Shown: piece after piece, positions 1 through 64,000 of the stretch | How positions within the stretch are numbered: position 1 is the first letter of the stretch | Layout: each line of letters opens with the position of its first letter | DNA from: Cyanobacteria bacterium J06581_3 | Lineage (GTDB): Bacteria; Cyanobacteriota; Cyanobacteriia; Phormidesmidales; Phormidesmidaceae | Assembly: GCA_038531675.1 (NCBI GenBank) | Contig: JBCBBK010000008.1 | Location: 30,483 to 94,482, forward strand | Length of the DNA stretch: 64,000 nt | Direction of reading: 5' to 3' | Translations under genes and position numbers: made by a program | Notes under the pieces: generated by a model | Databases searched by the model: none | What the model was told of the DNA's origin: nothing | What the model saw: only the letters and a program-made list of their open reading frames with translations

Positions 1-160
1 CATTCCCTTTACCAATCAGGCGATAGTTCTGCCTTTCTTCATCTGAACCATGGGTCAAGCGTGGGTACCAAGACAGGGGAACCGCAATCGTTCGACCATC
101 AGACAAGTCAACGCTCAAGGTTTCATCGTCAATGTGCAACGTTTGAATCAATATGGACAT
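1..160 (-). CDS. DUF2442-family protein, runs off the left edge; N-terminus possibly truncated
   Basis: Manual minus-strand translation from ATG at 160: MSILIQTLHIDDETLSVDLSDGRTIAVPLSWYPRLTHGSDEERQNYRLIGKGN. The LSVDLSDGRTIAVPLSWYPRL motif is typical of DUF2442. Not in the ORF track. Confidence 0.8.
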   Translation of the reverse strand, partial: MSILIQTLHIDDETLSVDLSDGRTIAVPLSWYPRLTHGSDEERQNYRLIGKGN

Positions 161-230
161 GGGGCGGTTCATCACGATCTCCAGCGTAGCAAAAGAATCG
201 GTATGGCCCAATTTTCAAAAGCGTAGGCAT
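129..230 (-). pseudogene. Truncated DUF4160-family gene (33 aa)
   Basis: Manual translation MPTLLKIGPYRFFCYAGDRDEPPHVHIDSNVAH*. This is a DUF4160-type N-terminus with the EPPHVH motif, stopping early and overlapping the DUF2442 frame. Confidence 0.75.
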
Positions 231-345
231 CTCTGTCGAGCCTATTATAGTGAACGTACTGTGATCTTACATCCTGTGGAACATTACCTGGAAAAGCTGG
301 TGGATACAGCTGTAGAGAAGGCAAAAGATTTGGGGCTAGAGGTCA

Positions 346-570
346 ATGATTCAATTCAAATATCGAGTTAACATCGCCTGGTCCGAATCGGATGACTGCT
401 ACATCGTAGAACTGCCAGAATTTGCTACTGAAATTCAGCGCTACTTTACTCACGGTAATACCTATCAAGAAGCGCTCGACAACGCTCAAGAAGTCTTAGA
501 GCTACTCGTCGAAAGCTACAAGGGAGAAGGACGAGAGCTACCTAAGCCACAAACGCTACAAGCAGCGTAA
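346..570 (+). CDS. hicB: HicB-family antitoxin (74 aa)
   Basis: YRVNIAWSESDDCYIVELPEF...THGNTYQEALDNAQEVLELLVESY...GRELPKP matches the HicB RNase H-like pattern. Confidence 0.85.
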   Translation: MIQFKYRVNIAWSESDDCYIVELPEFATEIQRYFTHGNTYQEALDNAQEVLELLVESYKGEGRELPKPQTLQAA

Positions 571-677
571 ATGACAGTAAAAAGCGGACGTTTGCGACTA
601 TGCCTGTCATACCAAACAACAAGAGACAGACTTTCGCCTGCCTCTAAATTATTTATTGCTTTTCACAGTAATCAAAT

Positions 678-1040
678 CTACTGATAGCGCAGATTATTAT
701 GGTCAATCCAGCCACCTTCATGCACATTGCGCGGGTCGTGGTGCGTCCAGTGAATCAGCCCACCGCGATCATTCCACTCGTATTCGCCTTTTACTGAAAC
801 GCGATCGCCCACCTGCAATCCATCAATCCTCGGTGCCAAATCAATATTGTGCACCACCAGCACCGTCTGCCCACTAGCCACACGAATAATAAACCGCTGA
901 TGCCGCGACCCTTCCAGATCATCCGATAGCACCCGCTCCACCGTACCTACAACATTCTGGACAATGACGTCCGACTGGCGATTTTGATAGGCGTTGAGTA
1001 CCTGCTGACTCCCATCCGCCCGGCCATAGTCCTTTTGCAA
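678..1040 (-). CDS. DUF3465-family protein; start uncertain
   Basis: V..VLSDDLEGSRHQRFIIRVASGQTVLVVHNIDLAPRI...GEYEWNDRGGLIHWTHHDP...HEGGWI is the DUF3465 signature. No in-frame ATG upstream. Confidence 0.8.
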   Translation of the reverse strand: MQKDYGRADGSQQVLNAYQNRQSDVIVQNVVGTVERVLSDDLEGSRHQRFIIRVASGQTVLVVHNIDLAPRIDGLQVGDRVSVKGEYEWNDRGGLIHWTHHDPRNVHEGGWIDHNNLRYQ

Positions 1041-1439
1041 AGTGGCTGTTTCAGAAGCCCGTCGCCACAGACGCCAGGCTAATTGGCGAGGGGGTAATCA
1101 GCATCGCAACTAACGACAGCGGCACAATCATGGCAAGAAGCACAATATCAACTTCCTTGAGTCTGTCATAGCAGACATACCTGGCGCTTGGCGATAATCA
1201 CCTATATTTGAAAAAAGGGCAGACATTCACCTACCAATGATTTCAGATTCCAGACTACGGACATACTTGTAATAAACAATCAGATTTTAGGTAGTATTTC
1301 CACTCAATAAGGGTTGCAGTCTAGCTAACGGTAGAAGCGGAAGATTCGAGATTGCGTTTGCCGGGCCGGGCATAATTTACTGTACGTCTGCGAACACGGC
1401 GTAGTGGCGCAGTTCTATAGTTTCAGGAAAAGCAGCGAG

Positions 1440-2732
1440 ATGTCAGAAGAAAATACGTCTTCGTCCAATCCGACGCAGAAAAAAGGTTGGTGGAAATCGT
1501 CATTAGCTACGGTAGGAAGCACCGCTGCGAGCATCGGAAAAACGACTACTCAAGCAAGTACAGGCGTTCTAAATGCAACAGGTAGTGCCACTAACTTCAT
1601 CGGAAATAAGGTTGTTGAAAGTACTCAAGCTGTAACAGGAAAAGTTAAAAGTGCAACAGGAACTACTACCAATGCTGTAGTTAAAGGAAGCCAAATTGTT
1701 TCAACAGCAACGGTCAACGCTGCTAACTTTGTTGGCAATACCACAGTAAAAGCAGGAAAATCAGTTGCGTCTACGACTGCTGAGATTAGCACAGTTGCAG
1801 GTTCTGCGACTATAGGGGCTACTACCGGAATCGGCAGTCTTATCGGAGCTCTTGACAAAAACCCACAGGTAGAAAAAATAGCCGCATTACTGAAAGTAGA
1901 TGCGCTGTTACCGCTTCTCGACAAGGTAAATATTGTCAAAGCTAAAGCTCAGGTCGAATTACTTCAACAACAGTATCCAAACGATACGCCTAAACAGATC
2001 GCTCATCGTATTATGATGAAAAAAGCACTTCTTGTGGGTGGATCTGGTGCAGTTGCTAGTATGGCTCCAGGAGTAGCTGCACCTCTGTTCGCAGTTGACC
2101 TATCTGCAAATATCGCTACCCAAGCGGAAATGCTCTATCAGATTGCGGGTGCTTATGGATTAAACCTGCAAGATCCCGCAAGAAAAGGCGAAATCATAGG
2201 TATCTTTGGGTTAGTCTTTGGTGGTAAGTACGCTATTAAAACAGGTTTGCAGTTAGTAATGCGTAACGTTCCAGTTGCTGGAGCCGTTGTTGGCGCAGGC
2301 ACAAACGCTGCGACACTCTACGCTACAGGACATATGGCTTGTAGTTTCTATGAGCGTAAAACTGTTTCTTCTTGTCTTACAGTGCCTGTAAAACGAGAAG
2401 AGGAAGAGGATTGCTTTGAATCAGCATTCAAACAGCAACTTCTCATGGATCAAGTCTTAATCCATATGTTCATAGCGGAAGAAAAATCGAGAACCTGGAA
2501 AAATATCAAGGTTTCGTTAGATAATTTCAATCTCAGTACATCTTCAGTTGAAGCAATCTCATCGCTACCTAAATTACCTTCAATAGAAGACCTGTTAGAC
2601 GAGCTCGACAAGTATTTTGCACAGTCACTGCTATCACAGTGCGAACAGATTGCTCATGCAGATGGTGTACTAACTACAGAAGAGTCCCGTATTATCCAAC
2701 TAATTGAACAAAAACTAGAAACTGTCCATTAA
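1440..2732 (+). CDS. EcsC/DUF697-like protein with Thr/Gly/Ala-rich N-terminus and TerB-like C-terminus
   Basis: Central AEMLYQIAGAYGL..DPARKGEIIGIFGL...VPVAGAVVGAGTNA is EcsC-like; C-terminal IAHADGVLTTEESRII is TerB-like. ATG at 1440 preferred over GTG at 1404. Confidence 0.7.
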   Translation: MSEENTSSSNPTQKKGWWKSSLATVGSTAASIGKTTTQASTGVLNATGSATNFIGNKVVESTQAVTGKVKSATGTTTNAVVKGSQIVSTATVNAANFVGNTTVKAGKSVASTTAEISTVAGSATIGATTGIGSLIGALDKNPQVEKIAALLKVDALLPLLDKVNIVKAKAQVELLQQQYPNDTPKQIAHRIMMKKALLVGGSGAVASMAPGVAAPLFAVDLSANIATQAEMLYQIAGAYGLNLQDPARKGEIIGIFGLVFGGKYAIKTGLQLVMRNVPVAGAVVGAGTNAATLYATGHMACSFYERKTVSSCLTVPVKREEEEDCFESAFKQQLLMDQVLIHMFIAEEKSRTWKNIKVSLDNFNLSTSSVEAISSLPKLPSIEDLLDELDKYFAQSLLSQCEQIAHADGVLTTEESRIIQLIEQKLETVH

Positions 2733-2987
2733 GAGAGAAATAATCAGATTCAATCAGACCCTCGACCTTAAAGGATTGATCAAACTCCCTGACTTTTTAG
2801 ATGAAGGCGCAATGACCTCCAAGATGTCCCCAGATATTGGCACAGTCGCAGGTGCCGTTGTCGTAGGCTACAACGAAAGCAACCGCCGCGAGGTGTACTT
2901 GAGTGCAAAGCCCAGCTGCTTACATAAGGTGCTTGTACCGCTAAAAGTAGCTGCTTTGGCCAACTAGAGCACATAAAACCATCAATA

Positions 2988-3020
2988 GAAAAGGGATAGG
3001 CGGAAAGCCTATCCCTTTTC
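2988..3020. terminator. Intrinsic terminator downstream of chlH, probably bidirectional
   Basis: 14-bp stem gaaaagggataggc / gcctatcccttttc with a 5-nt loop. Confidence 0.85.
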
Positions 3021-3049
3021 TCTATCTAGCGACTGAGGAGGGAAGCACT

Positions 3050-6000
3050 CTACTCAACGCCCTCAATCCGGTTCTCCACTTCCTCGTACAGCTCCTGCAA
3101 ACGCTCAATGTTCTCGTCACTGGTCTCCCAGTAGCCGCGACCGTTCACTTCCAGTAGCGTTGTCACCATCCGGCGGAAAGAATTCGGGTTCAAGTCCATC
3201 AGCCGTTTGCACATTTCAGGATCGTTAATGAACGTGTCATTCGTATCCTCATACACCCAGTTATCCACTGCATCAGCTGTTGCCGACCAGCCCATGGTAT
3301 TCACCAAACGGTTAGAGAGTTCACGTACGCCTTCGTAGCCGTTAGAGAGCATGCCCTCGTACCACTTGGGGTTCAGCAGCTTTGTGCGAGCATCCAGGCG
3401 GACAGTTTCAGAGAGCGATCGCACCTGAGCATTCGCCGTCGTGGTATCCGCCACAAACGAAGTCGGCTTCTTACCATCATCTCTCAGGCTCGCCACCACC
3501 TTCGTCGGGTCAGAGTCAAAATAATGCGACACATCCGTCAGCGAAATCTCCGAAGAATCCAGGTTCTGGAACGTCACATCCGCCGTCTTAAGTGAAGATT
3601 CCAAAATGCCACGAGACTGTTCCATCATCCCCGGATTGTCACAGTTAAAGGCAAAAGACTTCCGCGCCAAATACATATCACGCAACTCCTGCTCTTCTTC
3701 CCAGCTGCTGTTCTCCACAGCCAGGTTCACATTCGCCGCATACGACCCAGACGCATTAGAGAAAATGCGAGTCGCCGCATCCCGCAGAGACATGCCAAAC
3801 TCTTCAGCCTGAGCCAGTGCATGCTTCCGCACAAAGTTCATCTCCAGCGGCTCTTCTGCCTCAGCAGCCATCTTCACTGCTCTATCCAGCAGCGCCATCT
3901 GGTTCACAAACAAATCTCGGAATACACCAGAGCAGTTAATGACGACATCTACCCGAGGGCGACCCAGCTCTTCTAATGGAATCAGCTCCAGCTTATTCAT
4001 CCGTCCCAAAGAATCTGGCACGGGTTTTACGCCTACAAACCACATCATCTGCGCCAGCGACTCACCGTAGGTTTTGATGTTGTCAGTCCCCCACAGCACC
4101 GCTGCAATCGTCTCAGGGTAAGCCCCGTCGTTCTCAGCCTTCTGCCGATCGAGCAAGCGATCTACAACAATCTTCGCCGATTGCACCGCCGCAGAGGTCG
4201 GAATCGACTGAGGGTCTAGCGCGTGAATGTTCTTGCCGGTAGGCAACACATCCGGGTTACGGATAGGGTCACCACCAGGCCCCGGCAAAATATACTCACC
4301 GTCCAAAGCACTCAGTAGCGCAGATAGCTCATTGTCTTTTACAACCTGTTCCAGGCAGTACTGCAAAAACTCAAACAGCGGCTTCAGCGCGTCATTTTCA
4401 ACAGACTTGTAGCCCAGGTCATGAATCGCCTTTGTCCAGGGATCTTTTGCACCACCAAAGTTAAAGACAGACAGCATCGACTTCATCGACACTCGGCCAT
4501 CGTCATTCAGCTGAGCTTCTACCATCGCAGTTACCGCCGCGCGTACCGCCGCGTTGATGTCATACAGCAGCTGTACATCTTCCAGGTCACCGCGATCGCT
4601 GCTCTTGTAAATCTGGTCAATGTCACGACCAATACTCTCAGCAATAATGCGCTGCAAACTCTTCTGTTCTTCTTCTGCTCGGTCCAGGCCAGCAATGTTA
4701 ACCAGGGTAGCGATCGCTTCCTCAGCCGTCGGCGGCTCACCCACCACATGCAATCCACAAGGCAACAAACGAGACTCAATCTCCATCAGCTTGATGTAGA
4801 CCTTACCCACCAGCGTATCGCGCTCTTCCTTACTCAGCCCGCTCGCATCTTCCCCAGGCAGCTCAATATCCTTATCCAGATTCACCTGACGCGCCTTTTC
4901 AACAATCGCGTTCACAATCGGCAAACCCCGACCGCCTTCCTTTAGCGTCTGGTAAGACCCAATCAGCTCACTCAGCTCCTTCAGCCCCTTGTAGAGTCCG
5001 GCATTCTCAGCAGGCGGCGTCAGATAGCTAATCGTATTCGCATAGCCCCGACGCTTCGCAATCGTTGCCTCAGAGGGATTGTTCGCCGCGTAGTAATACA
5101 GGTTTGGCGTATTACCAATCAGGCTATCGGGATAGCACTTACTGCTCATCCCCATCTGCTTACCCGGCATAAACTCCAAAGACCCATGGGTACCAAAGTG
5201 CAGCACCGCATCCGCCTTCCAAATCTTCTCCAAGTAAGTGTAGTAAGCCGCAAAGCCATGGTGCGGACTCGCAGAGCGAGAGAACAACAGCCGCATCGGG
5301 TCGCCCTCATAGCCAAACGTCGGCTGCACCCCAATGAACAAATTTCCGAACGCCTTGCCATACACCAACAGGTTTTGACCATCTGTATTCAGCTGTCCTG
5401 GCGGCGGTCCCCAGTTCTCCTCCAATCTCTCGGAATAAGGCGTCAGCTCTTCATACTCCGCCACCGACATCTTGTGAGCAATGTTCAAGTTCGGGCTGTT
5501 GTACTGCGCCTGCGCGTCATTAATCACCAGCTGCATCAGTTCTTCAGCATTCTCAGGCATCTTGTCAATCGTGTAGCCCTGTTTCTTCATCTCTTCCATT
5601 ACCCGGAAGATAGAACCAAACACATTCAAGTACGCCGCCGTACCCACATTCCCCTTATCCGGCGGAAAGCTAAACACCGTAATCGCCAGCTTCTTATCCA
5701 CACGAGGCAGCTTCCGCAACCGTGCCCACTTCAGCGCCCGCGTCGAAATCGCCTCCACCCGATCTTGCAGCGTAATCGCCCGGCCCGTCATTCCATCCCG
5801 GCCAGACATAATAATCGGCTCAATCGCCCCATCCAGCTCAGGAATTGCCATCTGCAACGCCACCTGCACAGGGTGCAAGCCCAAATCACTCGCCTCCCAC
5901 TCTTCTGTCGTCTGAAATACCAAAGGCAGAGACACCATGTAAGGACGGTTTAGCCTTTGCAGCGACTCAATTGCCTTAGGATGATCCTGACGCGCCGGGC

Positions 6001-7051
6001 CACCCACCAGGGCAAATCCAGTCAAAGAAACAACAGAATCGACAATCGCCTCACTCGGCTTCAGCGGATCGTAAAAGTACTTATCTACCGGCTTAGAGAA
6101 GTCCAGCCCACCTGCAAACACAGGAATCACCTTTGCACCCAGGTACTCCAGCTCCTGAACGATGGACACATAGTGAGCCTCATCGCCAGTCACTAGGTGA
6201 GTACGCTGCAACACAATACCCACACAAGGGGCCAGCGAATTGCGAGAGATTTCAGGCAGGTCCGTCCGCGAGTCGTACCAGTTCAGATACTCGCGAATAT
6301 CCTCAAACATCTCAGGTGCCAGCGGATGCCAAATCCCCATATCGGGATAGGTCACCGGCTGCTCAAAGGTCAGCGGATCGTCGTTGGGCGCACCGTCGAC
6401 ATCAACTTCAGTGAGCACATACTGATCGGCCAGCATCAGCAAAAAGTTTTCCAGGTTCTCGGCAGAACCACCCAGCCAATACTGAAAGCTCAGCATAAAG
6501 TTGCGAGCATCCTGCGCCTTTTCTACCGGCAAATACTTCAGCACCTTCGGCAGCGTCCGCAGCAGCTTCAGCATGGCATCTTCAAAGCCACTGCCCTGCT
6601 TCTGGCGGCGCTTTTTCATAAATTCGCCAATCACGCTCTTCGACTGGCCCAGCTGGGCCATCGAGAACTTGCCCATCTTGTTCAGGCGCATTACCTGGGG
6701 CATAGAGGGGAACACCACCGCCGCATCCAGCTGTTCGCGTATCGGCTTCACCGCCGCTTCCACCTTGTCCGCCAGCTCATCAATAAAAATCAGCGAACCG
6801 ATGAAGATATTGGCCTCGGCCACGTCTTTCTTAAAGGCTTCGTAGTTTTCTTCGTTGCGTAGCTCTTCAATCAAATAGCCGCTCAGCTCCACAGCTATTT
6901 GAGAATTTTCGGTATTGATAGTGCGGGCGGCGGCGGATAGGGAGCTTTGGTACTGGGGCTCCAGAACGACATAAACCACCTTGACGAGGGAGCGGCTTCC
7001 TAGCTCCTCTGGCACGACGTGTCTTACGGTGGGTCGAACTTGGGTGAACAT
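3050..7051 (-). CDS. chlH: Magnesium chelatase subunit H
   Basis: [11 protein letters not shown] start at ATG 7051 (track extends to 7135). CobN/ChlH motifs [16 protein letters not shown] and [12 protein letters not shown]; 1333 aa. Confidence 0.97.
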
Positions 7052-7520
7052 TCGTGTGAACTCCGGGGTGAGATGTCTGCTACTGCTGCTGCCAGCTTCT
7101 ATCTTGAAATGAATCAAGGATGAGAAGTGGAACAAAAGGGTTTTGCGAACAACTGTTTACATCTGTTTGCACAGGCAAATAAATGTTTGCAAAAATATGG
7201 AATCGAGATCTATAGATCTTTTGACATACCACTATGGGCTTTCATGACTGTATTAAGTTGTATCAGAAAAGCTATGTACACAAAGGGATAGGCCTGATTT
7301 GTGACACAAATTGACACATTACTTTCTACGCTGCGAGCAGAAGCATTTTTGTGCTAATTCAACCAAAGCAATTACCTATCATTGGCATAAGGTAAACCTA
7401 TGGCATTGACTTTTTCCCAGTTGAGGTCTAATGCCAATCTCAGTCAGAAAGCTAAAAAAGAGTGCCCGAAATCTGCAAGGCTAGAGCTATTGAAGTATTC
7501 GCTCACAAGGACGTCATGCT

Positions 7521-8453
7521 ATGCGGGTTTTGGTTATCGGGGGCACTCGGTTTATTGGTGTGTATCTCACGAAGCAGCTGGTAGCGCAGGGCCATGAGGT
7601 GACATTGCTGAATCGGGGGAATCATCCAGCCCCGGTGGATGGAGTGGAAAGTATTGTGTGCGATCGCACCAACCCCACCGCCCTCAAAGCCACCCTAACT
7701 GGCAAATCCTTCGACGCCATCTTCGACAACAACGGTCGCGAACTCGCCCACACTCAACCCCTCGCCGACCTGTTCAAAGACTCACTCCAGCACTTCATCT
7801 ACGTCAGCTCCGCAGGCGTTTACGCCAAAAGCGACCAAATGCCCCATGCCGAAGGCGACCCAGTAGACCCAAACAGTCGCCACAAAGGTAAGTTCCACAC
7901 CGAAGACTATCTAAAGAAGCAAGGCATTCCCCTCACGGCCATTCGCCCCGTCTATATATATGGACCGCAAAACTACAACCCATTGGAGCAGTGGTTCTTT
8001 GATCGGATTGTGCGCGATCGCCCCATTCCCATCCCCGGTAGCGGCATGGCCCTTACCCACCTTGGCCACTGCCAAGATCTCGCTACTGCCATGGTCAGCA
8101 TCCTCGGCAACCCCAAAGCCATCGGCCAAATCTACAACATCTCCGGCAATAAAGCCGTCACATTCGATGGCCTCGCCAAAGCCGCCGCAACAGCCATCGG
8201 CAAAGACCCTAATGCCCTCAAAATCGTCCACTATAACCCCAAAAACTTCGACTTTGGCAAGAAAAAAGCCTTCCCAATGCGAGTCCAACACTTCTTCACC
8301 GACATCAGCAAAGCTAAGGCAGAGCTAAACTGGCAGCCACAATTCAATCTAGTCGAAGGTCTTAAAGATTCCTACACAAACGACTATCTTGCTGACGGGA
8401 AGCACCAAGTCGAAGTAGATTTCTCCCTAGATGAACAAATTCTGAAAGGCTAG
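7521..8453 (+). CDS. NAD-dependent epimerase/dehydratase family, CSP41b-like RNA-binding protein
   Basis: GGTRFIG Rossmann motif, SSAGVY, RPVYIYGP, FGKKKAFPMRVQHFF. Confidence 0.85.
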   Translation: MRVLVIGGTRFIGVYLTKQLVAQGHEVTLLNRGNHPAPVDGVESIVCDRTNPTALKATLTGKSFDAIFDNNGRELAHTQPLADLFKDSLQHFIYVSSAGVYAKSDQMPHAEGDPVDPNSRHKGKFHTEDYLKKQGIPLTAIRPVYIYGPQNYNPLEQWFFDRIVRDRPIPIPGSGMALTHLGHCQDLATAMVSILGNPKAIGQIYNISGNKAVTFDGLAKAAATAIGKDPNALKIVHYNPKNFDFGKKKAFPMRVQHFFTDISKAKAELNWQPQFNLVEGLKDSYTNDYLADGKHQVEVDFSLDEQILKG

Positions 8454-8546
8454 ACAATATAGGGATAGCGAGGCTTTTCGACTGAAAGCGCTTGTATACT
8501 AGAGTTAGCCATTTGATAAAACTCTACTCAGAAAGGCACTTACGTT

Positions 8547-8822
8547 ATGGTTAAGGTTTTCAGCTATGGAAACGTCACCGTACAAGTCCTCACCAGAAAT
8601 GAACACGCGCCACCCCATGTACATGTCGTTTCTCCAGACTATTCAGTAGAGCTAGACATCTCAAAGCCAGAAATCGTTGTAAAGCCTCCATCAAAGAAAG
8701 CGCGAGTGAAAAACAATTCTAGATTCGTTAAAGAAGCGATAGAACAGGTAACCGCTCGTAGAGAAGATTGCAAAAATATTTGGAAGCAGTACGTCAACAA
8801 AGGAACCTTTAGTGATGATTAA
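8547..8822 (+). CDS. DUF4160-family protein (putative TA component)
   Basis: RNEHAPPHVHV motif; 91 aa; overlaps the start of the downstream DUF2442-like gene. Confidence 0.75.
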   Translation: MVKVFSYGNVTVQVLTRNEHAPPHVHVVSPDYSVELDISKPEIVVKPPSKKARVKNNSRFVKEAIEQVTARREDCKNIWKQYVNKGTFSDD

Positions 8823-9117
8823 AGAAGTCCAATACTTGCCTATCAGTCGAGAAGTTGAGGTTCTATTGTCAGACGGTTCGCGGCACGCCTGGCGTGTAGA
8901 CGACCTGGAAATGCTCTCAAATGTTGACGGTAATATTCTGCCGCTACCGGCACCCAACAGAGAACAGCTTCTTGATGTTATTCCTTATGGTGGTGGTGCC
9001 TATCTCTACTGGCCTCAAATAGAGCAGATGTTTGAGCTAGATGCACTATTGAACGGTGTATATGGCCGTGAAAGCTGGATGGAAAAGCTCAGAACGAAAG
9101 CAGCGGCTCTGTCGTAG
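8812..9117 (+). CDS. DUF2442-family protein (putative TA component)
   Basis: EVLLSDGSRHAW...YLYWPQIEQMFELDALLNG; GTG 8812 / ATG 8815 overlaps the DUF4160 stop. Confidence 0.7.
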   Translation: MMIKEVQYLPISREVEVLLSDGSRHAWRVDDLEMLSNVDGNILPLPAPNREQLLDVIPYGGGAYLYWPQIEQMFELDALLNGVYGRESWMEKLRTKAAALS

Positions 9118-9332
9118 AAATATAGATATCAGAAATAGCTGTGGCTTCAGCCTACTCAATACCTGATTCTACAAACGCCGGTTCGAGTTCATTCTCTACA
9201 TCGACTACGACCTACCATCTACCATAACAGTCTCAACACTAGCCTCTGTCTGTCCTACAACAACCTGCATGAAGTTCCAAGGTTCTGAAGTGGCCTACTA
9301 GCGAAGTGATGCCAACCATTTCTACGAATAGT

Positions 9333-9460
9333 GGCTGAGCGGAGTCGTTGGCGTAGCCTCTGCGTAGTAGATATGCCAGCCCGAAGCCTGGCGGCTGAGC
9401 GGAGCCGAAGCCAGGTGGCTGAGCGGAGCCGAAGCCAGGTGGCTGAGCGGAGCCGAAGCC
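9333..9460 (+). repeat. 24-bp tandem repeat GGCTGAGCGGAGCCGAAGCCAGGT: three units plus one interrupted unit
   Basis: Unit cores at 9393-9412, 9417-9436 and 9441-9460. An interrupted unit spans 9333-9388. Confidence 0.95.
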
Positions 9461-9464
9461 CACT

Positions 9465-9480
9465 GTTCGGTAACCCCCCC
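9465..9480 (+). promoter_or_regulatory. K-box-like element upstream of dnaK
   Basis: GTTCGG-TAAC-CCCCCC versus the cyanobacterial K-box consensus GTTCGG-NNAN-CCNNAC (one mismatch), about 80 nt before the dnaK ATG. Confidence 0.65.
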
Positions 9481-9559
9481 TTCAGCAAACCACCCCCCAT
9501 TGAGCACTATAGGGATAACCTTTTGAACACAGTATTCTTATTCCACTCGGAGCAAACAC

Positions 9560-11476
9560 ATGGGAAAAGTTGTAGGAATTGACCTTGGTACGACCAACTC
9601 GGTCGTGGCCGTAATGGAAGGGGGTAAGCCCAGCGTTATTGCCAACGCCGAAGGCTTTCGCACAACCCCTTCTGTAGTTGCCTATGCCAAAAAAGAGGGC
9701 GAGCGTCTCGTCGGCCAAATTGCCAAGCGTCAGGCGGTGATGAACCCCGAAAACACGCTGTACTCTGTAAAGCGCTTCATTGGCCGTCAGTTTGACGAAG
9801 TCAATAACGAAGCCAGCGAAGTCCCCTACAAAATCGCGAAAGTAGGCGGCAACGTCAAAATTGAAACCTCTGACGGCAAGCAATATGCTCCCGAAGAAAT
9901 TTCCGCGCAGGTACTCCGCAAGCTCGTCGATGACGCCAGCAAGTACCTCGGCGAAAAAGTAACCCAGGCAGTCATTACCGTGCCCGCTTACTTCAACGAC
10001 TCACAGCGTCAAGCCACCAAAGACGCCGGTAAAATCGCAGGCGTCGAAGTCCTCCGCATTATCAACGAGCCCACTGCCGCAGCTTTGGCATACGGTCTCG
10101 ACAAAAAGAGCAACGAAACTATCCTTGTCTTTGACTTGGGTGGTGGTACTTTCGACGTCTCTGTTTTAGAAGTTGGCGACGGTGTATTTGAAGTACTCTC
10201 TACCTCTGGTGATACCCACTTAGGTGGCGACGACTTTGACAAAAAGCTAGTCGATTACCTTGCTGAAGAGTTCGAGAAGCAAGAAGGCATCGACCTCCGC
10301 AAAGACAAGCAGGCCCTACAGCGCCTGACCGAAGCAGCTGAGAAAGCAAAAATTGAGCTATCTAGCGTTACTCAGGCAGAAGTCAACTTACCCTTCATTA
10401 CCGCGACTCAAGATGGTCCTAAGCACCTGGATACTACGCTCACTCGCGCCAAGTTCGAGGAGCTTTGCTCCGACCTGATCAAGCGATGCGGTGTTCCTGT
10501 CGAGACCGCACTCAAAGATGCCAAGCTCAGCAAGAGCGACATTGATGAAGTGGTTCTAGTAGGGGGGTCCACTCGTATTCCAGCTGTTCAGAAGCTGGTT
10601 CAAAAGATTCTAGACAAAGAGCCTAACCAAACGGTTAACCCCGATGAAGTAGTTGCCATTGGTGCAGCGATTCAGGGCGGCGTCTTGGCCGGTGAAGTCA
10701 AAGACATTTTGCTGCTCGACGTTACGCCGCTATCCCTGGGTGTTGAAACCCTGGGGGGCGTTATGACCAAACTCATCAACCGTAACACTACAATTCCGAC
10801 TAAGAAATCTGAAGTGTTCTCTACTGCGGTAGATGGTCAAACCAATGTAGAAATTCACGTCCTTCAGGGTGAGCGTGAAATGTCTAATGACAACAAGAGC
10901 CTAGGAACGTTCCGCTTGGACGGTATTCCACCAGCCCAGCGCGGCGTCCCCCAAATCGAAGTTATCTTCGACATTGACGCTAACGGTATCCTAAACGTTA
11001 CTGCTAAAGACAAAGGATCGGGCAAGGAGCAGTCGATCAGCATCACCGGTGCTTCGACCCTCTCCGATAGCGAAGTTGATCAGATGGTTCGCGATGCTGA
11101 AACCAATGCGGATGCAGACAAAGCACGCCGTGAAGCAATCGACACTAAGAACCAGGCCGACTCCCTTGCTTACCAGGCTGAAAAGCAGCTTGAAGAGCTA
11201 GGCGATAAGGTCCCTACTGAAGACAAGGAGAAAATTGAAGGTCAAATCAAAGACTTGAAAGAAGCGCTCTCCGAAGAGGATAACGACAAGATTAAGTCCA
11301 CGATGGAGGCCTTGCAGCAAGGGCTGTATGCACTCAGCAGCAACCTGTACCAGCAGGGTGCTGAAGGCGCTGAAGGCTCTGAAGGTGCCGCTCCCGAAGG
11401 AGATACTGAGGGCGACAGTTCTTCCGGTGGTGAAGACGACGTCATCGACGCTGAATTCTCTGAAGGCGACAGCTAA
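9560..11476 (+). CDS. dnaK: Chaperone DnaK (DnaK2 type)
   Basis: [27 protein letters not shown]; acidic tail [10 protein letters not shown]. Confidence 0.98.
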
Positions 11477-11623
11477 TAACCGCTCTATCCCCTTGTCAGT
11501 CAGGATTTTAGCATCTTGCCTCAGAGCCCTGCCCAAAGATATTAGGTGGGGACGGGGCCTCACAAAGTGAATATCAAAGACATTGCTCCTTTATATTCAC
11601 TCAGCCTTCCACCGAGAACCCTC

Positions 11624-11663
11624 AAAAAGGCCCGCCTTGCGTTAAACAAGGCAGGCCTTTTTT
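11624..11663. terminator. Bidirectional intrinsic terminator between dnaK and the GNAT gene
   Basis: aaaaaggcccgccttg / caaggcaggccttttt stem flanked by A and T tracts. Confidence 0.8.
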
Positions 11664-11685
11664 ACTTCAGACCAAAAAGCGTATT

Positions 11686-12180
11686 TTAACGCCTGGAACC
11701 CTGCTGGCTAACAGCATCTACGCTTTCTTTTTCCACCTCTTCTAGCAGATACTCACCAATCGGATTGTTATGTAGCACCATGGTCGTCGTGCTGTTCTGC
11801 TCAAATCCAATCCGCTCATAAAAGCTCTGCTTGTGCGTCGTCATCAGATACGTCCGTTCCACCTGATTCATATGAGGATGCGCGATTAACGTTTCGACCA
11901 GCCGACGTCCCAACCCGGACCCCTGATAGTCAGGATGTAGCACTACGTCCCAAATCGTCGCGCGGAATACGCCATCGGAGGTCGCACGGGAAAAGCCAAT
12001 TAGGCGATCACCATCCCAGGCAGTCACTACTGGCTTGCTGTGTGCGATCGCGCTTTCCATTTCCTCCGGTCGTCGGTCCTTCGCCCAAAACGCAGCTGCC
12101 CCAAACAAGCTACACAACTGAGCCAGCTGAGCCTTTGAAAAAACAGAGGTATAGCGAAACTGAATATGCCGACTGTCCAT
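11686..12180 (-). CDS. GNAT-family N-acetyltransferase (Ycf52-like)
   Basis: LIGFSRATSDGVFRATIWDVVLHPDYQGSGLGRRLVE acetyl-CoA binding motif. Confidence 0.9.
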   Translation of the reverse strand: MDSRHIQFRYTSVFSKAQLAQLCSLFGAAAFWAKDRRPEEMESAIAHSKPVVTAWDGDRLIGFSRATSDGVFRATIWDVVLHPDYQGSGLGRRLVETLIAHPHMNQVERTYLMTTHKQSFYERIGFEQNSTTTMVLHNNPIGEYLLEEVEKESVDAVSQQGSRR

Positions 12181-12355
12181 AGATTTTCATGGATAACGTC
12201 TTCTTGCTTTACTAAGGATAGTTGTTGCACGACGTAGCAACCTCAGCAAAAGTGACGCTTTCATGACCAAAGCCCGATAATTTAAGGAAAAAGTCACAAA
12301 AAGCGTACAGTCAAACTTACAACACCTGCCAAACCCCTCATCTCTGGAAATCCAT

Positions 12356-12961
12356 ATGCTCAGCCGCTGGAGCGTCCATTTCAAAAACAGTCTGATAGCA
12401 TTTTTCAGGCAGCTATCGGTATTTAACTTCCTACAAGTAAAACCAATCAGATTGGGAGCCTGCGCGGTCACACTCAGTATCGCCCTCGGCATCAACCTCG
12501 CCAACGCCATAGAACCCTCTACCCCAACCGAGCCCACATCATCTTCCTCGCCCTACGGCATGGTCGATCCCGTCGACACCCGCTACGAAGCAGGCTACAG
12601 AACCTACTTAAACAACTGCGCCACCTGCCACGTAGCCCTACCGCCCGCAGTCCTGCCCATTCAAACTTGGCAAACGCTAGTCACCGATACCGCCCACTAC
12701 GGCCTCAGCATCCCGGCAATGCTTCCCTTCGATCAGCAGCTCGCCCTCAACTATCTGCAAACCTACTCACGCCAGCACCAAAGCCGGGGCCCAGTCCCCT
12801 ACCGACTCAAAGACTCCGCCTACTTCCAGGCACTCCACCCCGACGTAGAATTTTCACAGCCCGTTGATATTCGTAGCTGCGCCAGCTGCCACATCGGCGC
12901 ATCCCAGCAAGACTACACTCAAATCATCCAGCCATCGTCTACCGCCCCACCCGCTGAATAA
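12356..12961 (+). CDS. Diheme cytochrome c (DHC family); start uncertain
   Basis: Two CXXCH motifs (NCATCH, SCASCH), LPPAVLP..TW..L....AHYG, and an N-terminal hydrophobic segment. Confidence 0.85.
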   Translation: MLSRWSVHFKNSLIAFFRQLSVFNFLQVKPIRLGACAVTLSIALGINLANAIEPSTPTEPTSSSSPYGMVDPVDTRYEAGYRTYLNNCATCHVALPPAVLPIQTWQTLVTDTAHYGLSIPAMLPFDQQLALNYLQTYSRQHQSRGPVPYRLKDSAYFQALHPDVEFSQPVDIRSCASCHIGASQQDYTQIIQPSSTAPPAE

Positions 12962-13105
12962 CCCAACGCTACGTAGTAATATCATTAGGCGCTGTAGGGT
13001 AAACCGTCCGGAATACCGCCTTCCATCCAGACGCTTTGCAGCCCCATAATATTAGATAGAATTAAACAAACCTGCTCTTTTCATCTTCTTCCTTCGTGGC
13101 CTGAC

Positions 13106-15901
13106 ATGCTAAAAAAACTTTTAGGTGATCCTAATACCCGCAAACTCAAAAGATATCAGCCCGATATCAAAGAGGTGAACCTGCTCGAAGAAGAGATAAA
13201 AGAGCTGACTGACGAACAGCTAACTGCAAAGACAGACGAGTTCAGGCAGCGGCTAAAAGACGGCGAAGACGAAGACGATATTTTGACTGAGGCCTTCGCC
13301 GTCGTTCGCGAAGCGGGCAAGCGAGTCCTTGGCATGCGTCACTACGACGTGCAACTGCTCGGTGGTATGGTTCTCCACGATGGCCAAATCGCCGAGATGA
13401 AAACAGGCGAAGGTAAAACCCTTGTTTCTACTCTACCGGCCTACCTGAATGCCATTTCTGGCAAAGGCGTTCACGTCGTGACTGTGAACGACTACCTAGC
13501 CAGGCGCGACGCTGAGTGGATGGGACAGGTACACAGATTTTTAGGCCTAAGCGTAGGCCTCATTCAGCAGGGCATGAGCCCAAAAGATCGCAAAAAGAAC
13601 TATGCCTGTGACGTTACGTACGGGACTAACAGTGAATTTGGGTTCGATTACCTGCGTGACAACATGGCAACGCAGATGGCAGATGTAGTGCAGCGCCCGT
13701 TCAACTATTGCGTTATTGACGAAGTCGATTCCATCTTAGTAGATGAAGCCCGTACACCGTTGATCATCTCGGGTCAGGTTGAACGTCCTGGTGAGAAATA
13801 TACCAAGGCCGCAGAAGTTGCTGCACAGCTAGAAGGCGATGAAGTTGATTACGAAGTCGATGAAAAGGCGCGTAACGTACTGCTCACAGACGAAGGCTTT
13901 GAAAAAGCAGAAACGCTACTGAACGTTACTGACCTATTCGATCCCAAAGATCCCTGGGCTCACTATATGTTCAATGCAATTAAGGCCAAAGAGCTGTTCA
14001 CTAAAGACGTGAACTACATCGTACGGAATGGCGAAATTGTGATTGTGGACGAATTTACAGGCCGGGTTATGGCCGGTCGCCGCTGGAGCGATGGACTGCA
14101 CCAGGCGATTGAAGCCAAAGAGCACGTAGACATTCAGCCAGAGACCCAAACGCTGGCCTCTATTACTTACCAGAACTTCTTCCTACTCTATCCCAAGCTT
14201 TCAGGCATGACGGGCACAGCGAAGACTGAAGAAGCCGAGTTCGAGAAAATCTACAAGCTAGAAGTCACCATCATTCCGACAAACCGCCCCTCTCAGCGGT
14301 ATGACATGCCGGACGTGGTGTATAAAACTGAGAATGCGAAGTGGAATGCGATCGCCGGGGAATGCGCCGCCATGCACGAAACGGGTCGCCCTGTCCTTGT
14401 CGGTACCACCAGCGTAGAAAAGTCCGAAGTCCTCTCGCTTCTACTTAGCGACCTAAAAGTAGAGCACAACCTACTGAACGCAAAGCCTGAAAACGTAGAG
14501 CGTGAGTCAGAAATCGTTGCACAGGCTGGTCGCAGTGGCTCGGTCACTATCGCCACTAACATGGCCGGGCGTGGTACCGATATCATTTTGGGTGGTAACG
14601 CCGACTACATGGCCAGGCTGAAGGTACGTGAGTACTTTATGCCCCGCCTGGTGAAACCCGAAGACGACGATAAGTTTGCGGTTGCCCAGGTTGCTAATAC
14701 AAAAGATGCAAAGCAAGCACAGGGTTTTGCAGAAGGTGGCAAAAAGAAGAAAAAAACCTGGAAAGCCTCACCTCAGATTTTTCCAACAGATCTATCCCCT
14801 CAGACAAAAGAAAATTTGAAGGCAGCGGTAGACTTCGCAGTTAAAGCTTACGGTGCACAGAGCCTGTCGGAACTGGATGCTGAAGATAAAATTGCCGTTG
14901 CTGCGGAGAAAGCACCCACGGACGATCCAGTCATTCAAAAGCTTAGAGACGTGTACAACGAAGTGCTAGACGCGTACGAAGTCATTACTTCTGCGGCGCA
15001 CGATCAGGTGATTGAGCTAGGCGGACTGCACGTGATTGGTACAGAGCGTCACGAGTCGCGCCGGGTAGATAACCAGCTGCGAGGTCGGGCCGGGCGCCAG
15101 GGTGACCCAGGATCTACCAAGTTCTTCCTCAGCTTGGAAGATAACTTGCTGCGGATTTTTGGCGGCGATCGCGTTGCCAACCTCATGAACGCCTTCCGCG
15201 TAGAAGAAGACATGCCCATCGAATCGGGTATGCTCACTCGCTCACTCGAAGGCGCCCAGAAAAAAGTAGAAACCTACTACTACGACATCCGTAAGCAGGT
15301 CTTTGAATACGACGAAGTCATGAACAACCAGCGCCGTGCCATTTACGCCGAGCGCCGCCGCGTACTAGAAGGCGAAGAGTTAAAAGAGCTGGTGCTTGGC
15401 TACGCGGTGCAAACCATGGACGACATCGTAGAAGCCTACGTAAACCCAGAGCTACCCTCCGAAGAATGGGACCTTCCCAGCGTCGTCAGCAAAGTACAAG
15501 AGTTCGTCTATCTCCTCGCCGACCTCACCCCCGAGCAGCTAGAGAACCTGTCCCTCGGCGAAATGAAAACCTTCCTCGCCGAGCAGGTGCGCATCGCCTA
15601 CGACCTCAAAGAAGCCCAGGTTGACCTAATCAAGCCCGGCCTCATGCGCGAAGCCGAGCGCTTCTTCATTCTTCAGCAAATCGACACCCTCTGGCGTGAG
15701 CACCTCCAGCAAATGGACGCCCTCCGTGAGACAGTTGGTCTGCGCGGCTACGGTCAAAAAGACCCGCTGATTGAATACAAGAGCGAAGGCTACGAGGTGT
15801 TCTTAGAGATGATGACCGGCATCCGCCGTAACGTCGTCTACACCCTCTTCCAGTTCCAGCCCCAAGCTCAGCCTGCTGTTAAGCAGTCCGAAAAGGTCTA
15901 G
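13106..15901 (+). CDS. secA: Preprotein translocase subunit SecA
   Basis: [66 protein letters not shown]. Confidence 0.98.
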
Positions 15902-15957
15902 TAGAATTCGCGTTTAGTGTAAATCTAAACTTTCAAAGATTAGACAAAAGCAAAGAT

Positions 15958-16418
15958 TCATCTCTCTAGGGCTTGGAATACCGACCAGTCCTCAAGTAAT
16001 AATCCTGTGATGCGCTCAAAGCCTTGCCGATTGCGTGTAACAACTGTTGCTTTTTTGCTCAAGGCGATTGCAGCAATCTTGAGATCCTGAGAGCCAATCC
16101 GAATTTTCTGATCAAGCAGAGATTGAAAGCGAGCTTCTGCCTGTGCGTCGTAGCTCAGTACTGTAAAGCCGTGCAAAAAATCGAGTGTCTGTGTAAACCA
16201 GTAGCGAGTGTCTGTGTAAACCAGTAGTAAGCGTAAACGCGCTCTTGAGGTTTAGAGGCTCTCCGGATCTGAGACAACCGACCTCGGACTAATTCTTCTG
16301 CACTGATTGCAGTAATAGCAATTTGATTTGGTGGGGTAGCAAGTAATCGCTTACCAAGCGGTTCATGCCCACGTTGATGAAGGCTAAGATGATCGCTATC
16401 TAAAATGTATAAGGTCAT
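15958..16418 (-). pseudogene. PIN-domain (VapC-like) toxin frameshifted by a 23-bp tandem duplication
   Basis: N-part MTLYILDSDHLS...ISAEELVRG (16155-16418) and C-part RIGSQDLKIAAIAL...VVTRNRQGF (15958-16176) join in frame if one copy of cgagtgtctgtgtaaaccagtag (16182-16204, 16205-16227) is removed. Confidence 0.9.
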
Positions 16419-16431
16419 TTAGAAAGCGGCA

Positions 16432-16743
16432 TCATTCCGTAAGATGACTCATTTCCTGATCAATTTCTTGGCGATATGCTGCAATTTCAGCTTGTAAGTC
16501 ATCAAAGGTTGGATCGTCTTTAAAACATCCAAATTTATCTAACCAGGGATTTCCTGTTTGAGATGGTAGTGGAATGTCGACTTGCACCACCTCGACCTTG
16601 TTCGTCAAATAATCTAGAAGCTGAGACTTTAATTGGCTGATGGCTGCATCGCGGCTACTTTCAACTACCGTAACCTCAGGCCAGTCTTTGGCGCGGGCAA
16701 CATACTTATTGTTTTCTCGACTCAGGATAACGTCATAAATCAT
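16432..16743 (-). CDS. Putative antitoxin with HicB-like N-terminal fold
   Basis: YDVILSRENNKYVARAKDWPEVTVVESSRDAAI is HicB-like; C-terminal NPWLDKFGCFKDDPTFDDL; lies 13 nt upstream of the PIN gene. Confidence 0.7.
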   Translation of the reverse strand: MIYDVILSRENNKYVARAKDWPEVTVVESSRDAAISQLKSQLLDYLTNKVEVVQVDIPLPSQTGNPWLDKFGCFKDDPTFDDLQAEIAAYRQEIDQEMSHLTE

Positions 16744-16863
16744 TGGCCTATCTCCTGTTTGTCTTTGGTACAGGGTGGTTAATAGTCCAATCTTACAGTG
16801 CGGATAGAAAAGTCGCGATTACGGCCTATCATGTCGTGTAGTTAAGCCGACTCACCTACCTAT

Positions 16864-18774
16864 ATGCTCGATACTCTGGCCGCGATCGCAACAACTCCTG
16901 CTGGCCTACGCTGCATAGCCCCCTTGTGTGAGGACACCGCTCAGCTATGGATTGCACCAAAACTTCATGCTGAAGCGATCGCACTCAACCTAACTCCCCA
17001 TCTCTACGAAACCTGTCTGGCGGCCTTCTTACAGGAAAACTGGGACAAGTACAACGGCTTTATTTTCTGCTTAGCCAGCGGCGCAGTGGTAAGACTAATC
17101 GCACCGCTATTGACCGACAAGGCAACTGATCCAGCGGTGGTGGTGGTAGATCCAGCCAGCAAATTTGCGATTAGCCTCTGTGGTGGGCATCAGGGTGGGG
17201 GCGATCGCCTCACCCAAACCATCAGCCAGCTTCTTTCAGCTCAACCCGTCCTCACAGGCGCATCCAATTCGCTAGGCATGCCTGCTATTGACACCCTGGG
17301 CACACCTTTTGGCTGGATAAAAGGCCCCGGCAACTGGACAGGTGTCAGCGCAGCATTAGCCAACGAACTTCCTATTCAAGTTCTACAGGACGCAGGCTCA
17401 GACCTCTGGCAGTCTCACTTGCCCTCAAATCATTGCTTCCAATTTGGCGCACCTGAGTTTGCCGAGCGCAATCAACAACAGAAGCCTCGGGCCAGAATCT
17501 GGATCAGTCCTATAAAGCGAAAATTTGATGAAACATCGAGCCTACCGAAAGTGCAATGGCATCCACGCGTGTTATGGCTAGGTATCGGCTGCGAACGCGA
17601 TTCTGATCAAGCACTAATTGATTACGCTATTGACAAAACTTGCCAGGAAAACCATCTAGCTGTGGAGGCTGTGGCTGGTGTTGCTACGCTGGACCTAAAA
17701 GCTGATGAAGCTGGTTTACTAGCAGTTGTGAAGGAAAGAAACTGGCCACTGCACTGCTTTGAATCAAAAGTGCTAGAGCAAATTGTGGTTCCTACGCCTT
17801 CTCAGGTTGTGAACAAGGAAGTGGGGACGCCTAGCGTTGCAGAGGCAGCGGCGATCGCCATCGTCGGTCAACGGAACAACTTACACGCACCTGGCAAAGA
17901 AAACGAAACGGACACTCGAACCAGCGATCTACGGGTCAAAAAACAAATCGTCCGGCATCCCGATATGAAAGGGGCTGTTACCGTCGCGATCGCCCAGGCA
18001 GAAGTCGGCTACATCGGACGCCCTGGCAAGCTCCACCTCATCGGCACCGGCCCCGGTAACCTCAACCAAATCACCCCCGCAGCAAAAGCCGCCATTACTA
18101 ACGCCGACGTCGTCATCGGCTATCAGCTCTATGTTGACTTAATCCGTCCGCTTACTCGCCCCGGACAAATCGTTGAAGCCCTCCCCATCACTCAGGAAAA
18201 GCAAAGAGCCGAACGTGCCATCGAATTGGCAAACTGGGGCCTTACCGTTGCAGTCATTTCCTCCGGCGACTGCGGCATCTATGGCATGGCGGGCCTCGTC
18301 TTCGAGCAGCTACAGGCAGAGGGCTGGGCTGGCAAAACACCCAGCGTTCAAACCTTCCCGGGTGTCAGCGCCCTGCAATCCGCAGCCTCCAAAGTTGGCG
18401 CACCTCTCATGCACGACTTTTGCGCCATTAGCCTCAGCGACCTGCTCACCCCCTGGCCTGTCATTCAGCAGCGTCTGCGCGCCGCTGCCCAGGGCGACTT
18501 CATCGTCGCCCTTTACAATCCCAAATCCAAAACGCGCACCGAGCAAATCGTCTTTGCCCGCGACACGCTTTTGCCGCATCGCAAGCCAGATACCCCCGTT
18601 GCTTTGGCAAAATCCCTTTATCGTCATGATGAGCAAATAATCCTGACAACCCTTGAGGAAATGCTCACCCATCCGATTGACATGCTCACGACCGTCATTA
18701 TCGGCAACCAAAGCAGTCGTACCCACGCAGGCTGGTTTATTACCCCAAGAGGCTATCTAGGTGACTTCAAGTAA
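16864..18774 (+). CDS. cobJ: CbiG-CobJ fusion (precorrin-3B C17-methyltransferase)
   Basis: CbiG motifs DPAVVVVD..GGHQGGGD and LGIGCER; CobJ motifs IGTGPG, VISSGDCGIYGMAG, HDFCAISLSDLLTPW, YNPKS. Confidence 0.93.
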   Translation: MLDTLAAIATTPAGLRCIAPLCEDTAQLWIAPKLHAEAIALNLTPHLYETCLAAFLQENWDKYNGFIFCLASGAVVRLIAPLLTDKATDPAVVVVDPASKFAISLCGGHQGGGDRLTQTISQLLSAQPVLTGASNSLGMPAIDTLGTPFGWIKGPGNWTGVSAALANELPIQVLQDAGSDLWQSHLPSNHCFQFGAPEFAERNQQQKPRARIWISPIKRKFDETSSLPKVQWHPRVLWLGIGCERDSDQALIDYAIDKTCQENHLAVEAVAGVATLDLKADEAGLLAVVKERNWPLHCFESKVLEQIVVPTPSQVVNKEVGTPSVAEAAAIAIVGQRNNLHAPGKENETDTRTSDLRVKKQIVRHPDMKGAVTVAIAQAEVGYIGRPGKLHLIGTGPGNLNQITPAAKAAITNADVVIGYQLYVDLIRPLTRPGQIVEALPITQEKQRAERAIELANWGLTVAVISSGDCGIYGMAGLVFEQLQAEGWAGKTPSVQTFPGVSALQSAASKVGAPLMHDFCAISLSDLLTPWPVIQQRLRAAAQGDFIVALYNPKSKTRTEQIVFARDTLLPHRKPDTPVALAKSLYRHDEQIILTTLEEMLTHPIDMLTTVIIGNQSSRTHAGWFITPRGYLGDFK

Positions 18775-18777
18775 AGC

Positions 18778-18845
18778 AGTTGAGCGGAGTCGAAGTCAGG
18801 TGACTGAGCGGAGTCGAAGTTAGGTGACTGAGCGGAGTCGAAGTC
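18778..18845 (+). repeat. 24-bp tandem repeat GACTGAGCGGAGTCGAAGTCAGGT, three units; same family as 9333-9460
   Basis: Unit cores at 18778-18797, 18802-18821 and 18826-18845, between convergent genes. Confidence 0.95.
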
Positions 18846-20490
18846 AGGGCGTCGTGCTCGCTCGTTGCGCATCTTCACTCACGGCAGGCGAAAGTCGAGA
18901 TGTCGTGCCGCCTCTGAGCGTCTCCAAGTCAGTGGTCTGAGACGTTGCCGAACAGAACTTACGCGATCGCTCAAACTCCGCATCTTGCCACGAAAATGAC
19001 CAATGGCTAACCGTTCTAATTCCAGGCGTCGCCCGTTGTAGCGCGTCCATCTGCGTCTCTAATGCTGGTCTGTTGGGTCGGCTTTGACCCCATGTACCAG
19101 CGATCGCAGGCTTTACCACCGCAGGATTATTCCGCACCTGCAATACCCGTCGCACCTCATCCACAATGCAGTTCGTATTCCCACACACCGCATAGGCCAT
19201 AGGGTGCGAATCCATCCAGCTTGGGAAACGATTCCAATGCTGTAGCCGCGCGTCATAGCCACTACCTATCGCGCGATTGCCATAGGGAAAAAATACCGCG
19301 CCAGCAGGCATCCCCGCGCGCCTAGCCGGAGCCGCTCCCGCCTGCAAAAAGTCCACAACTCCCTGAATCGCATGGGCTACGCTTAGTCGCCATAGCTCAG
19401 ACTGTAAGCCAGCTCGACGCGCCGATGCCGGGGCCAAATCCTTCGGATCAGTCGCGGGTGGATTGCGGCTTTGCCACAGCGGTTCGCCCTCATTCGGGTA
19501 CAGGCTATCTACCTGAGCCACATCACCGTTGGTGAGATAGCCCCGCTGCAAGAATCGGCGAATCAGCTCTCTGCCCTTATTATTTGTGCCTCTCTGAATC
19601 AGCGCTTGGTTTGCCGCTGGGCCATATATCCACAGGTTCCTGACATCGCTAACCACCGAAGCCGACCCCGTCAACCGGGGATAGCGCACATAGTCATACA
19701 GCGCACCGTCAGGCCGACGCGCCAGTACGGCTCTTACCATCTGGGCGTAATCCGCCTGAGCTGTCGCATTATACGGATCGACAAAAGCATCTTCCGAGGT
19801 GCCGCTATTCCCCTGATCGGCTACATCCAACGTGTCGTTGCCAGATGCATTGCGGGCCAGTACCTGTCGCCGGTCGGAACGGTGGCCGTAGGAATAGCCA
19901 AAATTCATCGTAAACATCCAGGCAAACGCCTTTAGGTCACGCTCGCGGGCTTCAGCGATCGCCTCCGCCAGCAAATCGCGATCGGCATACTGTTCGCTTT
20001 GTACCAGGCTAGGCCACACCGTCGGATTATTGTTCTTTGGCAGCAGCACCTGACCGTTAGAAAACGCCTCAATGTAAACCTGGTTGTAGCCCAGGTTTAC
20101 AATGCGATCCATAATTTCGTCGAGCTTGCCCGGCTGCAAATCACAAGGGTATAGCCGTAGCCAAATCGCCTGATTTTCGGGCCATTGCCTGCGACGACAG
20201 TCCTTTAATTGATTGGCATGCTGCCGCGACAAGGCTTCGTACTGCTGCTGCGCCGCCGTGTCTCCTGCTAGCCCTGCTGTCCGTAGCGAGGCTTTTCGAT
20301 CCACTTCAGCTTGAGACAGCTGACAATATCGGTTAACGGTCGCTTTTGCTGGGGCGCTGCTCATGCCTTGGACCAGTAGCGTCACGCTGATTCCCAGCAA
20401 AAAATTACCCAGCAAAATGCTTTGAACAGCACGCTGCATGAGCTTTTTACAGCGGCCACGCCAGATTTTGTTATCCGTCCTCAACACCAT
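18844..20490 (-). CDS. Glycoside hydrolase family 10-like (DUF187/GHL10) protein, probably exported
   Basis: LGYNQVYIEAF..GQVLLP, DLLAEAIAEARERDLKAFAW, FVDPY, DGALYDYVRYP; N-terminal hydrophobic segment. Confidence 0.75.
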   Translation of the reverse strand: MVLRTDNKIWRGRCKKLMQRAVQSILLGNFLLGISVTLLVQGMSSAPAKATVNRYCQLSQAEVDRKASLRTAGLAGDTAAQQQYEALSRQHANQLKDCRRRQWPENQAIWLRLYPCDLQPGKLDEIMDRIVNLGYNQVYIEAFSNGQVLLPKNNNPTVWPSLVQSEQYADRDLLAEAIAEARERDLKAFAWMFTMNFGYSYGHRSDRRQVLARNASGNDTLDVADQGNSGTSEDAFVDPYNATAQADYAQMVRAVLARRPDGALYDYVRYPRLTGSASVVSDVRNLWIYGPAANQALIQRGTNNKGRELIRRFLQRGYLTNGDVAQVDSLYPNEGEPLWQSRNPPATDPKDLAPASARRAGLQSELWRLSVAHAIQGVVDFLQAGAAPARRAGMPAGAVFFPYGNRAIGSGYDARLQHWNRFPSWMDSHPMAYAVCGNTNCIVDEVRRVLQVRNNPAVVKPAIAGTWGQSRPNRPALETQMDALQRATPGIRTVSHWSFSWQDAEFERSRKFCSATSQTTDLETLRGGTTSRLSPAVSEDAQRASTTP

Positions 20491-20764
20491 AATTGCCTAA
20501 ATACTCTGATTCAATATCTGATGTACTGCTAGCGAATAAAATACGTTTCATAAAAGCCTTCTATCGAGGCTCCCGATTGCAGACTTTCGCTAGCCTAAAA
20601 CTTTTTTGGAACAACCTGCCCTCGGGCTGTGCCAGCTACCAAAAAGGCGCTATCGAGTCATTACAACCCTAAAACTTGGGAACCCGTAAGAAATTAGAAA
20701 TCGCTGAAGAGATATAAAGAGATTGAGAAATAGCCATCCGAAAACTTCACCTCTGCCTCACAAA

Positions 20765-21091
20765 CTACTCGCCTTCATTTCTACGGCCTAGCTTATCTGC
20801 GGCGACCTCATCCGAAGCTTCCTCCAGGTGTGCGAGCAAGGCCCGTAGCGGCATACGCTTAATGTAGGGCCACCCACCTTCGTGCTCGATATCCTTGAGC
20901 AGCCGGTATAGCCGCTGCCGATTGTCAGGCAACGCCTCGCGAAACAGGGTGTCTCTAATCTCAAAATGCAAAGTATCTAGAAGCCGCAAAAGTTCCAGGA
21001 GTGCCAGACAATCCCCTTCTCTGTCCTGAGCCGTTGAGCGAACAAGCTGAATAAGTGCGGAAAGATCAGGGGGAAGATTCTGAGAAGCCAT
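20765..21091 (-). CDS. Conserved cyanobacterial hypothetical protein (~108 aa)
   Basis: LLELLRLLDTLHFEIRDTLFREALPDNRQRLYRLLKDIEHEGGWPYI; ATG at 21091 preferred. Confidence 0.7.
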   Translation of the reverse strand: MASQNLPPDLSALIQLVRSTAQDREGDCLALLELLRLLDTLHFEIRDTLFREALPDNRQRLYRLLKDIEHEGGWPYIKRMPLRALLAHLEEASDEVAADKLGRRNEGE

Positions 21092-21414
21092 AGAAAAGGT
21101 AGGGAGAGAAAAGAGCCAACACAGCTCGCCGATTTTAACTTTTGTAACCAACTTGTTTACATTCAAAAACTCACAAAAAAATCTGACGCAAGTGAGTCCG
21201 CTCGCCAAAAGTGTTGCCTGCTTAAACCCCTACTCGCTTTAGGGTGCAGTGCCTTTGGCGTATTTTCTGAATGCATGGCTGAATGGATGGGCCTGTCAGA
21301 GACTACGCGATCGCCCAGCCAGGGTGCAAGCGATTCACCCGCCAAAACGGACCGAACGCAGTGTAAAATTATGTACTAAATAGTCCTTATAAATTCATAG
21401 TCTTGAGGTTGCCC

Positions 21415-22248
21415 ATGAGGTATCGCGCTCTGCTCGCTGCGTTTTTTGCCCTTTGCTTAGGTGTACTTACAGCCTGTAGCGAAGCGCCTTCCGCTACCAG
21501 CGATATTCCACTCACCTACGATCAAATTCGTAATACTGGACTTGCCAACAGCTGTCCCCAAGTAGACGAAACCCGCCGAGGTCAAATTCCCATTGCCGAT
21601 GGCGTTACCTACAAGCTAGTCGATTTGTGTCTGGAGCCCACCAGCTTTTTCGTTAAGCAAGAAACCGCTAACAAGCGCAAAGAAGCAGAATTCGTAGCGG
21701 GTAAGTCCCTCACTCGCTACACCACCTCCATCGAGCAAGTTAGTGGCGATGTCACCCTTCAAGGCGACGGCAGCCTCCTTTTTGATGAAAAGCTAGGCAT
21801 GGACTTTCAGCCGATTACCGTACTTCTACCCGGTGGCGACCAAATTCCTTTCCTCTTCACCATCAAAGGACTCAAGGCGAAGTCCCAGCCAGGGCTGAAC
21901 GCAGTCACCACGTCTACAGACTTTGAAGGATCATTTCGTGTCCCTTCTTATCGCACCTCTAACTTCCTAGATCCTAAGGCGCGGGGCCTAACAACCGGCT
22001 ACGACAACGCAGTGGCTCTGCCCGCTCGCGCAGACGGTGTGGATTTAGCCCGTGAGAACGTCAAGGCTTTCGATGTCGGCCAGGGTAATATCTCCCTTCA
22101 AATATCTAAGGTAGATAGCAACACCGGAGAAATTGGTGGTACCTTCATCTCCGAGCAGCCCTCCGATACAGATATGGGTACTGCTGCAGCTGATGATGTC
22201 AAGCTGCAGGGGGTCTTCTACGGTCGTATCGAAACCGAGGATGCATAG
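21415..22248 (+). CDS. psbO: Photosystem II manganese-stabilizing protein
   Basis: MRYRALL, lipobox-like LTACS, LTYDQIRNTGLANSCP, FRVPSYRTSNFLDPKARG. Confidence 0.97.
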   Translation: MRYRALLAAFFALCLGVLTACSEAPSATSDIPLTYDQIRNTGLANSCPQVDETRRGQIPIADGVTYKLVDLCLEPTSFFVKQETANKRKEAEFVAGKSLTRYTTSIEQVSGDVTLQGDGSLLFDEKLGMDFQPITVLLPGGDQIPFLFTIKGLKAKSQPGLNAVTTSTDFEGSFRVPSYRTSNFLDPKARGLTTGYDNAVALPARADGVDLARENVKAFDVGQGNISLQISKVDSNTGEIGGTFISEQPSDTDMGTAAADDVKLQGVFYGRIETEDA

Positions 22249-22344
22249 TCAGGCGTTATTCTGCGAGTGGTGTGCGCTAGGCTTTAGATAGCAAACCTCA
22301 GCCATTAGCAGCCTAAACAATAGCATTTGGTCCAAAGACCACCC

Positions 22345-22376
22345 AAGGCTTCTCAATTGATGAGAAGCCTTTTTTG
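22345..22376 (+). terminator. psbO terminator
   Basis: aaggcttctca / tgagaagcctt stem followed by a T tract. Confidence 0.85.
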
Positions 22377-22667
22377 TTGCCTACTCATCTTTTGCATATC
22401 AATTTCACTTACCAAAGAAAAATTATGAAAGAGGCATACTACAAACCGTATCTGACACGTATACATAACTAGTTTCTTGAGTGAGTCTGTCACATTGCAT
22501 CACCTCGTTTCAGTAAAAACCCAATTGTTGCAAGTTAGAACCTTAACTAGGCTGAAAGTATTAGTACACAAAGAGAAACGCCCCCTATAGGCTCGTATAT
22601 CTCCTTGACTACTAACTTCCTGATCTGCCAAGCGGCCTTAATTGATACCTAAGGGCCTACTTAAAAT

Positions 22668-23447
22668 ATGCGTTCATCAACCCATAAGGTTCTTAAAAAT
22701 AAGTCACTCGAAATTTTAAACACCTATCAAAAAGATCGCTCACTACAGCTGCGAAACCGTTTGGTACAACTTAATATTGGCCTTGTCCGCAGAGAGGCCC
22801 ATCGATGGCTACATAACTCTGGCGAAACCTTTGATGATTTAATGCAGGTCGGCAGTTTGGGTCTGATTCGCGCCATTGAGCGCTTCGACATTCAAAAGGG
22901 ATTTGCCTTCAGCTCCTTTGCCATTCCATACATTCGTGGCGAAATTCAGCATTACCTGAGAGATAAAGGCACCGTTGTTCGCATTCCCAGGCGCTGGCAA
23001 ACCCTACAGAGCCAATCGGCAAAGGCCATTCGGCATCTACAGGAAAGCCTCAATCGTAGGCCTAGCGACCAAGAAGTCGCAGCCGAGCTAGATATTACCG
23101 TAGAGGAATGGCAGCAGGTCAGAATTGCTAGCAGCAATCGCAATTTGCTAAGCCTGGATGCGCCAGTACAGGAGAGTGACAGCAGCAGTTCTTCCCTGGG
23201 CGATTTGCTCCCAGATGCCCGCTATCGCAGCTTTCAACTCGCCCAGGAAGATAAGATGCGTTTGCAGCAGGCCCTTTCACAGCTCGAAAAGCGTACTCGG
23301 GAAGTTGTGGAGTTTGTGTTTCTACAAGACCTCACCCAAAAAGAAACGGCTGAGCGCCTAGGAATTAGCTCTGTTACCGTTTCTCGCCGAGTCAAAAAGG
23401 GCCTGAAGCACTTGCAGGTGATTATGCAGCCACCGGGCGAGGCCTAG
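22668..23447 (+). CDS. sigF: Group 3 RNA polymerase sigma factor SigF
   Basis: LRNRLVQLNIGLVRREAH, DDLMQVGSLGLIRAIERFD, FSSFAIPYIRGEIQHYLRD, region 4 TQKETAERLGISSVTVSR. Confidence 0.88.
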   Translation: MRSSTHKVLKNKSLEILNTYQKDRSLQLRNRLVQLNIGLVRREAHRWLHNSGETFDDLMQVGSLGLIRAIERFDIQKGFAFSSFAIPYIRGEIQHYLRDKGTVVRIPRRWQTLQSQSAKAIRHLQESLNRRPSDQEVAAELDITVEEWQQVRIASSNRNLLSLDAPVQESDSSSSSLGDLLPDARYRSFQLAQEDKMRLQQALSQLEKRTREVVEFVFLQDLTQKETAERLGISSVTVSRRVKKGLKHLQVIMQPPGEA

Positions 23448-23451
23448 GTCA

Positions 23452-23533
23452 CAAAAGCGCGAGTGCAAAAGCACGAATACAAAAGCGTGTGTACAAAAGC
23501 AGGGCAATTAGCTTTTTGAGTTAGCTTTTTGAG
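23452..23533 (+). repeat. Four CAAAAGC units at 14-bp period, then two TTAGCTTTTTGAG units
   Basis: caaaagc at 23452, 23466, 23480 and 23494; ttagctttttgag at 23508 and 23521. Confidence 0.85.
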
Positions 23534-23709
23534 ATAGAACAAGTCTGCCTTTTTAGTTTTTTTGGCGAGTAGCGTTACTTTAAGGGGGCTTTGTGTCTAT
23601 CCTAAGCGAGCACGGCTCAGGCGAGCCTTGTGCAAACAAAAAGTGTAAACGAACAAGGCTTTAGCATCGCTAACCACCAAAGCCAACCAGTCCTGGGAGG
23701 GATCAGAAC

Positions 23710-24744
23710 ATGCGGCGATTGCTGCTCATCTTACTTGCAACAGCTCCACTCACCGGCTGCCAATGGCTCAGTGCTGGCGAAGATGTTGCCATTATTGACC
23801 CGTTCGAGGGTGCTGGCGAGACGATTGCCGAAGCTGGTGAGGACATTTCTGAAGCCATTGACGGTCAGCAAGAGAAGCCTTTTGAAGAACCCGTGGTCGC
23901 GGCACCTACGGTAACAGCGGATTTAATTCTTTCCACTGACCCAGATGCCAGGACTCGGCAGGTCACTCAGTCACGGATAGATCCGTTTGCCACATTACCC
24001 ATTCCGCTGGAGCCCACACCTGTGGTTGTACCAGCTGGTAGCAACAATGCTGCAACCAGGGCCGCTAACACAGCCAGTGGTGCAAATGGTGGTGGCTCTG
24101 CGGCAGCGGCGGCAGGTGCAGGTGCTAAGCCCGCTTCAGGACCAACACCTCCACCTGTAAATGTACGCAACAACAGTCCAGCCCTAACGAGACCCTCACC
24201 GATTGCGGCACTCCCTCGCATCCCACAGCCTGTGATTGCACCAGCGATTTCCGTTTCTGGCATCATTCAGCTGGGCGGCGAGCCCTATGCCATTGTCAGC
24301 TCCAGCGGTGAACCCGAGCGCTATGTCAAAGTCGGGGACCGACTTGCTGGTGGCAGTGTTAGGGTTAAGCGGATCGATACCCTAGCGTTTGAACCACAGG
24401 TCATTTTAGAGGAAAACGGCATTGAGGTTTCTCGCCCAATCGGCGGTAGTGGCGCAGAAGATTCTGCCGACACGCCCGCAGGCGCAGCGCCCTCGAATGA
24501 TCCCACAGAAGCACCCTTTGTACCGCCTACAGAAGCGCCACTGGTTCCCGTGGCGGCGCTTCCAGTTCCTGCAGTTCCTTCATCTGAAGCTTCAGGTCTA
24601 CCGGCGATTTCGCTCCCTGCGCCGACTTCTCAACAACCCAGCGCAGGCACAGTACCCGGCAGTTTGCTACTACAGCCTGCCGAACTGACGTCTCAGGTAA
24701 CGCTGCCGAATATGCGCGTGAGCGTACCTGGCAGCCACGCCTAG
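23710..24744 (+). CDS. Pro/Ala-rich lipoprotein with a PilP/GspC-HR-like domain
   Basis: Lipobox LTGC; RIDPF motif; VSGIIQLGGEPYAIVSSSGEPERYVKVGDRLAGGSVRVKRID beta-rich domain. Confidence 0.6.
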   Translation: MRRLLLILLATAPLTGCQWLSAGEDVAIIDPFEGAGETIAEAGEDISEAIDGQQEKPFEEPVVAAPTVTADLILSTDPDARTRQVTQSRIDPFATLPIPLEPTPVVVPAGSNNAATRAANTASGANGGGSAAAAAGAGAKPASGPTPPPVNVRNNSPALTRPSPIAALPRIPQPVIAPAISVSGIIQLGGEPYAIVSSSGEPERYVKVGDRLAGGSVRVKRIDTLAFEPQVILEENGIEVSRPIGGSGAEDSADTPAGAAPSNDPTEAPFVPPTEAPLVPVAALPVPAVPSSEASGLPAISLPAPTSQQPSAGTVPGSLLLQPAELTSQVTLPNMRVSVPGSHA

Positions 24745-24802
24745 TTGGGCAACGCGTATTTGCTACCGTGCGTGCCTACGCAAGCCACAAAACTTCATTA
24801 CT

Positions 24803-24840
24803 AAAGCCCCCAAGATCCTGATTCGCTCTTGGGGGCTTTT
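24803..24840 (+). terminator. Intrinsic terminator
   Basis: aaagcccccaaga / tcttgggggcttt 13-bp stem. Confidence 0.85.
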
Positions 24841-24867
24841 AATGTTTTGTTTATGAATATTTAACCT
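24838..24867 (+). promoter_or_regulatory. Candidate Pho box (SphR/PhoB) upstream of phnC
   Basis: TTTAATGT (24838), gtttatga (24849) and TTTAACCT (24860) at 11-bp period, versus the cyanobacterial YTTAAYYW triple repeat; the middle unit is poor. Confidence 0.5.
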
Positions 24868-24915
24868 TTTGACTACGCTGGCTTAAAGCGCACATCAAAC
24901 TCACGTGATTGAGTA

Positions 24916-25803
24916 TTGTGGCAGCGCCAAGTAATTACCGTGGTCTCCATTGAAAATAATCATAAGTATGTCCGCGCAGCTACTGGCCAACTGCCTGCCT
25001 GCCCGACTTTCGGTGAACCTGTTGTCAGTGTGACTGGGCTGAGCAAATCCTTTCGAGGTGTACCTGCATTGCAAAGTGTGGACTTGACGGTTCGCAAAGG
25101 TGAAATGGTAGCTCTGGTGGGTGCTTCTGGCTCTGGGAAGTCTACGCTACTGAGAACAGTCAATGGCCTACAGCTGGCTGACGGGGGCACCGTCGAAATT
25201 TTTGGGACGCCGTTGCAAAGTGCTGGTCGACTGCATTCTAAGGCAAGGCAGTTGCGGGCTCAGGTGGGCTTTATTTTCCAGCAGTTTAACCTGGTTAACC
25301 GACTGAGCGTCATTGAAAATGTGCTGCTGGGCCATCTGTCGCAAACGTCGGCTTTGCGATCAACGTTTCGGCTGTTTTCGAAGGCGGAGAAGACTCGTGC
25401 CCTTGCGGCGCTCGACCGAGTCGGCATTTTAGAGCAGGCCTACAAACGAACGGCATTGCTGTCGGGCGGGCAGCAGCAGCGGGTGGCGATCGCTCGTTGC
25501 CTGATGCAAGGTGCTCAAGTCATTCTCGCCGACGAACCCATCGCCTCGCTTGATCCAGAATCGGCCCGACGGGTCATGGCTTTGCTCACTGATTTGAATC
25601 GGGAGAGTGGCTTGACGGTAATTACTTCACTACACCAGGTGCAGATGGTGCGGTTTTACTGCGATAGATCCATCGCGCTCAAAGACGGGGTCGTACAGTT
25701 CGACGGTGCCACGACTGCCCTGGATGATGAACGGCTCAACAGTATATACGGCGCTGCCGCTGAGGAATTGGTCGTGAGAGGCCATGCAGAAATTATGGGC
25801 TGA
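24916..25803 (+). CDS. phnC: Phosphonate ABC transporter ATP-binding protein; start uncertain
   Basis: GASGSGKS, IFQQFNLVNRLSVIENVL, LSGGQQQRVAIAR, ADEPIASLDPESA. Confidence 0.93.
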   Translation: MWQRQVITVVSIENNHKYVRAATGQLPACPTFGEPVVSVTGLSKSFRGVPALQSVDLTVRKGEMVALVGASGSGKSTLLRTVNGLQLADGGTVEIFGTPLQSAGRLHSKARQLRAQVGFIFQQFNLVNRLSVIENVLLGHLSQTSALRSTFRLFSKAEKTRALAALDRVGILEQAYKRTALLSGGQQQRVAIARCLMQGAQVILADEPIASLDPESARRVMALLTDLNRESGLTVITSLHQVQMVRFYCDRSIALKDGVVQFDGATTALDDERLNSIYGAAAEELVVRGHAEIMG

Positions 25804-25864
25804 CTCTCTTTCAACGCCCTTTCAACGTTTTCTTTAACACTAGGTTTCACTTTAGGAGTACTCA

Positions 25865-26962
25865 ATGCTTAAGCAACTTTTCCATGCGTCACCTTTGAGC
25901 AAAAGAACAGTTAAAAGATGGACAACGCTGCTGTCTGCCACAATATTTAGCGCGACTGTGCTTGCGAGCTGTAGCGGCGGCACTAGTACAAACACTGCTA
26001 CAACCACCAGCGAGACCGAAACAGGTGGAGACGTAGCAGCGGGAGGCACCTGCGCGGCTGAAATCGCTGAGCTAGAGTTTGGTATCATCTCTACCGAGTC
26101 GCAAGACAACCAGAAGCCCAAGTGGGAACCGTTTATCGCTGCGATGTCTGAAGAGCTGGGCCGCGAGGTAAAGGCTTCCTATGCTACGGACTATGCAGGT
26201 GTGATTGAAGCGATGGGGGCCAATAAGGTACAGATGGCCTGGTTTGGCGGTAAGTCTTACATTGAAGCGGCCAAGCGCTCTGAGGCTGAAGCTTTCGCTC
26301 AGACGGTCGCTACCGACGGTAGCAAGGGGTACTACGCCTATCTGATTACCAATAAGGAGAATCCAATCCTGGCTGATATTGATGTTGATGCGGGAGATGG
26401 CGACCAGTACGTGGTAGAAAATGCAGGCAACTTAACGTTTGCGTTTAACGACCCTAACTCTACTTCTGGCTTTCTGGTGCCCAGCTACTACGTGTTTGCT
26501 CAGAACGACGTGAATCCTGAAGAGGCTTTTAGCGAGCTTGTATTCGCTGGTAGCCACGAAGCAACTGCACTTGCCGTGGCAAACAATCAGGTAGATGTGG
26601 CTACCAATAACAGTGAGTCTCTGTTTGAAATTGAAAAGAACGATCCGGATGCATTTGAGAATATTCAGGTGGTGTGGACGTCTCCTGAAATCCCTAGCGA
26701 CCCGATTGCTTACCGCAAGGACTTACCGGACTGCTTAAAGGACGAGATCAAAGATTTCTTCTATAGCTACGAAGACGAAGCAATTCTGGGGCCTTTGGAG
26801 TGGAGCGGCTTTGATGAGGCCGACGATACGACCTGGAATACGGTTCGTGAGTTGGAAATTGGTAAGACCATTCTAGAAGTGCAGAATGATGCCAGCCTGG
26901 ATGCGGCAGCTAAGGAAGCAAGGCTAGAGGAGTTAAACACAGAGCTGGAGGCAGTGAAGTAG
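25865..26962 (+). CDS. phnD: Phosphonate ABC transporter substrate-binding lipoprotein
   Basis: Lipobox LASC; FGIISTES, ATDYAGVIEAM, FNDPNSTSGFLVP, GSHEATALAV. Confidence 0.93.
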   Translation: MLKQLFHASPLSKRTVKRWTTLLSATIFSATVLASCSGGTSTNTATTTSETETGGDVAAGGTCAAEIAELEFGIISTESQDNQKPKWEPFIAAMSEELGREVKASYATDYAGVIEAMGANKVQMAWFGGKSYIEAAKRSEAEAFAQTVATDGSKGYYAYLITNKENPILADIDVDAGDGDQYVVENAGNLTFAFNDPNSTSGFLVPSYYVFAQNDVNPEEAFSELVFAGSHEATALAVANNQVDVATNNSESLFEIEKNDPDAFENIQVVWTSPEIPSDPIAYRKDLPDCLKDEIKDFFYSYEDEAILGPLEWSGFDEADDTTWNTVRELEIGKTILEVQNDASLDAAAKEARLEELNTELEAVK

Positions 26963-27049
26963 AACGGGATTCTAGGCAGTTTGTGTGTTTGTGAGCATGC
27001 AAACTGCCTGACTTCTTATTGTTGTTGTCTTGATGAGTCGGAATCTGCG

Positions 27050-27952
27050 ATGCCTGCTGATAAAAAGGTTCAAAACTCTAACCACTCAGGTGCTGCGGTT
27101 GTTGAACGAAATGCTTTAGAGACAGATTTGACGGGTAAGTATTCGCTGCCGGTGTCGGACGCGGTGCTAGAGATGCGATCGCGCGATCGCACAACAACAA
27201 AACAAATCATATGGCGAAGTCTCTCTGTTGCAGCTGGGCTCGCCATCCTTTGGGGCGCGGCTGTTGTCAGCGAAATCGATTTAGGTGAGCTGTTTGAAGG
27301 CGGCAGCACCATGGGAGAATACGCTGGCCGCTACTTTCCGCCTAACTTTGCCAACTGGCGTTTTTACTTTCAAGACATTGTCGAAACCGTTGGCATGGCC
27401 ATTTGGGGAACATTGCTGGCGGTAATTGTGGCTGCGCCGCTTTCTATCTTGGGCTCGGCGAACCTTTGCCCCTGGTGGGTTGTGCAGCCTACGCGCCGCC
27501 TGCTGGACGCGATGCGAGCGATTAATGAGATTGTATTTGCGCTGGTGTTTGTAGTGGCGGTGGGGCTAGGCCCGTTTGCAGGTGTGCTGGCGATTTTTGT
27601 GCATACGGCTGGCATTTTAGGAAAGCTCTTTTCCGAAGCTATTGAGAATATTGAAGTAGGTCAAATTGAGGGGGTCAGAGCAACCGGCGCAAGCAAATTT
27701 CAAGAGATCTTATTCGGCGTGGTGCCGCAGGTGATTCCGCTTTGGATTTCCTATGTGCTCTATCGATTTGAGTCTAACGTGCGCTCTGCTACGGTTCTGG
27801 GCATTGTCGGGGCGGGCGGCATCGGCGTTTCTCTTTATCAAAGCTTCCGCTCGTTTGACTATCCCAAAGTGTGTGCGATTTTAATTATTTTAATCGTGGT
27901 AGTTGGCGTAATTGATGAAGCCTCTGGCTGGCTACGGCGCAAGTTTATTTAA
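27050..27952 (+). CDS. phnE: Phosphonate ABC transporter permease
   Basis: RAINEIVFAL..GLGPFAGVLA, LGKLFSEAIE, YRFESNVRSATVLGIVGAGGIG; ATG at 27050. Confidence 0.93.
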   Translation: MPADKKVQNSNHSGAAVVERNALETDLTGKYSLPVSDAVLEMRSRDRTTTKQIIWRSLSVAAGLAILWGAAVVSEIDLGELFEGGSTMGEYAGRYFPPNFANWRFYFQDIVETVGMAIWGTLLAVIVAAPLSILGSANLCPWWVVQPTRRLLDAMRAINEIVFALVFVVAVGLGPFAGVLAIFVHTAGILGKLFSEAIENIEVGQIEGVRATGASKFQEILFGVVPQVIPLWISYVLYRFESNVRSATVLGIVGAGGIGVSLYQSFRSFDYPKVCAILIILIVVVGVIDEASGWLRRKFI

Positions 27953-27974
27953 CCGCGCATTTAACCGCGCAGAG

Positions 27975-28706
27975 CTAAGAAGGATTCTCGAAGACCATTT
28001 CCATACGATCGCCTCTCAACCGAGTCACCCCATACTCAATCCTGCGTCCTTGCTGATCGACGTTGACAGATTCGGCGAGCAAAATAGGCTGATTGAGCGA
28101 TAGCTGCAAAAGCTTGGCGTCTTTTGGCTGTACCACTCTAGCTGAAACAGAGGTGCTAAGGCGGAGATGATCGATATTGTACTGGTCACGTAACCACTTA
28201 GAAATAGAGTTAGTTGCCCTAAAAGCCGCAAGACTTTCTTCACTCAGCAAATCAGGAAATAGGCCAAGTGGGAAGTAGCTGTTAGCGACACTAATTGGCT
28301 CGTCATCTGCCATCCCCAACCTTTCTACAAGTGCAACAGAATCGCCAATTTCCAAGCCCAGTCCAGTTGCTACAGAATGATCTGCTGGGAGCGCTAGCGT
28401 TTTTAACACCTCAAATTTAGCGGTACGGCCCTGTGCTTTTAGCGTTTCGTTGTAGCGTACCCGTTGACCGATAGCGTAGCGAATTGGCGCGGCGACAAAG
28501 GTGCCCCGGCCTCTTTCTGCCCTGAGCAGGCCTTCTTGCCGAAGAAGGGCGATCGCCTGCCGAATAGTATGACGGTTCACATCAAACTGCTGAGAAAGCT
28601 GAGCCTCGGGAGGAAGCTGATCACCCACTTTATATAGTTGAGTCTGAATTCTGTGACGCAGCTGCTTGGCAATTTGGACGTAGCGAGGTGATTCAAAATC
28701 GGGCAT
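27975..28706 (-). CDS. phnF: GntR/HutC-family phosphonate regulator
   Basis: GDQLPPEAQLSQQFDVNRHTIRQAI..L..EGLL..ERGRGTFV HTH plus UTRA domain; divergent from phnG. Confidence 0.92.
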   Translation of the reverse strand: MPDFESPRYVQIAKQLRHRIQTQLYKVGDQLPPEAQLSQQFDVNRHTIRQAIALLRQEGLLRAERGRGTFVAAPIRYAIGQRVRYNETLKAQGRTAKFEVLKTLALPADHSVATGLGLEIGDSVALVERLGMADDEPISVANSYFPLGLFPDLLSEESLAAFRATNSISKWLRDQYNIDHLRLSTSVSARVVQPKDAKLLQLSLNQPILLAESVNVDQQGRRIEYGVTRLRGDRMEMVFENPS

Positions 28707-28807
28707 GGCGGTAGAGCGTAACCAGCACTAAAAATGGGGTGTTGCTAAGGCGTATCTGAACAATGTATCAAACCATACTTGAATATTTTGGATGTCTGAT
28801 TCATAAT

Positions 28808-28819
28808 TTGTCTAGACAA
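28808..28819. promoter_or_regulatory. Candidate PhnF operator TTGTCTAGACAA
   Basis: Perfect 12-bp palindrome matching the HutC-subfamily GT-N-TA-N-AC pattern, in the phnF-phnG spacer. Confidence 0.75.
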
Positions 28820-28860
28820 CTAGACTTTTGAAATTTAAGTTGTCGAGAGAGGGCTGACTG

Positions 28861-29313
28861 ATGGCAACTGTAGCTGAACGGCAACATTGGATGGGGACGC
28901 TGGCAAAGGCGGCTTTACCTGAGCTGGAGCAGTGTGTCTTAGGGTTGGGAGATTTGCCATCCTATGAGTTTTTGCGATCGCCTGAAACTGGTCTGGCAAT
29001 GGTAAGAGGGCGAGCGGGCGGCAGCGGTGATGCTTTTAACCTGGGGGAGATTACGCTGACGCGCTGTGTGGTTAGCGTTTCGGGTGGGCAGGTGGTGCCT
29101 GCTGGGTTTGGATATGTGAAGGGGCGATCGCACCGTCATGCTGAGCTGGCGGCAGTGTGTGACGCACTGTTGCAGCAAGGGCAGTGGCATGAGCGTGTGA
29201 TGTCAGCGGTGGTAAAGCCTTTGCAGCAGAGCCTTCAAAGAGCGTCTGCAGAGCAACAACAACAAACAGCCGCGACTAAAGTCGAGTTCTTTACAATGCG
29301 CCGAGGGGAGTAG
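28861..29313 (+). CDS. phnG: C-P lyase subunit PhnG
   Basis: RSPETGLAMVRGRAGGSGDAFNLGEITLTRCVV, AELAAVCDALLQ, ATKVEFFTMRRGE. Confidence 0.95.
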   Translation: MATVAERQHWMGTLAKAALPELEQCVLGLGDLPSYEFLRSPETGLAMVRGRAGGSGDAFNLGEITLTRCVVSVSGGQVVPAGFGYVKGRSHRHAELAAVCDALLQQGQWHERVMSAVVKPLQQSLQRASAEQQQQTAATKVEFFTMRRGE

Positions 29314-29319
29314 AAAACT

Positions 29320-29916
29320 ATGTCAATGACAACAACAACGCTACCTGGTTTTTCTGATGCGGTGCATGAGCCACAGCGCATGTTTAAAGGATTATTGGAT
29401 GCAATTTCACATCCTGGAGAGCCCTACACACCTTCTGTAAACATCACGCCGCCCGCTGATCTCACGCCTGTATGCGCCGCTGCCTGTCTTACACTCCTGG
29501 ACTTAGAAACAGTGGTGTGGCTACAGCCCGGTTTGTCTGCTGAGGTACAAGACTGGCTACGATTTCACACGGGCTGTCGGTTCACTAAGCAGCCGGAAAG
29601 TGCCACCTTTGCCGTTGTCAAAGATGCGCGTACTCTACCAGCGCTTCACGCTTTTAACATGGGTACTGCTGAAGACCCCGAAGCGTCTACTACGCTACTC
29701 ATTCAGGTGCAAGACTTTCTCTCTGGTGAACTTCAACAGCTCTCCGGCCCTGGCATTTTGAACAAAGTCACCTTATCGCCGCCACTTCCCGGCAACTTTT
29801 GGAATCAGTGGCGGCAAAACCAGGCTGCCTACCCTCAAGGCATAGATTGCTTTTTGTTCACACAGCAGTCCGTCGTAGGGTTGCCTCGTACTGTATCCCT
29901 TAATCCCTCTAATTAG
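29320..29916 (+). CDS. phnH: C-P lyase subunit PhnH
   Basis: GFSDAVHEPQRMFKGLLDAISHPG, LTLLDLETVVWL, GTAEDPEASTTL, LSGPGI, YPQGID. Confidence 0.95.
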   Translation: MSMTTTTLPGFSDAVHEPQRMFKGLLDAISHPGEPYTPSVNITPPADLTPVCAAACLTLLDLETVVWLQPGLSAEVQDWLRFHTGCRFTKQPESATFAVVKDARTLPALHAFNMGTAEDPEASTTLLIQVQDFLSGELQQLSGPGILNKVTLSPPLPGNFWNQWRQNQAAYPQGIDCFLFTQQSVVGLPRTVSLNPSN

Positions 29917-31197
29917 ATGTCTTACGTATCGGTAAAAGGTGGCGAAAAGGCCATTGAAAATGCAGAGGCACTGCTAAGCGCTCGGCGACGCGGAAATGCC
30001 GATGTCCCAGAGCTAAGCCTTGAGCAAATTAAGCAGCAAATGTCTCTGGCCGTGGCTCGTGTGATGTGTGAGGGTAGCCTGTACGACCCTGATCTAGCAG
30101 CGCTGGCGATTAAACAATCCTGGGGAGATTTGGTGGAGGCAATTTTTCTATTGCGGGCCTACCGCACGACGCTGCCTCGGCTGTACTATACGCAGCCCAT
30201 TGAAACCGACCAGATGACGGTACAACGCCGCATTTCTTCTATTTTCAAAGATATTCCAGGTGGTCAGCGGCTTGGTCCTACGTTCGATTATATTCATCGA
30301 CTGCTGGATTTTAAGCTGGCCGCAGAGGACAATCATCCAACGCTGCCCGCTGCGTCAACGACCGATAGGAAGGGAAAGGAAAACTTTGCTGATACGCCCA
30401 GAGCGCTAGATGCACTTAATCCCGAAGGCCTGATTCAGCCGGAAGAGCGCGTTCAGCAACAAGACAATGACAACAACGGTTATCAGAACAATCATCAAAA
30501 TGGATCTGTCAACGGTAAGGTGTCAGACTCTTTTAAAGCATCAGACCCCTTTGACCTCACTCGAAAGCCGCTGAGCCTGCCTGCGAAAAGAGATGCACGA
30601 TTGCAAAGCCTAGCCAGGGCTGATGAAGGGTTTTTGCTGAGCCTGGCCTACTCTACTCAGCGAGGGTTTGGTAATAGCCATCCGTTTGCTGGCGAGATTC
30701 GGATGGGTGAGGTGGAGGTAGTGATTTGCCCTGAAGAGTTAGGGTTTGACGTGGCGATTGGCACTGTTGCGGTGACGGAAGTGCAGATGGTGAATCAGTT
30801 TAAGGGGAGCAAAGAGCTGCCGCCTCAGTTTACGCGGGGCTACGGGCTGACCTTTGGCTACAACGAACGCAAGGCGATGGCAATGGCGATTGTAGATAGG
30901 GCGCTGCGAGCAGAAGAATTTGGAGAGGAGATTAAAGGACCCGCGCAGCAAGAAGAGTTTGTGCTCTCCCATAGTGACAATGTGGAAGCGCAAGGCTTTG
31001 TGCAGCACCTGAAGCTACCGCACTACATCGACTTTCAATCTGAGCTGAATCTGGTGCGTAAGATGCGAGCTGATTACGAAAAGGGCAAAGAGAAGGACAG
31101 CGCAGACAGTTTGGGGAATTCGAGGCTGACAGAAGACAGTCAGACTGTTCGATCGTCTCCTGCACAGCCAATCAGAGAAGTTGAGGCATCCTCATGA
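29917..31197 (+). CDS. phnI: C-P lyase subunit PhnI
   Basis: YVSVKGGEKAI, EAIFLLRAYRTTLPR, GGQRLGPTFDY, GFVQHLKLPHYIDFQSEL. Confidence 0.95.
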   Translation: MSYVSVKGGEKAIENAEALLSARRRGNADVPELSLEQIKQQMSLAVARVMCEGSLYDPDLAALAIKQSWGDLVEAIFLLRAYRTTLPRLYYTQPIETDQMTVQRRISSIFKDIPGGQRLGPTFDYIHRLLDFKLAAEDNHPTLPAASTTDRKGKENFADTPRALDALNPEGLIQPEERVQQQDNDNNGYQNNHQNGSVNGKVSDSFKASDPFDLTRKPLSLPAKRDARLQSLARADEGFLLSLAYSTQRGFGNSHPFAGEIRMGEVEVVICPEELGFDVAIGTVAVTEVQMVNQFKGSKELPPQFTRGYGLTFGYNERKAMAMAIVDRALRAEEFGEEIKGPAQQEEFVLSHSDNVEAQGFVQHLKLPHYIDFQSELNLVRKMRADYEKGKEKDSADSLGNSRLTEDSQTVRSSPAQPIREVEASS

Positions 31198-32060
31198 ACA
31201 CTGTTGAAACTGGATTCAACTTTGCCTATCTAGACGAGCAGACTAAACGATCTATCCGCCGTAGTTTGCTGAAGGCAGTGGCCATTCCCGGCCATCAGAT
31301 TCCGTTTAGCTCTCGTGAGATGCCAATGTCCTACGGGTGGGGGACAGGTGGTATTCAGGTTACAGCTTCGATTATTGGTGAAGATGACACGCTGAAAGTG
31401 ATTGACCAGGGTGCGGACGATACGACAAACGCGGTGAATATTCGGCGTTTTTTCAAGAAAGTTTGTGGTGTAAATACGACTGAGAAAACAGCTGAAGCCA
31501 CGGTGATTCAAACGCGACATCGCATTCCAGAAACGCCGCTGCAAGCGGGTCAAACCATGGTGTATCAGGTGCCCATTCCAGAGCCGCTGCGATGGATTGA
31601 GCCTTCGGAAGTAGAAACGAGAAAAATGCATGCTCTCTCTGACTACGGGGCGATGTATGTGCGCCTGTACGAAGACATTACGCAATATGGCCACATTGCT
31701 ACGGCTTACGACTATCCGGTGATGGTGGGCGGCAGATACATGATGCGACCGAGCCCCATTCCCAGATTCGATAATCCCAAACTACACATGAGCCCGGCGT
31801 TGCAGCTCTTTGGTGCGGGAAGAGAAAAGAGACTTTACGCCGTGCCGCCCTATACCTCAGTGAAAAGCTTGGATTTTGAAGATCATCCTTTCACGGTGGA
31901 GAAGTGGGATAAGGCCTGTGAGTTTTGCGGGGCGACGGATAGCTACCTGGATGAGGTGGTGACGGATAACGAGGGAGGGCGATTGTGGATTTGTTCGGAT
32001 ACGGATTATTGCGGGGTGAGGGCTCAGGGATCTAAAGAACGCATCAGGAGAGAGAAATGA
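31194..32060 (+). CDS. phnJ: Radical SAM C-P lyase PhnJ
   Basis: FNFAYLDEQTKRSIRR, GWGTGGIQ, CX2C...C cluster motif CEFCGATDSYLDE...ICSDTDYC. Confidence 0.97.
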   Translation: MNTVETGFNFAYLDEQTKRSIRRSLLKAVAIPGHQIPFSSREMPMSYGWGTGGIQVTASIIGEDDTLKVIDQGADDTTNAVNIRRFFKKVCGVNTTEKTAEATVIQTRHRIPETPLQAGQTMVYQVPIPEPLRWIEPSEVETRKMHALSDYGAMYVRLYEDITQYGHIATAYDYPVMVGGRYMMRPSPIPRFDNPKLHMSPALQLFGAGREKRLYAVPPYTSVKSLDFEDHPFTVEKWDKACEFCGATDSYLDEVVTDNEGGRLWICSDTDYCGVRAQGSKERIRREK

Positions 32061-32842
32061 ACAATTCAGAAACAGATGCCTTGCTAGAGGTTGAGAATTT
32101 GAGTAAAGCCTATGGGGCAGTGCAGGCGTGCGATCGCATCTCTTTCTCTCTACACCCTGGCCAAATCCTCGGCATTATTGGCGAATCAGGCTCGGGTAAA
32201 ACGACTTTGTTGAATGCGATTGCTCATCAGCTTCCTAGTGACGGCGGTCATATCATTTACCGTAATCGCGCTGAACAATCTGTTGATGTTGGTCAGCTGA
32301 GTGAATCGCAGCGGCGGCAGCTGATGCGTAGCGAATGGGGCTTTGTACGGCAGCATGCCTGCGACGGCCTGCGAATGAAAGTGACAGCGGGCGCGAATAT
32401 TGGCGAACGCCTGATGGATATTGGCGAGCGGCACTATGGCAACATTCGCACCGAAGCGAGCCGTTGGCTACAGCAGGTAGAAATTCCCACCAATCGTATG
32501 GATGATTTGCCCAGTACTTTCTCGGGTGGAATGCAGCAGCGGCTTCAGCTAGCGCGGGTGCTGGTTACTCGGCCTCGGCTGGTGCTGATGGATGAGCCGA
32601 CAGGTGGGCTAGATGTGTCAGTGCAGGCCAAACTGTTGGATCTGATGCGTCAAATTGTGAGGACGCTGAATCTGAGCGTGATTTTGGTGACGCACGATAT
32701 TGGTGTGGTGCGGCTGCTAGCCCACAGACTGCTGGTGATGCGCCATGGGCAGGTGGTGGAACACGGCCTGACCGATCAGGTGTTAGATGACCCTCATCAT
32801 CCGTATACTCAGTCGCTGATTAGCGCCACGCTTGTTCCTTAG
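32057..32842 (+). CDS. phnK: C-P lyase ATP-binding subunit PhnK
   Basis: GESGSGKT, RSEWGFV, TAGANIGERLM, FSGGMQQRLQLAR, VLDDPHHPYTQ. Confidence 0.95.
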   Translation: MNNSETDALLEVENLSKAYGAVQACDRISFSLHPGQILGIIGESGSGKTTLLNAIAHQLPSDGGHIIYRNRAEQSVDVGQLSESQRRQLMRSEWGFVRQHACDGLRMKVTAGANIGERLMDIGERHYGNIRTEASRWLQQVEIPTNRMDDLPSTFSGGMQQRLQLARVLVTRPRLVLMDEPTGGLDVSVQAKLLDLMRQIVRTLNLSVILVTHDIGVVRLLAHRLLVMRHGQVVEHGLTDQVLDDPHHPYTQSLISATLVP

Positions 32843-32865
32843 TCGCTTCAACCTTTTTACCAAAC

Positions 32866-33582
32866 ATGTCTAGACCGCCCACCATTTTTTCTGAGAATAC
32901 GCTGCTTCATGCCAGCGAACTCTACAAGGGATTTAAGCTCCACAATCAAGGGGGTATTTGTTTCCCGGTGCTAGAAGGCGTTTCGCTGACGGTGCAGGCA
33001 GGCGACTGCGTGGCGCTAATGGGTTCTTCTGGGTCTGGAAAATCTACCTTTATGCGATCGCTCTACGCCAACTACCGCATAGACAAAGGCGAAATATGGG
33101 TAAAACACAAGGGCGACTGGTTCGACCTGGCCGCCTGCGAGCCTCACGAAATCATCGCAATTCGGCGGCACACGATTGGCTATGTCAGCCAGTTTTTGAG
33201 AGTGATTCCTCGGGTACCTGCTGTAGATGTGGCTGCTGAACCCTTGATGATGCTGGGCGCAGAGGCTGAGCTGGCGCGGGATAAGGTGCGATCGCTCTTT
33301 ATTCGACTGAACCTACCCGAACGCTTATGGTCTCTGTCACCAACTACCTTTTCGGGCGGCGAACAGCAAAGAGTAAACATCGCCCGTGCTTTTGCTGTGG
33401 ACTACCCGATTTTGTTGCTAGATGAGCCGACTTCGGCTCTGGATGCAGCTAACCGAGAAGTGGTGATGCAGCTAATACAAGAGAGAAAAGCACAGGGCTG
33501 TGGGCTGGTCGGAATTTTTCACGATGAGCATGTAAAAAATCGAGTTTGTAACCAATTCTTAACCTTTAGGCTACATAGTTGA
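32866..33582 (+). CDS. phnL: C-P lyase ATP-binding subunit PhnL
   Basis: FKLHNQGG, GSSGSGKST, YVSQFLRVIPRV, LSPTTFSGGEQQRVNIAR. Confidence 0.95.
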   Translation: MSRPPTIFSENTLLHASELYKGFKLHNQGGICFPVLEGVSLTVQAGDCVALMGSSGSGKSTFMRSLYANYRIDKGEIWVKHKGDWFDLAACEPHEIIAIRRHTIGYVSQFLRVIPRVPAVDVAAEPLMMLGAEAELARDKVRSLFIRLNLPERLWSLSPTTFSGGEQQRVNIARAFAVDYPILLLDEPTSALDAANREVVMQLIQERKAQGCGLVGIFHDEHVKNRVCNQFLTFRLHS

Positions 33583-33588
33583 CTCCTT

Positions 33589-34779
33589 ATGAAAGAACAG
33601 ATATTTACGAACTATCGCCTTCAGCTGCCAACCGAAGAATTGCTCGGTACCCTTGTGGTGCGCGAGGGTAAAATTGCCGACATTCAGCCTGGTGTTGTGG
33701 ACACAGGGCAAGATGGCGAAGGCCAATACCTGATGCCAGGCTTGATCGAGCTGCACACGGATAACTTAGAGCGCTGTATTTCTCCTCGCCCTGGGATTCG
33801 CTGGCCGCTAGACGCTGCGGTTACTTATCATGATCGCGACCTGGCAGCGGCGGGGATAACAACGGTGTGCGATGCGATCGCTGTTGGAGACGTCACCCCT
33901 GGTGAATCGCTACGCAAGTCCAGCTACGATCCGATGATTCAGGCCCTGCACAACCGTAAGCAGGCTGACACGTTTTTAATCGATCATCACCTGCATCTAC
34001 GCTGCGAACTGGGCTACGAAAGCGTCTCCGAGATTGTTCAACAGTATGCAAAACATCCGTTGCTTGCGCTGATTTCGCTGATGGATCACACGCCTGGGCA
34101 AAGACAGTTTGCCAAGCTCGACAAGTTCCGAGAGTACTACATGGGCAAGCATGGCGTCAGTGCAGAAGAGATTGACGACTTTATTAAAGAGAGATTAGCC
34201 GCGCAGCAGCAGCATGCTAACCGCAATCGTAAAGAGCTGGTTAAAATGGCACAAACTCACAGCTTATCGGTGGCGAGTCACGACGATGCCACTGTAGAAC
34301 ATGTGCAGCAGGCCGTGAATGAGGGTGCAAACATCTCGGAGTTTCCAACCACGCTGACGGCAGCCAAAGCAGCCAAAAAAGAAGGCCTGCAAGTGCTGAT
34401 GGGTGCCCCGAACCTAGTGCTAGGCGGCTCGCACTCGGGCAACGTGTCGGCAATGGAGCTGGTAAAGCTGGGCCTGGTGGATTTGATTTCGTCGGACTAT
34501 GTGCCCCATAGCTTGCTGCAGTCTGTGTTTGTGATGGCAGCGGTGACCGGGAAGCCGGTGTACGAGACGATGAAGCCCGTGACGATGAATAGTGCGATCG
34601 CGATTCAAATGGAGGGTGATCGCGGCAGCTTAGAAGTCGGCAAACGCGCCGACCTTCTCACCGTCCACTGCCTTCCAAAAGACTCTCCTAACCAACCCAG
34701 CTCAGTCGTTAAAACACCTGCGCCTTCTACCGTTCCCCAAATCACACAGGTTATCCGAGAGGGCCGTAGAGTCGCCTAA
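33589..34779 (+). CDS. phnM: alpha-D-ribose 1-methylphosphonate 5-triphosphate diphosphatase
   Basis: PGLIELHTDNLE, SLMDHTPGQRQF, ASHDDAT, MGAPNLVLGGSHSGNV, SSDYVP. Confidence 0.95.
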   Translation: MKEQIFTNYRLQLPTEELLGTLVVREGKIADIQPGVVDTGQDGEGQYLMPGLIELHTDNLERCISPRPGIRWPLDAAVTYHDRDLAAAGITTVCDAIAVGDVTPGESLRKSSYDPMIQALHNRKQADTFLIDHHLHLRCELGYESVSEIVQQYAKHPLLALISLMDHTPGQRQFAKLDKFREYYMGKHGVSAEEIDDFIKERLAAQQQHANRNRKELVKMAQTHSLSVASHDDATVEHVQQAVNEGANISEFPTTLTAAKAAKKEGLQVLMGAPNLVLGGSHSGNVSAMELVKLGLVDLISSDYVPHSLLQSVFVMAAVTGKPVYETMKPVTMNSAIAIQMEGDRGSLEVGKRADLLTVHCLPKDSPNQPSSVVKTPAPSTVPQITQVIREGRRVA

Positions 34780-34816
34780 CACAACACCAACAGAATGCAC
34801 CACCCCACTACTCAAC

Positions 34817-35428
34817 ATGAAACGCACTTCTTCCTCTATTTCCGCGCTAGATTCTATTGTTGAACCTACTGTCAGGTCCGCTTTAAAGCCCATTGTGCAG
34901 TGTTTTATCACGCACGGGAATGAGCAGTATGGCCGTGAGGCCGTCACCCAGCTAGAACATGCCTTGCAATGTGCCTTCCTGGCTGAATCTGCCAAGCAAT
35001 CACCCACACTTATCACGGCCTGCCTACTACATGATGTCGGTCACTTACTACACGACTTAGGCGAAGACGCCGCCGAGAAAGGCATCGACGACCGGCACGA
35101 ATACCGAGCCATTCCCTTTTTAAGTCAGCATTTTCCTCGTGCAGTCACCGAGCCCATTCGCCTACATGTAAACGCCAAACGCTACCTCTGCGCCACCCAA
35201 CCAGACTATTGGGAAGACCTCTCTGCGGCGTCAAAGCTCAGCCTGGAGCTACAGGGCAGCACTTATTCTGAAGCCGAAGCACTCGAATTTATCGCTCAGC
35301 CCCATGCAAAAGACGCCGTACAGCTCCGCATCTGGGACGACTTGGCCAAAGATCCACAGCGGGAAACGCCTGACTTAGCTCATTTCTTGCCAGTACTAGT
35401 TGATGCCGTCTACTGTCACGCCGAGTAG
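34817..35428 (+). CDS. phnZ: PhnZ-like HD-domain di-iron oxygenase
   Basis: YGREAVTQLEHALQ, LLHDVGH, DDRHE, IRLHVNAKRYL, LRIWDDLAK: the expected PhnZ metal-ligand motifs are visible. Confidence 0.8.
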   Translation: MKRTSSSISALDSIVEPTVRSALKPIVQCFITHGNEQYGREAVTQLEHALQCAFLAESAKQSPTLITACLLHDVGHLLHDLGEDAAEKGIDDRHEYRAIPFLSQHFPRAVTEPIRLHVNAKRYLCATQPDYWEDLSAASKLSLELQGSTYSEAEALEFIAQPHAKDAVQLRIWDDLAKDPQRETPDLAHFLPVLVDAVYCHAE

Positions 35429-35455
35429 CCATGCTCACAAATTGCCGCTGCGCAG

Positions 35456-38400
35456 TTAGACAATCGATGTAGAGCCAAGCAAACTCTTAAATAGAGCTGA
35501 GAGTAGTTCGTCTCGGCAATTTTTCATGTCTGCATTTGTAAAAGCACCTTTTTCAGCGTAGTGCCTGATTGTTTCGTCAGCGTTCGATAGATACTCTTTC
35601 AAATTTCCGTTGTAGCGACCCTGATGCAGCAGAAGCTTTTTCAGCGTTTCTTTGAGTCGATAACCGCCGTGGAGCATTTTCAGAATTTTGTCAATATCTG
35701 TCAAAACAGTCCCTTGTGCCTCAGGCGAGACGATTTGTAGACGAAGTACCATACAAGCTGCTGAAAATATTTTCCCCAAGTCCGCAAGCTCAGTGACCCG
35801 GCGTGGATACAGATCTCTAACAGAGCTAATCTCTTGCGAGGTATATAGTTCTGGTTCTGCTTCATCGCTGAACAAGCGAGTGATTTTACGAACGCTGGTA
35901 GGCTTTCCGTCGACTTCCTGCCTTTCTTGGGTGAACACACAGCCATCTTCGGCGATCGCCCATGCCATATTCAGTAGCCTGATAGACTTCTTGAGCTTGG
36001 CATCCCACTGTATTTCTACATTAGGCGCTTCTACTTCAAATTCACTCGCTGTATCGCTACACAGCAAATACAATCCTCTAGCGAAAAAGAGATAGCAGGC
36101 ATTGGCACCAAACAGATAAATATTCTGAGTAGGATGGTTAGGTGTCAGTTTTGGTAGCTCCTGAATACGAACACCTAGCAGGGAAATATCCAGTGTCAAG
36201 AAATCATCTTCAGGTTGGTTAGGTCTAACCTGATCAGGTCCTCTAACCTCAAAAATTGCTGGTATTTTCTCAACCGTGTACCTGCCTTCTTTGTTGTATT
36301 CATAATCATCGAAGTCCGAATACGCATAATCATCGGAATCCGAAAGGCCGCTTTTTTCTTTAATATCGTAGTAGCACTGTCGTCCCGTCTCAGCATATGT
36401 CAGTAAGGCATGATCTCTTAATTGTCTTGCCCATCGTAAGCATCCGTCTCGGCTCAGCGTTGTACTCGCATTGAACAGCTGGACATTATCCGCTTGTGCG
36501 TAGGCTGCCATCAGGTAGGTATAAACCTGCATAGAACAGTAACAGGCATAGACTTCACTATTGCCATCAGCCGCAGTATACAACCGTGCCTTTTCGATGA
36601 GGAATAGCCTTCCCCAGTGAATAGAAGCCTCTGTGCGCTGCTGTCCAACAAATCTCTCGGTCGGCAGTACAGATTCATCTCTCACTCTCGGGACAAAGTT
36701 AGGAAAGAAAAGAAGGAGCTTAGCTCTGGCAAAGTAAATTCTTCCAAGCAGTTCGTAGTGAGGGCTAAAGGTTCCCTGCGACGGCTCACGAATAATGGTG
36801 TACTTTCTAAGCCGAACTTCCATGTGCTGCTGGGCTTCTTCTAGTTTTGCCCACGCCTTTTGGATTAAAACCTGACGATTGATATCAGATGTACAGTCCA
36901 GCAGTAGATACTCACAGCTAAGATCATCTTCTCGATCGTACAGATAATAGTAGCTAGCAACGCAAATAAGATATCGAACAATCAGCGCACCCGAAAAAAC
37001 CTCAAAGGACTGGCTACCTGGCACAAAGTTGCCCTGGTTCACATCTAGTCCCTGCCGTACAAAACTTTCCAAAACAGTCAGTGACTTGAGATAGTAATAG
37101 CTAGATCGATATGCTCCCTCATCCAAGAGAGCTTCAGCGATAGATAAGTAGGCATCGAAGCAAATATAGGGATCTTCTTTTGTCAGCTCTTTTCGCTGCT
37201 CTAAAATGTCTCCGATCACGTCTTTGTGCAAGGTTCCAATCATTGCCATAGAAGAAAATGGATATCGCCTTAGATAGGACCAGGCTCTATCTAAAACGAG
37301 CAGCTTTTCCGTTCGCTGACACAGCTGAGCAATGTACTTGTCAGGATCGACACCTGTATCTCTAACAGCCTGTAGCCGAGCCTGTAGGGCTGCTTGAGCC
37401 TGCGCGATCAAAAAATCGAAGCCGCAGAAGTCTCCATGGCCAGTCGGGTCGGCGAAGGAATTATCTTCATAAACCGACTCGCTGCGGTCAGACATTTGCA
37501 GCGCTTCTCCGACAGCATCGTTATGACACAGCTGTACCAAGCTATGCGCCCACACAGGCGAAGGGACATTGTCTCTAATAATTTGCTGGGTAGAAGCGAC
37601 ATCGTGAGCAATTGGGAAAAAGGCGTTTACACAGGGAATGTCTCTCAGCAACATCAGATTAATCACCTTGATCACATGGGATAGCGTACCGCCGACGCCT
37701 GTACTGGTCAGAGTGAAATCTACTCTCTGGTTGATACTGTTTGACCGCTCCGCATTGCTGGAGAACTGATCGAAGATATCTTCGACAGCAGGACGGTAGG
37801 TAATCGGCACCTTGATGTAAAACTCAACCGCGATTTTGACAGATTCTTGAGAAGCCAGTTCGTGATCTCCGGGCCCCGCAACGCTGTCTAATCCAACAGC
37901 ACGTCTGTTTTCTAATCTCTGTAGCGCTGAGTTTAACAGCGGCAGGTAAAAATCGTCTATCTCAATCGTATTGACGCTTCTAGCAGCAAATGGTAGCGGC
38001 CCGCAGGCTTCTATCGTGACTCGTTTGAGGTAAATCGGAAACTGGTTAGTCAGTCGCTCTCTGCTCACAACCGTCTGCGCTAATTTTTTAACGAAAGCCG
38101 ACTGCAGGTAATGATGAATATAGGGATGCTCAGTTGTAGTGTCCGGTAAGGAGTCATTTGTGTTGCCGCTGCGTATCAACAGTCGACGGACTTCTTCTTT
38201 TGCTTTAAGCGTAAGATCGAGGATAGTGTCGCCCTTGCCAGGGGACGTCACTCGGTCGTTTTCCACATGACTCTGTTTATTTGGTAAATAGTCGAGTGCT
38301 GTTGCAACTGTCGATTCAATTAAACCATCAATATCTTCTAAGGTTTTGATAGTCTCACGACTACTAGAAAAATCGAGCCCGACGGCCTCTTTGTAGGCTC

Positions 38401-38869
38401 TAAAAATAACTTCGTAATTTTCTACGCCACCAGCTAGTCTCAAGTTCAACAGCATCTGCCTGAGTAATGTCAGGCCGTCTCTCCTGGGTAGACCCAGCTG
38501 CCTGCGTTCTTGAGGTGTCAGCTCTATCAGCTTGTGCAAGGCGATCAAAACATCTTCAGTGTTCAGAACGCGGCTATAGTCTTCGTTTCCTTGTTGGTAG
38601 TCCTCTCTGAGGTTTTGGCGTAGCTCAGTAAGCATCGTTACGATGCTGCCAGTTGTGACAGTACTACTGCTTTCAATAACGCCTTTCCAGCCTGCTTTTT
38701 GGTCGAACAGATGTTTGGCTGTTCTGCGAAAGTTTCGGTTGCCGACTCGACTTGCAATCTGCGAAACATTAGGTTCGCCGCCTGATTTTCGGCTCATGGC
38801 AAGGCGACCGCAGAGATATTTGTATAAGTGATAGACGCGCCAGCTATCGAAGTTTCCGGAATCAGACAT
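35456..38869 (-). CDS. Large hypothetical protein (1137 aa), helical/TPR-like C-terminal half
   Basis: Uninterrupted 3.4-kb ORF with no recognisable catalytic motif. Helical segments such as DAYLSIAEALLDEGAYRSSYYYL and HYELLGRIYFARAKLL. Confidence 0.85.
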   Translation of the reverse strand: MSDSGNFDSWRVYHLYKYLCGRLAMSRKSGGEPNVSQIASRVGNRNFRRTAKHLFDQKAGWKGVIESSSTVTTGSIVTMLTELRQNLREDYQQGNEDYSRVLNTEDVLIALHKLIELTPQERRQLGLPRRDGLTLLRQMLLNLRLAGGVENYEVIFRAYKEAVGLDFSSSRETIKTLEDIDGLIESTVATALDYLPNKQSHVENDRVTSPGKGDTILDLTLKAKEEVRRLLIRSGNTNDSLPDTTTEHPYIHHYLQSAFVKKLAQTVVSRERLTNQFPIYLKRVTIEACGPLPFAARSVNTIEIDDFYLPLLNSALQRLENRRAVGLDSVAGPGDHELASQESVKIAVEFYIKVPITYRPAVEDIFDQFSSNAERSNSINQRVDFTLTSTGVGGTLSHVIKVINLMLLRDIPCVNAFFPIAHDVASTQQIIRDNVPSPVWAHSLVQLCHNDAVGEALQMSDRSESVYEDNSFADPTGHGDFCGFDFLIAQAQAALQARLQAVRDTGVDPDKYIAQLCQRTEKLLVLDRAWSYLRRYPFSSMAMIGTLHKDVIGDILEQRKELTKEDPYICFDAYLSIAEALLDEGAYRSSYYYLKSLTVLESFVRQGLDVNQGNFVPGSQSFEVFSGALIVRYLICVASYYYLYDREDDLSCEYLLLDCTSDINRQVLIQKAWAKLEEAQQHMEVRLRKYTIIREPSQGTFSPHYELLGRIYFARAKLLLFFPNFVPRVRDESVLPTERFVGQQRTEASIHWGRLFLIEKARLYTAADGNSEVYACYCSMQVYTYLMAAYAQADNVQLFNASTTLSRDGCLRWARQLRDHALLTYAETGRQCYYDIKEKSGLSDSDDYAYSDFDDYEYNKEGRYTVEKIPAIFEVRGPDQVRPNQPEDDFLTLDISLLGVRIQELPKLTPNHPTQNIYLFGANACYLFFARGLYLLCSDTASEFEVEAPNVEIQWDAKLKKSIRLLNMAWAIAEDGCVFTQERQEVDGKPTSVRKITRLFSDEAEPELYTSQEISSVRDLYPRRVTELADLGKIFSAACMVLRLQIVSPEAQGTVLTDIDKILKMLHGGYRLKETLKKLLLHQGRYNGNLKEYLSNADETIRHYAEKGAFTNADMKNCRDELLSALFKSLLGSTSIV

Positions 38870-39129
38870 TTATTGTGAAGAATCAGTAAATTCCCAGAGA
38901 AGTTTTGAGCGTTTGTTTATCTTCTCTAAAAACTTCTATGAGCAAAATTTCTCACGATAAGACAGTCCTAATAGTCTTCAATGCTACTTTTTCACGAAAA
39001 AACTAGCATTCAGTACCTTTTGATACCAAATAGTTGGATTCGTATATCCACGGTTGACAATGTCCGTACTTAATGTCTGCACACGGCCTATCTTTTCTTA
39101 CACAGGGCACAGAGGGAAAATAAGTAGAA

Positions 39130-39271
39130 CCGGGAAATAAAGCAGGTGGAATCGCAAACTTCCCGGCTGCAGTTAGACACCGGAGGTAAATCCAATGACC
39201 AAACTATAGTATCTCGATCAAGCACATTTCCATTTCAGCCTGAGGAAAATTTCTCATGAAAGCGTAACGCT
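39130..39271 (+). other. Candidate structured leader/ncRNA with two micro-ORFs (MTKL 39195-39209; MKA 39256-39267)
   Basis: ccgggaa (39130) / ttcccgg (39160) stem; GGAGG at 39182 lies 8 nt before ATG; GAGGA sits in hairpin tgagga-aaat-ttctca before the second ATG; the second stop is the loop of agcg-taa-cgct. Confidence 0.5.
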
Positions 39272-39335
39272 ACAGACTTGCTGAAAACCTGAAGTGAGTC
39301 TGTGTCATTCAACCCAAATTAAGAGGACACAATCA

Positions 39336-39539
39336 ATGCTTGCTCAAACACCCGATTCTCATCATCTACATCCACATCACATCGCTTGCCCGCACTGTGG
39401 TCATCACACAGTCGTGGTGCAAGACGAAAACATCTACGTTTGTTTGAGATGTGGTTGGCGTCGTAATATTGCTTCGGAGGCTTTGCCGCTTCCGCTGGCA
39501 ATTATCACGACTATTTTGCTTCTGGTGATCTTACTGTAA
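39336..39539 (+). CDS. Small Zn-ribbon protein with C-terminal TM anchor (67 aa)
   Basis: RBS agagga; CPHCG...CLRCG; C-terminal LPLPLAIITTILLLVILL. Confidence 0.75.
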   Translation: MLAQTPDSHHLHPHHIACPHCGHHTVVVQDENIYVCLRCGWRRNIASEALPLPLAIITTILLLVILL

Positions 39540-39589
39540 TCATCTAATAATTCTTCACCGAAGCTGATTAGTCTGAACGATTAGATACT

Positions 39590-39624
39590 AAAGGAGAGCG
39601 ATCAAAGTGTGATCGCTCTCCTTT
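39590..39624. terminator. Bidirectional terminator between the Zn-ribbon gene and the nuclease-like gene
   Basis: 15-bp stem aaaggagagcgatca / tgatcgctctccttt. Confidence 0.85.
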
Positions 39625-39686
39625 TCTTTAGCTATATATTTCTGACTGCGCCGACGCCCTTAGCTTGCACATTGAATAATTTCCTT

Positions 39687-40316
39687 CTATACACAGCTAG
39701 TACCCACCAAAACAGCCTGCACTAAAATTCGCATCAGAACATCCACATCTTCGGGTACGCGATAGCTTTCTAGCCCTATATAAATATGCTGGGCGCTTCT
39801 GTCTAGCAACGCAAATTCCCAAAGCCTGCCCGTCGTTACGGAACCTAATAGTGTTGGCTGCTGCGGTGTCCGCTCCCATTTATCGAGTGCGATTAACTCA
39901 GCGACGAGCTGAGTCATGCCATAGTCCAAATCCTGGCGCTTCGCTTCTATGACTAAAAGCTCGCTTTGCCCTCTAAATAGGTAGTCTAAATAGCCCTGTA
40001 GCTGACTACTTACGGTGAGTGGATATTCAATTCGCAACTTTGCCTTGGTGTAATAAACGAGCTCTGTCGCAATTCTAGAAATTAAGATTTCACGGCGGGA
40101 GGTTTCATTGGATAAATCAACGTAGGGAAGCACTTCCTCGATTCGCAACCTAAGCTCTTCCAGTCGATTCAGCTCACCTGCATATTCAGAAAGATCGAGC
40201 TTCTGCTTAGTTAGCTGATATCCAAAGGATTCAGCGAGCTCATCAGCTGGGATTTTGAGTTCAAAGAATTTACTAAACGTGTAGGACTTATCAGGATTCA
40301 GGACATCTATGCCCAT
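39687..40316 (-). CDS. PD-(D/E)XK restriction-endonuclease-like protein (cyanobacterial family)
   Basis: NETSRREILI, IEYPL....LQGYLDYL...LLVIEAKRQD..GMTQLVAELIAL, GSVTTGRLWEF. Confidence 0.7.
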   Translation of the reverse strand: MGIDVLNPDKSYTFSKFFELKIPADELAESFGYQLTKQKLDLSEYAGELNRLEELRLRIEEVLPYVDLSNETSRREILISRIATELVYYTKAKLRIEYPLTVSSQLQGYLDYLFRGQSELLVIEAKRQDLDYGMTQLVAELIALDKWERTPQQPTLLGSVTTGRLWEFALLDRSAQHIYIGLESYRVPEDVDVLMRILVQAVLVGTSCV

Positions 40317-40612
40317 GGCTTTGACTCAATAGTTTTGAACAGAGGATGCAGTCTAGACAGCTTTTCTACATTGTATCCGCATGGGCTTGAGATACTCTTG
40401 TTCGGTTCAGAATTCGACGTAGAGCCGGATGAGTCTGGATGAAGCTATGAATGCTGGCTTTGCAAAAGTTATTCTTATGCGGTTACAAAACTTAAAAAGC
40501 AAGACTTCACCCCGGCAGAGTAGTAACCTTGAGAGCGAGTAGCTGTTGCAGATATAGCGTTGCGTACAGCTATGGCACCTTTATCTATGCATTTTTGAGA
40601 GGGTTAGTATTC

Positions 40613-40825
40613 ATGGTTCAGCGTGGTTCTAAGGTCAGAATTCTTCGTCCGGAGTCTTACTGGTTTAATGAAGTCGGCTCTGTCGCTTCGGTCGATCAAA
40701 GCGGGATTAAGTACCCTGTTGTAGTGCGCTTTAGTAAGGTGAACTATGCGGGTGTCAACACCAACAACTTTGCTGAGGCAGAGCTGACGGAAGTTGAAAA
40801 GCCCAAAGCGAAAGCAAAGAAGTAA
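40613..40825 (+). CDS. psaE: Photosystem I subunit IV
   Basis: [54 protein letters not shown]; ATG at 40613. Confidence 0.98.
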
Positions 40826-40842
40826 CCTGAAGAAATAAAGTA

Positions 40843-41730
40843 GTGCCTGAGCTACCCGAAGTAGAAACCGTTCGCCGTGGCCTAAGCCGAGTATCTTTAA
40901 ATCAGCCTGTTCGGGGCGGTGAAGTCTGTTTGGACAGAATCATCGCATACCCTGAGCAGGCTGATGCTTTTTTGGATGGTGTCGTCGGCTCAAAAATAGA
41001 CAGCTGGCACCGGCGCGGCAAGTACCTGATGGCGAAGCTGGTTTCACCTGGCCAATCAACGACCGAGTCTACAAAGGGTGGCGAGTCGGCATCTGAGTCG
41101 ACTGGATGGTTGGGCGTGCATTTGCGTATGACCGGGCAGCTGCTGTGGGTTTCGCAGCAAGAACCCGTACAAAAGCACTGCCGAGCCAGACTATTTTTTG
41201 ATGACGATAGAGAGCTGCGCTATGTAGATCAGCGTACCTTTGGCCGGTTGTGGTGGGTGCCGCCATCAGCGCCGATCGAAACTGTGATGACGGGCTTACA
41301 AAGGTTGGGGCCGGAACCTTTTTCGGATGATTTTTCTGCTGAGTATTTTATCGGCGCGCTGAAAGGCCGAAAGAAGCCAATCAAAAATGCGCTACTCGAT
41401 CAGCAAATTGTGGCGGGTATTGGCAATATTTATGCCGACGAAGCATTATTTTTGAGCGGCATCCGGCCAAAAGTGATGTGCAACCGCCTCAGTAAGCCCA
41501 GGCTCACTCGGCTCCATCAAGCGATTCGAGACGTGCTGCAAACCAGTATCGACTCAGGCGGCACGACCTTTAGCGACTTTCGTGATGTGCATGGTACCAA
41601 TGGCAATTACGGTGGTGTCGCCTGGGTGTACGACCGTGAAGGTGAGGCCTGCCGGAAGTGTGGAAGCGCGATCGCCCGAATAAAGTTAGCAGGCCGCTCG
41701 TCCCACTATTGCCCAACCTGCCAGCGCTAA
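40843..41730 (+). CDS. mutM: Formamidopyrimidine-DNA glycosylase
   Basis: MPELPEVET, RRGKYL, HLRMTG, AGIGNIYADEALF, Zn finger CRKC...CPTCQ. Confidence 0.97.
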   Translation: MPELPEVETVRRGLSRVSLNQPVRGGEVCLDRIIAYPEQADAFLDGVVGSKIDSWHRRGKYLMAKLVSPGQSTTESTKGGESASESTGWLGVHLRMTGQLLWVSQQEPVQKHCRARLFFDDDRELRYVDQRTFGRLWWVPPSAPIETVMTGLQRLGPEPFSDDFSAEYFIGALKGRKKPIKNALLDQQIVAGIGNIYADEALFLSGIRPKVMCNRLSKPRLTRLHQAIRDVLQTSIDSGGTTFSDFRDVHGTNGNYGGVAWVYDREGEACRKCGSAIARIKLAGRSSHYCPTCQR

Positions 41731-41808
41731 AGCATCCACTAATAAGCACCTAGTGATGCTCTCGTCTAGCGATACAATAAGTCAGCAGCAGACTTTTGCG
41801 AGAACACT

Positions 41809-42054
41809 ATGCCCGATAAGTCCGACAAGCCCGACAAGAAACCCGTAAAAAAAGGGGATTTCGTTCGCCTGGTGCGAGACAAATTTGAAAATAGCGTAGA
41901 GGCAAAAGCCAGTGATGTGCGCCTGTCAAACTACGTGTTTGATACCAAAGGCGAAATTTTAGACGTTCGTGAGGACTACGGCCTAGTGAAGTTTGGCCGC
42001 GTCCCTACGCCGAATGTGTGGCTCAAGCTAGAACAGCTGGAAAAGTTTGAATAA
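41809..42054 (+). CDS. ndhO: NAD(P)H-quinone oxidoreductase subunit O
   Basis: [35 protein letters not shown]...[13 protein letters not shown]. Confidence 0.9.
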
Positions 42055-42068
42055 ATACGCAATCAGCC

Positions 42069-44309
42069 CTAAACCAGCTGACGAGCTTTCTCCATAAGGA
42101 TTTCGTGGGTGCTTCGCACACCGTCTTTTGAATCCGGTCTCCTTTGCACGTAGGTGCCGTCAGACTGCATATCCCAAGCCTGACGGTTGTCATTCAGGCA
42201 GATGTTTAGCAAGTCGACGAGCTCTGTGCGTAGGGACGCATCTTCGATGGGGACCAGGGCTTCGACGCGTCTGTCCAAATTGCGCGGCATCCAGTCAGCA
42301 GAGCCAATGTAGAACAGCTCTTTGCCCTCGTTATGAAAACGGAAGATCCGAGAGTGCTCTAAAAAGCGCCCAATCACGCTGACGACCCGAATGTTTTCGC
42401 TGATGCCTTCAATGCCCGGACGCAGACAGCAGATACCACGAATAATTAGGTCAATTTCTACACCTGCTTGAGACGCTTTGTATAGCTCGGCAATAATGTC
42501 AGTATCTACTAGGGAGTTCATTTTGGCGACAATGCGACTCTCTTTGCCATTGCGTGCGTTTTGCGCTTCTTGGCGAATGAATTGGGTAATTTGCGATCGC
42601 AAACAAACCGGCGCAATCAGCAGCTTTTTGTAAGCCTGCTGCCGCGAGTAGCCTGTTAAATAATTAAACAAATCAGTCAGGTCAGTGCCCAGCTCCGCGC
42701 GACAGCTGAGTAGACCCAGGTCGGTATATAGCTTCGCGGTTTTAGGATTGTAGTTACCCGTCCCAATGTGAACGTAGCGGCGGATAGATTTTGACTCTTG
42801 CCGGACCACCAGCGCTACCTTTGTGTGGGTTTTCAGGCCCATTAGGCCGTACACCACATGCACGCCCGAACGCTCTAGCGTCCGCGCCCAGTTGATGTTA
42901 TTTTCCTCATCAAATCGCGCCTTGAGTTCGACGAGGGCAACCACCTGCTTACCGTTTTCAGCCGCTTTGATCAGGGCGTTGACAATCGGCGAATCACCAG
43001 AAGTCCGATACAGCGTCATTTTGATGGCAAGGACACCTGGATCTGAAGCTGCTTGGGTAATAAAGGCCTGTACAGTACCCGAGAAGGAATGGTAAGGGTG
43101 ATGCGCTAGGCGATCGCACCGGCGAATCATCGAAAAGACATCCTCGCCCTCACCCGAACCAGCGGCTTTCCAGGCAGGTGGGGTCACTGGCGACCAGTGC
43201 GCATCCTTCAGCTCGGGCAAAGGCACTGACATAAAGCTCATCAAATCGGTCGGACCAATGAAGCCATCAAAGTCGTAAACGTCTTCCTCGCTCAGGTTCA
43301 GCTCATTCATGAGGGTAGAACGCATCGTGACATCCATCCCCGACTCAATTTCCATACGGACCACCGAGCCACCGAGCCGTCGCTTACGCAGCTCCTGCTC
43401 AATTGCTAGCATCAAATCATCAGCTTCGTCCTCTTCTACAGAAAGGTCCGCGTTGCGGGTAATGCGAAAGGTAAAGCAGTCTTTTACCCGCATTCCTGGA
43501 AACAAAGCAGCGATATTGTGGGCGATAACCTGCTCCATCGGTACACCCATCCAGTAGCAAGGCTTTGTCTTTTTTGAACTGGAGCGCGAAGATTTAGATG
43601 TTTGATTAGCGTTCTGTTCACCCAGAATTGAATCTTCTTGAAGCTTCTCAGGGATTTGGACAAACCGGGGCAGCACTTTGGGGACTTTGACCCTTGCAAA
43701 ATGAGACTCGTCAGACGCTTCGTCTTTGATCTCAACGGCCAGGTTGAGGCTGAGATTAGAAATATAGGGAAACGGATGGCCGGAATCTACTGCCAGTGGT
43801 GTGAGTACCGGAAAGATTTGCTCGTTAAAATAGCGATCCAAATAATCGGTCTGAGTGGGAGAAAGATCGTCATAATCGAGCAGGTAAATGCCGTTCTCTA
43901 CCATTTTGGGCCGTAGCTCGCTTTGGAAATAGCGATCGCTTTCGGCAACCATGGGGCGCAGGCGATCGCTAATCGCATTGAGGTGTTGAACCGGGCCACG
44001 ACCATCAGGCGTACGCTTATGCACATCGGCCTCAATCTGCTGCTTCAGCACGGCCACGCGTACCATAAAATACTCGTCGAGGTTAGAGCTAAAGATCGAC
44101 AGAAACTTGAGCCGTTCTAGCAGCGGGGTCCGCTCGTCCAGTGCCTCGTGAAGAACTCGGCGGTTGAACTCTAGCCAGCTCAGCTCACGACTGAGATACC
44201 ACTGATGGTCGCTAAGACTAATACCATTAGAAGCCTCTGTTTCACGCTGCGGCGTTTTAGGCTTCTGTGGTGCTGTTTGTACGGTCTTATCCCCTGTTCT
44301 TTTAGCCAC
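42069..44309 (-). CDS. ppk1: Polyphosphate kinase 1
   Basis: RELSWLEFNRRVL, HPFPYISNLSLN, IKMTLYRTSGDSPI, ELKARFDEENNI, GRFLEHSRI. Confidence 0.97.
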   Translation of the reverse strand: MAKRTGDKTVQTAPQKPKTPQRETEASNGISLSDHQWYLSRELSWLEFNRRVLHEALDERTPLLERLKFLSIFSSNLDEYFMVRVAVLKQQIEADVHKRTPDGRGPVQHLNAISDRLRPMVAESDRYFQSELRPKMVENGIYLLDYDDLSPTQTDYLDRYFNEQIFPVLTPLAVDSGHPFPYISNLSLNLAVEIKDEASDESHFARVKVPKVLPRFVQIPEKLQEDSILGEQNANQTSKSSRSSSKKTKPCYWMGVPMEQVIAHNIAALFPGMRVKDCFTFRITRNADLSVEEDEADDLMLAIEQELRKRRLGGSVVRMEIESGMDVTMRSTLMNELNLSEEDVYDFDGFIGPTDLMSFMSVPLPELKDAHWSPVTPPAWKAAGSGEGEDVFSMIRRCDRLAHHPYHSFSGTVQAFITQAASDPGVLAIKMTLYRTSGDSPIVNALIKAAENGKQVVALVELKARFDEENNINWARTLERSGVHVVYGLMGLKTHTKVALVVRQESKSIRRYVHIGTGNYNPKTAKLYTDLGLLSCRAELGTDLTDLFNYLTGYSRQQAYKKLLIAPVCLRSQITQFIRQEAQNARNGKESRIVAKMNSLVDTDIIAELYKASQAGVEIDLIIRGICCLRPGIEGISENIRVVSVIGRFLEHSRIFRFHNEGKELFYIGSADWMPRNLDRRVEALVPIEDASLRTELVDLLNICLNDNRQAWDMQSDGTYVQRRPDSKDGVRSTHEILMEKARQLV

Positions 44310-44422
44310 TTTTCCTTTGAGTTGATTACCCTTCAGGCTGAACGTTTCTTACTGAACTCACTGAACCCTTGGAGCTGAACGCTTTAAATCGAATTATTTG
44401 AATTGAATGCTGGGCACTCAAA

Positions 44423-44450
44423 GTCTGGAAGGTCAGGTCTGGAAGGTCAA
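44423..44450 (+). repeat. Two 14-bp tandem units gtctggaaggtca(g/a)
   Basis: 44423-44436 and 44437-44450, immediately after the stop of the 44454-44660 gene. Confidence 0.8.
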
Positions 44451-44453
44451 GTT

Positions 44454-44660
44454 CTAAAAGACGTCTTTTTCCTGCCCTATCCACCACTCGCCCAGCTTCA
44501 TAAGCGATTCATGGAGCTCAGCCAGTTCTGTATTAAACGCTTCTACGCTCATTTCCTGACGCCGCTCTTTAAGCTTGGCTAGCCTTAGCTGGAGCAGTAG
44601 CCATGGCTTTCCCATGCTGTCAGTCTCTTCTATATATTTCGCCAGGTCGTTGCTTTTCAT
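44454..44660 (-). CDS. Conserved small cyanobacterial hypothetical protein (68 aa)
   Basis: LAKYIEETDSMGKPWLLLQLRLAKLKERR...LMKLGEWWIGQE. Confidence 0.75.
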   Translation of the reverse strand: MKSNDLAKYIEETDSMGKPWLLLQLRLAKLKERRQEMSVEAFNTELAELHESLMKLGEWWIGQEKDVF

Positions 44661-44787
44661 GCATTTTCACAGATGTTTGGCGCGTTCTTACTTCAATGCC
44701 GATTATATAGGAGCCGCTTGAAAAATGCGTGTGTCGTAAGAAACAACCCAAGCAGGCTCGGTGAATTGAGTGAATGGCTGTAAAACA

Positions 44788-44820
44788 AAACCCGCAGGCA
44801 ACACTGAGCTGCCTACGGGC
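44788..44820 (-). terminator. Terminator of the 44907-46616 gene
   Basis: Minus strand gcccgtaggca...tgcctgcggg followed by ttttgtttt. Confidence 0.65.
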
Positions 44821-44906
44821 TTCGACTGGCTATCTATTCGCCTTAGACGACCTTCAGTAGATGCAAAAAACTAAACGGTGCCCGAAAAATAAACGCTGAA
44901 ATTAAG

Positions 44907-46616
44907 TTACTTCTTCAGGTCGCTTAGCCATTCTTCTACCTGTTTACCGGCGGCTTCGCGTCCACCCAGGCCGAAGGAAATTGCGATCGCGATTGCAATC
45001 GCACCCAACAGCAAACCAAACGCTAGGTTTACAATATTTGGCGCAACGCCCATTTGGCCCAGTGCCATTGCACCCACAAACGCCAGAATAGAAATCCGCG
45101 CCGCTTGAGCGAGCATGTTAGAAGAGCCGCTGCTGCTGCTCTTGATCAGGCGGAAAGCCAGGTTAGCCAGGTATACGCCTACGCCGAAGATGACAACGCC
45201 GACCAGTACCTGCGCGGCAATTTCCATAATGGCGCGTACAATTAGCGTCAGCTGATCGAGCTGGAGTGCTTCCGTCGCAATGACAGTACCAAACAAAACC
45301 ACACCCACTTGAACAATCAAGCCAACGATTTCCGAAGGTGTTTTGTTCGAGCTAGTAGAGGTAGTGGTGGTTGGCTGTAGCGTTGTTGCGCCAGGGTCGG
45401 CGCTGATGCTGGGGTTGTCGTAAGCGGAAACAGGCGGTGTCGAAGGCTCGCGAGTAGGCGCTGAGATTTCAGGAAAACCCAGTGTCTCTAGTACGCTGTC
45501 AAAGCCAGCGCTCGACAGGAGGCTGGACACAATTTCGCTCAGGAACTTGCCGACAAAGAAGAAGACCACCAGCGCAGCGATCGCACCAATCAGCAAAGGA
45601 ATGAAATCAGAAATCTGGTCCAGCATGCTAATCGCTGGGGCAGAAATCGCATCGATATCTAGTGCGTTTAGCGCTGCGATCGCCGCAGGAATCAGCACCA
45701 AGACATACACAATCGTACCGGCCAAACTGGACAAAGAAATCCCAGGGGTGCCAGCATTGCCAGAAAGACCCAGCTGACGGCCAAAATTATCTATGCCCGT
45801 AGCAGATAACAGGTTTGTCACAATGCCACGAACAATCTTGGCTGCGAGCCAGCCAACCGCAAAGATAATTGCCGCTAGGATAATCTTTGGAATCGCAGAT
45901 AGGAACTGACTGATTAGCGCTTCAACCGGCTCTAGCAGTCCGTCGAGAGCCAGCGTATCAAGAATCAGCGGCAGAAACAGCAGAAACACGAACCAGTAGA
46001 GCGCGTTACCAATGGTCTCGTGAATTCGTACAGAATTCTCTCTAGGGTCAACGCCTGTATTTTCAGCCAGTCGGTCATCCAGGTTAAACGCTTCTAACCC
46101 TCTGGTGACCAGCATCTTGACAATGGTTGCTACAACCCAGGCAGCTACCAGCCATAGGCCAGCTGCCAGCAGCTGAGGCAGGAACCCAAAAATAGTGTCG
46201 AGTAAATTGGTCAGCGGTGCAGAGATACTATCCAGCTGAAGCGCGTCTAGAACGCCTACCACTGTAAATAAAATCACTACCCAGAAAACAGCCGTCGATA
46301 CCCAGTTGGCAACGTGCAGCTCATCGGCAGGACGATTCGTAATCTTGGCGGCTATTGTGTCGTCAATACTGGTTTTCTTCAGCAGACCTTTGGCGACAGC
46401 TGCCAGCAAAAACGCCGCAACAATGCCAATAATACCGATGATAAAAGCATTGACGATACCAGGCAAAAAGTCGCCAGTACTGACACCAAGCGTATTGGCA
46501 ACTTTGTCAATAGGTGAGCTATTGGTGGTATCGGCGGTTGCTTGAGCCAAAAGGAAATTTGCCTTCTGTTCAAACAGGCCAATACCCATCCCTGTGGGGG
46601 GCATTAGATGAATCAT
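44907..46616 (-). CDS. Mechanosensitive-channel-like membrane protein with repeated TM_helix (CmpX-like) units
   Basis: Repeats of the type FLPQLLAAGLWLVAAWVVATIVKMLV and AIPKIILAAIIFAVGWLAAKIVR; C-terminal AISFGLGGREAAG. Confidence 0.75.
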   Translation of the reverse strand: MIHLMPPTGMGIGLFEQKANFLLAQATADTTNSSPIDKVANTLGVSTGDFLPGIVNAFIIGIIGIVAAFLLAAVAKGLLKKTSIDDTIAAKITNRPADELHVANWVSTAVFWVVILFTVVGVLDALQLDSISAPLTNLLDTIFGFLPQLLAAGLWLVAAWVVATIVKMLVTRGLEAFNLDDRLAENTGVDPRENSVRIHETIGNALYWFVFLLFLPLILDTLALDGLLEPVEALISQFLSAIPKIILAAIIFAVGWLAAKIVRGIVTNLLSATGIDNFGRQLGLSGNAGTPGISLSSLAGTIVYVLVLIPAAIAALNALDIDAISAPAISMLDQISDFIPLLIGAIAALVVFFFVGKFLSEIVSSLLSSAGFDSVLETLGFPEISAPTREPSTPPVSAYDNPSISADPGATTLQPTTTTSTSSNKTPSEIVGLIVQVGVVLFGTVIATEALQLDQLTLIVRAIMEIAAQVLVGVVIFGVGVYLANLAFRLIKSSSSGSSNMLAQAARISILAFVGAMALGQMGVAPNIVNLAFGLLLGAIAIAIAISFGLGGREAAGKQVEEWLSDLKK

Positions 46617-46855
46617 ATTTCGTCGTATGTAGTGGGTCTAAGCGTAGCTAGCATCAGAAATCAGCAAGTAATACTGATATTTGAAGACAAGAGTACCGCC
46701 TCAAGGTAAATTCCACTAAAAAAACTGTGAAGATGTACCAGTTTTTTTAACAAATCTAATCGTGTCAATGTCTCGAGAGTCTATCAATAGATAGTTGTTG
46801 AACCAAAAAATCTTGATATGAACTCTGGTCTGACTGAGTCAGCGAGCCATCAAAA

Positions 46856-46894
46856 AGCCGCTAGAAGTGCACTGTCAGTGCACTTCTAGCGGCT
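46856..46894 (-). terminator. gyrA terminator (18-bp perfect stem)
   Basis: agccgctagaagtgcact-gtc-agtgcacttctagcggct, followed by a T tract on the minus strand. Confidence 0.85.
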
Positions 46895-47004
46895 AATACA
46901 AAGGCAAAGTGTGCGGCTCAAAAGCCCGGCTACAGTTTAGGAAAAAATAGTCCGCCAAAAGGAAGATTTTCCCCAAATGCCAGCACACCTACCTGCCAGG
47001 CGTC

Positions 47005-49683
47005 CTAGTCTGCTGGGGTCTCACCCCCACTGACCCGCTCATCTTCGCTATCGGTTAGTTCCAGTTCATCGGTCCCTTCGTCTAGCGAGGCAATTACCTG
47101 CGCTTCGGCTACCGTTTCGGCGACGGCTTCGGCCACCTCTTCTGTAAGCATTTCATTGTCGCTTTCGTCTAGGTCGGGCACAAGGGCAACTGCGGCGATC
47201 TCATCATCATCATCCAGCCGTTGCAGCTGTACACCCGTCGCCATCCGCGACTGAATAGAAATCGCATCCACCGCCTGTCGCATAATAATGCCGCGATTGC
47301 TCACAATCATTAGCTCATCATCAGGCCCTGCAATTCGCAGCGCCACCAGCTCGTCATCATCCTTACGGAACTTCATCGCCACTAGGCCCATGCCAGCCCG
47401 GTTCTGCAAGCGGAAGTTCGCAACCGGCACACGCTTACCCAAGCCACCAGCCGATACCACCAGCACCCAGGGTCCCTGGTCTGTTTCGTCCACTGCATCA
47501 TCGTCATCGTCGGCAACATCAGCACCTTCCACTTCTTCCACGATTTGCGACGGCAAAATATCCATGCTGATTAGCTTGTCACCGTCTCGCAGAGACATGG
47601 CCCGGACCCCCTTTGTCGGTCGACCCAATGGACGCAGCTGAGAATGATCCGCCTTAAAGTGAATCGTCATGCCCCGCTGAGAGCCGATCAAAATGCTGTC
47701 TTCCGCTCGCGCTAGGCGCACCCAGCGCAGCTCATCGCCTTCTACTAGCGAAATAGCAATCAGGCCATTGGTGCGAATCCGGCTAAAGGCAGAGAGCGCG
47801 GTTTTCTTGACAGAACCGCCCTGGGTCAGCATGACCAGGTAGTCGTCTTCGCTAAACTCACTGACGCCAATCACTGAGGTGACCTTTTCCTCACGGGGAA
47901 TCGGCAGTAGCTGTACCAGCGGATAGCCCTTGGCCGTACGCGAACTTTCCGGAATCTGGTAGGCCCGCAGAGAGTAGGCAACGCCCCGATCGGTAAAGAA
48001 CAGAACATGGTCATGGCTACAGCAGGTGATGAAGTGCTCAATGCCGTCATCGTCCTTCATTTTCGTGCCAGATTTGCCTCGGGTCGCCCGGTTCTGGGCT
48101 TCAAAGGTATCTACCAGCATCCGTTTGATGTAGCCCTGCTCGGTCACGAGGATAGCGACCTGCTCGTTGGCAATCAGTGAGATGTCTGAGAGATCGTTCT
48201 CGTCACCTTTGATGATTGTTCGCCGATCATTAGCGTGAGCGTCGCGGATCTGAGTCACCTCTTCGCGAATAATTTCTAAAATGCGCTCGCGCTTTGCCAG
48301 AATATCTTCCAGATCGGCAATCTTTTCGGTCAGCGCCTGGTGCTCTTGCTCAATTTTCTCTGCTTCTAGGGCTGTCAACCGGCGTAGCTGCATCTGCAGA
48401 ATCGCATCGGCCTGGGTCGTCGATAGGCCATAGGATTCCACCAGCTCTTCTTTCGCACTGGCCGCGTCGGCAGAGCGGCGAATCAAAGCGATCACCGCAT
48501 CCAAATTATCGAGCGCAATCAAATAGCCCTGCAACAGATGGTCACGCTCTTGCGCTTTACGCAGCTCGTAACGGGTGCGGCGAGTAATCGTCTCAATGCG
48601 GAAATCTAAAAAGACCTGCAAAAAGTCGCGCAGGCTCAGCAGCTGAGGCTCACCATTCACCAGGCCCAGCATGTTAACGCCAAAGTTGTGCTGCAAAGGC
48701 GTCTGCTTGTACAGGTTATTGAGCACCACACGGGGATAGGCATCGCGCTTCAGCTCAATGACGATCCGCATCCCGTCCCGGTCACTTTCGTCGCGCAGGT
48801 CAGAAATACCTTCGAGCCGTCGCTCGTTCACCATGTCTGCAATTCTTTCAATCAGCGCCGCCTTATTGGTCTGATAGGGCAGTTCAGTGATGATAATCGT
48901 TTCGCGGTCTGGGCGACCTCGGTTTTCCTGCGTCTCGATGGTGGCCACACCGCGCATGGTCACCGAGCCGCGCCCGGTTTCGTAAGCCTCACGAATGCCG
49001 CGACTGCCAATAATCTGTGCGCCTGTCGGAAAGTCTGGGCCTGGAATATATTCCATCAGCTCCATACTGGTCAGCTCTGGATTATCAATCAGAGCGATGG
49101 TGCCATCGATTACTTCGCCCAGGTTATGAGGCGGAATGTTGGTAGCCATACCTACCGCAATTCCCGATGAGCCGTTAATCAGCAGCTGAGGTATCCGCGC
49201 TGGTAGCACCACCGGCTCTTGCTGAGACCCGTCAAAGTTATCGGCAAAGTCAACCGTTTCAGACTCAATATCTTGCAGCAGGGCCGCGCCGGTTAGTGCC
49301 TGCAAGCGCGATTCGGTGTAACGCATGGCTGCAGGCGGGTCGTTATCTACCGAGCCGAAGTTACCATGGCCGTTGATCAGCGGGTGGCGCATGGAAAAGT
49401 CTTGAGCCATCCGCACCAGTGCGTCGTATACCGCCGTATCACCGTGAGGATGGTACTTACCGAGTACTTCACCCACCACACGGGCGCACTTACGAAACGG
49501 CCTATCGGCGGTGAGTCCTAACTCGTGCATGGCGTACAAAATTCGCCGATGCACAGGTTTGAGACCGTCCCGTGCGTCTGGAAGCGCCCGGCCCACGATT
49601 ACGCTCATCGCATATTCGAGATACGACCGAGACATCTCATTACGCAAATCGGTCGGAACGATCCGCTCTTGAGGACTGCTCAT
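47005..49683 (-). CDS. gyrA: DNA gyrase subunit A
   Basis: [37 protein letters not shown], GyrA-box QNRATRG. Confidence 0.96.
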
Positions 49684-49923
49684 GTGGAATACTCCAGTGA
49701 AACGTGTGAATAGGAACTAAGAATGAAAATTATAAGCTAGGGATAGGGTGAATAAATAACGCTAACAACCTGAAAAAACATGGATGAAATCATCCAAATG
49801 TCGAGGTGATTGGTAGACTGCAAAATAACATTAAATACACTCAATATTTTATCATATTTTGACCTTTTCTTGGGACAGATCATTCAGCGTTCAGGTCGTT
49901 TTGATGAGGCACCAAGATCCCTT

Positions 49924-50877
49924 ATGCAATCAGTGTTTCCTATTTTCTACAGTGAGCGTTTTACCCATCATGACGCCGGATCGCATCACCCTGAAAACCC
50001 AGGTCGTTTGACCGCCATTGTTGAACATTTGGAAAGGGCTCAGTCATCGACTGCCCAACGTGATCGCTGGGCCCAAAAAAATCGCTGGTTTGAACCGTCT
50101 GATCGGCTGGTATTAGACGCTGTTCACAAGGTGCATGACCCTGACTATGTAGCGGCTCTCAAAGCCTTTTCTGCCAAGGGAGGTGGGCGCCTGGATGCTG
50201 ATACAGCGATGAATCAGCAAAGCTATGAGGTGGCGTTACTCGCCGTGGCGGCCTGGCTAGATGGGGTGGACTGGGTGTGGCAGCATGACGCGCCGGCGTT
50301 TGCCTTGGTGCGCCCACCGGGACATCATGCAGAGCGCGATCGCGCCATGGGCTTTTGTTTGCTTTCTAACGCGGCGATCGCTGCCCACTACGCCATCGAT
50401 CAGCTGGGTGCCCAGCGCGTCGCCATTTTGGATTGGGACGTGCACCACGGCAACGGGACCCAGGCCCTGGTTGCTAGCCATCCGCAAATTGCTTATTGCT
50501 CGTTTCACCAGGGCGGGGCTTATCCTGGCACGGGCGCTGCTACCGAAACCGGTCTGTTTCAAAACGTGCTGAATCTGCCACTGCCAGCGGGCAGTCAGCT
50601 CAGCGACTACCAAACGCCCTGGACTCAGCAGGCAAAGCCTTTTTTGGCGGACTTTAATGCTGACATTTTGCTGGTGAGCGCTGGCTACGATGCCAACTTA
50701 GACGATCCGCTGGCGGGCATGTGTTTGCATCCAGAGGACTATGGCTGGTTTACTCAAGAGTGTCTGTCGCTGACGCCCAAAATTCTATTTGGGCTTGAAG
50801 GCGGCTACGATTATCCAACCTTGGCAAGCTCTGTCGCTGCAACGATTCGCACGGTCTGTAAAACTCTGAAAACTTAG
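49924..50877 (+). CDS. Histone deacetylase-family protein
   Basis: HPENPGRL, RPPGHHA, GFCLLSNAAI, ILDWDVHHGNGTQ, SAGYDA..DDPL, LEGGY; ATG at 49924. Confidence 0.92.
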   Translation: MQSVFPIFYSERFTHHDAGSHHPENPGRLTAIVEHLERAQSSTAQRDRWAQKNRWFEPSDRLVLDAVHKVHDPDYVAALKAFSAKGGGRLDADTAMNQQSYEVALLAVAAWLDGVDWVWQHDAPAFALVRPPGHHAERDRAMGFCLLSNAAIAAHYAIDQLGAQRVAILDWDVHHGNGTQALVASHPQIAYCSFHQGGAYPGTGAATETGLFQNVLNLPLPAGSQLSDYQTPWTQQAKPFLADFNADILLVSAGYDANLDDPLAGMCLHPEDYGWFTQECLSLTPKILFGLEGGYDYPTLASSVAATIRTVCKTLKT

Positions 50878-50891
50878 GAGGAAAAAGCAAG

Positions 50892-51950
50892 GTGTTTTGG
50901 TTCTTTCGCGCGTTCTTGAATCTATTTAGGCGATCGCCCGCCCCTGCCAACCGTCTTCCCCCATCGAACCTGTTAGACACCCAGCCAGATACCTCTATGC
51001 CCTCAGAAAATCAGACTGCCGCGTCTGCGCGATCGCTCGGAGAACATCTCAGCCCCCAAAACAACAAAAACCGCCCCTCTTCCTTCGAGAACCTGAAACC
51101 GGTGCTCAATGTACTACGGGCCTACACCGTTACCTTTGGACGCCCCGACGCTGCGCTCGATTTGCGAGCGGTGGTCGGCGCTATCGTTGCCAACATAGAC
51201 ACTGTATCTATCGAAAATAGCCAGCTAGAAGGTTTTATGGATGAGGTCATAGCTGCCTACGACAGCCTCGGTATGGAGTCCTCGTTTGTCGATGTCACCG
51301 CTCAGCTGCTGGCCGAGCAGGCCGCCGTCTGGCTCAAAGAGCAGAAAGCCACCGTTACAAACGTGGTGAGTGCCTATCTTCAGCAGTTTGCCGACAGTGG
51401 CGAAACCTGGGAGCCGAACCGGGTGTTGAACCTGGTGCAAACGGTGATTGCCACGCTTAACGATGGGTCACTAAGTAAATCCGGCGGGCGATCGCTCGTA
51501 AACAAAGTTATCGATACCTTTGAGCTAGATCAGGCCCTTGGCCGGTGGGTCGCCCCTGAGTGGATCGCCCTGGCCCAGCGGGTCGCCAGCTATGTCGAAA
51601 AAGGCGATTTGCAGTCGACTGTACAGTCCATCGCCTGGTCCTATGTTCAGCAGTTTCAGGCAATTTTGAGTCCACAGCTGTTAGAGCAAATTATTGAAAG
51701 AGGACCACTTAACCTATCGCCTGCTGAGGTGCTCTCTGGCGATTTGAATGAGTTTTCTAACATGCTGTACTACAAGTTTCAGCTATTAGAAGCTGATCCG
51801 GTCGTGACTAAATCTGAGGTGGCGATCGCCGCCGATGTGCACAAGGCCATCAAAGATTTTAAGCAACGCAACAAGCCCAATATCGACGTTACCAAAGGGA
51901 TTCAAACCAGCGATTTAGAAATTAGCAGTCCTTTTACCCGCACTGACTAG
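50892..51950 (+). CDS. Hypothetical protein (352 aa, helical)
   Basis: Long ORF with coding-like composition; no recognisable motif. Confidence 0.7.
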   Translation: MFWFFRAFLNLFRRSPAPANRLPPSNLLDTQPDTSMPSENQTAASARSLGEHLSPQNNKNRPSSFENLKPVLNVLRAYTVTFGRPDAALDLRAVVGAIVANIDTVSIENSQLEGFMDEVIAAYDSLGMESSFVDVTAQLLAEQAAVWLKEQKATVTNVVSAYLQQFADSGETWEPNRVLNLVQTVIATLNDGSLSKSGGRSLVNKVIDTFELDQALGRWVAPEWIALAQRVASYVEKGDLQSTVQSIAWSYVQQFQAILSPQLLEQIIERGPLNLSPAEVLSGDLNEFSNMLYYKFQLLEADPVVTKSEVAIAADVHKAIKDFKQRNKPNIDVTKGIQTSDLEISSPFTRTD

Positions 51951-52124
51951 ATAGGCCTATTTGCCCTAGCGTGGCATAGGCAACCGTGGATCTATTGATA
52001 AAGATAATTTGATAATGGTCTAGTCAGAACGACTGAAGGGTGTTAGATTGCTGCGATATTGGGGTGAGCATACCCACCTCCATTCGCTCACCATTTTGCG
52101 AACGATTCCCCTACAGGTTGAACA

Positions 52125-52508
52125 ATGGCCTTTTTTGAGAACTTTACTTCTGTTATTCGAGACAAGTGGCTAGACTACTTTAGAGCGAACCGCACCTGGC
52201 TAGAAGTACAGATGGCTACGACGTCCGTCCGTACGCCAGAAGGTGGCCGTCGTCCTTCTTCTTTCCTGATTTTAGGCGTCGTCAACGCCCTAGAGCCAAA
52301 ACTATCGAACCTGATGGTGCCGTTTTATCAGCTCAATTCCGACGAAGACGCCCTGATTGATGTTCTGGGGTTAAATTTTGACCCTGAAGCTGTTTTGGAC
52401 AATGGCGAAGTCGGAAAAACTATTGATGCCTCACCCGAAGGCGATACACCCCTCCTCGGCAGTGAGCCCACCTTGGATAAAGATGTCGACGCTTGGCCCC
52501 CCAGCTAA
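52125..52508 (+). CDS. DUF5331-family protein
   Basis: IRDKWLDYFRANRTWL...TPEGGRRPSSFLILGVVNALEPKL...LGLNFDP. Confidence 0.8.
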   Translation: MAFFENFTSVIRDKWLDYFRANRTWLEVQMATTSVRTPEGGRRPSSFLILGVVNALEPKLSNLMVPFYQLNSDEDALIDVLGLNFDPEAVLDNGEVGKTIDASPEGDTPLLGSEPTLDKDVDAWPPS

Positions 52509-52538
52509 TAGCAATGTCAGCTAGGTTGACCAATTGGA

Positions 52539-52580
52539 ATCAGCCAGTCAAAACCAGCCAGTTGAAACCAGCCAATTCAC
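52539..52580 (+). repeat. Three 14-bp-period units with a cagcca core
   Basis: cagcca at 52541, 52555 and 52569 (aatcagccagtcaa / aaccagccagttga / aaccagccaattca). Confidence 0.75.
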
Positions 52581-52661
52581 ATTAAAGGCCGCTAATCACC
52601 CTGAACAGCAAAGGGCTCGTGATACGATTGTTTGGCAATTTACGTACAGGCGGATAAGTCC

Positions 52662-53165
52662 ATGGTAGATCGTCCTATCAAGAAGAGCGATCGTGAAGCT
52701 GCTGCCCAGCAAACAGACCAGCAAACGGGCCAGCAATCAGGTGGTTCAGAGGCTAAACCAGCTAAGCGCAATGTTCCGCCTCCAATCAAAAAGGCTGACC
52801 GCAAAGATGGTGGCCCAGCTAGTGATCAACCCGTCGATTTGACTCAACCCTACGATCGCGACAAAGATGATCGTGGACGCGGCGGTAGAGACGGTGGCCG
52901 AGGCCGAGGTAAAGGACGCGGGCGTGATAAAGATAGCGCTTCTAAAGGCCCAACGAACCCAGCGCTGATGCGGGGTCCTAAGCCCACTAAGAAAGTTGAA
53001 AAGTCCGAAGAAGCTGTGGAAGAGACCGCTGAAGCAACTGATATAGAAACTGCAACAGAAACTGAGGCGACAGCTGAGACGACTGGTACAGCGGAAACAA
53101 CTGCCGCCGCAGAGACAGGTGCTGAACCCGCTGCGGAAGCGACCCCAGAAACTGCCGCCGAGTGA
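52662..53165 (+). CDS. Low-complexity hypothetical protein (RG-rich middle, Glu/Thr/Ala-rich tail)
   Basis: MVDRPIKKSDR...GRGGRDGGRGRGKGRGR...NPALMRGPKP; ATG at 52662. Confidence 0.75.
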   Translation: MVDRPIKKSDREAAAQQTDQQTGQQSGGSEAKPAKRNVPPPIKKADRKDGGPASDQPVDLTQPYDRDKDDRGRGGRDGGRGRGKGRGRDKDSASKGPTNPALMRGPKPTKKVEKSEEAVEETAEATDIETATETEATAETTGTAETTAAAETGAEPAAEATPETAAE

Positions 53166-53204
53166 TCATAGCCAAGCGGCAGTGTTCAAAACAGGTCATA
53201 ACAC

Positions 53205-53243
53205 CATAGAAAAAGGCCGCTATAACAGCGGCCTTTTTCTATG
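53205..53243. terminator. Bidirectional terminator (17-bp stem)
   Basis: catagaaaaaggccgct / agcggcctttttctatg. Confidence 0.9.
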
Positions 53244-53330
53244 ACTCTCGTGCTATGGGAGAGGATTTGTTTTCCCGCAGGGCGATTTGGACTCAACCTA
53301 CGCTCAACACCTACGTCAGGAAAAATAGAC

Positions 53331-53388
53331 AAAAAAATTCCCTAGTGCTCAAACGAGCAGCCAGGGAATTGTCAGGGTGCATCTACCA
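53331..53388 (-). ncRNA. NsiR1-like small RNA, copy 1
   Basis: 5' TGGTAGATGCACCCTGA, then hairpin aattccct/agggaatt and a U tract; TCCTGA at 53417-53422 about 35 nt upstream. NsiR1 identity is from recall, not from a search. Confidence 0.65.
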
Positions 53389-53482
53389 GTTAACTATTCC
53401 CAAAAGAATCCTGGTGTCAGGACGAAAGTAAGCAAAAAATCCAGGCAAACGGTCTAGCGAGAATTCCCAGCGAAAATCACCC

Positions 53483-53554
53483 AAAAAAAATCCTCAGCCA
53501 CCTGCAAGAAAGTACGTACAGGAAGGCTGAGGAAACATCAGGGTGCATCTACCA
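53483..53554 (-). ncRNA. NsiR1-like small RNA, copy 2
   Basis: Identical 17-nt 5' end, hairpin tcctcagcc/ggctgagga and a U8 tract; TCCTGA(53584-53589)-N18-GTACTA promoter. Confidence 0.65.
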
Positions 53555-53727
53555 CTTACTAGTACGCCTGTTAGAACGTCCTATCAGGACGGTTCGTACA
53601 CAATAGCAGTCAGTAATTGTGCTGATAAATACACCCTCACCCCGTCAAAATAAGTCAGTTAGAATTTACGCTACGGTGAACTCACCCTAGCTTCATAGCT
53701 GCACTATCGCTTTATTGGCCCATTCTT

Positions 53728-55551
53728 GTGAAGAGATCATTCCTCCTGGCTGCTTTATTGCTGAGCACACTCGTCGGACTGCCCGGCTGCGTACAGCTCG
53801 GCAGCACTGCTCGCCCCAACGACCCGGCACAGTCGGAAACCTCTACAGACGGTGCGACGGTGCTGCGATTGCTATATGGCCGTGTTCCCACGACGCTCAA
53901 CCCTCATCTAGCCAACGGCTTCCAAGACTTTGAAGCTGCTCGCATTATTTACGAGCCCCTCGCCACTTATGAAACGGATGGTCGCATGGTGCCTGTGCTT
54001 GCGGCGCTAGTGCCAACGCCGGAAAATGGAGGAATTTCTGCGGACGGACGCACTGTCACCTGGCGCCTAAAGTCCGATGTGCGCTGGTCCGATGGCCAGC
54101 CGTTTACTGCCGAAGATGTGGTGTTCACCTACGAATTCGTCAGCAATCCGCTCATGGCCGCTGTGACCGAAAAGTACTACGAAGCGATTGAAAAAGTAGA
54201 AGCGGTAGATCCCTTAACAGTCAAAATCACCTTCAAAGCGCCCAATCCATCCTGGGCACTGCCGTTTACTGGGCAAAACGGCATGATTTTACCTAAGCAT
54301 ATTTTCTCGCAGGCGCAAGGTCGTGGCGCTCGTCAGGCAGCGTCTACCCTTTTGCCTGTGGGGACGGGCCCCTATCGCTTCATTACCATCAGCGGAGAGC
54401 GCTGGACTTTTGGGGCCAACGAACAGTTTCGAGAAGGCTCGCCCACCTTTGACCTGGTTGAATTAGAAGGCGGCGTTACGCCCTATGTCGCCGCGAGGCG
54501 TGTACTGCAAGATGGCACTGCCGATTTTGTACACAATTTGCAGCTCAGTATTGACGATCGCGTAGAGCTTGCTACCCAAGGATCCGGGCGGATCGTAGCG
54601 ACCTTTGGTGCCTATGTAGAACGGATTATGCTCAATCCTACCGATCCGAACAAGGTGACCAAAACAGGCGAACGGTCCAGCCTCGAAAATCCACATCCTT
54701 TTTTGAGCGACGTGACCGTGCGTAAGGCGATCGCCCATGGGATTAATCGAGCTGCGATCGCCAACGAAGTTTACGGAAACGCTGGTCAGCGCGTCAATCA
54801 GCTGCTCCCCTTTCCTACCGAATATGTCGACCCAGCGCTTTCCCACCGGTACGATCCTGCGCTGGCCAATCAGCTACTAGATACAGCTGGTTGGATTGAT
54901 AGTAACAACAACGGCATCCGCGACAAAGACGGCGTAGAAATGCGCATCGCGTTTCAAACGCCCATTAATCCTGTTCGTCAGCAAACCCAGCTGATGGTCA
55001 AAGAAGATCTGCAAAAAATCGGTGTCGACGTCTCACTGCGCCGGATCACTGTAGACGATTTTTTCTCGGCAGACCCCAGGCAAACTCGTAGCCTCAACCA
55101 CTTCTATGCCGACATGCAAGAGTACAACACGGGCAGTGATACGCCCGATCCCACTATCTACATGAGCTGGTGGCTGTGCGATGAAATTGCCACGCGCGAA
55201 AACAACTGGCAGAAGCCCAACAATGCTCGCTACTGCAACGAAGAATACGACAAAGTTTGGCAGCAGGCTAGCCAGGAGCTAGATCCTCAAAAGCGTGCCA
55301 AACTTTTTCAACAGCTCAACACTATTTTGATGAATGATGTTGCGGTTATTCCCCTAGTTCGCCGGGCGGTGACTAATGGAATTAGCGATCGCATCACAGG
55401 CGTAGACCCTACCCCCTGGGACGCCAGCACCTGGGATATTGGTACCTGGCAGCTTAGTGATTCACCCGCAAGTTCTGACACAGAAGCAGCTGACCCGCAA
55501 GAATCCGAAACAACTCCAAAAGAAGTGCTTCCAACAGGCGACGAGCAATAA
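53728..55551 (+). CDS. Peptide ABC transporter substrate-binding lipoprotein (SBP family 5)
   Basis: Lipobox LPGC; TLNPHL, IYEPLA, WSDGQPFTAEDVVFT, PVGTGPYR, HPFLSD.TVRKAI. Confidence 0.9.
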   Translation: MKRSFLLAALLLSTLVGLPGCVQLGSTARPNDPAQSETSTDGATVLRLLYGRVPTTLNPHLANGFQDFEAARIIYEPLATYETDGRMVPVLAALVPTPENGGISADGRTVTWRLKSDVRWSDGQPFTAEDVVFTYEFVSNPLMAAVTEKYYEAIEKVEAVDPLTVKITFKAPNPSWALPFTGQNGMILPKHIFSQAQGRGARQAASTLLPVGTGPYRFITISGERWTFGANEQFREGSPTFDLVELEGGVTPYVAARRVLQDGTADFVHNLQLSIDDRVELATQGSGRIVATFGAYVERIMLNPTDPNKVTKTGERSSLENPHPFLSDVTVRKAIAHGINRAAIANEVYGNAGQRVNQLLPFPTEYVDPALSHRYDPALANQLLDTAGWIDSNNNGIRDKDGVEMRIAFQTPINPVRQQTQLMVKEDLQKIGVDVSLRRITVDDFFSADPRQTRSLNHFYADMQEYNTGSDTPDPTIYMSWWLCDEIATRENNWQKPNNARYCNEEYDKVWQQASQELDPQKRAKLFQQLNTILMNDVAVIPLVRRAVTNGISDRITGVDPTPWDASTWDIGTWQLSDSPASSDTEAADPQESETTPKEVLPTGDEQ

Positions 55552-55637
55552 ATGCCAAGAATACGAAACAAAATAGCCACGCCTTACTGGCGCGGCTGTT
55601 TCAATTTGCATGAACTCTTGAGCGGATTAGCTGAGGG

Positions 55638-55928
55638 TTAAACTACTTCAGCTTCTACATCAACGGTATCTTCTGCTTCAGCAACTGCAGTTTCTTCGCC
55701 TTTGCCTTTTTTTAGATAATCCATCGCCAGAGAAGACAGCTCAGTTACAAGCAAAGTTGCCAGGATACCGTCATCTAGCCAGCCGATAATCGGAAAAATG
55801 TCTGGGGAGATATCGATAGGGCTAACGAGATAGAACGCAGTACCCACGATAATGGCCCAGCGCCATTTGGGATGACGCAGCGCGCCACGATACCAGCTAT
55901 AGAACGACTCAATCAAGTTGTTGTTCAT
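55638..55928 (-). CDS. YkvA/DUF1232-family protein
   Basis: YLVSPIDISPDIFPIIGWLDDG motif. Confidence 0.9.
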   Translation of the reverse strand: MNNNLIESFYSWYRGALRHPKWRWAIIVGTAFYLVSPIDISPDIFPIIGWLDDGILATLLVTELSSLAMDYLKKGKGEETAVAEAEDTVDVEAEVV

Positions 55929-56144
55929 AGGGGCTGTCCTTGTCAGTGCCTATTCAATATTGCAAGATTAGCGGCAATCTGCGAGTGGTGATATCCCTCC
56001 ACAGCATTAATTTGCCAGCCTCTTACTCTTTCTCTTTGTGCTGCCACGGCCATTTCATCTGCGTGCCCATTTCCGTTTTCGCTGAAAACACCAGATAGAC
56101 GATGAGCAAGCACATGCTGCCTAAGAAGAGTCCTATATCCTGGC

Positions 56145-57977
56145 TCATGCGGGGACCTCGACGGTCTCGCTGCCTGCCAACCCAAAGGCTGCATGGACGA
56201 CGCGAAGTGACTCTACACCTTTATCTCTTTTGACCACACAGCTAATCTTAATCTCAGAGGTCGCAATCATCTGAATATTGATATTGGCTTTGGAAAGTGA
56301 CTGAAACATAGCCGCAGCAATACCAGGACGGTGGATCATGCCGATGCCGACCACGCTTACTTTGGCGATCGCATCGTCCACTAGCACCTCCCCACAGCCC
56401 AAATCGGTCGCTGCCGCTTGCAATACCTCCTTAGCTACTTGGGCATCACTTTGCGCCACCGTGCAGGCAATATCTCGGGTCATTACCCCCTGATGCAAGC
56501 GACTGCGCTGGGATTGAATAATCATATCCACACTGATGCCGCGATCCGCCAAGATTTGAAAAATCCGCGCGGCCATGCCAGGCCGATCGGGCACATGGCG
56601 AATCGCCAGCTGTGCCTGGTGAAGATCTAGCGCCGCGCCGCGCACAGACGGCAGGTCGGCAACATCGAGGTGCTTAGGTTGATCGAGCCGCGCTGGTGAG
56701 CTGCACACATCGAAGTGCTTGCACAGAGTGGCGATCGCCCGGTCCCCATCTTCTTCTGCAATCGTACAACTCACCTTCACTTCAGACGTAGAAATCATCT
56801 GAATATTGACCCCAGCCGTCGCCAGTGCGGTAAACATGCCTGCGGCCACCCCAGGGCGACCGATCATTCCCGCCCCCGCGATACTAATTTTGGCAATATT
56901 CTGTGCCGTTTGTACTTCAGCTTCATCCTGCGCACCCACCTCGCTGCGCAGTACCGGAGCAATATGCTCCACCACGCTTTCGGCCTGGCTCAATGTGCTT
57001 GAGCGCACCGTAAACGCAATATCGTTCAAATTGCCCTCATGAATTGACTGAATCACCAAATCCACATTCAGCGACTGAAGCGCCAGTTCACCAAACAGCT
57101 GCGCGGCCACTCCAGGCCGATCGGGCACCCGTAGCAGCGCCACCTTCGCCTGATCCGCGTCAAATTCCACCGCATCTACCGGGTGGGCAATCTCTAATCC
57201 TTCCAGCGCCCGAGGCTGGGGCGCTGGCGAGGTCACCCGTGTCCCTGGCTCGTCGGTCCAGCTAGAGCGCACGACCAGCGTAATCCCGTAGTTTCGGGCA
57301 ATTTCCACCGCCCGAGGGTGCAGCACGCTAGCCCCTAAGCTGGCCAGCTCTAGCATTTCATCGCAGGTAATCTCTGTCATCAGCCGCGCATTGGGCACCA
57401 CTCGAGGATCAGACGTCAAAATCCCTGGCACATCTGTATAAATTTCGCAGCGTTCCGCCTGCATCGCTGCCGCCAGTGCCACCGCAGAGGTATCCGAGCC
57501 GCCCCGACCCAGGGTTGTAATTTCGCCTACCAGGCTCATCGTATCGTCAGGGTCCAAACTCATTCCCTGGAAACCAGCGACGACAATGACCTTGCCCTCA
57601 GCCAGATGACGCTCCAGTCGATTGGGTTTAACATCCAAAATGCGAGCACGGGTGTGGTCTGCTTCGGTGACAATGCCAACCTGAGCACCCGTGAGTGAAA
57701 TCGCCGCCTGGCCTTGCTCGTGTAGCGCCATGCTCAATAGCGCGATCGTCACCTGCTCGCCTGTCGAAAGCAGCATATCCATTTCCCGGCGGCTGGGATT
57801 ATCCGAAATTTGGCTTGCTAAATCCACTAGGCCGTCGGTACTCTTGCCCATGGCCGACACTACAACGATGACTGAATTACCGGCTTGCACTGTCGACTGT
57901 ATTCGCCTAGCCACTGCCTGGATGCGCTCCACACTGCCTACCGACGTGCCACCGTACTTTTGAACAATCAACCCCAC
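56145..57977 (-). CDS. lysC: Aspartate kinase with multiple ACT domains
   Basis: VQKYGGTSV, VVVSAMG, LGRGGSDTSAV, IYTDVPG; repeated VPDRPG and IQMISTSE ACT units. Confidence 0.96.
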   Translation of the reverse strand: MGLIVQKYGGTSVGSVERIQAVARRIQSTVQAGNSVIVVVSAMGKSTDGLVDLASQISDNPSRREMDMLLSTGEQVTIALLSMALHEQGQAAISLTGAQVGIVTEADHTRARILDVKPNRLERHLAEGKVIVVAGFQGMSLDPDDTMSLVGEITTLGRGGSDTSAVALAAAMQAERCEIYTDVPGILTSDPRVVPNARLMTEITCDEMLELASLGASVLHPRAVEIARNYGITLVVRSSWTDEPGTRVTSPAPQPRALEGLEIAHPVDAVEFDADQAKVALLRVPDRPGVAAQLFGELALQSLNVDLVIQSIHEGNLNDIAFTVRSSTLSQAESVVEHIAPVLRSEVGAQDEAEVQTAQNIAKISIAGAGMIGRPGVAAGMFTALATAGVNIQMISTSEVKVSCTIAEEDGDRAIATLCKHFDVCSSPARLDQPKHLDVADLPSVRGAALDLHQAQLAIRHVPDRPGMAARIFQILADRGISVDMIIQSQRSRLHQGVMTRDIACTVAQSDAQVAKEVLQAAATDLGCGEVLVDDAIAKVSVVGIGMIHRPGIAAAMFQSLSKANINIQMIATSEIKISCVVKRDKGVESLRVVHAAFGLAGSETVEVPA

Positions 57978-58360
57978 GATTTGTTTTCCTCAACTGCCAA
58001 ACTCATCACCATACTTTATGACAACATTTCCGGGCTGCCGATAGCAATTTCAGCGGTTTGACTTTACATTTCTGTAGCAATTTTGACCTTAAAAATCAGG
58101 CCACACAATTTACCCATCAGCCAAGTCCCTGCTTCGTCAGCAAATTAGGTTTAATTACTCACTATTTTTATCGTAGAAATATAAATAGCCGGGAACTGTA
58201 TACATGAGCGCTGGTAGGCGCTTTTACCCTTTCACCCAAGCCATGGACAATAACAATTTCCCGTAAAGTCATGGCTAGGCAGTGGCAAAAATTGTGCCCT
58301 CGAGATATAAACTTTAGTTAAGCTACAAGCATTGAGTTAAAAAATAACTGGTTGCGAACT

Positions 58361-59800
58361 ATGACAGCAGTCTTGCAGGCCCGACCGACCTCTACCCAAG
58401 CAACTACGGGAAAGACCTCGGAGAAGAGCGCCCGACACCACGTCGTTATCGTCGGCGGTGGCTTTGGTGGGCTATATGCAGCAAAGGCCCTCGACGCCGC
58501 AAACGTCAAGGTTACCCTCATAGACAAGCGCAACTTTCACCTTTTTCAGCCCCTGCTGTATCAGGTGGCTACTGGCGGCCTGTCAGCGGGTGATATTTCA
58601 TCGCCCCTACGCTCTGTACTCAGTAAGCAAAAGAATGTCCGCGTCCTCATGGGCGAAGTCGTGGGTATCGAGCCCAAAGCCAATCAGATTCGGCTTAAGA
58701 GCGGTGAGGCTATTGGCTACGACAGTCTGATTATGGCGACAGGCTCTAGCCACCACTACTTTGGGAAAGACGAGTGGTCGGACATTGCGCCTGGCATGAA
58801 AACAATTGAGGATGCGCTCGAAGTGCGTCGGCGTATCTTTCTGGCTTTTGAGGCAGCTGAGCAAGAAACTGACCCAGCGCGGCGAAAAGCGCTGCTGACC
58901 TTCTTTATTGTTGGCGGCGGGCCTACGGGTGTAGAGCTTGCTGGTGCACTGGCAGAGCTGGCCTACGAAACGCTTAGCGAAGATTTCCGCAGCATTAATC
59001 CTGGTGAAACGAAGGTTGTATTGCTAGAAGGTATGGATAGAGTGTTACCTCCTTATCCTGGTGATTTGTCTGTCGCGGCGAAGAAGTCCTTAGAAAAGCT
59101 GGGTGTTGAAGTGCGCACGGGCACGCTAGTGACGAACATTGAGGGCGATACGGTTACCCTCAAAACGGGCACCAAAGAAGCCCCCAAAGAAGAAAAGGTT
59201 CAGGCCTTTACCGTGCTATGGGCAGCGGGGATTAAGGCCTCGCCGATGGGTAAGGCGATCGCCGACCAAACAGGCGCCCAGCTCGACCGCATCGGTCGCA
59301 TCATCGTAGAGCCTGACCTCAGCGTCCCAGGATGCCCCAACATCTTTATTGCGGGTGACTTAGCCCACTACGCTCATCAAAGCGACAGCCCTTTGCCCGG
59401 TACCGCCTCTACCGCCATGCAGCAGGGCGAGTACCTGGCAAAATCTCTCAAGCAGCGTCTGGCGAAAAAGCAGATCAGCGCCTTTGAATACAAAGACAAA
59501 GGCAGCATGGCCGTTATTGGTCGTAACGAAGCCGTTGCCGATTTAGGCTTCACAAAGCTCTCTGGCTTCCCCGCCTGGATTATCTGGATCTTCGTTCACA
59601 TCTACTACCTGATTGAATTTGATAATAAGCTGCTAGTGATGCTCCAGTGGGGCTGGCATTACTTCACCAGCCAGCGTGGAGCCCGGTTAATTACCGGAGA
59701 TGCCACTATTCCAGCGCTCTCTGCCTTGGTGATCGATGAAATGTCCCTGGGCGAAGAGTCTTTGCCGAATGCGGACAATGCTGAAGTAGCCGAAGCCTAG
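58361..59800 (+). CDS. Type II NADH dehydrogenase (NDH-2)
   Basis: VVIVGGGFGGL, FQPLLYQVATG, IVGGGPTGVELAG, AGDLA, YKDKGSMAVIGR; ATG at 58361. Confidence 0.92.
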   Translation: MTAVLQARPTSTQATTGKTSEKSARHHVVIVGGGFGGLYAAKALDAANVKVTLIDKRNFHLFQPLLYQVATGGLSAGDISSPLRSVLSKQKNVRVLMGEVVGIEPKANQIRLKSGEAIGYDSLIMATGSSHHYFGKDEWSDIAPGMKTIEDALEVRRRIFLAFEAAEQETDPARRKALLTFFIVGGGPTGVELAGALAELAYETLSEDFRSINPGETKVVLLEGMDRVLPPYPGDLSVAAKKSLEKLGVEVRTGTLVTNIEGDTVTLKTGTKEAPKEEKVQAFTVLWAAGIKASPMGKAIADQTGAQLDRIGRIIVEPDLSVPGCPNIFIAGDLAHYAHQSDSPLPGTASTAMQQGEYLAKSLKQRLAKKQISAFEYKDKGSMAVIGRNEAVADLGFTKLSGFPAWIIWIFVHIYYLIEFDNKLLVMLQWGWHYFTSQRGARLITGDATIPALSALVIDEMSLGEESLPNADNAEVAEA

Positions 59801-59823
59801 CTTGAGAGTTTAGCCTCAAAAGC

Positions 59824-59862
59824 AAAGCCTCCCTTGATTGAACGTTCATCAAGGGAGGCTTT
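59824..59862. terminator. Bidirectional terminator / near-perfect palindrome
   Basis: aaagcctcccttgat-tgaacgttc-atcaagggaggcttt. Confidence 0.85.
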
Positions 59863-59943
59863 ATCGTTCGCAGCTGTCCATTTGCTAGCCGATATATAAA
59901 CAAACCAGCTAAACCAGCTAAGGACCACACGTAGGAGCATGAC

Positions 59944-60093
59944 TTACCAAACGTTTGAGCGTTTACTGTAAACATAGCCACTGTATGGCTGAACGCCAGT
60001 TGCCGGATAGGCATCATCATGAGGACTAAAAATCCGATAAACAGCCTCTGCCAAAAAGGTAAAAGCGTCGCTGAGCATCTTGGAAAATGTCAT
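59944..60093 (-). CDS. 49-aa small protein missed by the ORF track
   Basis: AGGAGA lies 7 nt before ATG; MTFSKMLSDAFTFLAEAVYRIFSPHDDAYPATGVQPYSGYVYSKRSNVW*. Confidence 0.8.
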   Translation of the reverse strand: MTFSKMLSDAFTFLAEAVYRIFSPHDDAYPATGVQPYSGYVYSKRSNVW

Positions 60094-60383
60094 AACCAAA
60101 TCTCCTAATAATATTTCAATCTTCTACAACCTTCTGGAGCGGGTAACTCAATTTTTCAGAAGGTGAATTGCCTCAAGTGTTACGAGCGTCCATCACCGTC
60201 AGCAAGGCCTTGGAAAAAGCAGTAACAGCAGGCCGAGAAAATTACGGATATTTGGATACTCCTATCCTAGAAGTTGAGTGAGTACTCGAAGCACCAACAC
60301 CGCAATTCTTCACGAGATGACAAACAGCGTCATACATCGCAATGCAATCTGTTGCAATGACTCATGAGAGGTTACCTGCAAGC

Positions 60384-60434
60384 GCAGTATTCGCCTAAAT
60401 GCAGTATTCGCCTGAATGCAGTGTTCGCTTAAAC
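60384..60434 (+). repeat. Three 17-bp tandem units gcagtattcgcctaaat-like
   Basis: 60384-60400, 60401-60417 and 60418-60434, ending 33 nt before the cobA ATG. Confidence 0.85.
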
Positions 60435-60467
60435 TCAGATCAAGCCCACAGACGCAGAACTTCAAAC

Positions 60468-61979
60468 ATGAGCGGTAAGGTATATCTCTTAGGCGCAGGC
60501 CCTGGCGACAGTGCCTACTTAACCGTCAGCGGACAGCAAAAACTGCAAGTGGCCGATGCCCTTGTCTACGACGCGCTGGTCGATACGACGCTGCTACAGC
60601 AGCTCCCGGTGCACTGCGAACAGTGGCATGTTGGCAAACGCGGTGGCCAGTCCAGCACGCCACAAAAAGAGATTAATCAGCTGCTCGTGCGACTTTGCAA
60701 AGCGGGCAAACAGGTCGTCCGACTCAAGGCCGGCGATCCGTTTATCTTTGGTCGTGCATTTGCCGAAATCCAGGCCCTCAGGGCAGAAAACTGTAATTTT
60801 GAAGTCTTGCCTGGACTCTCCTCAGCGCTGGTCGCACCGCTGTTAGCAGGTGTCCCATTAACCGATCCTGTACTCAGCCGAGGCTTTGGTATATTCACCG
60901 CTCACGATTTAGATGCACTGGACTGGCAGACCCTGGCCAAGCTAGAGACGGTCGTATTGCTAATGGGGGGCAGGCGGCTAAGAGAAATTTGCGATCGCCT
61001 AATCTCCCACGGCAAACGCGCCGAAGCGCCGATGCTCACCATCCGCTGGGCCGGTCAACCTCAGCAGCAAATCTGGCAGGGCACTGTACTTAGCATGGCG
61101 CACATCGTCGGGTCCGCGCAGCTGTCGCCTTGCATTATGGTGATCGGAGAAGTCGTTGGCCTGCGTCAGTATCTAAGTTCACCTAAGCAATCAGGTCTTC
61201 CTTTGGCAGGAAAAACAGTCATCGTCACTCGTTCTGCCAGCCAGGCGAGTGAATTTAGCCAAATGCTAATAGCCAAAGGCGCGAAGGTTGTTGATTTACC
61301 CGCTTTGACAATTCAAGCCCCGGCAGACTGGCAGCCCATGGACAGTGCGATCGCCCATATCCACACCTACCACTGGCTCATTCTCACCTCACCCAACGCC
61401 GTCAACTACTTTGTAGATAGATTGCTCCATCAGGGCAGAGACCTGCGCGCGCTAGCCCACCTCAAAATCGCAGTCGTCGGCAAAAAGACCAACAAGTTCT
61501 TACAACAGCGAGGCCTCACCGCCGACTTCATCCCACCTACTTTTGTTGCCGACTCACTTGCAGAACACTTTCCAGAAAATCCAGCAGGCAAAAAGCTGTT
61601 GTTTCCCAGGGTAGAAAGCGGCGGTCGTGATGTACTTGTCAAAGCCATGCAGGCCAAAGGTGCAGACATGACTGAAGTCGCAGCCTACGAATCCGCCTGC
61701 CCGAGCGAACTACCCCCTGCGGCCAAACTCGTACTAGAGAATCGCACTGCCGATGTGATTACCTTTGCCAGTTCCAAAACCGTTCGTCACTTTGCACAGT
61801 TGATGACCAAATCATTCAATGAGCAGTGGCTTAGCCTGTTAGCCAATGTCGCAGTTGCTTCTATTGGCCCCCAAACCTCCCAAGACTGTCATGAACTATT
61901 GAATAAAGTTACCTTTGAGGCCGAAGAACACACGCTAGGCGGACTAATGACGGGGCTAGAAGCATGGGCCAGGCAGTAG
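60468..61979 (+). CDS. cobA: Uroporphyrinogen-III C-methyltransferase / synthase fusion (CobA-HemD)
   Basis: GAGPGD, VRLKAGDPFIFGR; HemD part VIVTRS, LILTSPNAV, TFASSKTV, ASIGPQTS; ATG at 60468. Confidence 0.93.
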   Translation: MSGKVYLLGAGPGDSAYLTVSGQQKLQVADALVYDALVDTTLLQQLPVHCEQWHVGKRGGQSSTPQKEINQLLVRLCKAGKQVVRLKAGDPFIFGRAFAEIQALRAENCNFEVLPGLSSALVAPLLAGVPLTDPVLSRGFGIFTAHDLDALDWQTLAKLETVVLLMGGRRLREICDRLISHGKRAEAPMLTIRWAGQPQQQIWQGTVLSMAHIVGSAQLSPCIMVIGEVVGLRQYLSSPKQSGLPLAGKTVIVTRSASQASEFSQMLIAKGAKVVDLPALTIQAPADWQPMDSAIAHIHTYHWLILTSPNAVNYFVDRLLHQGRDLRALAHLKIAVVGKKTNKFLQQRGLTADFIPPTFVADSLAEHFPENPAGKKLLFPRVESGGRDVLVKAMQAKGADMTEVAAYESACPSELPPAAKLVLENRTADVITFASSKTVRHFAQLMTKSFNEQWLSLLANVAVASIGPQTSQDCHELLNKVTFEAEEHTLGGLMTGLEAWARQ

Positions 61980-62572
61980 ATATACCAAACAACAGACGGA
62001 TAATCGGGCTCACGGGTGGTATTGCCAGCGGTAAAAGTACTGTGTCGGACTATCTGGCCAGCCAGTATGGCCTGCCGGTGTTAGATGCTGATGTGTATTC
62101 ACGGGAGGCTGTAGAAAAAGGAAGTGAGATTTTGGCGGCGATCGCCCACCGCTATGGCGCTCAAATCCTCCACCCCGACGGCACTCTCAACCGCTCTAAG
62201 CTTGGCGCAATCATCTTCAACAACAACACCGAAAAACAGTGGATAGAACAGCAAATTCATCCTTTTGTGCGATCGCGTTTCACTGCCACAGCCGCCACCT
62301 TGTCTCCTACTCAAACCCTTGTTTATTCCATACCACTGCTCTTTGAAGCAAATCTTACTCACCTCGTTACCGAGGTTTGGGTTGTTTACTGCACCCCGCA
62401 GCAGCAGCAAGCCAGACTCATGGCTCGCAACCAGCTATCAGCCAGCGAAGCCCAGCTCAGAATAGCGGCTCAAATGCCTCTAAAAGAGAAATGCGACCTT
62501 GCAGATTGCCTTCTCGACAACACACAAGATAAAGAGAATCTTTTTGAGCAAATAGATCGATTACTTTCTTGA
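61964..62572 (+). CDS. coaE: Dephospho-CoA kinase
   Basis: IIGLTGGIASGKSTV, LNRSKLGAIIF, IHPFV, IPLLFE, RIAAQMPL. Confidence 0.95.
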   Translation: MGQAVDIPNNRRIIGLTGGIASGKSTVSDYLASQYGLPVLDADVYSREAVEKGSEILAAIAHRYGAQILHPDGTLNRSKLGAIIFNNNTEKQWIEQQIHPFVRSRFTATAATLSPTQTLVYSIPLLFEANLTHLVTEVWVVYCTPQQQQARLMARNQLSASEAQLRIAAQMPLKEKCDLADCLLDNTQDKENLFEQIDRLLS

Positions 62573-64000
62573 TGCTTGAACAACAAAACCTTCAGCGTCT
62601 TTTAGGCGTTTCTCGGTAATCTCACCGCTACGTTGTAAAAAGTCTACCAGCGACGCGGCTGCCGGGTCATCCACCAGAGACTCTGACAAAACGACTGTGC
62701 TGACGCCTTTAGGCGATAGCAGCGCAATGCAGCGCTCTATTAATAGGCGATCGCGCCGCAAAGCATTCGCCTTCCTGCTTCCAGCAGGCATCTGATGCAC
62801 ATAGTCTTCACTACAGGCAAAATAGTCCGCTGCGAAAACGCATCGGTCTTGATACTGTAACCAGGCAGTGGCAACCGCCGGGTCGCTATTTTGCAAAGCT
62901 GCCTTAGAGGTCTTAAATGTTTTCTGGGTCAGCTGATGCTGCTTTGCCAGGGCTGGAAACTGCTCCAAAAACTCCGCTACCGTTGGCTTTATCACCTGCG
63001 GCGCCAGATGGCAGCAAGCCACAACATCAAACCCGCCTTTTTTTATCACTTTGTTGAACTGGTAACCCAAGTGAAGCGGCGCTAACGCTTCAATATCCGA
63101 TAGCAAGAGCGATCGCCGCTGAGGCTTGCCCGTCAGCTGCAACTCCCGGTAACGCATGCCCATTTGCGGCCCCATCTGATTTAGCAGCAGCGTGTCTAGT
63201 TTTTTCTGAGCCTTACTATCAAGGGCTACAATCTCCTCACGTAGCAGCGCAGCCCGCGCATAGAACGGCACGCTGTGTGCTTTGGCTAATACTTGTGATC
63301 GCGATTGATAGTGCTCTAGCGCAATGTTCTTTTCACTCAAAATGGTCTGGTAGCTATCCGCTGCCAGCGGCTGCAACAGATTCCCTTGCAATACATCGAC
63401 CGCGCCCGTTTTATCAACCTGCTCAAAGCGCTCTTCATCAACAGAAATAAAGCCTATTAGCGAGTTACCAGGAAGGACGCTAAACTCCAGGTCGATCAAG
63501 GGCTCAACTGTCGAACTGTCTTGTGTTGTTGCAACCAAATTCAACAATAGTTGAAAATGAGCAGGCTCAATGTCTGCTTGTGATTCACCGACTCCATATA
63601 AGTTATTTCTGAGCAGGCGTTCTTGAATGTTTTTTAGCAGAATAGACTCTTGTGCCTCTGCGGAATTAGGGTCACTTTTGGGTCCACTATTTTCGTCTGG
63701 TCCGCTATTTTCATACAGCGCTGCTTTCCATATCTGTAGCTGCGCATCCTGATTCTGCTGAATATAGCCTACTAAAATGCAAAAAATCTCTGTCAACCGC
63801 TGATGAAAGGCCACCAGCAAGTTGCCCTCACCACAGTCCGGGTCTAACACACTCAGCTGTGGCAAAATCTCCTGTACCAGCCGACGACACATCGTCGTAT
63901 CTGCGTTAAACAGACGATCGTTCAGTGTCTCCTCAGCCGCTGTTATTTCAGATGAAAGCTGTTTATCTGCGCTGTCCCAGAGCGCTGCGCCCAATTGGGA
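62561..64000 (-). CDS. Degenerate Eco57I/type IIG-like DNA methyltransferase homolog; 5' end beyond the window
   Basis: VLDPDCGEGNLL (motif I-like), NNLYGV, FSVLPGNSLIG, GGFDVVACCH (position of GFD.IIGNPPY), LLIERCIALL.PKG. Confidence 0.7.
   Translation of the reverse strand, partial: SQLGAALWDSADKQLSSEITAAEETLNDRLFNADTTMCRRLVQEILPQLSVLDPDCGEGNLLVAFHQRLTEIFCILVGYIQQNQDAQLQIWKAALYENSGPDENSGPKSDPNSAEAQESILLKNIQERLLRNNLYGVGESQADIEPAHFQLLLNLVATTQDSSTVEPLIDLEFSVLPGNSLIGFISVDEERFEQVDKTGAVDVLQGNLLQPLAADSYQTILSEKNIALEHYQSRSQVLAKAHSVPFYARAALLREEIVALDSKAQKKLDTLLLNQMGPQMGMRYRELQLTGKPQRRSLLLSDIEALAPLHLGYQFNKVIKKGGFDVVACCHLAPQVIKPTVAEFLEQFPALAKQHQLTQKTFKTSKAALQNSDPAVATAWLQYQDRCVFAADYFACSEDYVHQMPAGSRKANALRRDRLLIERCIALLSPKGVSTVVLSESLVDDPAAASLVDFLQRSGEITEKRLKDAEGFVVQASRK

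What the first reader, a model, noticed from the sequence alone, without database searches (positions are those of the whole stretch)
39130..39271. Structured leader encoding two ultra-short peptides behind strong Shine-Dalgarno sites
Seen: GGAGG-N8-ATG ACC AAA CTA TAG (MTKL) and GAGGA...ATG AAA GCG TAA (MKA). Each SD can be sequestered (gga-ggtaaa-tcc; tgagga-aaat-ttctca), the second stop is a hairpin loop, and an upstream 7-bp stem ccgggaa/ttcccgg encloses ggtg, which could pair with cacc (39178-39181) as a pseudoknot. Two well-spaced SD-ATG-stop units in 90 nt look non-random. Inference: a ribosome-sensing attenuator for the Zn-ribbon gene, a ribosome-binding sRNA, or a micropeptide source.
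Basis: partly seen in the sequence, partly recalled or inferred. Interest (0 to 1): 0.7.

Follow-up and report, generated by a model that had tools for sequence, protein, structure and literature searches.

The report
Conserved antisense RNA behind apparent micro-ORFs
The two tiny "genes" are really in the sequence, but comparison with about 30 related cyanobacterial loci shows that the conserved folded RNA in the first half lies on the opposite strand, probably a small antisense or divergent RNA made from a conserved promoter next to a zinc-ribbon membrane-protein gene; this is a new lineage-specific regulatory RNA candidate, not a micropeptide source.

Summary
The letters are as described: GGAGG 39182-86, ATG 39195 MTKL TAG, GAGGA 39242-46, and the second ATG at 39256, not 39257. 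One such pair per window is only marginally unusual (5/100 shuffles).

The region lies between a 1137-aa orphan gene (minus strand) and a 67-aa Zn-ribbon/TM gene (plus strand). These two genes are divergent neighbours in every related locus found.

- **Distribution:** the 5' half is conserved, once per genome, only in one Phormidesmis/"Leptolyngbya"-like genus. A reduced form occurs in Nodosilinea. No Rfam family matches.
- **Strand of the structure:** Its non-Watson-Crick cells are A.C on the plus strand 34 times and G.U 6 times, so it pairs as G.U on the minus strand. A second minus-strand hairpin contains CAU and CCUCC, the mirror of ATG and the SD.
- **The "stop + TA" block:** on the minus strand this is a -10 box (T20 A20 Y T20 A18 T15 of 20), with a purine 7 nt downstream.
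- **Unit 2:** it is patchy, present in 9 of 13 near relatives and absent further out.
- **Plus-strand features:** hairpin H4 and a local hairpin that sequesters the main SD, with compensatory changes.

Best reading: a roughly 90-nt minus-strand RNA, either a cis-antisense sRNA or the 5' end of the big gene's leader. Unit 1 may be a ribosome-loading site that it masks. No RNA-seq could be consulted.

The parts
39206..39211 (-). Predicted -10 box TACTAT of a minus-strand promoter. It overlaps the uORF1 stop TAG (39207-09). The plus-strand partner hexamer is TATAGT (39205-10).
   Evidence: Position counts over 20 distinct homologues: T20 A20 Y20 T20 A18 T15, with a purine (G in 15 of 20) 7 nt downstream. 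The tool's only promoter-like hit in 38700-39800 lies here on the minus strand.
39175..39200 (-). P2m, the 5' hairpin of the minus-strand RNA: GUCAUUGGA-UUUACC-UCCGGUGUC. Predicted TSS is G at 39199. It contains CAU and CCUCC, the complements of the uORF1 ATG and SD1.
   Evidence: Minus fold is better than plus in 19/24 sequences (summed -184 vs -107 kcal/mol). U.G pairs are common in model-aligned sequences (UG:9, UG:11, GU:11). See also the fold.
39128..39168 (-).
   Evidence: Covariation: 9/11 pairs on A7 and 12/14 pairs on A11 have compensatory changes, with 0/500 shuffles reaching the score. Wobble asymmetry: plus-strand A.C 34 vs G.U 6. Mean ddG is -4.3 to -4.6 kcal/mol in favour of the minus strand, against -1.05 expected from composition.
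39112..39127 (-). U-rich tract after P1m (UUCUACUUAUUUUCCC), a possible weak terminator tail. On the plus strand it holds the -10-like GAAAAT (39116-21) of a possible mRNA promoter with TSS near 39128.
   Evidence: By my reading of the sequences (no separate count was computed), a NANAAT hexamer with A2 and T6 lies 3-7 nt before P1 in nearly all homologues. In Nodosilinea, UUAUUUUU directly follows the stem.
39182..39209 (+). SD1 (GGAGG) plus a 4-codon uORF1 (MTKL, TAG). It may be a ribosome-loading site if the plus mRNA starts upstream of it.
   Evidence: SD and ATG are kept in every homologue of the genus-level clade. Stops arise independently of the -10 box in L044 (TAA), L063 (TGA), L048/L061 (TGA) and L045-47 (TGA). 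Translation was not tested.
39242..39267 (+). SD-like GAGGA plus 3-codon mini-ORF2 (MKA, TAA).
   Evidence: The ATG is present in 9/13 near relatives and absent in L044, L049, L063, L064 and all distant relatives. The purine tract RRGGAC is kept with or without the ATG.
39272..39303 (+). H4, a conserved plus-strand hairpin of the Zn-ribbon mRNA leader.
   Evidence: Compensatory changes. The plus fold is better than the minus fold in all 14 homologues tested.
39304..39328 (+). Local hairpin that sequesters the main SD: GUCAUUC (39304-10) pairs with GAGGAC (39323-28).
   Evidence: Unpaired probability of the SD is 0.10. Every near relative has a pyrimidine partner of different sequence (CUCCU:AGGAG, CUCUCC:GGAGAG, CUCUU:AAGAG, UCUCC:GGAGA, UCGCCU:AGGAGA).
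39336..39539 (+). 67-aa His-rich Zn-ribbon protein with a C-terminal TM helix. This is the regulated gene.
   Evidence: ORF list. Only weak Zn-ribbon Pfam hits. Homologues occur in 27/46 genomes of the genus.
35456..38869 (-). 1137-aa orphan gene, the divergent partner found in every locus.
   Evidence: tblastn of its N-terminus hits every locus next to the Zn-ribbon gene. No Pfam, NCBIfam, PADLOC or PDB match.
39013..39026 (.). GTA-N8-TAC palindrome (NtcA-like) at a conserved distance from the element.
   Evidence: Present at -164 to -182 from SD1 in most loci. No canonical -10 box at 20-24 nt on either strand.

Best explanation
**Overall reading.** The 5' half of the finding (39112-39211) is the template of a conserved, structured RNA read from the minus strand.

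**The minus-strand RNA.**
- A -10 box, TACTAT (39211-39206), contains the complement of the uORF1 stop codon. It places the start at about G39199.
- The RNA opens with a 5' hairpin, P2m. Its loop and 3' arm carry CCUCC, and its stem carries CAU.
- A long hairpin, P1m (39168-39128), follows, and then a U-rich tract. The whole is about 90 nt.
- It is either a discrete sRNA or the 5' end of the long structured leader of the divergent 1137-aa gene.

**The plus-strand leader.** The 3' half (39217-39335) belongs to the Zn-ribbon mRNA leader. Its conserved features are hairpin H4 and a small hairpin that hides the main Shine-Dalgarno.

**Proposed mechanism (inferred, not shown).**
- If the mRNA starts at the conserved NANAAT box before P1 (TSS near 39128), its first 72 nt are fully complementary to the minus RNA.
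- SD1 and the start codon then form an upstream ribosome-loading site for a structurally closed main RBS.
- The antisense RNA masks that site, in the manner of tisB/IstR-1 or hok/Sok.
- Alternatively, the symmetric -10 box fires in both directions (TSS 39199 and 39217, 18 bp apart). The two RNAs then do not overlap, and unit 1 is never on an mRNA.

**Shown here:** conservation, covariation, strand-specific wobble, the -10 pattern and SD sequestration.

**Inferred:** transcription of either strand, termination after P1m, translation of uORF1 and the direction of regulation.
For: **Distribution.**
- Model R1 hits only genus g1, always just upstream of the Zn-ribbon gene. It has 0 hits in about 384 other cyanobacteria.
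- Model R2 gives one hit per genome in 16/46 genomes of the genus.
- No Rfam family matches.

**Structure and strand.**
- P1 covaries: 9/11 pairs have compensatory changes, 0/500 shuffles.
- P2m plus P1m on the minus strand: 18/23 pairs have compensatory changes, 0/500 shuffles, and many G.U types.
- On the ungapped P1 diagonal of 31 distinct sequences there are 348 WC cells, 34 plus-strand A.C and 6 G.U.
- The minus fold is better in 23 sequences and the plus fold in 5. Mean difference is -4.3 to -4.6 kcal/mol, against -1.05 from composition alone.
- Control hairpin H4 is always better on the plus strand.
- P2m: minus better in 19/24.
- The 93-nt minus RNA has z = -3.22. The whole minus intergenic RNA has z = -3.30, against -0.32 for the plus strand. 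The plus leader has z = -0.40.

**Promoter.**
- -10 counts are T20 A20 Y T20 A18 T15, with a purine at +7.
- The helix P2m starts exactly at the predicted +1.

**Correlated loss.** Subgroup L045-48/L061 lacks the minus -10 box, and its P1 is plus-favoured.

**Other support.**
- Lineages L020/21/23 lost the stop (CAA) but kept a TANNNT hexamer.
- Bidirectional terminators lie between the two divergent genes in several lineages.
- The main SD is sequestered in all near relatives by partners of different sequence.
- The 18-bp geometry matches published bidirectional promoters (PMC10268837).
Against: - No transcript on either strand is shown.
- The U-rich tract after P1m is a poor terminator in many members, for example CAUCAUUGUAAUC. 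It reads at least as well as a plus-strand -10 box.
- GGAGG and ATG are invariant without covariation. That fits a real RBS on the plus strand better than a mere hairpin.
- Short uORF stops persist where the minus -10 box is absent (L048, L061 and L045-47) or lies elsewhere (L044 and L063). The plus-strand reading is therefore not excluded.
- Sequences are phylogenetically related, so the counts overstate the number of independent events.
- The upstream region is palindrome-rich and folds on both strands (mean z -2.2 plus, -3.0 minus).
Confidence: 0.6

Rival explanations
1. This is a purely plus-strand leader in which two translated micro-ORFs sense ribosomes and switch SD-sequestering structures, or attenuate transcription, of the Zn-ribbon gene. 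No functional minus-strand RNA exists.
For: - SD1 and the ATG are invariant at proper spacing in every homologue of the genus-level clade.
- Early stops recur in different forms: TAA, TAG or TGA at codons 3, 5 or 7.
- The main SD is sequestered.
- A conserved NANAAT box lies just before P1.
- Unit 2 keeps ATG-AAA-NNN-stop in 9 of 13 near relatives, with a TAA/TGA exchange.
Against: - P1 and P2 carry a minus-strand wobble signature.
- The conserved block around the stop extends beyond it and fits a -10 box in 20/20 sequences. A stop explains 18/20.
- The peptides are not conserved.
- No terminator follows the uORFs.
- Masking the uORF1 footprint leaves predicted main-SD accessibility essentially unchanged in most homologues.
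- Unit 2 is absent from the distant group and from 4 near relatives.
- Nodosilinea keeps P1 and P2 but has no SD1.
Confidence: 0.15
2. A bidirectional promoter only. The symmetric -10 box drives the 1137-aa gene leftwards, through a roughly 330-nt structured 5' UTR that holds P2m and P1m. It drives the Zn-ribbon mRNA rightwards from about A39217. The RNAs do not overlap. There is no antisense control, and unit 1 is never on an mRNA.
For: - Predicted TSSs at 39199 and 39217 are exactly 18 bp apart, with reciprocal -11A and -7T.
- The gene pair is divergent in every locus, with an intergenic length of about 450-520 nt.
- The whole minus intergenic RNA has z = -3.30.
- In many homologues a variable hairpin, H2, starts 1-7 nt after the predicted plus TSS.
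Against: - Strong bidirectional terminators sit between P1 and the big gene in L010, L013, L064/66 and L067/68. These would cut such a leader.
- This model does not explain why GGAGG-N8-ATG and the NANAAT box before P1 are conserved.
- In Nodosilinea, P1m is followed directly by UUAUUUUU.
Confidence: 0.2
3. DNA-level element. The inverted repeats are operator sites for a regulator of the divergent gene pair, and no RNA structure is selected.
For: - The region is palindrome-rich and lies between divergent genes.
- A conserved GTA-N8-TAC box lies nearby.
Against: - The arms covary instead of keeping a fixed half-site sequence.
- The mismatch spectrum is strand-asymmetric (34 A.C vs 6 G.U). Double-stranded DNA recognition does not predict this.
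Confidence: 0.05

Closest known systems
tisB/IstR-1 of E. coli (type I toxin-antitoxin with a ribosome standby site; PMC6690012)
   Same: - The gene encodes a small membrane protein whose own RBS is closed by structure.
- An accessible ribosome-binding region lies about 100-140 nt upstream, next to a 5' structure.
- A small RNA of about 75-90 nt from the opposite strand is complementary to that upstream site.
   Different: - The upstream site here is a full SD plus start plus stop, not a bare single-stranded stretch.
- The protein has a Zn-ribbon domain and is 67-76 aa.
- Toxicity, standby loading and the sRNA itself are all untested.
- The module is single-copy and always linked to a 1137-aa gene.
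- No LexA-type control is seen.
hok/mok/Sok of plasmid R1 (own knowledge)
   Same: - The antisense RNA starts inside a leader ORF and covers its SD and start codon.
- The antisense RNA has a single-stranded or hairpin 5' part followed by a terminal hairpin.
- The SD of the main gene is sequestered.
- In L006/8/9 the leader ORF runs on and overlaps the main start, as mok does.
   Different: - In most members the leader ORF ends about 110-130 nt before the main RBS, so direct translational coupling is impossible.
- No fold-back 5'-3' pairing or processing was examined.
As1_flv4 of Synechocystis sp. PCC 6803 (PMC3460422) and msoT1/msoA1 of Microcystis (PMC12390103)
   Same: These are cyanobacterial precedents for an antisense RNA over the 5' part of an mRNA (As1_flv4) and for a candidate type I toxin-antitoxin pair (msoT1/msoA1).
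   Different: There is no sequence or structural similarity, and the genes and lineages differ. Both were shown experimentally, whereas this case is computational only.
Bidirectional sigma-70 promoters with divergent TSSs 18 bp apart (Warman et al. 2021, as cited in PMC10268837; PMC12825309)
   Same: The -10 box is symmetric (minus TAYTAT, plus NATART). The -11A and -7T positions pair reciprocally. The predicted TSSs at 39199 and 39217 are 18 bp apart.
   Different: Only the sequence geometry was tested. Firing in either direction is unknown.
Leader-peptide attenuators (trpL, ermCL, cat/cmlA leaders; own knowledge)
   Same: A short ORF with a strong SD lies upstream of a gene whose SD can be sequestered.
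   Different: There is no conserved peptide or regulatory codons, no terminator or antiterminator overlapped by the ORF, and the ORF lies far from the switch region.

Membership tests
Any Rfam family (riboswitch, leader, sRNA) | Match to a curated covariance model | tested here: not met
   There was no hit in 38800-39700, even at E <= 10, other than chance-level matches. There was no hit in homologues L021 and L065. The only hits in the window are two NsiR1 copies at 53331-53554.
Ribosome-mediated leader-peptide attenuator | Leader ORF with a conserved peptide or regulatory codons | tested here: not met
   The peptides are MTKL, MTDP, MTHP, MTQT, MISK, MTYE, MPPN, MPPD, MILR, MHFE, MNSP, MY and others.
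Ribosome-mediated leader-peptide attenuator | Alternative structures (terminator/antiterminator, or SD/anti-SD) overlapped by the ribosome footprint on the leader ORF | tested here: not met
   No terminator follows either ORF (and sequence reading). Masking SD1 to stop+12 leaves the unpaired probability of the main SD essentially unchanged in most of the 17 homologues. The main SD was mis-located in some of them.
Ribosome-mediated leader-peptide attenuator | Leader ORF is translated on the same transcript | not testable with these tools
Type I toxin-antitoxin / cis-antisense sRNA pair | Antisense RNA gene (promoter, structure, terminator) overlapping the 5' part of the mRNA | tested here: inconclusive
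   The -10 box is conserved in 20/20 sequences. Two hairpins carry a minus-strand wobble signature and covariation. The U-rich tail is only moderate. Overlap depends on the unmapped plus TSS. Expression was not tested.
Type I toxin-antitoxin / cis-antisense sRNA pair | Structurally sequestered RBS of the small-protein gene | tested here: met
   A local anti-SD:SD hairpin is present in all 13 near relatives, with different partner sequences. In distant relatives a CUCCU lies 5' of H4.
Type I toxin-antitoxin / cis-antisense sRNA pair | Small hydrophobic toxic protein | not testable with these tools
   The protein is 67-76 aa with one C-terminal TM helix but also a Zn-ribbon. Toxicity is unknown.
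Type I toxin-antitoxin / cis-antisense sRNA pair | Self-contained two-gene module, often multi-copy or mobile | tested here: not met
   There is one copy per genome. It is always paired with the 1137-aa gene.
Bidirectional promoter (18-bp type) | Symmetric -10 box with reciprocal -11A and -7T, and TSSs 18 bp apart | tested here: met
   This holds at sequence level only. The minus hexamer is TAYTAT and the plus hexamer is NATART. In the window the predicted TSSs are 39199 and 39217. The criterion is taken from PMC10268837.
NtcA-activated (class II) promoter | GTA-N8-TAC centred at -41.5, with TAN3T about 22 nt downstream | tested here: not met
   The box is conserved. No consistent TAN3T lies at 20-24 nt on either strand.

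The most novel reading that the evidence does not exclude
This would be a tisB/IstR-1- or hok/Sok-like antisense switch in filamentous cyanobacteria. A roughly 90-nt cis-antisense sRNA, made from a promoter embedded in a start-stop-like mini-ORF, masks an upstream ribosome-loading site. That keeps a Zn-ribbon membrane protein silent behind a closed RBS. The whole unit is hard-wired to a 1137-aa orphan protein as a three-part accessory module of unknown function (stress, defence or toxin-like).
Probability: 0.2. Interest if true: 0.7.

Novelty: new member of a known kind. Interest (0 to 1): 0.42.

Why it matters
- **A warning for sequence reading.** A tidy "SD-ATG-stop" pattern can be the mirror image of a promoter and hairpin on the other strand. 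The ratio of plus-strand A.C to G.U mismatches is a cheap way to tell which strand a helix serves.
- **A new RNA candidate.** If the minus-strand RNA is real, it adds an unannotated, lineage-specific regulatory RNA to a poorly studied group (Phormidesmis/"Leptolyngbya"/Nodosilinea). It is absent from Rfam.
- **A handle on two orphan genes.** The RNA is tied to a conserved pair of orphan genes: a 1137-aa protein with no recognisable domain and a His-rich Zn-ribbon membrane protein.
- **A possible parallel with type I toxin-antitoxin control.** Antisense control of a small membrane protein behind a closed RBS would resemble those systems. A first candidate in cyanobacteria was proposed only in 2025 (PMC12390103).

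Tried and rejected
1. **Known RNA family.** Rfam at gathering and E-value thresholds gave nothing on the window or on homologues.
3. **Pseudoknot ggtg:cacc.** Relatives show GGTG:CACC in 2, CCAAT:ATTGG in 2 and nothing in 1. Rejected as a conserved feature.
4. **P1-loop pairing with a UUUGAUY stretch before the anti-SD in distant relatives.** About 7 of 11 show 5-7 bp. It is inconsistent, so it was left open and not claimed.
5. **NtcA site inside unit 1 (GTA-N8-GAC at 39186-99).** The spacing is N9 in relatives. Rejected.
6. **NtcA-type promoter at the conserved GTA-N8-TAC box.** No -10 box at the right distance.
7. **Ribosome-footprint masking as a test of coupling.** There was no effect. The main SD was mis-assigned in some rows, so this is weak negative evidence.
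8. **RNAalifold on the MAFFT alignment of whole leaders.** It found only P1. MAFFT alignments of P1 were not in register, so per-sequence diagonal counts and model-based alignments were used instead.
9. **Function of the neighbouring proteins.** Pfam, NCBIfam, PADLOC and PDB sequence searches gave nothing for the 1137-aa protein.
10. **Earlier notes of this scan.** They held only first-reader remarks on the module.
Full report
**1. What is in the window.**

The finding lies in a 467-nt spacer between two divergent genes.
- One is a 1137-aa ORF on the minus strand (35456-38869).
- The other is a 67-aa ORF on the plus strand (39336-39539). It encodes a His-rich Zn-ribbon followed by a transmembrane helix.

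- GGAGG 39182-86, an 8-nt spacer, then ATG ACC AAA CTA TAG at 39195-39209.
- GAGGA 39242-46, then ATG AAA GCG TAA at 39256-39267.
- ccgggaa 39130-36 pairs with ttcccgg 39160-66.

Taken alone, this is only marginally non-random.
- GGAGG-N5-10-ATG occurs 4 times in the window, against 10.3 expected.
- SD-ATG-short-ORF units occur 5 times, against 12.0 +/- 4.6 in shuffles.
- A pair of units within 100 nt turns up in 5 of 100 shuffles.
- The plus-strand leader is not unusually stable (z = -0.40).
- No Rfam family matches, even at E <= 10.

**2. Relatives.**

The Zn-ribbon protein has homologues in 27 of 46 genomes of the same genus. More were found in metagenomes and in named genomes. These include Phormidesmis/Phormidesmidales MAGs, Leptolyngbya sp. 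Heron Island J, L. cf. ectocarpi LEGE 11479, Nodosilinea, Tildeniella and Trichocoleus.

In every locus the 1137-aa gene is the divergent neighbour, with a spacer of about 450-520 nt.

A covariance model of the 5' core (R1) hit only this genus, always just upstream of the Zn-ribbon gene. It found nothing in about 384 other cyanobacterial genomes. Model R2 finds exactly one copy per carrier genome. The element is therefore a locus-bound, lineage-specific feature and not a dispersed family.

**3. Unit 1 and unit 2 across relatives.**

Unit 1:
- SD1 and its ATG are kept in every member of the genus-level clade.
- In most members exactly three further codons and a stop follow the ATG.
- The peptide is different every time: MTKL, MTDP, MTHP, MTQT, MISK, MTYE, MTQR, MPPN, MPPD, MTFE, MILR, MHFE, MNSP.
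- ORF length also varies: 2 codons (L044, L063, L059), 6 (L045-47), 12 (L053), 14 (L020/21/23), and 50-60 codons overlapping the main start (L006/8/9).
- Nodosilinea keeps the hairpins but has no SD1.
- A functional micropeptide or arrest peptide is therefore excluded.

Unit 2:
- It is present in 9 of 13 near relatives.
- Its ATG reads ATA or GTA in four of them, and CTG or ACG in all distant relatives.
- The purine tract RRGGAC persists either way.
- I regard unit 2 as incidental or auxiliary.

The gcg-taa-cgc loop and the ggtg:cacc pseudoknot are not conserved.

**4. The conserved helices belong to the other strand.**

It covaries strongly: 9 of 11 pairs have compensatory changes, and 0 of 500 shuffles reach the score. 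Its imperfections are one-sided.
- On the ungapped diagonal of 31 distinct sequences there are 348 Watson-Crick cells, 6 plus-strand G.U cells and 34 plus-strand A.C cells. An A.C on the plus strand is a G.U on the minus strand.
- The minus-strand hairpin is more stable in 23 sequences and the plus-strand hairpin in 5. The mean difference is -4.3 to -4.6 kcal/mol. Composition-matched shuffles give only -1.05.
- The control hairpin H4, further downstream, shows the opposite. It is always better on the plus strand.

A second hairpin, P2m, forms on the minus strand.
- It pairs GUCAU, the complement of ATGAC, with RUGRC, the complement of the linker.
- It also pairs GGA with UCC, leaving UUUACC in the loop.
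- It is better on the minus strand in 19 of 24 sequences.
- Nodosilinea has an equivalent hairpin with a different loop.

A model of P2m plus P1m (R2) aligned the homologues with 18 of 23 pairs showing compensatory changes, 0 of 500 shuffles, and abundant G.U types.

Stability scores agree.
- The 93-nt minus-strand RNA of the window has z = -3.22.
- The whole minus-strand spacer has z = -3.30, against -0.32 for its plus strand.
- Across 20 homologues the upstream spacer is structured on both strands, with mean z of -2.2 on the plus strand and -3.0 on the minus strand.

**5. The "stop" is a -10 box.**

I aligned the sequences on the CAT and read the block after uORF1 on the minus strand. Over 20 distinct sequences it reads T20 A20 Y20 T20 A18 T15. 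A purine (G in 15 of 20) lies 7 nt downstream, and TG is frequent upstream.

This explains several things at once.
- It explains why conservation runs beyond the stop, as TA[AG]TA[TC]A.
- It explains why the distance from ATG to the stop has no indels.
- It explains why ATGAC is conserved: the G of GTCAT is the predicted +1, and P2m begins there.

The three genomes that lost the stop (CAA) still have TANNNT.

Conversely, subgroup L045-48/L061 lacks the minus -10 box. It is also the only group in which P1 is plus-favoured. I read this as a correlated loss.

The promoter scan's only hit in 38700-39800 is on the minus strand at this place.

The hexamer is symmetric. Its plus-strand partner, TATAGT (39205-10), predicts a TSS at A39217. 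That is exactly 18 bp from the minus TSS at 39199, the geometry described for bacterial bidirectional promoters (PMC10268837).

**6. What is plus-strand.**

H4 (39272-39303) is a plus-strand hairpin.

Immediately after it, GUCAUUC (39304-10) pairs with the main SD GAGGAC (39323-28). The unpaired probability of the SD is 0.10.

Every near relative has such a local hairpin, built from different sequences: CUCCU:AGGAG, CUCCUC:GAGGAG, CUCUCC:GGAGAG, CUCUU:AAGAG, UCUCC:GGAGA, UUCUC:GAGAA and UCGCCU:AGGAGA. In distant relatives a CUCCU sits just 5' of H4.

The Zn-ribbon gene is thus translationally closed by default.

A well-conserved NANAAT hexamer (A2 and T6 kept) lies 3-7 nt before P1 in nearly all homologues. 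In the window it is GAAAAT at 39116-21. It could be the mRNA promoter, with a TSS near 39128. It could also be part of the U-rich tail after P1m.

**7. Mechanism.**

The structured minus-strand RNA is shown by comparative evidence. Transcription has not been shown.

Two architectures remain.
- **(a) Overlap.** The mRNA starts at about 39128. Its first 72 nt, including SD1 and AUG, are complementary to a roughly 90-nt antisense RNA. Unit 1 would be a ribosome-loading site for the closed main RBS, and the antisense RNA would mask it. This works like tisB/IstR-1 (PMC6690012) or hok/Sok.
- **(b) No overlap.** The symmetric -10 box fires both ways. P2m and P1m open the long leader of the 1137-aa gene, or a divergent sRNA. 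Unit 1 is then never on an mRNA.

Evidence for (a):
- GGAGG and ATG are invariant.
- The NANAAT box is conserved.
- Early stops arise independently of the -10 box in L044 (TAA), L063 (TGA), L048/L061 (TGA) and L045-47 (TGA).
- Strong bidirectional terminators sit between P1 and the big gene in several lineages.
- In Nodosilinea, UUAUUUUU comes directly after P1m.

Evidence for (b):
- It needs only one promoter.
- H2 hairpins begin 1-7 nt after the predicted plus TSS.

Masking a ribosome on uORF1 left predicted main-SD accessibility essentially unchanged in most homologues. Classical attenuation is therefore not supported.

**8. Comparison and novelty.**

The arrangement resembles type I toxin-antitoxin and antisense loci. 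It fails the membership test for a self-contained module, because it is single-copy and always linked to the 1137-aa gene. The key features (expression, toxicity) could not be tested.

It is not a leader-peptide attenuator and not a member of any Rfam family.

I file it as a new, lineage-specific member of a known kind: an antisense or divergent small RNA next to a structured leader. Interest is moderate.

**9. Limits.**

- The sequences are related, so counts overstate independent events.
- The region is palindrome-rich.
- The TSSs are predictions.

Noticed in passing
window 39013-39026 (and L007-L052 at -164 to -182 from SD1): A GTA-N8-TAC palindrome (NtcA-like) is kept at a fixed distance in most loci. 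A GTGG...CCAC hairpin lies beside it and a TTT run follows 25-27 nt after. No TAN3T lies at 20-24 nt on either strand. In L010 the palindrome forms the stem and loop of a bidirectional terminator.
   Followed up: partly
L010, L013, L064/L066, L067/L068 (spacer between the divergent genes): Strong A-run/hairpin/T-run bidirectional terminators sit between two genes that are transcribed away from each other. This is odd unless an extra transcript runs there.
   Followed up: partly
L024-L031 and own genome G000:C3:361052-361147: Paralogous Zn-ribbon proteins (open frames of about 125-197 aa) carry a different conserved upstream motif: CCGTAGTTAT.CGG...GTGAGATTA...GTGATAGTACG. No Rfam family matches it.
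   Followed up: partly
L006, L008, L009: In this subgroup the upstream ORF has lost its early stop. It runs about 50-60 codons and ends 12 nt inside the Zn-ribbon ORF, in a mok/hok-like overlap. The P1-linker-SD-ATG unit also appears twice.
   Followed up: no
window 53331-53388 and 53483-53554 (-): Two tandem NsiR1 sRNA genes (Rfam RF02399, 50.2 and 49.5 bits).
   Followed up: no
window 39593-39629: A perfect 12-bp hairpin followed by TTTTCTTT lies between the Zn-ribbon gene and the convergent 209-aa PD-(D/E)XK gene. It is a shared terminator that the consensus scan did not report.
   Followed up: no
window 35456-38869 (-): The 1137-aa protein has no match in Pfam, NCBIfam, PADLOC or PDB sequences. 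It is nevertheless conserved (47-64% identity over the N-terminal 400 aa in the genome loci; shorter metagenome fragments down to 34%) and always paired with the Zn-ribbon gene.
   Followed up: partly
L033 (linker between P1 and SD1): A threefold tandem repeat, CTGCAATTTCACA, is inserted in the linker. The element tolerates 26 extra bases there.
   Followed up: no

Follow-up and report, generated by a model that had tools for sequence, protein, structure and literature searches.

NsiR1 was described in Nostoc (Anabaena) sp. PCC 7120 (Ionescu et al., 2010, as related in PMC9045159, PMC4030482 and PMC6596454). In these later accounts it is an RNA of about 60 nt that is encoded by a 12-copy array, with a promoter and a terminator for each copy, and the array lies beside hetF in such a way that its first copy is antisense to the hetF 5′UTR. 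The same accounts give a trans target, the HetP-like alr3234 mRNA, which is repressed, and they describe an induction after nitrogen step-down that depends on HetR and NtcA and is confined to differentiating cells. NsiR1 has been called heterocyst-specific in reviews and primary papers (PMC6596454, PMC9045159, PMC11797042). HetR-dependent promoters specific to heterocysts, that of nsiR1 among them, have long been known to carry the TCCGGA motif (DIF1) as their -35 element (PMC7377430, PMC4030482), and in 2026 HetZ was identified as an ECF-type sigma factor by ChIP-seq, a reconstituted system and cryo-EM (PMC13342950). The consensus reported for sigma-HetZ is TCCGGA-N16-17-TGNA-N7-9-tsp, in which T-35, G-32 and A-30 are replaceable; PatU3 is the anti-sigma factor of HetZ, and HetR activates hetZ directly (PMC13342950). 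Homologs of NsiR1 in non-heterocystous strains are not new. Table S3 of a study from 2016 lists, without discussing them, 38 BLAST homologs in 89 genomes (27 heterocystous, 11 non-heterocystous), with a "+" for Trichodesmium (PMC4734099), and RNA162 of Limnospira indica PCC 8005 is mentioned in passing as NsiR1-like (PMC8400943). These homologs resemble the ones described below in being NsiR1-like sRNAs of hetR-bearing filamentous cyanobacteria without heterocysts, of the kind that our host very probably is; unlike the present analysis, those studies contain no promoter analysis, covariation, hetZ link or distribution statistics. What our work adds is the link to hetZ, a TCCTGA variant of the promoter, a genus-level footprint with covariation and the finding that the known targets are absent. 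The role of hetR, patX and hetZ in filaments that never make heterocysts has openly been termed a mystery (PMC11298460).

The window, by which we mean the whole 64-kb stretch of DNA that was analysed, gives two matches above the gathering score of Rfam 15, and both are to NsiR1 (RF02399), for which the cut-off is 39 bits; they score 50.2 and 49.5 bits, and each covers model positions 1-60 of 60 (Table 1). The initial annotation had proposed that name, and the full-length passage of the covariance model bears it out. On sequence evidence the two units are two independent tandem genes of the NsiR1 family. They resemble the copies in Nostoc PCC 7120, as the accounts cited above describe these, in their covariance-model family, invariant 5′ sequence and size of about 60 nt, in having a promoter with a DIF1-type -35 element and a terminator for each copy, and in standing in tandem and divergent from the adjacent gene. 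They differ in number (two tandem and some dispersed copies in the host against an array of 12), in the -35 element (TCCTGA instead of TCCGGA), in the neighbour (an SBP_bac_5 gene instead of hetF) and in the trans target, since the host genome lacks the family to which alr3234 belongs. Nostoc PCC 7120 also forms heterocysts, which the host very probably does not. The dispersed copies comprise one with the exact seed at C4:128300, which has CCCGGA at -34, and a variant at C11:114770. Together with the window pair they reproduce the multicopy and tandem arrangement of NsiR1, and pairs recur in the genus.

Table 1. Features of the NsiR1 locus (positions in the window).
Feature	Position	Strand	Remarks
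NsiR1 copy 1 (type 1, downstream gene), 58 nt	53331..53388	-	Rfam RF02399, 50.2 bits
Copy 1 conserved 5′ end	53388..53372	-	includes mini-hairpin GGU/ACC
Copy 1 terminator hairpin	53370..53336	-	U tract 53337..53331
Copy 1 -35 element TCCTGA	53417..53422	-	-34..-29; invariant in 18/18 type-1 orthologs
Copy 1 -10 region GGAATAGTTA	53391..53400	-	-12..-3; nearly invariant, 16 nt 3′ of TCCTGA
NsiR1 copy 2 (type 2, upstream gene), 72 nt	53483..53554	-	Rfam RF02399, 49.5 bits
Copy 2 conserved 5′ end	53554..53538	-	
Copy 2 terminator hairpin	53533..53491	-	U tract 53490..53483
Copy 2 -35 element TCCTGA	53584..53589	-	-35..-30; TCCTGA(C) kept in 10/10 type-2 orthologs at fixed spacing
Copy 2 -10 region GTACTAGTAAG	53555..53565	-	genus consensus GTAcTAATAgG
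SBP_bac_5 ABC-transporter substrate-binding protein gene, divergent neighbour	53728..55551	+	Pfam PF00496, 213 bits
Convergent small ORF, 167 aa in sister-assembly annotation	52632..53165	+	synteny conserved
Bidirectional terminator hairpin after small ORF	~53205-53243		

The 17-mer TGGTAGATGCACCCTGA occurs twice on the minus strand, with 5′ ends 166 nt apart. At up to three mismatches these two are the only matches in the window, against 0.09 expected, and 0 of 100 shuffles reached two or more. Past the common 17 nt the copies part company, each forming a G+C-rich hairpin of its own with a U tract behind it, and their promoters read TCCTGA-N16-GGAA-N8-T at copy 1 and TCCTGA-N18-GTACTA at copy 2. 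The initial annotation had described two minus-strand units with an exact common 5′ sequence, diverging hairpins and U tracts, with TCCTGA 34-35 nt upstream and with that same arrangement at copy 2, and the sequence agrees in every respect. The family-invariant 5′ sequence UGGUAGAUGCACCCUGA heads both copies and a Rho-independent terminator closes each. The minimum free energy is -22.7 kcal/mol for copy 1 (z = -4.5) and -27.1 kcal/mol for copy 2 (z = -4.4), relative to dinucleotide shuffles. The RNA 5′ ends and sizes given in Table 1 are predictions, which we drew from the Rfam model and the homologs. A coding reading, in which an AUG at nt 7-9 opens MHP(D)..., was ruled out because the downstream frame is unconserved and four species have a 1-nt deletion.

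The SBP gene occupies the position that hetF has in Nostoc. It also matches peptide/nickel-type binding-protein models of NCBIfam, in every case below the cut-off, and profile searches with the convergent small ORF gave no family match. To the left of this ORF lie genes for a DUF5331 protein and a histone-deacetylase-family protein and then gyrA; on the right, an aspartate kinase gene follows at a greater distance. All 25 species-level genomes of the genus carry NsiR1 above the Rfam cut-off, and the order DUF5331 - small ORF - NsiR1 - SBP is found in at least 17 of them, with SBP identities of 66-83%; two NsiR1 genes stand at the syntenic locus in 10 genomes and one in the rest. The transcribed 5′ 14-17 nt are invariant, apart from the 1-nt deletion already mentioned. 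Covariation was assessed in species-level congeners, the sister assemblies being left out because they are ~99% identical and hence uninformative. For the type 1 terminator stem, RNAalifold gave 16 pairs across 17 orthologs, five of them with compensatory double changes. Upstream of the start, 18 type 1 copies share a footprint of tTTtgTCCTGA, 16 unconserved nt and gGAAtAgTTAa, and 10 type 2 copies share tCCTGAC, an unconserved spacer and GTAcTAATAgG. Two conserved blocks around a freely varying spacer amount to a promoter-like footprint. The invariant 5′ core, the promoter blocks and the compensated stem together argue for genes under selection and not relics, and the footprint and the compensatory changes agree with the earlier proposal that a conserved 5′ seed and conserved promoter spacing mark real sRNA genes.

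TCCTGA matches the DIF1 motif at five of six positions, the change being G-32 to T. Relative to the sigma-HetZ promoters of Anabaena PCC 7120, the promoters in the window are alike in having a hexamer with this 5/6 match at -35/-34, a spacer of ~16 nt, a second block and a start 8-9 nt past that block, and the host encodes HetZ; they are unlike in the T at -32 and in the -10 blocks (GGAA..., GTACTA...), which match the published TGNA partially. Because TCCTGA is noncanonical and the -10 match is partial, we place the recognition of these promoters by sigma-HetZ no higher than plausible. Their original description as DIF1-type holds in the form of a one-base variant, at the replaceable G-32, that is invariant at fixed spacing in 18/18 and 10/10 orthologs. 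Among the loci that were fetched, YCCKGW starts at -36..-34 in 88 of 107 class A copies from non-heterocystous-named genomes, against a background of 3.2%, and TCCGGA or TCCTGA stands at that position in 84 of these 107.

The host genome (6.16 Mb in 78 contigs, 50.7% G+C, 92.9% complete) was searched under strict filters for the genes of the circuit. It contains hetR (PF03574, 235.7 bits), directly upstream of which is a patX-like ORF of 95 aa with a hydrophobic N-terminus, two RGSGR motifs and a weak match to NF047413. HetZ is encoded at C1:480312-481415 (NF037963, 588 bits, cut-off 550). Downstream of hetZ is a 380-aa ORF with no family assigned, which is a candidate patU, and upstream is the same divergent gene as at Nostocaceae hetZ loci; a clear HetR site upstream of the host hetZ was not detected. 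The true HetZ was located by way of Nostocaceae genomes, with the published HetR site of hetZ as a guide. Scanning the host genome for GAGGGG-N5-CCCCTC as a route to hetZ had returned unrelated genes only, and the pairs of sigma and DUF1822 genes at C13:159565 and C5:101705, considered as HetZ/PatU, encode ordinary sigma factors of ECF-like type and their DUF1822 partners. A HetZ-related paralog at C13:130365-131741 is preceded by TCCGGA-N17-TGAA. With the HetF reference from the Nostoc locus that adjoins the NsiR1 array (NF045509, 1470 bits), the hetF ortholog of the host was placed at C1:244440-246971, more than 240 kb from either contig end. Contig C1 carries no NsiR1 copy, and the statement that the window pair is not next to hetF is therefore correct: the SBP_bac_5 gene adjoins it and hetF is on another contig. 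The nif genes form one contiguous cluster; family models confirm nifB, nifH, nifD and nifK, and we interpret the remaining ORFs as nifS, nifU and a fused nifEN. A HetP-family gene was detected neither by tblastn nor with HMM NF037966, an absence that is not absolute because the genome is 92.9% complete.

Leptothoe sp. PORK10 falls in the family of the host (identical hetR coordinates), and a genus-specific hetR match of 462 nt is common to MAGs named "Phormidesmis sp." and "Cyanobacteria bacterium J06623_4", relatives of a type that we take to be thin Leptolyngbya-like filaments without heterocysts. The host is a nitrogen-fixing filamentous cyanobacterium that, to judge by its taxonomy, is very probably non-heterocystous, since it shares its family with Leptothoe. 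A distinct family, f32 in our sample, we infer to be Nostocaceae on account of its highest-scoring NsiR1 arrays, its 1-4 HetP paralogs (3-4 in ten of twelve sampled genomes) and its published Anabaena HetR sites.

NsiR1 extends widely across the class. An exact scan for GTAGATGCACCCTGA, with one genome per species, found at least 120 loci. Most among the matches listed belong to filamentous non-heterocyst genera, often with tandem copies, and the genera among them include Microcoleus, Symploca, Trichodesmium IMS101, Nodosilinea, Leptothoe, Drouetiella, Alkalinema, Planktothrix, Lyngbya, Phormidesmis, Geitlerinema, Roseofilum and Crinalium. At the loci that were fetched, hetF adjoins NsiR1 in some non-heterocystous-named genomes (among them Symploca, Phormidesmis priestleyi and a Coleofasciculaceae MAG) and some Nostocales arrays are away from hetF. 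It is the locus of the model strain that is characterised by adjacency to hetF, and not the Rfam family.

Co-occurrence was counted in an even draw of 301 genomes of the class, representing 149 genera. NsiR1 was present above the cut-off in 156 of these genomes, hetR in 155, hetZ in 157, the HetP family in 69 and a sibling RNA described below (class B) in 150. NsiR1 and hetZ were found together in 156 genomes, NsiR1 only in 0, hetZ only in 1 and neither in 144; the corresponding numbers for hetR are 154, 2, 1 and 144, all of these counts being phylogenetically non-independent, so that statistics drawn from them are inflated by common ancestry. Both NsiR1-positive genomes without hetR have hetZ. 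NsiR1 never occurs without hetZ (0/144 hetZ-less genomes), which indicates that it travels with the sigma factor. The suggestion of an ancestral HetR-linked circuit in a non-heterocystous host finds support here, given that the circuit genes are present, that the host belongs to the family of Leptothoe and that NsiR1 co-occurs with hetZ and hetR. As to the HetR link itself, NsiR1 tracks hetZ slightly better than it tracks hetR. The HetP family is missing from 93 of the 156 NsiR1-positive genomes. We had considered that family as a marker of heterocyst capacity and ruled it out because its 69 positive genomes (of 301) are spread over many families.

We consider it likely, with a probability of about 75%, that the two NsiR1 genes are an output of an ancient HetR/sigma-HetZ circuit which predates heterocysts, and that their RNAs base-pair with mRNAs. 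Under an inducing condition, probably nitrogen stress, HetR would turn on hetZ. Sigma-HetZ would then drive NsiR1 from the TCCTGA promoters, as the promoter architecture and the co-occurrence suggest, and, as the analogy of Nostoc NsiR1 suggests (PMC9045159), the exposed conserved 5′ region of the RNA would pair with mRNAs to adjust their stability or translation. The order HetR, hetZ, sigma-HetZ is established in Anabaena, and in the host the genes for it are present. As for what the RNA might act upon, the validated antisense action on the hetF 5′UTR is impossible at the window because the neighbour is SBP_bac_5, and the Nostoc mechanisms as a whole are inapplicable in the host because there is neither an overlap with hetF nor a HetP-like gene. 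A genome-wide target scan with 7-mer seeds from the 20-nt 5′ region returned as many strong matches as some shuffled seeds did. Against the translation-initiation regions of hetF, SBP, hetZ, the candidate patU, patX and nifH, the duplex energies of the 5′ region lay at the background of 4000 regions, and that for the hetR translation-initiation region lay merely in the 5% tail of this background. The stretch CUACCAGGGG in the hetF leader was also considered as a target and was not outstanding. Judging by the distribution of NsiR1, its target is probably some gene that cyanobacteria with hetZ share.

Several features of the promoters could be read otherwise, in that the genes might be genuine NsiR1 genes whose TCCTGA element is read by another sigma factor or regulator (a group 2/3 sigma factor or NtcA), leaving them uncoupled from HetR and sigma-HetZ and in a general stress or housekeeping role. 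Among the fetched loci TCCTGA is restricted to genomes that are not heterocystous by name, with 26 copies there against 0 of 33 motif-bearing class A copies in heterocystous-named genomes; the -10 blocks differ between the paralogs, GTACTAATAGG being the more sigma-70-like; and there are the two NsiR1-positive genomes without hetR. We nevertheless think this unlikely. The C4 copy of the host has CCCGGA at the same position, TCCGGA and TCCTGA interchange at one position even inside single arrays (Microcoleus and a Leptolyngbyaceae MAG provide examples), and G-32 is one of the bases that sigma-HetZ can do without (PMC13342950). In addition, the hetZ-less genomes are all free of NsiR1, and an informal look at the conserved footprint did not reveal the GTA-N8-TAC of an NtcA-type site.

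Somewhat less probable again is that the pair has its main effect in cis, on the divergent SBP_bac_5 gene, as an antisense RNA to a long SBP 5′UTR in the manner of NsiR1.1 and hetF in Nostoc. The divergent geometry is indeed Nostoc-like, with copy 2 starting 174 nt before the SBP start codon, and SBP adjoins NsiR1 in no fewer than 17 genomes of the genus. Yet between NsiR1 and SBP the genus alignment contains no conserved promoter-like block, in several species a further small ORF interrupts this spacer, and the copies on C4 and C11 have unrelated neighbours. We give hardly any credence to the last alternative, that the units are non-functional repeats, decaying relics of an array or terminators with a flank conserved by chance. 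A locus with only two tandem copies, compared with the 12 of Nostoc PCC 7120, and with both known Nostoc targets missing from its host might invite such a view, but the 5′ core and both promoter blocks have stayed invariant while SBP identity has fallen to 66-83%, the terminator stem shows compensatory changes, and no genome of the genus (25/25 positive) lacks NsiR1 above the Rfam cut-off.

If the genes do belong to the HetR/sigma-HetZ circuit, they offer a way into its older function. In Nostoc, no reporter of the HetR/HetZ programme is earlier or cleaner than NsiR1. A promoter-intact NsiR1 in a non-heterocystous diazotroph would be a ready-made reporter for activation of the circuit in subsets of cells, and also a defined RNA whose targets would expose the circuit's ancestral output. 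The strict co-occurrence with hetZ and the absence of both known targets argue that the best-conserved function of NsiR1 is still to be found.

The host has, in addition, two tandem copies of a sibling RNA, class B, at C27:22690 and C27:22873. Class B shares nt 3-17 of NsiR1 (GUAGAUGCACCCUGA, a 15-nt core) and is similar to it in length, in having a terminator and in occurring in the same genomes. Its sequence begins A(A/U)GUAGAUGCACCCUGAUG(G/A)U, with a start of A(A/U)G... and a continuation of GAUG(G/A)U, and its terminator stem has a conserved GGAGAGC/GCUCUCC. There is no Rfam family for class B, which scores 25 bits with the NsiR1 model. A covariance model that we built for it separates the two cleanly, at 55 bits or more for class B against 34 or less for NsiR1, and of the 150 positive genomes among the 301 of our sample 149 have hetZ. 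In the literature that was searched, the 15-nt core did not appear as a literal sequence and no description of the core or of the class B RNA was found. The class B promoter is without DIF1 and has instead a palindrome, GGGGTnnnnCCCCTCA, at about -41..-26, followed by a TATACT- or CATAAT-type -10. HetR requires GGG-N5-CCC and its site at hetP is GAGGGGTCTAACCCCTC (PMC4192349); the class B palindrome fits this requirement.

We entertain, tentatively and at odds a little short of even, a broader reading in which practically every cyanobacterium with the sigma-HetZ/HetR circuit has NsiR1 as the conserved RNA output of that circuit, with targets that are neither hetF nor hetP-like, and in which NsiR1 is accompanied by the class B sibling. 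With a HetR-type palindrome in the -35 region of class B, HetR would act directly on the class B promoter and sigma-HetZ through DIF1 on that of NsiR1, so that each would launch an sRNA with the same seed. Were this broader reading true, NsiR1 would be no invention of heterocyst-forming cyanobacteria. In Scytonema HK-05 the class B box is GAGGGGTCTTGCCCCTC, which is nearly identical to the HetR site at hetP. The palindrome box of the class B promoter may also be written as GGGGGTTACACCCC.

A second small RNA, here called class B, is related to NsiR1 by a common 15-nt core (nt 3-17), beyond which it differs, carrying GAUG(G/A)U and a GGAGAGC/GCUCUCC stem. Rfam holds no family for it. Both copies in the window's own genome lie outside the window (Table), and the -35 region of their promoter is a HetR-type palindrome, AGGGGGTTACACCCC[T/C]C, accompanied by CATAAT. 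Class B also occurs in loci L025, L035, L039, L040, L043, L087, L111, L113 and L121, among others from the genomes compared, and the covariance model built for it (R1) finds it in 150 of the 301 genomes of the class sample. A tandem array in Scytonema sp. HK-05 (L087) belongs to class B rather than to NsiR1, and each of its copies is preceded by GAGGGGTCTTGCCCCTC. A TnpB-family gene adjoins this array. Several genomes of the sample depart from the joint occurrence of these elements: G102 has class B with NsiR1, hetR and hetZ all absent; G031 and G034 have NsiR1 and hetZ with hetR absent, G034 having class B in addition; and in G076, a fragmented assembly, hetR and hetZ are accompanied by class B in three copies, with no NsiR1 match.

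Table. Features in the window, in its genome of origin (contigs C5, C8, C11, C13 and C27) and in loci from other genomes
Feature	Location	Strand	Remarks
Bidirectional terminator hairpin, perfect	window 53205-53243		AAAAAGGCCGCTGTTATAGCGGCCTTTTT; between convergent small ORF and NsiR1 pair
Class B copy	C27:22690-22749	+	outside window
Class B copy	C27:22873-22932	+	outside window
Class B tandem array, 7-8 copies	L087 (AP018194.1:32001-40000)		by core pattern
Two adjacent HetR-type palindromes, near-perfect	C8:288233-288284		window's contig, ~194 kb past window end
HetZ-related paralog with upstream promoter motif	C13:130275-131741		NF037964, 595 bits, slightly below the cut-off of 612
NsiR1 match	C11:114712-114770	-	39.9 bits
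ECF-like sigma + DUF1822 pair	C13:159565-162049
ECF-like sigma + DUF1822 pair	C5:99073-101705
ECF-like sigma + DUF1822 pair	L062:973-3410
nif cluster, contiguous	C5:145102-157274	-	nifB-S-U-H-D-K + fused nifEN

Further sites of the HetR or sigma-HetZ type were found elsewhere in this genome. The paired palindromes on C8, GAGGGGTTAGACCCCTC and AAGGGGTCTGACCCCTC, are separated by 35 bp and followed directly by TCCGGA (the DIF1 motif) and a terminator-like hairpin, GGGAAGCCGGTAAGCTTCCCTTTCT; the sole ORF nearby is a weak match to a REP-associated tyrosine transposase. The site may specify another small transcript under HetR/HetZ control. The HetZ-related paralog on C13 is preceded by TCCGGA-N17-TGAA, which agrees well with the promoter consensus for sigma-HetZ and suggests that sigma-HetZ itself drives the paralog.

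At the orthologous locus of four species of the same genus (L158, L159, L167 and L168), only the type-1 NsiR1 gene is present, its seed, invariant elsewhere, is shorter by 1 nt (UGGUAGAUGCACCC-GAC), and the -10 block, TAGAAGAATTAAG, is nearer to the Nostoc TAGA-type -10. The C11 copy starts with AUG at its 5′ end and lacks TCCKGA at -35; the sequence preceding it (…gctcggaaaatgctgcatcttggt) is similar to the one that precedes a G006 copy (L156), and the C11 copy may represent a third promoter class. Around the window's NsiR1 pair, sub-threshold Thr_leader matches on both strands are spurious products of the terminator hairpin. In some species of the genus (L146, L147, L150, L162 and L168), the orthologous locus has an additional ORF, small and conserved (…GLLYYGYYKWMIQDELKA…), separating the pair from the divergent SBP_bac_5 gene; the window lacks this ORF.

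In Nostoc sp. FACHB-280, a three-copy NsiR1 array is adjoined not by hetF but by a sigma/DUF1822 pair; the sigma member of such pairs is ECF-like, of ~400 aa, with a long insertion. In the nif cluster of the window's genome, nifD is uninterrupted and the fused nifEN spans 965 aa; nifB, nifH, nifD and nifK were confirmed with family models, whereas nifS, nifU and nifEN are assigned from our reading of the ORFs.
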